DNA of 64,000 bases from Saccostrea cucullata (Eukaryota): assembly GCF_032062105.1 (NCBI RefSeq), contig NW_026921914.1, positions 1-64,000 of the forward strand, written 5' to 3'. The notes under the pieces are model-generated. The model was given only the letters and a program-made list of their open reading frames with translations, made no database searches and was not told the origin of the DNA. The translations under genes were made by a program, and so were the position numbers. Positions 1 through 64,000 of the stretch are shown one piece after another (within the stretch, counting starts at the first letter, position 1; each line of letters begins with the position of its first letter).

Positions 1-13096: not shown

Positions 13097-16000
13097 GCTC
13101 CTGGGTATTAAATAAACCAACTAAGTACATATTTATGATGTGCAAGAGTGCCTCTACCAAAATTGTGAATTTTATGGCCCCAGGGTCAGGGGTTCTGCTG
13201 TAGGGCGGGGCTATATTGATTATATAGTGAAAATACATGAATTCTTTGAAAATCATCTTTTCTGCTCCTGGGTATTAAATAAACTAACTAAGTGCATAGT
13301 TATGATGAGCAAGAGTGCCTCTACCAAAATAATGAATTTTATGGCCCCAGGGTCAGGGGTTCTGGTTTTAGGGCGGGGCTCTATTGATTATATGGTGAAA
13401 ATACATGAATTCTTTGAAAATCTTCTTCTCTGCTCCTAGGTATTAAATAAACTAACTAAGTACATAGTTATGATAAACAAGAGTGCCTCTACCAAAATTG
13501 TGAATTTTATGGCCCCAGGGTCAGGGGTTCTGGTGTTAGGGCAGGGCTCTATTGATTATATAGTGAAAATACATGAATTCTTTGAAAATCTTCTCTGCTC
13601 CTAGGTATTAAATAAACTTACTAAGTGCATAGTTATGATGAGCAAGAGTGCCTCTACCAAAATTGTGAATTTTATAGCCCCAGGGTCAGGGGTTCTGCTG
13701 TTAGGGCGGGGCTCTATTGATTATATAGTGAAAATACATGAATTCTTTGAAAATCTTCCTCTCTGCTCCTAGGTATTAAATAAACTAACTAAGTGATAGT
13801 TATGATGAGCAAGAGTGCCTCTACCAAAATTGTGAATTTTATGGCTCCAGGGTCAGGGGTTCTGGTTTTAGGGCGGGGCTCTATTGATTATATGGTGAAA
13901 ATACATGAATTCTTTGAAAATCTTCTTCTCTGCTCCTAGGTATTAAATAAACTAACTAAGTACATAGTTATGATGAACAAGAGTGCCTCTACCAAAATTG
14001 TTTTAATTTTTATGGCCCCAGGGTCAGGGGTTCTGGTGTTAGGGCGGGGCTCTATTGATTATATAGTGAAAATACATGAATTCTCTGAAAATCTTCTCTG
14101 CTCCTAGGTATTAAATAAACTTACTAAATGCAAAATTATGATGAGCAAGAGTGCCTCTACCAAAATTGTGAATTTTATAGCCCCAGGGTCAGGGGTTCTG
14201 CTGTTAGGGCGGGGCTCTATTGATTATATAGTGAAAATACATGAATTCTTTGAAAATCATCTTTTCTGCTCCTGGGTATTAAATAAACTAACTAAGTGCA
14301 TAGTTATGATGAGCAAGAGTGCTTCTACCAAAATAATTAATTTTATGGCCCCAGGGACAGGGGTCTGGTGTTAGGTTGGGACTGTATTGATTAAATAGAG
14401 AAAATACATGAATTCTTTGAAAATCTTCTCCTCAGCTCCTAGGAAATAAATAAACTAACTAAGTATATAGTTATGATGAGCAAGAATGCCTCTTCAATAA
14501 TTGTGAATTTTATAGCCCCAGGGTCAGGGGTTCTGGTGTTAGGGCGGGGCTCTATTGATTAAATAGTGAAAATACATTAAATCTTTGAAAATTTTCTTCG
14601 CTGCTCCAGGGTATTAAGCAGATGAACTACCAATATAGTTATGATGGACAAGGGCCGATATCTTCCACAATTGTGAATTTCAAGGCCCCAGGGTCAGGGG
14701 TACCATAGAGGGGGGGGGGGGGGGGTGGTGTACTTGTATACTGAAAATGAATGAATGGTTTGAAATCTGCTCCTTGGTATTAATCAAATATCAAGGCCTA
14801 AGGGTCAGGGGTTCATGTATGGTAGGGGTACTACTGATTATTGCTGAATATTACTGATTAGTTGAAATGCATTTTGTGTTCCCTTTCCCTGCGTATGGGT
14901 ATTAAGTAAACAAACTAAGCAACTGCTAAGTGTATTGTTATGATGATCAATGGTGCCTCTTTCAAAATTGTGAATGCCATAGCATCTGGCTTAAAACATG
15001 AATCAAATTCAATCACTGGAAAGTTGTTGCATAATGCTCAGGTGACCTATAAGGCTCATGGGCCTCTTGTTTCACTTTTAAATATTAGTGTGTTCTTTAT
15101 ACAGGCACTTTTGAAATTTGTACCATAAAACATCATGTTAGACAAATTTATATGCTAATAAGATACCATTTGTAACTCGAGACACTCAAATATTTATGTT
15201 TCGTTCCAGACCGTGTGTACTGTCATTGCGGCTCTTCTTCAGTACTTTTTCCTTGCCATGTTTTGCATTATGTTGGCCCTGGGAATCGATCTGGCAGTGG
15301 CCATACTTGATGTTTTCAGTACCAGATCTAGCTCTGCTCTTTTACTACTACTGGGCTGGGGTAAATTTATTAGTAATAATTACAGAAAATTTGTAGTTAT
15401 ATACTTAAGAATTTGTCCTAGGTTTTTTTAAACACCCTGACATAGTATTTTTTAATCATTGACGAGTATAAATTTCGAGTAATGTTATTCCCATCAAAAA
15501 AAAATTTAAATTAATAAATTTTAGGCGTTTGATTAGGCATAAAAATTGTGTAAGAAATTGATAAAATATAAATTTTTGAATCCTAACAATTAGATTTATT
15601 ATTTTCATGTGACTGTAATTGTTCCATTACATAAGGACTACCAGCTGCTGTCGTGGGAATCACGCTCGGAGCAACGGAACTGCATGACATAGGGAGTAAA
15701 ACGTTGTAAGTACATCATAAGTCTTAAAATTAGCTTCATACTATTGTTTTTTTTAAGTTGTTATTTTTCCTGTCCCATATTGTGATTTAAAGAAAAATTA
15801 CTTTGAGAGAAGATAAAAATTCAGTGGCATTAATGTAATTATATCATGATGAAAAGAGATTTCTAATGCATAGCACTGGTATCCATACCAGATCGGATTT
15901 ATCAAATGATTTTAAGAAATCTTATACACTTAATCGATTTGTACAAAAATTTCGTGCTTTGATTTAATTCAAAAGCTTAAAATATAACTTATAAAGCGTA

Positions 16001-19000
16001 CTTTAAACAGTCTTGATAATCTTTTTTAAAAGACCTTTTGTAAAAAGTATCCCTTTTAACAAATATATTGATTCAAAATAATTTTGTCACAATTGTCATT
16101 GATTTTCAATTATCTTTTTGTCAAATAATATATATAAAAAGCTTCTTTAATATTTCAGTTGCTGGCTGAGAAATAGTGCTCTTTATGGTTTTATTGTTCC
16201 TGCCCTGATCATTATTTCGGTAATGAAATAATATGATACATCTGATTTCTTATTATTTTCTAATGTTGAGAATTAAGTGCTATATATAACGAAAATAAGG
16301 CCTAGAGATAAACAATACAAATTTAAAAGATACAAACAACAAAGTGGAACAGAACTGTCATCGATATATCATGCATTATCATATAGATAATAAAAAGTCC
16401 CTGAATAATCCATAAAAATGCAAATACAGTAAAACCGTCTGAAACGGAGTGTCAGGGATAGACAATTTTGCTTCTTTTTATTCTTTTTATCCGTCAAGTT
16501 TACAATAAAAAATAAAATCACGGGGAATGAGAATCAATTTTTTGTAAATGTCAACCTATTATTAGTATCTTCACTATAATAGAGGTTTTCTGTAGATCAT
16601 AAGATTGGTTTACACATCCACTGGATTTGAAGCCGTTTTCAACGAAGATTCCGTGTGCGTTAGGCGGTATTTTGACGTCACTATCAAACCTCTTACAAGG
16701 TTGAAAAGGACGCTTGTTACTGCCGTAGTCAGCTGTATATTTGAGCCGAAATAATATCTTATATGTCTTATTATTTTATTTATTTTCCAATAATTTTGAT
16801 GTCCTACAAATCCGCGACAAGAAATCAGAAACTTATAACATGTATCCTATGCGCATTTTATTTTCTACAACAGAAGTTCGCTGCCAAACAAAAATGTGAT
16901 CGTCTTGCAACCTTCAATGTCTGACTTATTTTAAAAATCCTACTCTATATCAAAATAAAACAATTCGGACTCTTCCGTTTGAAAGTATGGTTTATTTTTC
17001 TCTAGTATAATATCATTACTGAGCACGGCTTTGCTTCGGTCTAATTGTCATTTTTCTGCTGAATAACGAACCATATATTCACCATGAAATAAGTCTATAG
17101 CTGCATAATTTTTTTATAGGATCATTTTGGTTTGATTTTTTCCCACTACAAGCACACATACATTTTGTTATATATATACATTTTATATTTAATTTGACTG
17201 ATCTGTATCTTTGTGGCTCAATAAATTATAACACACTGCTAATAAAAATCTTTCAGGTAAATTTTATCATCGTTGTTATGGTAATGAAAACGATGTTCTC
17301 TTCCTCTTTTATGGTGAAAAAGTCTCTGAAAGAAAAGACAATGTAAGTTTTACTTTGTAAGTGCTCAGAGATATGTACACATTTTTATCTGAATTTGATA
17401 TGAATATGTTTTTTAATATTAATGTTTTTAGCAGATAATATGTGCTGAAAATTTTAGACAATGGGAAAATTGGTTTATAGGTGTAGTAAAAACTGTTTTG
17501 ATTAACAGTTACATGCTGATATAGAAAAAAGTGTTCACAGGTTATTTTCTTCTTTTAAGATACAGCAAACTACACTTTATGATTGGGGCTTGAATGCTGT
17601 TTGCTATAACAATTTTCTTAGTATCCAAAATGTATAAATCCATTTGTACCTTTCATTTCATTTTCAAATATAATGTCAAAGAAAACGTCATTGCTATCCC
17701 CTAAAATTTTTTTTTATTGTTATATGTTGCAGAAGTGGGGTTCGAGGAATGAGTGCATTGTTACCTGTCCTTGGGTTGACTTGGGTTTTTGGAATTTTAT
17801 CAATAGATAGCAGCACCATTGTCTTCAAATATTTATTTGCCATATTTAATTCCTTACAAGTAAGTCTTCTTTCTAGACCTTTCCGTCAACAAATCGTAAA
17901 ATTGATTAGTTTTCATTCTCTGTTTTTTCTATCTGTGTGTTTGTCAATGGCTTCAATGCATATGGCAATCTAACAAACAAGCTTAAGTTTTATGATAAAC
18001 GGGTGTCTAACTCTTCAATCGTCAGTGTCCCTTACTTATATACATAAATACCCCCATCACCTGCGTACGGGGTTGATATCTTTCAGTTGAATCAATGGGT
18101 GAGAGCAAGCTACTCAGGAAAAATTTCTAAAATGAGGTACATGTATATTATTGGCAAACAAGTTGCTGAAACAAGAACAGCAATCTCATTTAGCATTACG
18201 TTATATGGCTGATTTCTGCATCTTCCTAGCCGTGAGTTCTGATGAGCGATGTGACCCACTGACCTCTTGTTTCTATTTATGAGTTATCACGTGATAATGA
18301 GGTGGTACAGTGCTTCTGTTTGATAATTTTAAAAGGATACTAACAATTATTATTCTTCTGTTAAAATGTTTCCTGTATAAAGTAAAAATCATAAAATAAC
18401 CACTTTTACCGGTCAGAAAATTTCCACGCATAGCTAAGGTTTAATTTGTGCTACCCAACCCTCAGAAAATTTTCATGTAATTTCTGCCGCCAATCTTAAT
18501 TTCCTAGAAAAAATCCATAGACTAATGATATCATCTTCAGCAGCATTGCGATGTCACCTTGACTGCTCATTCCAGCAATGTTTCTTTTTCAAAATACCAA
18601 AACTTTCATAATTTTCCTATGAATCTGTAATATCAGGGAAATCCAACCCTTAGAAATTATTATATACATCAGATGTAATAAAGCATTGTTTCATTGAACC
18701 CTGGTGGAATAAAACCTTTCACGGTTTGATAAAGAGCAACCCCACTGACAGCCAGTGGATAAGTGTATACTATGATTTATCATATTTGACAAATAACTGT
18801 TAAAATTATATTTAGACGATGGCTTCGTTTGGGCTTTTTTACCTGCACGCTAGTAGTGTTAAGCAGTGATAAAAAGATGTACAAGTGAAATCAGTGTCGT
18901 GGTCCTTAAAAACTCATTTTGCTTTATTCAAATATCTTGTATAATTCTGTATTTTTGTATTTCAGGGCCTTTTTATTTTCCTGTTCCATGTTTTAATGAA

Positions 19001-19936
19001 CAATCAGGTATGGCATGCATTCATGTGTAACAGGATAATAATGAACAATAAAATAAATAAAATATTAAGTTATTTGTCAGATTATCAAAGTATATTTCAT
19101 ACTCACTTTGCTTATTAAAATGGGATGTTTGGAAATGGAAAATAAAATTCAGATATGTTTGGTTTAACTTTTTATAAGTATGTATTTGTTATACCTCTAC
19201 ATTGCAGAGAGTCAGTGTATATTATATTTCATAGGTTCGGCAAGCCATGTCAAGAAAAATTAGAAAATATGAATCAAGAACTTTAACGACGCGAACGTCC
19301 AAGAACAAATTAGTAAGTGGAAAAACATAACTAAAACAATTTTGAAAGGTAATTTACAAATTTTTAATGGTGTCTGATCAATCCCAATTTTTTCTTAAAA
19401 TTGTAATCTTGAAATAAATTATTTTTCAAAAACACAAGTTTGGAAGTTCAGTTTATTTTTTTCCTAAAATTTGATATAGGTTTCAAAATCAAATTCTAAA
19501 GATTTATACAGTGAAGAGGAATTCAAAGGTAAATGTCTTTATTTTTTTTTTACTTCGACTATTTTTTACTATTTTAATTTTAACTAATTTTTTTGTTGTT
19601 ACGATTTTTTTTTTCAATTAAATAACAGAGGTCAGAAAATACTCTGAGGGATCCATTATACCAAGGATACAATTACCGGTATGTAAAAGATTGAACATGA
19701 AAAAAAGCCTCTTTTCAATTATTCATAACTGAAAATGTAGAAAATGCTAATTCAAATAGGATAGTAAAATACTATTAATTTTTTTTTTATAAATAAAATG
19801 ATTTAAGTTAATCAGTGAACTAAAATGAACATGAGAAAGCATAAGGAACAAAAGTAGGTGTAATTGAATGTGTTCATATATTTATTTTATTTTTCCATAG
19901 AATCCTGTTTACCGAGGAAAATCGACGCCATGTTGA
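8770..19936 (+). CDS. Adhesion GPCR (GAIN/GPS + secretin-family 7TM), 3' part of a multi-exon gene; 5' exons not found in window
   Basis: GAIN exons 8770-8840 (FIGVVSNLLD), 9369-9467, ~9548-9665, 9762-9832, 10024-10064, 10729-~10820, 11458-~11507 (CVFL), ~11936-12061 (TVCECNHLKNFAILMS), then 12 phase-consistent GT-AG exons from 12257 to the stop TGA at 19934-19936. Confidence 0.88.
12257..12363 (+). CDS. aGPCR exon, TM1 (LSEEDKKWLTMISIIGCSFSIVGAFATIVIYLYFW)
   Basis: ag/gt bounded, phase 0-2, IGC motif of aGPCR TM1. Confidence 0.9.
12459..12561 (+). CDS. aGPCR exon, TM2 (YIKSRRSVLIINLCVAL...)
   Basis: ag/gt bounded, phase 2-0, NLC motif. Confidence 0.9.
12665..15071 (+). mobile_element. Intronic HINE with ~167 bp satellite array (~11 units, ~12900-14700)
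   Basis: 5' palindrome aggtcacctgag..ctcaggtgacct, (GTC/GTGC) microsatellite, units with gtgcctctaccaaaa at 13148, 13315 etc., 3' ctcaggtgacc..catgggcctcttgtt. Confidence 0.88.
15210..15360 (+). CDS. aGPCR exon, TM3-TM4 (TVCTVIAALLQYFFLAMFCIML...LLGWG)
   Basis: ag/gt bounded, phase 0-1; matches family B TM3 and the GWG motif. Confidence 0.92.
15636..15705 (+). CDS. aGPCR exon, TM4 end/ECL2 (LPAAVVGITLGAT...)
   Basis: ag/gtaagt, phase 1-2. Confidence 0.88.
16159..16219 (+). CDS. aGPCR exon, CWL/TM5 (CWLRNSALYGFIVPALIIIS)
   Basis: ag/gt, phase 2-0, CWL motif. Confidence 0.9.
16427..16592. mobile_element. Short degenerate Tc1/mariner-type MITE
   Basis: TA|CAGTAAAACC ... GGTTTTCTG|TA. Confidence 0.4.
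17257..17342 (+). CDS. aGPCR exon, TM5/ICL3 (VNFIIVVMVMKTMF...)
   Basis: ag/gtaagt, phase 0-2. Confidence 0.88.
17733..17859 (+). CDS. aGPCR exon, TM6-TM7 (LLPVLGLTWVFG...FAIFNSLQ)
   Basis: ag/gtaagt, phase 2-0; LLP.LG.TW and NSLQ motifs. Confidence 0.93.
17980..18210 (+). mobile_element. Degenerate Penelope-like RT C-terminal fragment
   Basis: Reads approximately PYL..N.PSPAYGV.I.QL..RAS, matching the same region of the relic at 21415-22450. Confidence 0.5.
18966..19007 (+). CDS. aGPCR exon, TM7 end (GLFIFLFHVLMNNQ)
   Basis: ag/gt, phase 0-0, completes QG.FIF motif. Confidence 0.9.
19235..19312 (+). CDS. aGPCR exon, helix 8/C-tail (VRQAMSRKIRKY...)
   Basis: ag/gtaagt, phase 0-0. Confidence 0.85.
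19480..19528 (+). CDS. aGPCR C-tail exon
   Basis: ag/gt, phase 0-1, open. Confidence 0.7.
19629..19678 (+). CDS. aGPCR C-tail exon
   Basis: ag/gtatgt, phase 1-0, open. Confidence 0.7.
19901..19936 (+). CDS. aGPCR terminal coding exon (NPVYRGKSTPC*)
   Basis: Strong acceptor ttttccatag, TGA at 19934. Confidence 0.7.
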   Translation, partial: NPVYRGKSTPC

Positions 19937-20392
19937 ATATTTCTTATAATGCGTTTTGATACTCTTTTTGCATTATCATCATTTGATATGTGATTTTGGA
20001 CTTTAAAGAAGAGGATATAAACGTAGTGAAGTCTAGAAAAACTATATATTGATGATATACTATTTCGTGATTTTTGCTGTTCATGTACAAAAAATTATTA
20101 TTATTGGTTGACATCCCGCTTCATAATGATTTAGATAATGGTCACTTGTTTATAAAAACTGTTCATATATGCAATGAACATTGAAGATCGAGTGCATATA
20201 ATTATTATGCTGGAGCATAAACAACTTATTTTTGTTGTGGTAAAAGTATATTTATTTTTAAGGTTATCCAATCTTCAATTTTATTCATGTAATTATTTAA
20301 CACGATTCCCATGTTGTGCATGATTTGGTTTCTTAGATATATTTTATTTTCCTTACCTGTACACTTGCACATATCTGTGATACTATTCTTCA

Positions 20393-20398
20393 AATAAA
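20393..20398 (+). promoter_or_regulatory. Candidate polyadenylation signal of the aGPCR gene
   Basis: AATAAA ~460 nt after the stop codon. Confidence 0.35.
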
Positions 20399-20826
20399 CT
20401 GTGGAAAATTTTAATAGATTTGCAAGTTAAAACTAAAATTAATTGAATTTAAAAAAAAAGATCTTTACAACAAGTTGATAATCAAATACCGAATGACTAC
20501 TAGAAAAGATTTTAATTTTTTTTGTAGAAACACTCAGAGGAATATTACACTTGTTATGAGCCTTTTGAATCAGATACTAAGTAGACAGAACATGCTATAG
20601 TCAGATTCAGTATAAAAACAAAGGCCTACCAATTGGTATGAGTGATTTTCTACTTCCATTCTTTTTGAAAAAAAATATCGGTCTATGATGTCATAAAAAT
20701 TGGACTTTCATAAAATGTTGAGAAGTAGTATTGATGTTATTAATTCTGGTATAATTTTATGATTTCAAATTTCAGAGTTCCATTGGATTTTTAAAGTTTC
20801 AAAACCTGATAAGCACTACGTTTTAA

Positions 20827-20960
20827 AGGTGCATGGACACAGATTTGAAAATAATGTTTTCTGTATAATATCATGATTTATATATATTAATAGCATTTCA
20901 CACAAAAATGTATTGAAATTTTTATTTCATTTAAAGTTATTAAAACTTCAAATTTTTGGA
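20827..20960. mobile_element. Kolobok-like terminus (TTAA target), homologous to the 5' end of the element at 55630
   Basis: ttaa|aggtgcatggacacagatttgaa..taatagcatttcacacaaaaa..aaaacttcaaattttt shared with 55626-55765. Confidence 0.5.
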
Positions 20961-21414
20961 TTGTTTGATGGAAAGATCCTTACACTTTTCACCAGTTTTT
21001 TTTACTTTTATTAAAACTTTAATCCAGAAAAATAATTACTGTGAGTATATTCAGAGTAGAAATGTTCGAAAGCAAAACCCCTTCACAAGTATCGTCATTT
21101 TATTCGCAATTGCAAGAACGAAGAACTTCCTAAATGTTCTCCTTCATTAATCTGTTAATAATTTAGAAAGGAGTAAAAAAAAAAGAGGCTTGGAGGAACA
21201 TTTATTGGAACCCACTTATTTTTGAAGAAAGATTAATCGATTTGCTTATCAAATATTGAGAGGAAGAAACAATACTTCAAATAGAAAAATAAATCACGAT
21301 TTCAAACATTCTTTTCATCACAACAACTATGAATTTGATCTATAATCAGGTCTGTTAAGTTTTTATATCAAGTGCTTTTGTTTCAAAATAAGTTTACAAG
21401 GAAATATATGCATG

Positions 21415-22450
21415 TAGAGATAACGAACATTATTCAAGCTCAACAGCCCATTTCACAGTAAAAAATAGGAGCATTGCCAACACGGATCTCAAACACAACA
21501 GGTAGGATCAGGTGCCATGTAGAAGGGATTATCCCCGGCTAAACGCCACCTCCGCCGTGTGCTCCCTGTCATGATTGGGAAATAACGTAGAAAATATGTT
21601 GTCAATTCAGCATGTAAATAATGGACAACAATTTGTATGAAAAACCTCAGTCAGCATTAGATTCAATAACAAATTGCTGACAAGGCCATTGTACAGTAAA
21701 ACTCGGTTATAACGATGAAATTGCTTCGCTATAGCCGTAATTCGTTATAACCGTATAAGAAATTTATATAGCTGGGGATTCAAGATGAATTCGCTATATC
21801 CGTGAATTCGCAATATCCGTATTCGTTATTACCGAGTTTTACTGTATCGACCATAGAACTTACGATATTATGACCTTAAACGAGACTGCTAATATTCTTG
21901 TTTCACTACCTTGTTTGTCAATAATTTACCATTTTAGAAATAGTACATACATATAGCATGCTATTGTGTATCGAATCAACTGAGAGATATAAACTCCGTA
22001 TGCAGGTGATAATGATGTATTACTGGATAAGTAAGTGACATTGGCGATTGAAAAGAAGTCACTCTGTTTATCATAGAGTTTGGTTGTTGGATTACCATTA
22101 ACGTCTCCTTCAAATGAAATAATATCTAAGTGTGAGACAGATGTGGTAGAATTTTTTGTGGTATCTTTTATCTCAAGCTCACCTGGATGACTGTATCGTA
22201 TTGAAATAAGAATGGGAAATCACCTATGTGAAATGACATTATGTCGTCGATATATTTTTATGTCGAGTGAAGGCTTCGACCGGTTTATTTTCTAGATTTT
22301 GAACAAATTCTGCTTCATATGAATATTAAACCAGGTCTGCTAAAAATGAACTCAATTTGACCCATGGAATTACAGTAGATTGTTGGAAGACCCGGTCTTC
22401 AAGAGCCACTTTGGTATTGTTAATAAAAAACTCAAGCATTTTTATATGTA
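21415..22450 (-). mobile_element. Degenerate Penelope-like retroelement (RT pseudogene + 3' end)
   Basis: Minus strand reads KMLEFFINN..VFQQS..IP..LADL..YSYEAEF..YIDD..YPGELEIKDTT..AYGVYISQLIRY with stops and frameshifts. Confidence 0.75.
21694..21844. mobile_element. Tc1/mariner (Tigger-like) MITE inserted in the Penelope relic
   Basis: TA|CAGTAAAACTCGG...CCGAGTTTTACTG|TA. Confidence 0.85.
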
Positions 22451-22732
22451 AGCTTTATATCTAACTACTTCACATTGATTTATTTCTATTTGCCTTCGGG
22501 CTTGTATTACATCTTAACTCTCTTCTTCTTAATCACCTTCGAGTTTTTCTTTGTAATACACTTTACAACTTTCATTGTAAATCAAATAAAGCTTCTGTAG
22601 GATAACGTCTAACTTATGACTAACATAAGACAATAAAGGTGTTCAAAGTGAATGTGAACAGACACCATATGAGATGTTGATAGGTTTTCACGTATATGTC
22701 ACGTGACCACCTATTTATTTCATAGGTCGGTA

Positions 22733-23787
22733 GGGTGAATTCACCATGCATCGGATACCCTTGTACTTCAACGAGTTCTAGCGATATCGCTACCGACGGA
22801 AAATTATCAAAATGGAGCTTAACATTTAGTTTGTGATTAAAATATCAATTTGGGACACAATTATATGCCCTTAATTGAGAAAATATCCTCAAAAATCTTT
22901 TGAGTTTTTAGGAATAACTCAAAATTCACATGGATCGGACATTGTTTACCATGCATCGGACAGACGGTATTTTGACCGGAAAACTATCATACCTTTATCA
23001 AAGTGCTTTAAAATGCTTGATATGGATATTTTTTTATCTTTTATCTAAGAAATAACCCTCGACTTAAATTTAATTGACGATATCGTTGAACAAATGTAAA
23101 ACGATTCAAGAGACCTCACTCTGCCTTAGAAATGTTTTAAAATGCTTATAATGCGGTAATTCGCGCCTTTTTTTCATGGTTTATCATACTCTGGTTTGTA
23201 GAAAGTAATTGAGTCAAATTCCAGACGTCATATATCTATAACTTGTATTTTGACTAAAAATATAGAGTTTTTATTTTCTTTTTCTGCAAAAAACAGCTAT
23301 CAGCTGGGTTCTGTATGAAAATGGTAGTGCTCACCTTTGCATCGGAAAGTGTCCGATGCATGGTTAATTTGTGTCCGATGTACGGAGAAATGAACATACT
23401 GTTGAAAACCACCTCTAAAAAGAGTTATACGAATAATGAAGTGAAATTTCTTTAAAATTTATGTAAAATTACCAATCTTTGACTTTATTCACCAAAGTCT
23501 TACTCGTTCTGTTGAAGTCGAATTTTAAGAACGATAACTCAAAAAATCGCAAAATCATAAATTTCTGGTTATTCCCCTTTGATGATGTAAAATATGACGT
23601 AACTTCAAGGCCATTCTCGGGGTATTTTTATCATAACATAATAATAACAATCGGTATCATTAAAGAATTTAAATCTTCAGCTTTAAGACAGAAACAAATA
23701 AATACACGGAACTCTTAAGTTGAAAGAGAGTTATTGTCTAAAGTTGTCCGAAGCAAGGTATGTGTCCGATGCATGGTGAATTCACCC
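22733..23787. mobile_element. Non-autonomous TIR DNA element with TA TSD
   Basis: Perfect TIR GGGTGAATTCACCATGCATCGGA / TCCGATGCATGGTGAATTCACCC; internal copies of ccatgcatcgga. Confidence 0.85.
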
Positions 23788-25989
23788 TATTGCTCACGAT
23801 TTGTATTGTTTTATAAGAAAATTGAGCTTGATAGCTGTTTTTTTCTATACGTTCCATTGATGAAACAATAATCACTTCCCAAAAGCTATTTCGTTGGACA
23901 CGTTTTATAAACATTTCCTTCAGAGATCTATCTTAATATCTTAATCAACTGACTGCAAGTGACAGAATTCTCATGTCCTTTAGCTTTATATGGTGGAGGT
24001 GCTTTATCATAGGTTTTTAGGTTATTGGGAATGAAATATGTGGAGATAACGAACAGTATTCAACAAGCTCAAAAAGCCAAAATTGGAGCGGGGAAAACAT
24101 GGACTTGCAACACATCAAGTTTGTTCCTTTCTTTAAAAAAATTTTACTGCACATTTTCTTAAATATTTAAAATTGATCATGAATGTTGACAATCTTTTTT
24201 TCTGTTCTCTCTGTAGGTGCGCTAAACAAAACAACAATTTTTAGAATAATAATTGTATTTATGTATTGAATGCGATAACTTAGTTTGGAGGTTTCCGGTA
24301 GGATTAATTGATAAAATATAAAAAATTCTTAGATCCACGCCTTGGTTGATGGATTACGTGTGATAGAAGGTGTAAGGTCACGTGGTCATTCAGTTGTATT
24401 GTGATAACCCGCCTGCTGACCACGCTAAAATTAGAGGCACGTCTATTTTGAAGATTTGTTACAACGTCTGTGATTGTTTAACTTAGCTGAACGTGCCCTG
24501 TCTTTCTGTCGAGATGAAATTCCAAAGAATTGAAAGGAGCAAAGAATTGTTCGTGTTGTAAAGTGCCATTTACAAGAACGGGGGGATTTTTTTGGTTTAT
24601 TGTTTACTGATGCGGTGGTACATAATATGTGCGCGGGTTATCAAATATATTACCTGATTACTGTATGATACATTTGGTGTATTTTTCTGCCGATATGAAC
24701 TTTATTTATAGGCAGATATTCATGAGAAGAACATATTTCATGGAGCTATTTTATTGCGACATCAAACGTGGAACTTTTTCCTATAGTCTGAATTTTGAAA
24801 GGATTTCAAAGTAAGCTATTTGTTACTGGTTGAACAAAACAAATAGATACCTTTAATGATTACTATCTCTATATCGATCTCCATGATCAGTGGACACAGA
24901 GTTTGATCAACAAAAGTTGTGATAGATAACGAACATCCTGCAAGTATCTGCTGCAAGCATCGCTATTTCACAGCTGGGGCCACAGCGGGAGACCCTGAAC
25001 CTCAACGACTTGGGCGTTTTAGGTCCAGCCGGCATACACCTGTGCTGCTTCACCGCGTGCATAACAGAGTTTGCCTTCCCATGTAATTGAGGACGAAGGC
25101 CAGTATTATGTTTACTTTATAATTGATTTACAATTATACATAACGCGCTTGGGGTTTCCAAATAGTTTTTTGTGTATAAGTTATCACTTTCAATTATTCA
25201 AAGGCATTGTTTAATACTCAAATCATGTATATACTCTATGGTGTAAGCTTTTAAGTTAGCAACTTTATGCAAAGTTATTTAGTTTTATTGAACTACAATG
25301 AAAATTTCAATTACCTATCATAGTTTGCATATTTCATGTGTTTGCATTCAACATGATGTAAAACAGCTAGGCAGCATTGTTAAAACACTGCCCCTTCCTT
25401 AACAGGCATCTAATAGGTAATGTCAGCTATCTTTTAAGGTTAGTTGAGAAATGTGTATTGTAATCATGTAAATAAATGTACCAATATCTCATTTTCACTC
25501 TTTGGAGTTTAAGGGTTGTGGACTGAGCTTTATATACATAGTTCAGATAGTTACTATAATACTTTGGTGTTTCTTGAATTGCTCCTTATTGTTTGATCAG
25601 TTTTGGTACAAAGTTTATATGTAACATTTCATGTTTTGTATATTGATAAATATTGAATGGATATTGTACAAAGTCTAGGTAGTCAAGGTATATGTACTAG
25701 TTTGGTTGGTGTAGACAATATTAACATGATTACTCAAGATGTTTATCTTTTCGGTGGATAATTTATGTACTTATTGGGTTGGTGTTGTTAACTGTTTAAA
25801 CTGTTGATACAAAGTTGATAGTTACAAATTGAATCGGTGTTACTCAAGTGGTTGATTATTTTAGTACATTGTACAAAGTTAATAATTATGTACTAATGGG
25901 ATCAGTTTTAATACTCTTTCAAGTTTATTCAAGTTTATTGTTTTGATAAAAAGTTGATAAGTATCTACTTGATCAGTGTTGCTTAAGTT

Positions 25990-26580
25990 GTTTATTGTTT
26001 TGGTACAAGGTTTTACCTATTGGGTCAAAGTTACCCATAGTGTTTATTGGTTTGGTACACAGTACATATGTACTTATTGGGTCAGAGTTACCCATGTTGT
26101 TTGGTACACAGTAGTTATTCACTTATTGATCACAGTTACCTTTGTTGTTTATTGTTTGGTACACAGTAGATTTGTACATGTTGGGGTTGTATACCCATAT
26201 TGTTTTGGTGCATAATATTTGTACCTATGGGTCAGTATACCCATATTGTTTTGGTACACAATATTTGTACCTGTGGGTCGGTATACCCACATTGTGTTGG
26301 TACACAGTAGATTGTACCTGTGGGTCGGTATACTCACATTGTTTTGGTACACAATATTTGTACCTGTGGGTCGGTATACTCACATTGTTTTGGTACACAG
26401 TAGATTGTACCTGTGGGTCGGTATACCCACATTGTTTTGGTACACAGTAGATATTTACCTGTGGGTCGGTATACCCACATTGTTTTGGTACACAGTAGAT
26501 TGTACCTGTGGGTCGGTTTACCCACATTGTTTTGGTACACAGTAGATTTGTACCTGTGGGTCAGTTTACCCATATTGTTT
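25990..26580. repeat. Minisatellite, ~47 bp unit
   Basis: tgttttggtacacagtagattgtacctgtgggtcggtatacccacat about 10 times; source of the overlapping repetitive ORFs. Confidence 0.9.
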
Positions 26581-27440
26581 TATTGTTGGATGCTCATACT
26601 GACAATCAATTGGCGTCGTATGAAGCTTTTCGGTTTATTGTTTGGTCGATGTTACCCATATTATTAATTGTTGGGTCGGAGTTACTTATATTATTTATTG
26701 TTTGGGTCGGAGTTACCCATATTGTTTAATTGTTGGATGCTCATACCGACAATTAAGTCGATGTTACCCATATTGTTTATTGTTGGGTCGGAGTTACTTA
26801 TATTGTTTATTGTTTGGGTAGGAGTTACCCATATTGTTTTATTGTTGGATGCTCATACTGACAATCAATTGGCGTCGTATGAAGCTTTTCGGTTTATTGT
26901 TGGGTTAGAGTTATCCATACTGCTTATTGTTGGGTCGGAATTACCCATTTTGTTTATTTATTGTTGGGTCGAAGTTAAACATATTGTCTATTGTTGGGTC
27001 GGTGTTACCCATACTGTTTATTTATTGTTGGGTCAGAGTTACCCATATTGTTAATTGTTAGATCAGAGTTACCCGTATTGTCTATTGTTGCCTGGGAGTT
27101 ACCCATATTGTTTATTTATTGTTGAGTAAGAGTTTCCTATCTTGTTTATTGATGGGTCAGAGTGTCTATTGTTGGCTGCTCATAATGACAACCAATTGAC
27201 GTCCTATGAAGCATATCTGTTTCTTGTTGGGTCGGAGTTACCTATGTTGTTGATTGTTGGCTGCCTCTAATTACAATCAATTGACATCTTATGTTGCATA
27301 TCATATCTGTTTATGGTTGTGTCAGAATTCCCCATATTGTTTTTATTATTATTCGCTTATAATGACAATCAACTTGATCAAATGGTGTCTTATGAAGCAT
27401 ATCTGTTGGTTGGGTCAAAGTTACTTACAGTGTTGACTGT
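26580..27440. repeat. Minisatellite, ~32 bp unit related to the 47 bp unit, with recurring longer spacer
   Basis: attgtttattgttgggtcggagttacccat repeated; spacer gatgctcatactgacaatcaattggcgtcgtatgaagc recurs. Confidence 0.8.
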
Positions 27441-29734
27441 TATTTGCTCGAAATGACATTCAAATTGTGTCTTATAAAGCACATCTGACTTTTGGCACGG
27501 TTTTTCCTATTGAAGCTAATATTGATGTCATTAATAGTACAGAGATGTTGACTGACCCATAGGATTTAAGTTACCCATCATGCCTATGTCGCTTAATATT
27601 CTGATAACAGCAGTTACTGATACTATGAATCGCAGTAACACAGATTAGTTTGGTTAAGGAATTTACATGTACGAATAAGGCAGAGATATCTATTGTTAAT
27701 TGCTCTTGAGGTACATGTATTTTGATTGGTTAGGAGTTTTATATACATAAGGGTCAGAGTTTCATATATGATTCATTGTTTTGGGACAAAACTTATTACG
27801 ATAAAGTATTGGTTCATTTAATCCTAGTGTTTACTGGCAGTATATGCCTTCTTTCTTAGAGTTCTAAGGTTTACTCATGTTTTAGTTCATATACCTCTTA
27901 AGTAAGTAATATCTATGAGGTGACACTGGAAAAATCCATACAAAGTATTGTTCCCTGTAGTGGATTCATGAAATATACTGTTAAGTTGTTAATATTTCTT
28001 CTGATATGTCCTTGGTCATATTGCCAGGTTGTTGCCAATATTAAGTCATCCTGAATTACCCAAACATTTATCATATATTATAATAATTGTGCAGGATCTG
28101 CTCATTCATCCTGAAGGAAGTTTCCTTTCTTTTGTTGTTGCATTGTTTGCTCATGTAGACCTAATTTTGCTTCCCAATTTTGAGGTGGTATCCTCCCTTG
28201 TGAGCATTTTGTACGTGGATGAGTAATGATAATAATAATAATAATAAAAAAAATATAAATTAACTTTTACGTACATTGTAGATACATCCCGAACAATCGG
28301 TGAGAACACAGATCCTCAGGAAAAGAATCCTTACAACCCTCATCATAACATTCCACTAATTCCAGTTAAGAGGGAACCAAGATGATCCCCATAGCCTGGG
28401 GAACCAAATGAAGCTGTGCCTAATGCCGTGAATTTTATGTATTATATCTATATTTAAAATTTCAAAACTTGGTTGACACTTTTTGACTTTACCATGCAAT
28501 AACCTTATATAAGATGCAGATACATGTATGTGCCAGCAAAACTGCAGCAGTGCTGCCATGGATGTGCCCTAAATCAGCTGAATGACCAGGATATCCACTA
28601 ACGTTGGTTGAGAAAGCATCCACACTAGCTAGATCATGAAACTTGGTTTCTTATAAAACATTTGCAGGTGAGTCAGCAAGCAAATGGTATATGCAGAATC
28701 CAATTATCCACATCACAAATGATCACCTTTTACAACTGGCCTTTCTATTAATAAATTAAGGATATGATTCTCACTTCTTCAGTTTTAATTGCTTATGGGA
28801 GGGATATGTCCTTCAACAGGTAAACAATCCACTCTATATGCTAGGATTATCCAGTCAAAGAAATGAGTAATCTTTATTTGAATCAAAGATTAAGATGTGA
28901 CAAATTTGAATATGAAAGAATCAAGATTATTGTTCCTTTAATAAAACAAATTAAAGAATGTGTCTTTATTAATAAACATAATCTATAGGGAGGGATTTGT
29001 CCTTAAACAAGGTATGCTTATAAATAAAATCTCGGGTTATGTATCTTGCAAGAAAATACTTTATCGATGGCTTAAATAAGGTTTGGTATAGGATAATTAT
29101 ACCCCTTCAATGCATTACATTTGTACTATGCCTTTAGTAAACACCTTTAAATTCTCTTGTTTAACATTAAGGCCACTTTCCATGCAATCTTATTTTTGGG
29201 ATATTAGCTTATACTCATATTTAAACTTTCAAGTAGATGCTATTTACAAAATTCAGTATAATCTAGAAAGTTCACATTATATTCACGATTTGCTTTAGAT
29301 CATAATAATATTAACCTTCACCTTGTAAAACTTATTCATACTGTCTGGTATAGCCGCATGGTATGTTCCTCCATTAAAAGGAAATAATTCATGGAATTAA
29401 TGTATACCACATTCTTGGTTCTACAGTTCTAAGAGGAACAGTTGTTTTGCAGGTATTATTGGGATTGTTGAATATTTTGTCCAATTTCTAATTCAAATCT
29501 TTAAATTACAAATTAGAATTAAACAGTTAAAAGTAGTATAAATAGAGAAAATTAAATAATTCAAGGTTTGAGTATGTAAAATTTTCACTGACCTTGTGTC
29601 CTACTCAAGGACACTATCACTCATCAGTAGGTAGAAATTGCAAAATTTAAGTTTGCTTAAATTACTAGACCTCAAACATATAAGTTTTGTTCTACTCCCA
29701 ATGGATAACCAGATTCTATAATGTACCGATAGTT

Positions 29735-30055
29735 CAAATGCTGGTCAGTGTTTAATTTTTGTTTTGTTCCAATCATGATAGACAGTCAGATACTAGGATG
29801 TAGTTTAAATACAGGTCAGTGATTTACTGCTGTTTGTTCTATAAACAAAAAATAGTCAGATTCTAGGAGGTAGTACAAATACAGGTCAGTGATTAACTGT
29901 TGTTTTGTTCTACTCATGATAAATAGTCAGCTAATAGAATGTAGTTTAAACACAGGTCAGTGATTAACTGCTGTTTTGTTTTACTCCTACAAGATGAAGT
30001 ACCTTAAGGAACATGTTCATTTGCACACTGACAGGTCAGTGAATAACTGCTGTTG
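29735..30055. repeat. ~62-70 bp tandem repeat (acaggtcagtgattaactgctgttttgttctac)
   Basis: About 5 copies; homologous array on the opposite strand at 53300-53720. Confidence 0.7.
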
Positions 30056-31495
30056 GATATTAAAATACACCTCTCTTAACCTAGCTTGCTTGCTGGCTCA
30101 TACAATACTTTGTGATTGTTATATCATTTATTCTGAAATTATTGTTATTTCATACTTTAATTACTTAGTAATGCCTATATTTCTTAACATTTCTCGGATA
30201 TTATTTTATAAGATGTTCTTCCTTCATTTTGTATTACATATGACATTTTCGTGTAAACTGTGATTATGGAATAATAATAGGAGGATTTTTCATTGCATTA
30301 CTTTAAAATAAAATGTATGGAGAAGCTAGTGATTAACTGCTTCCATGAATAATTCATATTGTGTGCAAGCTCACCTTGGATGGCACGGATGTGATCTGCA
30401 TGTCACATCTAACATGGATGTGACTTGCATGTCACATCTTGTGGCCTATTTTGTTTTTATGTGCCATCTTTTTGCTAACTTTTTCATATGATGTTTTCAT
30501 TGTCTTCTCTTACAGATACTTTTTTCTAGTCAGTTTTGGGGGATCAGACATTATCATATTTTACGTAACTGCTAATCAAAGCTTGTGAATCTGATCCCCT
30601 TCTTGTTTGTTAAATTGTTCACATTTATACCGTCATTTTAATAAATGACATTATTCATCTCTATGAAAGTGTTTTATTTGACTTATACAAAATTAGCAAA
30701 AACAAGCTGCGGTGAGCTTGCATATAAGCATAAGAATACATAAAACAACAATTTTTAGAATAATAATTGTATTTATGTATTGAATGCGATAACATAGTTT
30801 GAGGTTTCCGGTAGGATTAATTTTGGTAAAATATAAAAAATTCTTAGATCCACGCCTTGGTTGATGGATTACGTGTGATAGTAGGTGTAAAGTCACGTGG
30901 TCAGCTCAGCGAGTCATTCCGTTGTATTGTGATAACCCGCCTGCTGACCACGCTAAAATTAGAGGCACGTCTATTTTGAAGACCCTCCTCCACTCCTGCA
31001 TTCCTACCCCTTAAAATAGGTATTAGTGTGTCATGCAAAATCATATATTTCATTAGTTCTGACTCGATTTGTTTATACTGTTTTTATGTATTTTGTTTCA
31101 CTATTATCCTTGGGCTAGGCCTATTTTGTTTTTATGTGCCATCTTTTTATTAACTTTTTCATATGATGTTTTCATTGTCTTGTCTTACAGATACTTTTTT
31201 CTAGTCAGTTTTGGGGGATCAGACATTATCATTTTTTACGTAACTGCTAATCAAAGCTTGTGAATCTGATCCCCTTCTTGTTTGTTAAATTGTTCACATT
31301 TATACCATCATTTTAATAAATGACATTATTCATCTCTATGAAAGTGTTTTATTTGACTTATACAAAATTAGCAAAAACAAGCTGCGGTGAGCTTGCATAT
31401 AAGCATAAGAATACATAAATATAATTTACTTGGGACGCTTGGTCTTACTTTAACCTATACATTTTAAATCCAAGTTGTCGCATTTCAGCTGCTCG

Positions 31496-31498
<3 letters not shown>

Positions 31499-31560
<62 letters not shown>
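31499..31560. repeat. (TC)n microsatellite
   Basis: About 30 TC units. Confidence 0.95.
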
Positions 31561-31561
<1 letters not shown>

Positions 31562-34011
31562 TTAATAAAATGACAGGATGATCTTTTTACTTCGTTACAA
31601 AGCAAACATTAAAATAAAAGATCTTTTTTCTCTTTATGCCCTGTAATGTATATTATTTGGACACAGACAGTGGGGGTGTATAGTAACACTTTAGTACTCT
31701 TATCTCCCTTAAAATGATTGACAACAGAATTACATGCTTAGTAATGATAAAAAAAAATCAATACTGAAATAGTTCTTGTTCTAAAGTAAATATTTATTTA
31801 GTGCATCAAAAGTAATACCGCCGAATTTAAGGTATCAGAATTGATAACGACATACAACTAAAAAAAGAGAAAAAAAATGATAGGAAATACATGTTCATTT
31901 TTTTCAAATTAATTAGTAGCCAAAATAATATTTTAAAGTTGACTTTTTTTATCGAATGCGTTTGTATGCTTGTACATGTACACACACATATGTATTTTAA
32001 ACAAATTTGATAGAAATGGGTGTCATTTGATGTAATTAACTTATTTCTTTTATTAAAAAAAACATGATATATATTTTTTAATATTTTTAAATCAAAATAT
32101 ACCTTGGAGACCTGCTTATGTCTTGCTAGCTGCAGAACTGTAGCTCTCCGAAAAAAAATATTTTTGTTCGATTGTATGTCATAAAATAGAACTTTTACTT
32201 ACAAGAACACATTTGGTGTATTTCATTTGAATTAACCGTGTTTTCAGAATTTTTTATTTGTAAAATAATTGATTCACTGCATGCATAGTATTAAAAACTT
32301 TGAATGGAATTCTAAATGAATAATTTAATCTCATGTGCTCATGTAACGAAGAAAGACTAATTAAAATAGCATCGACCTGAATTCGTGTTACATATGTCGT
32401 ATAAAGTCTGAGCTGCATTTAATCAAAGTTTTAGTGCAGGATCTAAGCATACGTACATGCATATTCCCGAGGAAAATACACATTTTGTTTTAGATCAGAG
32501 AATCGACAGCAGAAACACGAAATAGATACAATAATTTCCTAGCGTATTTCTTGTTAATTAACGGAAAACATTCTTTTCTCAAGTGTTATTCATGTTTTAC
32601 TTTTTCTATTGAAAATGTTCATTGAAAGCTGCCACCCCCCCCCCCCAAAAAAAACACACACACAGTTTATACTACGGTAAAGTTATATAAGGGAAATGTA
32701 GTATTGTATGCCAAGGAACTGGTACTGAAATAAGTAGCTTTTCGACTTTGGGCAAGGTTTTTCTTTGCTTGTCAACTTTTCCAGGTAAGAAAAAACATAT
32801 TTCTTTGGCTGCCCCCCCCCCCCCCACTTTTAAAGACGATGATACGTGCCTGGCTAATTCGTATAGCTTTCTAGAAAGGGGGGGGGGGCAACAGACCCTT
32901 TATAAAATCGCTTATTATCTAAAAAAAAAATTGCAAACCGTTTCCTTCTTTTAAAATTTTTAATGCAGCGTGTAAGTTGATCACTATTTTGTTGGATTAT
33001 CGTAACGTGTAGTCCGCGGAAGTTGTGCTAGTGTAGAAGAGTTCCGATTTTTAGGGGAGATAACTCACTTTTGAAAATGGGGAATATGGTCAAAATTTAA
33101 AACAAGGCTTGTTGTATATGCACCTTAATGTTATCTTATGATAACATTTATTAAGGAAATTATAACAGCTGTCACATTTTTCTCAACTTTTTAGACCTCC
33201 TTTAAGAAGAAGATATGCGTATTTACTGATATTGTATTCACCTTTTAAATTTTGGGAATGCAGGTGTTTTCAAAAAATGCTCAACTACTTTAAATGCATA
33301 TGCATAGATAAAATTTGATAAAGCAATCCTCGTAATCTCTATTCGTTCAGAGGTTTCACATGCTCAAGCAATGACGACTATAAGGAAATGATTTTAAAAA
33401 CTTTAAAAATAAAAGAACAAGGACGATGGCAAAGACAATGGCACTGGTTTTGAAAACACTTTTATTTTGGATTGTATGGATTACAGCATTTTCCGGTAAG
33501 AGAAAAAAGCTTTTACTGCTTAAGAAAATAATGAATTGCATTTTGTATTGTTTTTTGAGAAGGCAGATTACCATTCAAACCTGACAAAATCCTTGTTCTG
33601 CAAAAAAAAAAAAAAAAAAAAAAAAGAAAAAAAAAGTTCACTAGAAAACCCTTAAATTGCAGTAAAGGTGAGATATATTCCATCTACTTTCACAAGAAAG
33701 CAAAATTCTTGAACATACGATAATTTGACCTTTCTTCAAAACATTGGGGGAAAAAGGTTCAATCGTCCTTTCAATAAAATTTAGAAAATTAAATTAACAG
33801 TAAAAGATTTTTTCGACAAAAGTCCCCCATAATTACTTACCAGTTTTATGAATGGCGTATCTGTAAAACAGAGAAATGCATTACAACAATTTCTCTGGAA
33901 AACGTCTGCAACATAAAGTAAAAGACATAGATGTTACTGTCTTGGTTTCATTGAAACTGCCGAATAACATGCTTTAACATTCCCTAAAATAAAATCTATT
34001 ATAGTATATAC

Positions 34012-36093
34012 TGTAACGTGCAACGCGGCCGAGCTTGGTGTTTGGTGATATGTCTTGCATCACCGAGGCGTTACACTTAGGTTCGTTAACCTGTTAACTC
34101 AGATTTTTGTTGACCAATGCGATTATAATCAAATATATACAAATACAATGGCTCTCTTCTAGATTGGACAACCACTAACTGTGGTCGACGGGTGTCTCCC
34201 GCAATGAATTACTTCGGTCCTGCCACTTCACAAGTACTGCTGCATCTTGGCACTTCCCCCACTTCTATCTGTGGTATGCCACCTCTCTCTACAACCAAGT
34301 GACTGCCTTATTCAGGTCTTACGTGCATTGTTGTACGGTGGAACACTTAGCCGTTTATCCCCTGCATCCGTCTGCCTTATTCAGGTCTTACAAACGTATG
34401 CAAGAGAAGAAACAAACTAATGTTTATCCACTCCGTCACAAGAGAGGTCCCCTGAGTTCCCGTAACACAACATGTATTACCTCAGTGCAGCCCCGTACAT
34501 AGGCAGTTTCATACTACTTGTATGACCTGAGAATTAATATTTTTAAGCGTTTAAGAATTCATATAAAAACTTAAGTCTAACTTTAAAACGAAACTAAATC
34601 ACGAAACCAAATTCCGTTTCATTACCCTCCCCTTAAGATTATATGTGTCCAGCATATGATTAACTATTTACAATTTTTTTTACATCTATATACAATTCTT
34701 TGCATTGCCTGACAATTTGTGACATCTCCCTAGGCATCGATGAATGTATCTTTGGTCAGAGTTTCTCGCACATCACCAGGTGCTGATGCGTAGGCCAAAT
34801 TGTTAATCGTCTAATAACCTGACCTAACTCTGGTATAGACTCAGATGCGCTTTGCCATCTTTCTTTAGCTTAACACGATACAGATCTGTTTGGTTAAGAG
34901 GGGAGAACCTCTCCTCAAGGGATCTGACCAGTGTCTTATAATGCTGACCAGTATCACTTGGTAAGTCACCTAACACTGACTGTGCTTTTCCACGCAGTGA
35001 TACAGCCAGGTAAAGACCCTTCTTATCTTCTGTCCAGCCGTTTACAACAGCACAAGCCTCAAAATGTGATTTGTAGTCAAGCCAGGAACTGGTTCCGTCA
35101 TACGTGGCTGGCTTGATTATATGGCCTGTCTTGGCATTGTCTGTCCCCATTGACTGCCCCCATGGTTTTGGCGTGTCAAATAGATGGCCCGTCACAATGT
35201 CGTCAACCCCAGCATGTGGTGTAAAGCTTGGTTTGCCTTCTTCTGGAAATCTAACTTTAGGCCGTGCGCCGTACTCGTCAAATGACACATCTCCTGACAT
35301 ACCGGCCGGTTGATAATCAGTACTGTGTGTCGCATATCCAGACTCTTGGCTTGTCGCATTTGTCTGACCATCGTTGCTGGTTGGCGTTCTCATCCTTTCC
35401 AAGATCTTCTCCCGCCGCTCGATAGTTTCTGACACTTTCTTATGTGAATCCATGGTCAACAAAATCCCACCGTTGCCACCAAATAATGTAACGTGCAACG
35501 CGGCCGAGCTTGGTGTTTGGTGATATGTCTTGCATCACCGAGGCGTTACACTTAGGTTCGTTAACCTGTTAACTCAGATTTTTGTTGACCAATGCGATTA
35601 TAATCAAATATATACAAATACAATGGCTTTCTTCTTGATTGGACAACCACTAACTGTGGTCGACAGGGTGTCTCCCGCAATGAATTACTTCGGTCCTGCC
35701 ACTTCACAAGTACTGCTGCATCTTGGCACTTCCCCCACTTCTATCTGTGGTATGCCACCTCTCTCTACAACCAAGTGACTGCCTTATTCAGGTCTTACGT
35801 GCATTGTTGTACTGTGGAACACTTAGCCGTTTATCCCCTGCATCCGTCTGCCTTATTCAGGTCTTACAAACGTATGCAAGAGAAGAAACAAACTAATGTT
35901 TATCCACTCCGTCACCAGAGAGGTCCCCTGAGTTCCCGTAACACAACATGTATTACCTCAGTGCAGCCCCGTACACAGTTTCATACTACTTGTATGACCT
36001 GAGAATTAATATTTTTTAGCGTTTAAGAATTTATATAAAAACGTAGGTCTAACTTTAAAACGAAACTAAATCACGAAACCAAATTCCGTTTCA
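34012..36093 (-). mobile_element. Internally deleted (non-autonomous) Ty3/Gypsy LTR retrotransposon
   Basis: LTRs 34012-34621 and 35487-36093 (TG..CA, ~98% identical); 4-bp TSD ATAC; PBS 35464-35481 (TGGTGGCAACGGTGGGAT on -, tRNA-Leu type); PPT AAGGGGAGGGTAA; only a truncated gag inside. Confidence 0.93.
34730..35453 (-). pseudogene. gag: Truncated, frameshifted Gypsy gag
   Basis: KPATYDGTSSWLDYKSHFEACAVVNGW..LRGKAQSVLG aligns by eye to the gag at 38371; after a frameshift at ~34865 homology continues to ..VRETLTKDTFIDAL, then breaks off. Confidence 0.85.
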
Positions 36094-37549
36094 ATACACT
36101 GTATAACAATAGTTTATAATTACTGTAAACGTGTTAAAATATACTAGAATCTTTATTGATACTTTAATTTTTATTATTTTAAGACATTTTATTCAGTGAT
36201 ACAAAGCTTGTCTAAAAAAAAAAAAACAGTGTACAAAAAAATTTAAATAATTTGTAAATATACAGGTGATAATATTTCCATTTAATAATAAAAAGATAAT
36301 GTGCATTTAAATAAAAGTGAGGTTTATTGAAAATAATCGTTGAAATAGAATTTTAATCCAAATTGAATATTTTCTTAGTCTTCCTTGGTCGAATTGTACC
36401 CCGATCCCATTTAATTGTTTAACACCAAAAGTAAAAGATAGAAATTACGTACGTTGTGTATTATAAATCTTACTGGCCATATATCATAAAAATTCTCTGT
36501 TGATTTTGTTTAAAGATCTAGAGTTTTGACACTAGATTTTTTAAATGTGTCTATACATTCTATTCCTTGGTAAACGTTCTACATTTCATAATCTATAGAA
36601 TCCCAATGTTTGGTCTAGGGCTGTGCAATATTACCGGTATATCGGTATATTGCGGTATTATCCACCACGATAATATATCACGATATGAAGGCCAGATACC
36701 GGTATTTCACGATATTTATAAGAATATATAAAAAAAACTCCTTCATTGTAGAAACTGCTGGAATAATACTTGTAACTTCCCCAGGCCTTTGAAATCTAGT
36801 TAAATGAATACTTCGTCAGCTTTCGAAGAGAGATAGAGAGAAGAGAGAGAGAGAGAGGAATCTTATCATTCACTGTTCACAATTTTAAATACCTTACTTA
36901 AAAAATAATAATTAATAAAGACTTTTGAATAAAATTATTTAGAAAGAAAATATATTAAACATTTCTACAGGGTGTATGCCATGTTTACCATGGTTCTCAA
37001 AATCTCGCATGGAATCTACACGGTCGATGTCACGATGATGAATGTTAAGTTCAAGATACATATTACAAGTAAATGGCCATCCATGTTTTCACTTGATACA
37101 GTGATGCTTTTATTATTTTTTAATAAGTTTCATGCCATTTTTAACAACTTCGTGCTATACTAGGAGCATGTGTATTAAAACAGTAGAAATAGGCCAGTGC
37201 AGTTCCTGATCGTTGGTCATAATGTGAAATTAGGTCGGGTTAGACTAAAACACAAAAAACGCCCGAAAATGTGTCACAATTTCTTTTGGCTTTAATTTCA
37301 TTCTGTGATCACATATAAAATTTTCATATACATGTAGTATGTATTGTTTTAATCATTAAGTTATATTCTGTGCTATTTCAATCACCCACCCCCCCCCCCC
37401 AAAAAAAAAAAACTTAAAAATGTAACAAGATTATATACTCTGTATTAACTTTTTTCAATTTCAAAATGCTTCAAGAGAGTTCACTTAGTTTTACATGTAT
37501 TATTTTACCTGGTATTTGATTAAAAGTAAAGTGTTATTATGTATGCAAT

Positions 37550-38252
37550 TGTGACAATTCCGGAATTTTAAGGTACGACCATGCAGAGTTCTCAATTAGT
37601 CATCGTTAACATCACGTGACTTTGATAGGGTATATATATCGAGACTCTGCAGTCGTCTGTGTCATTGTTGATGCGCCGGCCAAAGAGAGAAGACGAGTGT
37701 AAGTGTCATATGCATAAAGCATTGTTATTAATTCCTCGCCTGTTAATGCAGTTTAGAGAGTGAATTTGGAAGGCCATTTGAGGTTTGCCAAACCTGCTAT
37801 AAGGCCTGCCACAAACTTGGTTAACCTCAAGCAAAGAGGCTAGCCATAAAGTTCGTCTGCATTCGCTGACCAGTCCGTCCAGGCCGCTATACTCATTGTC
37901 CGTCCTGAATAAGGCATCCTACAGTGAGTGTAGTGGTTGAAGGGCTATCACATATACTGTCCGTCCTGAATAAGGCATCCTACAGTATATGCGGTAGTCC
38001 AAGGGCGACTGGCCTTGCATTTTAGTATTATTATTAATAGGTCTACCAGATAATTTATTGTTGCTTGCCTCTGATTGATTGTATTGATTCACCATTTGAT
38101 TATTGTTAACCTAGATAAGGTTAGGACGTATTTGTATATTTCGGCAGTCCTTTTTAATCATACCAATCAATTTTAAATCAGTTTATGTTTTACACCCCAA
38201 ACCCTGGAAATAACCAGGTACGATCCCATTGATTAATTGTAAATACGTTACA
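37550..38252 (+). repeat. 5' LTR
   Basis: TGTGAC...GTTACA; TATA box 37631-37638, Inr-like TCATT ~37662, GTAAGT donor 37699. Confidence 0.95.
37870..38012 (+). promoter_or_regulatory. Structured RNA element in LTR: three-way junction with two hairpins capped by an identical 21-nt apex (CCGUCCUGAAUAAGGCAUCCU)
   Basis: 17-bp stem 37883-37899/37921-37937 and 19-bp stem 37942-37960/37982-38000 with G-U pairs on the + strand; closing stem 37870-37880/38003-38012. Confidence 0.75.
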
Positions 38253-38258
38253 AAAATT

Positions 38259-38276
38259 TGGTGGCAGCGTCGGGAT
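38259..38276 (+). promoter_or_regulatory. Primer-binding site (tRNA-Leu type)
   Basis: TGGTGGCAGCGTCGGGAT, close to the complement of the 3' end of metazoan tRNA-Leu(AAG/TAG) as I recall it. Confidence 0.8.
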
Positions 38277-38370
38277 TTGGGGTTGCATTAAATCATTAAA
38301 GTTTATTATTATGTAGTTTTTGTCCAGGTTAATTGTAGTTCAGTTAAAGTTTATTTTGCAATTTTTCGAT

Positions 38371-62102: not shown

Positions 62103-63176
62103 AGGTTAACTTAACAGTAGAAATAATGAAAAGTTCACCATACCTCGTGGGAGATTTTGGTCATCTGAGCTGTGTTTTTGATTACAAATTTTCCAACTTT
62201 TCATGGTCGAGTCCCTCATTTTCGTGGACTAAAGATGGACAGAACCTGACCCTGTCTGATTTTGTAATAAGTCAAGAATGTAATGGCCACAGATGTGAAT
62301 CTCTACTCAACATGACAACAGTGGACTTTCAACACGAAGGTAGGACTCTGATATTTGCTTGAAATAAAATATTGTAACAACATTGAATGGAATCCTAGGT
62401 GAAAGGATTTGTAAAGAGTGGAAGAACTTGGGGATCAATTTCACTTAAAATATGTAATTTCATCTATTAAGTTTAAATAAAAAAACATATACAGAAAACA
62501 CGTCATTAATGGTTAAAAAAAAACTAAGAGTTATTTGACAAGATAATTTTACCAACATTTCGATGTTTTAAAAAAAATCAGAACTTAATTAAGCAAGAAA
62601 AAAAATCTTGTCAGGTGAATATGCCTGTGAAGCAGTATTGGATGAGTTGGACTTCTACGGCACTGGTACAGCAAATGCTTCTGTTAAGGTCTGGGAAAAA
62701 CCTATCATTGTAATGGAACCTAATGTCACCACTGTCCAAAAGTATGAAAATATCTCAATCAGTTGTTTCATTATAAACGAAGACAAAGCCTATCTTCTTC
62801 AAAATGATTCCTTGAAGTGGTGTTTTGCTGATAGCAATGAAATAGCAGAAAGTAAGTCATTCTGTGAACAACAGTTATTTAGAATGACATTCTAAATTTG
62901 ATGAGATACATGTATTGGAAGAAAACACATAGAAGTGAAATAATAATTAAGAATATTGGAGAAAATCTATTTGACTTACTTAGATGCATGTATCAACTAC
63001 CAAAATAAACCTCGAGGAGCTACTTTTTCTTTTGCTATTTTTCCTTCCAGTAAATAACAGCACTAACTTGAGGCAGTCCTATTTCTTTGAAATGAGGAAA
63101 TCCGTGTCAATTAATTGTGGATTCAACCACTGCTTGACGGCAGGAAAAACAATCAATATTACAATGGTTCCGAAAG
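62103..63176 (+). CDS. Ig-domain cassette copy 4 (exons 62103-62339, 62615-62851, 63051-63176)
   Basis: Same protein as copy 3. Confidence 0.82.
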
Positions 63177-63512
63177 GTTAGTCTTATTATCTCATGTTCT
63201 GGAAATTTTACATCTTGCCATTCAATTATTGTAGTCATTGTGAAAGATTGAATAAAATCTGGCATTGTGAAAGTTTTGCAACAAACTTCACAACTGTTCC
63301 CTACCCTCTGCAGCTATGAGCTTATTTTTACAATTCATCTGATCAAGTCAAAAACATTTGAAGCATGCTGACAATAATTTTTCAATCTTTAACTCATATT
63401 TATTTAGAGAAGGACCACCAATGTTTGGGTACATGAGGCCAAATTTAAATCCTGCTCTAAGGATTTTAAAAGTCTTAATCAGGAGGAAATCCATGCTTTT
63501 GTTTTCTTTCAG

Positions 63513-63749
63513 AGGTTAACTTAACAGTAGAAATAATGAAAAGTTCACCATACCTCGTGGGAGATTTTGGTCATCTGAGCTGTGTTTTTGATTACAAATT
63601 TTCCAACTTTTCATGGTCGAGTCCCTCATTTTCGTGGACTAAAGATGGACAGAACCTGACCTTGTCTGATTTTGTAATAAGTCAAGAATGTAATGGTCAC
63701 AGATGTGAATCTCTACTCAACATGACAACAGTGGACTTTCAACACGAAG
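63513..63749 (+). CDS. Ig-domain cassette copy 5, exon A (rest beyond window)
   Basis: Same protein as other exon A copies, GT-AG intact. Confidence 0.8.
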
Positions 63750-64000
63750 GTAGGACTCTGATATTTGCTTGAAATAAAATATTGTAACAACATTGAATGG
63801 AATCCTAGGTGAAAGGATTTGTAAAGCGTACAAGAACTTGGGGATCAATTTCATTTAAACCATGTATTTTCATCTATTAAGTTTAAATAAAAAAGATATT
63901 CAGAAAACACGTCATTAATGGTTAAAAAAACTAAGAGTTATTTGACAAGATAATTTTACCAACATTTCGATGTTTTAAAAAAAATCAGAACTTAATTAAG

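What the first reader, a model, noticed from the sequence alone, without database searches (positions are those of the whole stretch)
35766..35898. Same CCTGAATAAGGCA motif, twice and again atop hairpins, in the LTR of a different Gypsy family
Seen: TGCCTTATTCAGG at 35780 and 35849 (also 34304 and 34373) equals CCTGAATAAGGCA on the element's sense (-) strand, 69 nt apart versus 61 nt in the full-length element. On the sense strand the 35849 copy folds as UGCAU-a-CGUUUG-[UAAGA bulge]-CCU-GAAUA-AGG-CAGACG-g-AUGCA and extends with many G-U pairs, a stem-bulge-stem-loop reminiscent of TAR. Upstream are a TATA box (36030-36037) and a GAG|GTAATA donor (35956). I could not align the rest of the two LTRs, so motif, copy number, structure and order persist while stems have turned over. 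This is the best internal evidence for function.
Basis: partly seen in the sequence, partly recalled or inferred. Interest (0 to 1): 0.82.

Follow-up and report, generated by a model that had tools for sequence, protein, structure and literature searches.

The report
Conserved boxB-like RNA hairpin in Gypsy LTRs
A short sequence that caps RNA hairpins has stayed unchanged in the terminal repeats of a whole clade of bivalve-type Gypsy retrotransposons while nearly everything around it changed, so it is probably a docking site on the element's RNA for a protein not yet identified.

Summary
CCTGAATAAGGCA occurs 8 times in the window (0.09 expected), twice in each LTR of two elements. It occurs 718 times in the genome, against 8 for the reversed control.

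The two LTRs are otherwise unalignable. The exceptions are their termini, a near-identical tRNA-Leu primer site and one further 12-mer. The elements are still kin: gag is 56% identical and they sit in one well-supported pol clade.

The invariant core is CUGAAUAAG: C-G and U-A pairs closing a GAAUA pentaloop. This is a GNRNA loop with a U-A closing pair, as in lambda boxB.

- **Spread:** it caps hairpins 1-3 times per LTR in at least 12 lineages. These include Pinctada imbricata and assemblies of other public sequencing runs.
- **Structure:** the third apical pair covaries (C-G, A-U, G-C, G.U, U-A). Loop position 4 varies and the lower stems turn over with compensatory changes.
- **Strand:** the folds are specific to the sense strand.
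- **Position:** it lies downstream of the TATA box, 97-99 nt in three lineages.
- **ORF3:** autonomous relatives of the small element lack the zinc-finger ORF3, so a Tat/TAR-type coupling is not required. It is also not excluded.

I read it as a conserved cis-acting RNA recognition hairpin. The step it serves (packaging, regulation or host-factor binding) is only inferred. One caveat: the second copy in the finding's own LTR has no extended stem.

The parts
35487..36093 (-). 5' LTR of the small gag-only Gypsy element (family B1), TG...ACGTTACA
   Evidence: Direct repeat with 34012-34621. Flanked by the 4-bp target-site duplication ATAC.
35827..35891 (-). Hairpin 1 of that LTR, with the motif at its apex
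Evidence: Minimum free energy -25.3 kcal/mol, z -4.29.
35849..35861 (-). Motif copy 1, CCUGAAUAAGGCA: CCU/AGG stem with a GAAUA pentaloop
35780..35792 (-). Motif copy 2: apical mini-hairpin only, with no significant lower stem in this copy
   Evidence: z +1.16. Sister families pair ACCAA/UUGGU-type flanks here.
35899..35904 (-). GAUAAA hexamer followed by a U-rich tract, about 40 nt upstream of motif 1. It is AAUAAA in some sister subfamilies. Possible poly(A) signal (inferred).
   Evidence: L014 and L143 have AATAAA at this place.
36030..36037 (-). TATA-like box upstream of the hairpins
35610..35621 (-). Second conserved island, GTATTTGTATAT, 158 nt downstream of motif 2
35464..35481 (-). Primer binding site TGGTGGCAACGGTGGGAT, one mismatch to the 3' end of host tRNA-Leu
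34827..35453 (-). Truncated gag ORF (209 aa, no zinc knuckle, no pol). The element is non-autonomous.
   Evidence: It is 90% identical to the gag of the autonomous L145.
34012..34621 (-). 3' LTR of the small element, with motif copies at 34373-34385 and 34304-34316
   Evidence: 8 mismatches and 2 indels against the 5' LTR.
37550..38252 (+). 5' LTR of the full-length Gypsy element (family A)
   Evidence: 3 differences in 702 nt against the 3' LTR.
37882..37939 (+). Family A hairpin 1 (motif at 37904-37916)
   Evidence: -31.0 kcal/mol, z -5.25. Compensatory changes within the A group.
37942..38000 (+). Family A hairpin 2 (motif at 37965-37977)
   Evidence: -28.2 kcal/mol, z -3.95..
38320..43302 (+). 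gag-pol ORF of family A: one CCHC knuckle at aa 371, then PR, RT, RNase H, IN
43374..44060 (+). ORF3, a two-zinc-finger accessory protein. Conserved in most of the clade, absent from the B/C families.
44228..44929 (+). 3' LTR of family A, with motif copies at 44582-44594 and 44643-44655

Best explanation
The 13-mer is the apex of a conserved RNA stem-loop on the sense transcript of the LTR.

**What it is.** Its universal core is CUGAAUAAG. Two invariant base pairs (C-G, U-A) close a GAAUA pentaloop, a GNRNA loop of the kind that folds like a GNRA tetraloop with its fourth base turned out. Below the core lies a freely covarying third pair, then an internal loop or bulge, then a long lower stem that evolves fast.

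**Where it is.** One to three such hairpins sit in the LTR, downstream of the TATA box and 230-480 nt before the tRNA-Leu primer site. They occur throughout one clade of bivalve-type Ty3/Gypsy elements.

**What is shown.** Presence, conservation, structure, strand, and position relative to TATA and the primer site.

**What is inferred.** The hairpin is a docking site for a trans-acting protein on the 5' leader (R or U5) of the element's RNA. Autonomous elements and their gag-only parasites all need it in cis. My preferred step is recognition of the genomic RNA by Gag, through its single CCHC knuckle and basic flanks, for packaging or dimerisation. This would resemble the paired GACG hairpins of gammaretroviruses. 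Within this explanation I give that specific step only about 1 in 3.
For: **Enrichment.** 8 copies in the window against 0.09 expected. 718 in the genome against 8 for the control, and 290 spaced pairs against 2. Nearly all sampled contexts are LTRs, always in the sense orientation.

**Island of identity.** The motif words are the only words of 9 nt or more shared by at least 8 of 10 LTR families; shuffled LTRs share none. The A and B1 LTRs are otherwise at shuffle level.

**Depth of conservation.** The hairpin is present in 12 of 15 scored rows of a pol tree, and one gain or loss is enough to explain the pattern. The carriers are:
- families A, E, B2, B3 and C1 in this genome;
- the D solo LTRs;
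- three families of Pinctada imbricata;
- assembled contigs of other public sequencing runs, L051, L149 and L153.

**Structure.**
- The motif is apical in 23 of 33 independent contexts, many with z between -3 and -8.
- In the A group 94% of cells are paired, against at most 45% when the pairing is slid. The covariation score is 0.149 against 0.064, and 0 of 500 shuffles reached it.
- The D group has a UA/AU swap.
- The third apical pair is C-G, A-U, G-C, G.U or U-A. Loop position 4 is U or C (A in one decayed copy), and one loop reads GCAUA. This is what a GNRNA fold predicts.

**Strand.** The sense fold is more stable than the antisense fold in 27 of 32 contexts (P = 3e-5). G.U pairs number 99 of 681 on the sense strand against 52 of 617 on the antisense. 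The asymmetry is -3.6 kcal/mol near the motif against -0.75 in other LTR windows (P = 2e-5), with G+T close to 0.5.

**Position.** The hairpin lies 97-99 nt after a clear TATA box in Pin146, Pin147 and L153. In the two Pinctada LTRs the TATA box follows 3-4 CCAAT boxes.

**Cis requirement.** Abundant gag-only elements with no NC or pol keep the hairpins.
Against: - No transcript ends could be mapped. Poly(A) RNA-seq gave only 13-18 reads per run, mostly partial matches. The transcription start, the poly(A) site and the R-versus-U5 assignment are therefore inferred from sequence alone.
- No binding partner has been tested.
- The second hairpin of the B families has a weak or absent lower stem.
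- Two related lineages (L055, L148) lack the motif. One of them has another repeated hairpin in the same place, so the apex can be replaced.
- A Gag partner would be expected to co-evolve with its site, yet the apex is invariant across 40-50% pol divergence. That fits a conserved host partner at least as well.
- The zinc-knuckle sequences do differ between lineages with and without the hairpin, but this difference is confounded with phylogeny.
Confidence: 0.6

Rival explanations
1. It is a promoter-proximal regulatory hairpin of the TAR or boxB type. The ORF3 two-zinc-finger protein, alone or with a host factor, binds the nascent hairpins. This raises transcript output or lets transcription read through the poly(A) signal of the 5' LTR. 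ORF3-less B/C elements and the gag-only parasites would use ORF3 supplied in trans by A/E elements in the same genome.
For: - The hairpins lie about 65-70 nt downstream of the inferred start site in three lineages.
- PAS-like hexamers followed by GU/U-rich tracts lie just upstream of the hairpins in families E and D, in L149 and in some B subfamilies.
- The apex follows the boxB rule for peptide recognition.
- ORF3 is conserved (two zinc fingers plus further motifs). It co-occurs with the hairpin in A, E, L051, L149, L153 and three Pinctada families.
- In this genome the ORF3-less B/C families keep exactly the A/E version of the 13-mer.
Against: - The autonomous B2, B3 and C1 elements have no ORF3 and no room for one, yet keep the hairpins.
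- L033, a copy of family A, lacks ORF3.
- L148 has an ORF3 homologue but no hairpin was found.
- Nothing shows that ORF3 binds RNA.
- Splicing and expression could not be seen.
Confidence: 0.17
2. It is a binding site for a conserved host RNA-binding protein that decides the fate of the element's RNA: nuclear export of unspliced RNA, stability, translation, or choice of poly(A) site. No element-encoded partner is involved.
For: The 9-nt core is invariant across 40-50% pol divergence and across host species. The host-dictated tRNA primer site is equally invariant. The duplicated arrangement recalls export elements with repeated motifs (my own knowledge, not tested here).
Against: Almost no copies were sampled outside LTRs: 2 of about 74 contexts, close to the control rate. 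There is therefore no sign of a host regulon that uses the hairpin. No candidate protein has been identified.
Confidence: 0.15
3. It is a DNA-level enhancer: the motif is a transcription-factor site in tandem LTR repeats, and the hairpin potential is incidental.
For: Tandem 61-69-bp repeats in LTRs are classical enhancers. If the conserved TTTGTATATATTTG block about 115 nt from the LTR end is the real TATA box, the motifs would lie in U3.
Against: - The folding advantage is strand-specific, with an excess of G.U pairs.
- Compensatory changes at the third apical pair and in the lower stems change the DNA word but keep the pairing.
- The orientation is fixed.
- In Pin146 and Pin147 a CCAAT(x3-4)-TATA promoter lies upstream of the hairpin.
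Confidence: 0.05
4. It is a poly(A) signal: the AAUAAG inside the motif is the hexamer.
For: The A and B1 LTRs contain no AATAAA or ATTAAA at all.
Against: In Pin147 the loop reads GAACA, which gives AACAAG. Conservation also covers CUG and the paired partners, which a hexamer does not need. Other families have canonical AAUAAA elsewhere in the LTR. By my own knowledge, AAUAAG is not a recognised variant hexamer.
Confidence: 0.03

Closest known systems
Bacteriophage lambda boxB (nut-site hairpin bound by the arginine-rich N peptide)
   Same: A GNRNA pentaloop closed by a U-A pair on a short stem, with loop position 4 free to vary, read by a protein on nascent RNA soon after the promoter (rule quoted; class reviewed). 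From memory, the core CUGAA-N-AAG equals the lambda boxB apex.
   Different: This is a eukaryotic retrotransposon LTR, not a phage nut site. It has long lower stems with internal loops and 1-3 copies. No N-like peptide has been identified, and common descent is not implied.
GACG-tetraloop hairpin pair of gamma- and alpharetroviral packaging regions
   Same: Adjacent hairpins share one conserved loop while their stems differ. The pair is conserved across a retroelement lineage and is involved in RNA packaging and dimerisation (review).
   Different: The loop here is GAAUA, not GACG. The hairpins lie inside the LTR, upstream of the primer site, not between the primer site and gag. Their function here is untested.
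Lentiviral TAR (HIV-1; duplicated in HIV-2)
   Same: Structured hairpin(s) downstream of the LTR promoter with a conserved apex and covarying stems. An accessory gene is present in many members.
   Different: There is no Rfam match. The hairpin does not start at +1. The apex has a different architecture. The hairpin persists in families that have no accessory gene.

Membership tests
Ty3/Gypsy LTR retrotransposon (both elements) | LTRs with TG...CA ends, target-site duplication, tRNA primer site, polypurine tract, and gag-PR-RT-RH-IN order | tested here: met
   The small element has LTRs, a TSD (ATAC), a primer site, a polypurine tract and a gag fragment only.
Lentiviral TAR (Rfam families) | Match to a curated covariance model | tested here: not met
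   No Rfam hit at E<=1 over 33500-45500, both strands.
Lentiviral TAR | The hairpin starts at the first transcribed base, and an element-encoded transactivator is needed | tested here: not met
   The hairpin lies 97-99 nt after TATA, so about +65 or later. The B/C families have no accessory ORF. The start site itself is inferred.
boxB-type GNRNA hairpin (structural class) | Pentaloop G-N-R-N-A with a U-A closing pair and tolerated change at loop position 4 | tested here: met
   The loop is GAAUA in all lineages. Variants are GAACA, GCAUA and GAAAA. The closing U-A and the next C-G pair are invariant. The 3D fold itself was not tested.
boxB-type GNRNA hairpin | Bound by an arginine-rich peptide | not testable with these tools
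   No protein-RNA tool is offered. Gag has basic tracts around one CCHC knuckle.
Retroviral GACG hairpin-pair packaging motif | GACG tetraloops, located between the primer site and gag | tested here: not met
   The loop is GAAUA, and the hairpins lie 230-480 nt upstream of the primer site, inside the LTR.
Canonical poly(A) signal | AAUAAA or AUUAAA kept at the site | tested here: not met
   The motif has AAUAAG. The Pin147 variant gives AACAAG.

The most novel reading that the evidence does not exclude
This invertebrate Ty3/Gypsy clade runs a 'complex-retrovirus-like' regulatory axis. Its conserved two-zinc-finger ORF3 protein reads boxB-like GNRNA hairpins on the nascent LTR transcript and controls elongation, poly(A)-site read-through or RNA export. 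ORF3-less families and gag-only parasites in the same genome keep the identical hairpin in order to borrow that factor.
Probability: 0.15. Interest if true: 0.85.

Novelty: new variant of a known kind. Interest (0 to 1): 0.55.

Why it matters
Conserved cis-acting RNA signals are well mapped in vertebrate retroviruses and hardly at all in invertebrate LTR retrotransposons. This one is short, sharply defined and testable.

- It has comparative support across families, species and autonomous/parasitic pairs.
- It has a clear structural rule: a GNRNA loop, a U-A closing pair and a free third pair.
- It gives a handle for finding what selects these elements' RNA, in a group of animals where LTR elements are highly active.
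- It offers a ready-made marker for annotating LTRs of this clade.
- If the partner turns out to be the clade's ORF3 protein, it would be an accessory-gene/RNA-target pair outside the retroviruses.

Tried and rejected
- **RNA evidence.** Three oligo-dT raw-read runs gave 13-18 reads each, mostly partial. A 'metatranscriptomic' contig run also covers intergenic DNA, so it is probably DNA-contaminated. No starts, ends or joints could be used.
- **Rfam.** No family matched.
- **Literature search for the 11-mer.** Only unrelated primer and sequence hits.
- **Metagenome scan for spaced pairs of the core.** Of 75 loci, almost all are unrelated: CRISPR-like arrays and bacterial hairpins. Only L075, L083 and L137 look faintly LTR-like, and I did not pursue them.
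- **Second contact with the primer tRNA.** The host tRNA-Leu (AAG/TAG) genes were found and the primer site confirmed. The motif has no complementarity of 6 nt or more to them. There is only a 7-nt same-sense identity with the anticodon loop (about P = 0.03, post hoc).
- **Poly(A)-signal reading.** Rejected because of the GAACA variant.
- **Conserved splice donor upstream.** Not conserved in sister families.
- **Loop pairing with the linker before the primer site.** Possible in family B only, not in A, E or Pinctada, so dropped.
- **DNA not retrievable.** Two ENA look-ups returned no DNA.
- **Limits I kept.** Broken pol genes entered the tree only as their single longest aligned piece.
Full report
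**What is at the locus**

Two LTR retrotransposons lie side by side.

- **The small element** lies on the - strand.
  - Its 5' LTR is 35487-36093 and its 3' LTR is 34012-34621. The LTRs differ by 8 mismatches and 2 indels, and the element is flanked by a 4-bp duplication, ATAC.
  - Its primer site is TGGTGGCAACGGTGGGAT.
  - Its only ORF is a 209-aa gag fragment, with no zinc knuckle, protease or polymerase. It is therefore non-autonomous.
- **The full-length element (family A)** lies on the + strand.
  - Its LTRs are 37550-38252 and 44228-44929, and they differ at 3 of 702 positions.
  - Its 1660-aa gag-pol carries one CCHC knuckle, then PR, RT, RNase H and IN. A 228-aa ORF3 has weak C2H2 zinc-finger hits.

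The best named protein relatives are from the pearl oyster Pinctada imbricata, at 59-64% identity. The genome is probably a bivalve's, but I did not identify it.

**The observation**

- CCTGAATAAGGCA occurs 8 times in the window, twice per LTR, against 0.09 expected.
- Genome-wide it occurs 718 times against 8 for the reversed control. Pairs of the core spaced 48-76 nt apart occur 290 times against 2.
The two family A hairpins are stronger still (z = -5.25 and -3.95).
- The second copy in the finding's own LTR (35780) has only the 3-bp apical stem (z = +1.16).

**Is the motif an island?**

- MAFFT cannot align the two LTR families.
- With the motif masked, local alignment scores equal shuffles upstream of it (P = 0.59) and between the copies (P = 0.21). 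Downstream there is one further exact 12-mer, GTATTTGTATAT, at nearly the same distance in both (150 and 158 nt; P = 0.01).
- An alignment-free comparison of ten LTR families gives the same answer. The only words of 9 nt or more shared by at least eight of them are words of the motif, and shuffled LTRs share none.
- The families are nevertheless related. The gag fragment is 56% identical to family A gag over 87 aa. Both LTRs end in ACGTTACA. Both primer sites match the 3' end of the host's tRNA-Leu (AAG/TAG); I found those genes in the genome.

**How widely it is kept**

| Lineage | Source | Hairpins per LTR | ORF3 |
|---|---|---|---|
| A, A-like subfamilies | this genome | 2 | present (absent in copy L033) |
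| E | this genome | 2 | present |
| D (about 715-bp solo LTRs) | this genome | 2 | not known |
| B1-B3 | this genome | 2 | absent |
| C1, C2 | this genome | C1: 2; C2: 1 found | absent in C1; C2 not known |
| L054 | Pinctada imbricata | 1 (exact 11-mer) | present |
| L146 | Pinctada imbricata | 1 (GACU-GAAUA-AGUC) | present |
| L147 | Pinctada imbricata | 1 (GGCU-GAACA-AGCC) | present |
| L051 | assembly of another public sequencing run | 2 | present |
| L149 | assembly of another public sequencing run | 3 | present |
| L153 | assembly of another public sequencing run | 2 | present |
| L055 | ENA assembly | none found | no ORF called |
| L148 | ENA assembly | none found | present |
| L152 (outgroup) | assembly of another public sequencing run | none found | unrelated ORF |

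In a maximum-likelihood tree of the RT-IN region, all carriers fall in one clade with 100/98 support. A single gain or loss explains the distribution.

L055 carries a different thrice-repeated hairpin at the equivalent place.

**What is conserved**

- The universal core is CUGAAUAAG: C-G and U-A pairs closing GAAUA.
- The next pair outward is C-G in this genome and A-U, G-C, G.U or U-A elsewhere.
- Loop position 4 is U, or C in L147 (A in one decayed copy). One C1 hairpin has GCAUA.
[quoted passage not shown] That is the rule reported for recognition of lambda boxB by the N peptide.
- Below the apex lie a family-specific internal loop or bulge (UAAGA in B/C, CCGU in A) and a lower stem of up to 20-27 pairs.

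**Evidence that the structure is selected, and on RNA**

- The motif is apical in the minimum-free-energy fold of 23 of 33 independent sequence contexts.
- In families A, E, L051 and D the strongest structure z-scores of the whole LTR fall on the motifs.
- In an A-group alignment 94% of cells pair, against at most 45% when the partners are slid. The covariation score is 0.149 against 0.064, with 0 of 500 shuffles reaching it. Four pairs carry double changes.
- The D group has a UA/AU swap and many G.U-to-G-C or A-U steps.
- The sense strand folds better than its complement in 27 of 32 contexts (P = 3e-5) and has twice the share of G.U pairs.
- The strand asymmetry is -3.6 kcal/mol near the motif against -0.75 in other windows of the same LTRs (P = 2e-5). 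G+T is about 0.5.
- A DNA protein site or a cruciform would not give this pattern.

**Position**

- In L146 and L147, three or four evenly spaced CCAATCA boxes precede a TATA box, and the hairpin follows 98-99 nt later. In L153 the distance from a strong TATA box is 97 nt.
- In the window's families the nearest strong TATA-like boxes lie 175-275 nt upstream of the first hairpin.
- The hairpins are therefore most likely transcribed near the 5' end of the RNA.
- Whether they lie in R or U5 is open. A canonical AAUAAA followed by a GU/U-rich tract lies between TATA and the hairpins in families E and D, in L149 and in some B subfamilies. At the same place stand GAUAAA in this LTR (35899-35904) and CAUAAA in family A. 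This leans towards U5.
- The conserved TTTGTATATATTTG block about 115 nt from the LTR end is unexplained.
- RNA-seq could not settle any of this.

**ORF3**

- ORF3 is a conserved protein with two zinc fingers and several further motifs.
- It is present in A, E, L051, L149, L153 and three Pinctada families, and also in hairpin-less L148.
- The autonomous relatives of the finding's own family lack it: L145 (intact 1662-aa ORF, gag 90% identical to the small element's), L142, L031 and L032. They have only about 110 nt between pol and the 3' LTR.
- One family A copy (L033) has lost it.
- The hairpin therefore does not need an ORF3 in cis. Supply in trans cannot be excluded.

**Reading**

I read this as a conserved cis-acting RNA recognition hairpin. 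It is needed by autonomous elements and by their abundant gag-only parasites.

- **Preferred step:** capture of genomic RNA by Gag. This is preferred weakly, by analogy with the retroviral GACG hairpin pair.
- **Live rivals:** a TAR- or boxB-like regulatory role with ORF3, and a host-factor site.
- **Disfavoured:** the enhancer and poly(A)-hexamer readings.

No Rfam family and no paper in the searchable library describes the motif.

**Limits**

- Transcript ends and partners are untested.
- Lineage sampling outside this genome is small.
- Several 'independent' contexts belong to related families.

Noticed in passing
35610-35621(-), 34135-34146(-), 38128-38139(+), 44806-44817(+): A second conserved LTR island, GTATTTGTATAT (TTGTATAT occurs in at least 8 of 10 LTR families). 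It lies 150-158 nt after motif 2 and about 115 nt before the LTR end. It could be a TATA-like or poly(A)-related element. Its function is unknown.
   Followed up: partly
L033 (G000:C1546:36800-46000) compared with window 43374-44060: A family A copy with 96-98% identical pol has no ORF3. Its LTR-to-LTR distance is 5923 nt against 6678 here, so ORF3 is present in some copies of one family and absent in others.
   Followed up: partly
G000:C7745:1099-4150 and G000:C5452:6696-9753: Gag-only small elements occur as LTR-internal-LTR-internal-LTR arrays (three LTRs about 1486 nt apart). They appear to be the commonest carriers of the motif.
   Followed up: no
L140:1739-2192, L141:1712-2163: A repeat of about 460 bp with no pol nearby carries three to four closely spaced mini-hairpins with the same apex (for example UUCCU-GAAUA-AGGAA), 19-29 nt apart. 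Its nature is unknown.
   Followed up: partly
L057:1501-1582(-), a tRNA-Leu(AAG) gene: The anticodon loop and the next base (UAAGGCA) are identical in the same sense to the 3' seven bases of the motif. About P = 0.03, noticed post hoc. Probably chance.
   Followed up: partly
L055:2400-2540: A related element without the motif carries three copies of another small hairpin (TATC-ATTGC-GATA inside a 21-nt repeat). They sit at the equivalent place, after TATA and AATAAAATAAA. The hairpin slot seems older than its apex.
   Followed up: partly
L065, L068, L077, L080, L098, L109, L127, L132 (soil metagenome contigs): Pairs of strong hairpins of the form AAAACCCCC-UGAAUAA-GGGGGUUUU, 75 nt apart, recur on unrelated, probably bacterial or phage contigs. 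Other loci (for example L063, L074, L095, L103) are arrays with a period of about 73 nt that contain the 11-mer, like CRISPR arrays.
   Followed up: no
window 30443-31417 and 48009-48711: A 675-nt tandem duplication (98% identical), and a repeat of about 430 nt that starts with AGGTCA-like direct repeats. Neither is part of these elements.
   Followed up: no
window 44925-44935: The 3' LTR of the full-length element ends in GTTAC, directly followed by GCAAT, which also precedes the 5' LTR. This gives a 5-bp duplication with the terminal A of the LTR missing.
   Followed up: no

What the first reader, a model, noticed from the sequence alone, without database searches (positions are those of the whole stretch)
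37870..38012. Twin RNA hairpins with identical apex CCUGAAUAAGG in the LTR, resembling lambda boxB
Seen: two long stems of different sequence (17 bp with four G-U pairs; 19 bp with one mismatch) carry the same 21-nt apex containing CCU-GAAUA-AGG and are closed by a third stem. G-U pairs work only on the + (sense) strand, which favours RNA over DNA structure. One of the LTR-LTR differences (G to A at 44608) converts U-G to U-A. Established: lambda boxB is GCCCU-GAARA-AGGGC, a GNRA-like pentaloop bound by arginine-rich peptides, and MLV Psi uses twin hairpins with identical loops. Inference: a protein-binding, packaging or dimerisation signal. Alternative: AAUAAG loops acting as sequestered variant poly(A) signals.
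Basis: partly seen in the sequence, partly recalled or inferred. Interest (0 to 1): 0.85.

Follow-up and report, generated by a model that had tools for sequence, protein, structure and literature searches.

The report
Poly(A)-signal hairpins in oyster retrotransposon LTR
Two real, conserved RNA hairpins in the long terminal repeat of an intact-looking oyster Ty3/gypsy retrotransposon most likely display a weak polyadenylation signal (AAUAAG) at their tips, much as HIV-1 does with its poly(A) hairpin, rather than forming a phage-boxB-like protein site.

Summary
Window 37870-38012 folds on the + strand into two hairpins of 18-19 bp with an identical apex (-69.4 kcal/mol, z = -8.3; minus strand z = -2.4). 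It lies in the 702-bp LTR of a 7.4-kb Ty3/gypsy retrotransposon in a Saccostrea oyster genome.

The hairpin block is the best conserved non-coding part of the element: 97% and 90% identity to copies in S. echinata and Ostrea edulis, against 67-81% for the rest of the LTR. The apex core CUGAAUAAG recurs on unrelated stems in four further families, including two from the pearl oyster.

The headline reading (boxB or Psi-like protein or dimerisation site) is not supported.
- The loop hexamer AAUAAG is followed by CA at +9/10 and then by the most GU-rich stretch of the LTR, the layout of a metazoan poly(A) site.
- Two related families that lack the motif carry AAUAAA or AUUAAA in the same loop register.
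- A conserved TATA box and a splice-donor-like site lie upstream of the hairpins.

No transcript ends were available, so use as a poly(A) site is inferred, with confidence about 0.5. I rate it a new variant of a known kind, of moderate interest.

The parts
37550..38251 (+). 5' LTR (702 bp) of a Ty3/gypsy-type LTR retrotransposon (element A)
   Evidence: It matches 44228-44929 with 3 differences. It starts TGT and ends GTTAC(A). The 5-bp flanking duplication GCAAT lies at 37545-37549 and 44930-44934.
37631..37639 (+). TATA box, conserved across families; implies a transcription start near 37660-37670 (inferred)
   Evidence: GG(G)TATA(T/A)A(T/A)A-type box aligned in element A (3 species), C, L085, L086, L087 and L088, with a near-match in L084.
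37699..37704 (+). 5' splice-site-like GTAAGT in the leader (inferred donor for the ORF2 mRNA or a short leader intron)
   Evidence: A G|GTAAG-like site lies 58-80 nt after the TATA box in 8 of 9 family LTRs.
37870..38012 (+). The finding: twin hairpins closed by a third stem
   Evidence: RNAfold -69.4 kcal/mol, z = -8.33. Identity to S. echinata is 97% and to O. edulis 90%, against 67-81% for the rest of the LTR.
37882..37938 (+). Hairpin 1. Apex CCU-GAAUA-AGG with hexamer AAUAAG at 37908-37913, CA at 37922-37923, GU-rich 3' arm at 37924-37938
   Evidence: -28.0 kcal/mol. CA lies at +9/10 after the hexamer, followed by a 15-mer with 87% G+U that ranks in the top 0.3% of LTR windows.
37942..38000 (+). 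Hairpin 2. Same apex, hexamer AAUAAG at 37969-37974, CA at 37983-37984
   Evidence: -26.7 kcal/mol. The downstream GU signal is weaker, 67%.
38013..38075 (+). U- and GU-rich tract after the hairpins, with the conserved block (C/G)(T/G)ACCA(G/A); possible downstream element or second cleavage zone (inferred)
   Evidence: LTR alignment of element A (3 species) and family C.
38203..38218 (+). Small U5 hairpin CCTGG-AAATAA-CCAGG near the LTR end
   Evidence: Stem kept in 4 sequences, with U-A changed to U-G in family C; the loop is variable.
38259..38276 (+). Primer binding site-like TGGTGGCAGCGTCGGGAT
   Evidence: Read directly. Similar sites follow the LTR in L003, L084, L085, L087 and L088.
38371..43302 (+). 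ORF1, gag-pol polyprotein, uninterrupted (open from 38320; first ATG at 38371)
   Evidence: Pfam finds gag, aspartyl protease, RT, RNase H and integrase. One CCHC knuckle and no internal stop.
43374..44060 (+). ORF2, a 228-aa accessory protein with two C2H2-type zinc fingers, an acidic middle and a basic C-terminus
   Evidence: Homologues occur in oyster and pearl-oyster elements. The PDB profile hits finger pairs of ZNF64, ZBTB10 and CTCF. A pyrimidine tract plus TAG directly precedes the ATG in 5 of 5 relatives.
44193..44209 (+). Conserved 7-bp hairpin with a GGN triloop, 4 nt upstream of the polypurine tract
   Evidence: Present in 9 families, with compensatory changes in L084, L085 and L088.
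44214..44227 (+). Polypurine tract GGAGGCATGGGTAG
   Evidence: Abuts the 3' LTR and is conserved in all families.
44228..44929 (+). 3' LTR, with the second copy of the twin hairpins at 44548-44690
34008..36100 (-). Element B: a second, internally deleted relative (two LTRs of about 620 bp around a gag fragment). Each LTR carries the apex CCTGAATAAGGCA twice
   Evidence: B hairpin 1 folds well (z = -4.8); hairpin 2 does not (z = 0.0).

Best explanation
The twin hairpins are poly(A)-site hairpins of the retrotransposon's R/U5 region.

Proposed layout and mechanism:
- Transcription starts about 30 nt after the conserved TATA box, near 37665.
- Each hairpin tip shows the first four bases of a weak poly(A) hexamer, AAUAAG, in a 5-nt loop. 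The last two bases are paired in a 3-bp apical stem.
- In hairpin 1 a CA dinucleotide follows 9-10 nt later, then a GU-rich stretch that forms the 3' arm of the stem. So the hexamer, the cleavage site and the downstream element of one poly(A) site are all folded into one hairpin.
- In the 3' LTR this site, with hairpin 2 as a second weaker copy, would end the genomic RNA.
- In the 5' LTR the same site would be passed over because it is weak, close to the promoter and occluded once the stem has formed.

Shown here: the structure, its conservation, the three-part sequence layout, and the shared loop register in relatives.
Inferred: the transcription start, actual cleavage at these sites, and the different behaviour of the 5' and 3' copies.
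For: 1. The structure is real and strand-specific.
2. The apex core CUGAAUAAG is invariant on unrelated stems in element A (3 oyster species), B, C and Pinctada L084 and L088. In L088 the outer apical pair changes from C-G to A-U, a compensatory change.
3. After the hexamer of hairpin 1, CA lies at +9/10 and then comes the GU-richest 15-mer of the LTR: 87% G+U, top 0.3-1.6% of windows in the three A-type LTRs. Family C hairpin 1 gives 80% (top 2%). Pinctada L084 gives CA at +11 and 87% (top 0.5%).
4. The two sampled relatives that lack the motif but carry canonical hexamers are L085 and L086. Three of their four LTR hexamers have the first 4 nt in the loop and the last 2 nt paired, on stems of 6-8 bp. 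Only 2.5% of 803 background hexamers do this.
5. On the pol tree the AAUAAA-hairpin family L085 is sister to the AAUAAG-variant family L088. The hexamers lie at similar distances from the TATA box, 101-134 nt in L088, L084 and L085.
6. No conserved AAUAAA or AUUAAA occurs in the motif-bearing LTRs.
7. A conserved TATA box and a donor-like site lie upstream of the hairpins, which places them in transcribed sequence.
8. Literature: AAUAAG is a genuine minor poly(A) signal in human and mouse, peaking 20-22 nt upstream of cleavage (PMC4971764). The HIV-1 poly(A) hairpin holds AAUAAA and represses use of the 5' copy (PMC2645353).
Against: - No transcript 5' or 3' ends could be obtained, so R, U5 and the cleavage site are all inferred.
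- The stems are very stable (-28 and -27 kcal/mol). The small hexamer hairpins of L085 and L086 are only -4 to -6 kcal/mol. From my own knowledge, stabilising the lentiviral poly(A) hairpin blocks polyadenylation. Such strong stems could silence the site at both ends.
- The same hairpin is present in both LTRs, and no 3'-specific enhancer was identified.
- Conservation of 9-13 nt (CCUGAAUAAGGC) goes beyond what a hexamer plus a 3-bp stem needs, which suggests a specific binding partner.
- Hairpin 2, B hairpin 1 and L088 lack a strong GU-rich follow-up.
- The absence of canonical hexamers is only marginal statistically: 0.4-0.8 are expected per LTR, giving a combined P of about 0.06.
- AAUAAG activity in bivalves is unknown.
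- Only 9 families could be sampled.
Confidence: 0.5

Rival explanations
1. Protein-binding RNA element with another job. The two identical tips would bind two copies of a protein: Gag nucleocapsid for packaging, a host export or stability factor, or the element's own zinc-finger ORF2 protein. This could coexist with a poly(A) role, as reported for the HIV-1 5' poly(A) signal (title of PMC5961354).
For: - A 9-13-nt apex is invariant on variable stems in five families.
- The hairpin is duplicated in all three oyster (Ostreidae) lineages sampled: A, B and C.
- The loop GAAUA formally fits a G-N-R-N-A pentaloop pattern.
- Gag has a CCHC knuckle.
- ORF2 is a conserved nucleic-acid-binding-type protein.
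Against: - The position is inside the LTR and not between the primer binding site and gag.
- Pinctada families have only one hairpin.
- ORF2 is also present in L085, which lacks the motif, so the two do not co-vary.
- No partner was identified and no Rfam family matches.
- This reading does not explain the CA plus GU-rich layout, nor the canonical hexamers in the same register in relatives.
Confidence: 0.25
2. DNA-level element. The repeated 13-mer would be a double-stranded binding site, acting as an enhancer or repressor site, for a host factor or for the two-finger ORF2 protein. The flanking inverted repeats would be incidental.
For: - The ORF2 fingers resemble DNA-binding finger pairs of ZNF64, ZBTB10 and CTCF.
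- Repeated short motifs in LTRs are typical enhancers (general knowledge).
Against: - Stems of 17-24 bp are kept with different sequences and compensatory changes.
- There is strong strand asymmetry of folding because of the G-U pairs.
- The position is downstream of the conserved TATA box.
Confidence: 0.07
3. Small-RNA precursor. The two-hairpin dumbbell would be processed into microRNA-like RNAs, as reported for LTR-encoded precursors of some retroviruses (from my own knowledge).
For: - The dumbbell shape, with hairpins of about 60 nt.
- A TTTT run right after the closing stem in A-type LTRs.
- A weak Rfam mir-144 hit on hairpin 2.
Against: - The Rfam hit scores 19 bits against a threshold of 60.
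- The conservation pattern is the reverse of a microRNA: the loop is fixed and the arms are free to change between families.
- The closing stem and the T-run are not conserved in C or B.
Confidence: 0.05
4. No function of its own. A recent 61-bp tandem duplication of a palindromic LTR segment would be carried along by an active element.
For: The 28-nt cores of hairpins 1 and 2 are identical, and the arms look like diverged duplicates.
Against: - The block is the most conserved non-coding part across genera.
- The apex is shared by families with only 52-67% pol identity.
- Pairing is kept despite sequence turnover.
Confidence: 0.03

Closest known systems
Lentiviral (HIV-1) poly(A) hairpin in the R region
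   Same: A hairpin in the repeat region of a reverse-transcribing element carries the poly(A) hexamer in its upper part. It is present in both LTRs and is thought to mask the signal (PMC2645353). Here the hexamer, CA and the GU-rich element are folded in the same way, by sequence.
   Different: - No homology was tested, because fetching animal-virus comparators is barred.
- The hexamer is the weak variant AAUAAG.
- The hairpin is duplicated.
- The stems are much more stable.
- The host is a bivalve Ty3/gypsy retrotransposon.
- No 3'-specific enhancer or downstream splice donor that could tell the two copies apart was identified.
Phage lambda boxB / N-peptide hairpin
   Same: A 5-nt purine-rich loop beginning with G and ending with A, on a short stem closed by pyrimidine-purine pairs.
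   Different: - The apical stem has only 3 bp and sits on a long stem with an internal loop.
- The context is a eukaryotic retrotransposon, not a phage operon.
- There is no boxA-like partner site.
- No arginine-rich peptide partner was found.
- The loop overlaps a poly(A) hexamer.
The resemblance is to the loop pattern only.
Gammaretroviral packaging-signal twin hairpins
   Same: Two adjacent hairpins with identical loops.
   Different: - Here they lie inside the LTR, upstream of the primer binding site.
- The loop is not self-complementary, so loop-loop pairing between two RNAs is not possible in the simple way.
- No complementary sequence is conserved elsewhere in the element.
Deltaretroviral Rex-responsive structure at the 3' LTR (from my own knowledge)
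   Same: A large RNA structure in the LTR linked to poly(A) site use, in an element that also encodes a spliced accessory protein.
   Different: That structure brings a distant hexamer close to the cleavage site. Here the hexamer sits at the tip and the cleavage site is at canonical linear distance. No link between ORF2 and the hairpins is shown.

Membership tests
Ty3/gypsy (Metaviridae-type) LTR retrotransposon (the host element) | Two LTRs, a target-site duplication, a primer binding site, a polypurine tract, and the domain order gag-protease-RT-RNase H-integrase | tested here: met
   702-bp LTRs with 3 differences, the duplication GCAAT, and Pfam domains in the Ty3/gypsy order.
Retroviral-type poly(A) hairpin | The hairpin holds the poly(A) hexamer | tested here: met
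   AAUAAG sits at the tip of both hairpins, with AAUA unpaired and AG paired. The register is the same for AAUAAA and AUUAAA in L085 and L086.
Retroviral-type poly(A) hairpin | Cleavage dinucleotide and GU-rich downstream element at canonical spacing | tested here: met
   Met at the sequence level only. CA lies at +9 to +11, and the GU-richest LTR window follows in A hairpin 1, C hairpin 1 and L084. It is weak for hairpin 2, B and L088.
Retroviral-type poly(A) hairpin | Lies in R, that is downstream of the transcription start and present at both RNA ends up to the cleavage site | tested here: inconclusive
   A conserved TATA box and a donor-like site lie upstream, but no transcript ends were available.
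Retroviral-type poly(A) hairpin | Actually used for cleavage and polyadenylation at the 3' LTR and bypassed at the 5' LTR | not testable with these tools
   This needs 3'-end and 5'-end RNA data from the oyster.
Lambda-type boxB | GNRA-like pentaloop on a short G-C stem | tested here: inconclusive
   The loop GAAUA fits the letter pattern, but the stem has only 3 bp. The three-dimensional loop fold cannot be tested here.
Lambda-type boxB | A cognate arginine-rich peptide and a nut-site context (a phage antitermination operon) | tested here: not met
   The element is a eukaryotic retrotransposon. Its only extra protein is a C2H2 zinc-finger protein.
Gammaretroviral Psi twin hairpins | Located in the leader between the primer binding site and gag | tested here: not met
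   The hairpins end at 38012 and the primer binding site starts at 38259. They are inside the LTR.
Gammaretroviral Psi twin hairpins | Loops able to pair with each other between two genomes | tested here: not met
   The loop and apex are not palindromic (read directly). No conserved complement occurs in five elements.
Any Rfam family | Reaches the family's gathering score | tested here: not met
   There is no hit on the hairpins at gathering threshold. The best sub-threshold hit is mir-144, 19 bits against 60.
microRNA precursor / LTR dumbbell precursor | Arms (mature sequences) conserved and loop free to vary | tested here: not met
   The pattern is the opposite: the apex is invariant and 14 of 19 stem pairs vary on one or both sides.

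The most novel reading that the evidence does not exclude
The invariant tip CUGAAUAAG is a switch read by a specific protein, possibly the element's own spliced two-zinc-finger ORF2 product. That protein would decide whether the hairpin-embedded poly(A) site is used or read through. This would give a bivalve Ty3/gypsy retrotransposon a regulatory circuit of the kind known only from complex retroviruses: an accessory protein plus an LTR response element.
Probability: 0.1. Interest if true: 0.75.

Novelty: new variant of a known kind. Interest (0 to 1): 0.45.

Why it matters
If the reading is right, masking the poly(A) signal in an R-region hairpin is not special to lentiviruses. It would be an old, recurring answer to a problem every LTR element has: the same signal sits at both ends of its RNA.

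The bivalve clade would offer a natural series for studying how structure tunes poly(A) site strength. The series runs from small hairpins with canonical hexamers, through single long hairpins, to twin long hairpins with a weak hexamer.

There is also a practical point for genome annotation. The element, with its spliced zinc-finger ORF2, is annotated in oyster genomes as an ordinary host gene, for example 'RE1-silencing transcription factor-like' in O. edulis.

Tried and rejected
- Rfam at gathering and at permissive thresholds: nothing relevant.
- Pattern scan of metagenome contigs for the twin 11-mer. It returned 71 loci, all unrelated: CRISPR arrays whose repeat happens to hold the 11-mer, bacterial repeats, and soil hairpins with the same loop on G/C stems. 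This was a dead end, and a warning that the 11-mer alone is not diagnostic.
- Covariance model R1 built from 8 hairpins. It recovers only its own members plus the bare 12-nt apex in B and L084, and finds no hidden hairpins in L085-L088.
- Search for transcript-derived contigs that would give RNA ends. The Logan contigs of relatives are broken at repeat borders or are circularly permuted DNA assemblies. Two look-ups returned no DNA.
- Loop-loop or long-range RNA pairing of the apex: no conserved complement.
- Co-occurrence of ORF2 and the motif: rejected, because L085 has ORF2 but no motif.
- Depletion of canonical hexamers as a statistical argument: only marginal.
- L001 is not an independent copy. 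It is a 99.5% identical duplicate of the whole 20.7-kb region including the flanks, probably the other haplotype.
- Structure prediction of ORF2 was not run, because it is peripheral to the finding.

Full report
**1. What is there**

The window is contig JAVVLV010004051.1:1-64000 of assembly GCA_032062105.1. The ORF2 protein is 99% identical to a Saccostrea cucullata protein. The host is therefore a Saccostrea oyster, S. cucullata or a very close relative.

The finding lies in the 5' LTR (37550-38251) of a 7.4-kb Ty3/gypsy-type LTR retrotransposon on the + strand.
- The 3' LTR is 44228-44929. Each LTR is 702 bp and they differ at 3 positions.
- The flanking duplication is GCAAT.
- A primer binding site-like sequence lies at 38259-38276 and a polypurine tract at 44214-44227.
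- ORF1 (38371-43302) is an uninterrupted gag-protease-RT-RNase H-integrase polyprotein with one CCHC knuckle.
- ORF2 (43374-44060, 228 aa) is open. No gene of this copy is broken.

A second relative, element B, lies on the minus strand at about 34008-36100. It keeps two LTRs around a gag fragment only. One large internal deletion has removed pol and ORF2.

**2. The observation**

- RNAfold of 37870-38012 on the + strand gives two hairpins closed by a third stem: -69.4 kcal/mol, z = -8.33, no shuffle as good. The minus strand gives -45.2 kcal/mol, z = -2.36.
- Hairpin 1 (37882-37938) has 18 bp with 5 G-U pairs. Hairpin 2 (37942-38000) has 19 positions with one A.C mismatch.
- The two share 28 identical nucleotides around the apex CCU-GAAUA-AGG.
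- In the ensemble, the loop bases GAAUA are unpaired and the apical 3-bp stem is formed.
A second LTR-LTR difference (37953 versus 44631) breaks a pair in hairpin 2. Both are neutral post-insertion changes in one copy.

**3. Conservation**

ORF2 look-ups gave full copies in S. echinata (L006) and Ostrea edulis (L007).
- The 143-nt block is 97% and 90% identical to these copies.
- The rest of the LTR is 67-81% identical, ORF1 85-90% and ORF2 76-82%.
- The block matches the best conserved pol segments.
- The third, closing stem is weakened in O. edulis and is not used in its best fold.

The apex also occurs in more distant families.
- Family C (L003, pol 62-67% identical) has two hairpins 90 nt apart on quite different stems.
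- Element B has two.
- Pinctada L084 (pol about 52-55%) has one.
- Pinctada L088 has a variant in which the outer apical pair is A-U in place of C-G, a change on both sides.
- Families L085, L086 and L087 lack the motif.

On an alignment of eight hairpins, 88.5% of cells are paired against 31-46% when the partners are slid. Nine of 19 stem pairs show changes on both sides, and the apical pairs never vary. These are few independent lineages, so the covariation is suggestive and not statistically rigorous. Individual hairpins have z-scores of -3.9 to -6.4 in A and C and -4.8 in B hairpin 1. Pinctada gives weak values, and B hairpin 2 gives none.

**4. What it most likely is**

Several lines converge on a poly(A) site folded into a hairpin.

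(a) Transcribed position. A TATA box is conserved across the families (window 37631-37639). A splice-donor-like G|GTAAG follows 58-80 nt later in 8 of 9 LTRs. The ATG of ORF2 is directly preceded by a pyrimidine tract and TAG in 5 of 5 relatives. The region between the TATA box and the hairpins therefore looks transcribed, with a short leader exon. That places the hairpins about 205-350 nt into the RNA.

(b) The hexamer. The loop holds AAUAAG. This is a documented minor poly(A) signal in mammals (PMC4971764).

(c) Three-part layout.
- In hairpin 1, CA follows at +9/10. Then comes the 3' arm GUGAGUGUAGUGGUU, which is 87% G+U and ranks in the top 0.3% of LTR windows.
- Family C hairpin 1 has the same layout (80%, top 2%).
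- The single Pinctada L084 hairpin also has it (CA at +11; 87%, top 0.5%).
- This also explains why hairpin 1 has so many G-U pairs.

(d) Same register in relatives. In L085 and L086, canonical AAUAAA or AUUAAA hexamers sit in the same register on small hairpins: the first four bases end the loop and the last two open the 3' strand. Three of four hexamers do this on stems of 6-8 bp. The background is 2.5% of 803 hexamers.

(e) Phylogeny. On a pol tree the motif-bearing families L084, A and C group together. The AAUAAA-hairpin family L085 is sister to the AAUAAG-variant family L088. This fits positional homology of the hexamers.

(f) No other conserved hexamer. No conserved canonical hexamer exists in the motif-bearing LTRs. 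Only 0.4-0.8 would be expected per LTR, so this point is weak.

The closest functional analogue is the HIV-1 poly(A) hairpin (PMC2645353).

**5. What remains open**

- I could not obtain any transcript ends.
- The stems are far more stable than the small hairpins of relatives.
- The same structure is present in both LTRs.
- The invariant 9-13-nt tip is more than a hexamer needs.

A specific protein partner therefore remains quite possible, and it is compatible with a poly(A) role. ORF2 is not strictly tied to the motif, because L085 has ORF2 without it. Its two fingers resemble DNA-binding finger pairs.

**6. Comparison with known systems**

- No Rfam family matches.
- The boxB likeness is limited to the loop's letter pattern.
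- The Psi likeness is limited to 'two hairpins, same loop'.
- For both comparisons, defining features were tested and not met (see Membership tests).
- A survey of mollusc LTR retrotransposons (PMC6238403) mentions no hairpins, extra ORFs or poly(A) signals, judged by term search.
Noticed in passing
window 43374-44060; L003 5092-5745; L084 8940-9770; L085 5427-6194: A conserved accessory ORF2 follows pol. It has two C2H2-type zinc fingers, an acidic serine-rich middle and a basic C-terminus, and it is annotated in oyster genomes as a host gene. A pyrimidine tract plus TAG directly before its ATG suggests expression from a spliced mRNA.
   Followed up: partly
window 44193-44209 (and the same place in 8 other families): A 7-bp hairpin with a GGN triloop lies 4 nt upstream of the polypurine tract. 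Compensatory base changes occur in L084, L085 and L088. This is a cleaner case of covariation than the main finding. Its function is unknown; it may help define the plus-strand primer.
   Followed up: partly
window 37699-37704 and about 37745-37752: A GTAAGT lies 68 nt after the TATA box, and a pyrimidine tract plus CAG lies about 50 nt further on. Both are conserved in three oyster species while the sequence between them varies. This may be a leader splice donor and a very short leader intron.
   Followed up: partly
window 44146-44151 (within 44143-44154): A canonical ATTAAA or AATAAA lies 65-80 nt upstream of the 3' LTR, at an aligned position in most families. It may be a separate poly(A) signal for the ORF2 mRNA. 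It is not statistically secure in this AT-rich stretch.
   Followed up: partly
window 34008-36100, minus strand: Element B is an internally deleted relative: two LTRs of about 620 bp, 96-98% alike, around a gag fragment. It lies 1.4 kb upstream of element A in opposite orientation and carries the same apex twice per LTR.
   Followed up: partly
L001 (contig JAVVLV010016307.1) versus window 33374-54060: A second contig of the same assembly is 99.5% identical over 20.7 kb, including both elements and their flanks. It is probably the other haplotype and not a second insertion.
   Followed up: yes
window 38203-38218: A small U5 hairpin CCTGG-AAATAA-CCAGG lies near the LTR end. Its stem is kept in four sequences (one U-A to U-G change) and its loop varies. 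The next bases resemble a tRNA T-arm and could pair with the distal primer binding site.
   Followed up: no
window 47462-47534: A tRNA-Thr(CGT) call by ARAGORN scores only 31 bits in Rfam against a threshold of 29. It may be a tRNA-derived repeat.
   Followed up: no
window 30443-31417 and 48009-48711: Other direct repeats occur: 300-nt copies 675 bp apart (98% alike), and units of about 428 bp with 72-78% identity. They were not examined.
   Followed up: no
L013, L022-L024, L042, L048 and others; L020, L028, L032, L054: Unrelated metagenome sequences share the 11-mer. One group is a CRISPR repeat that contains CCTGAATAAGG. Another is a set of soil contigs with paired hairpins 75 nt apart that show the same GAAUA loop on G/C stems.
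   Followed up: no
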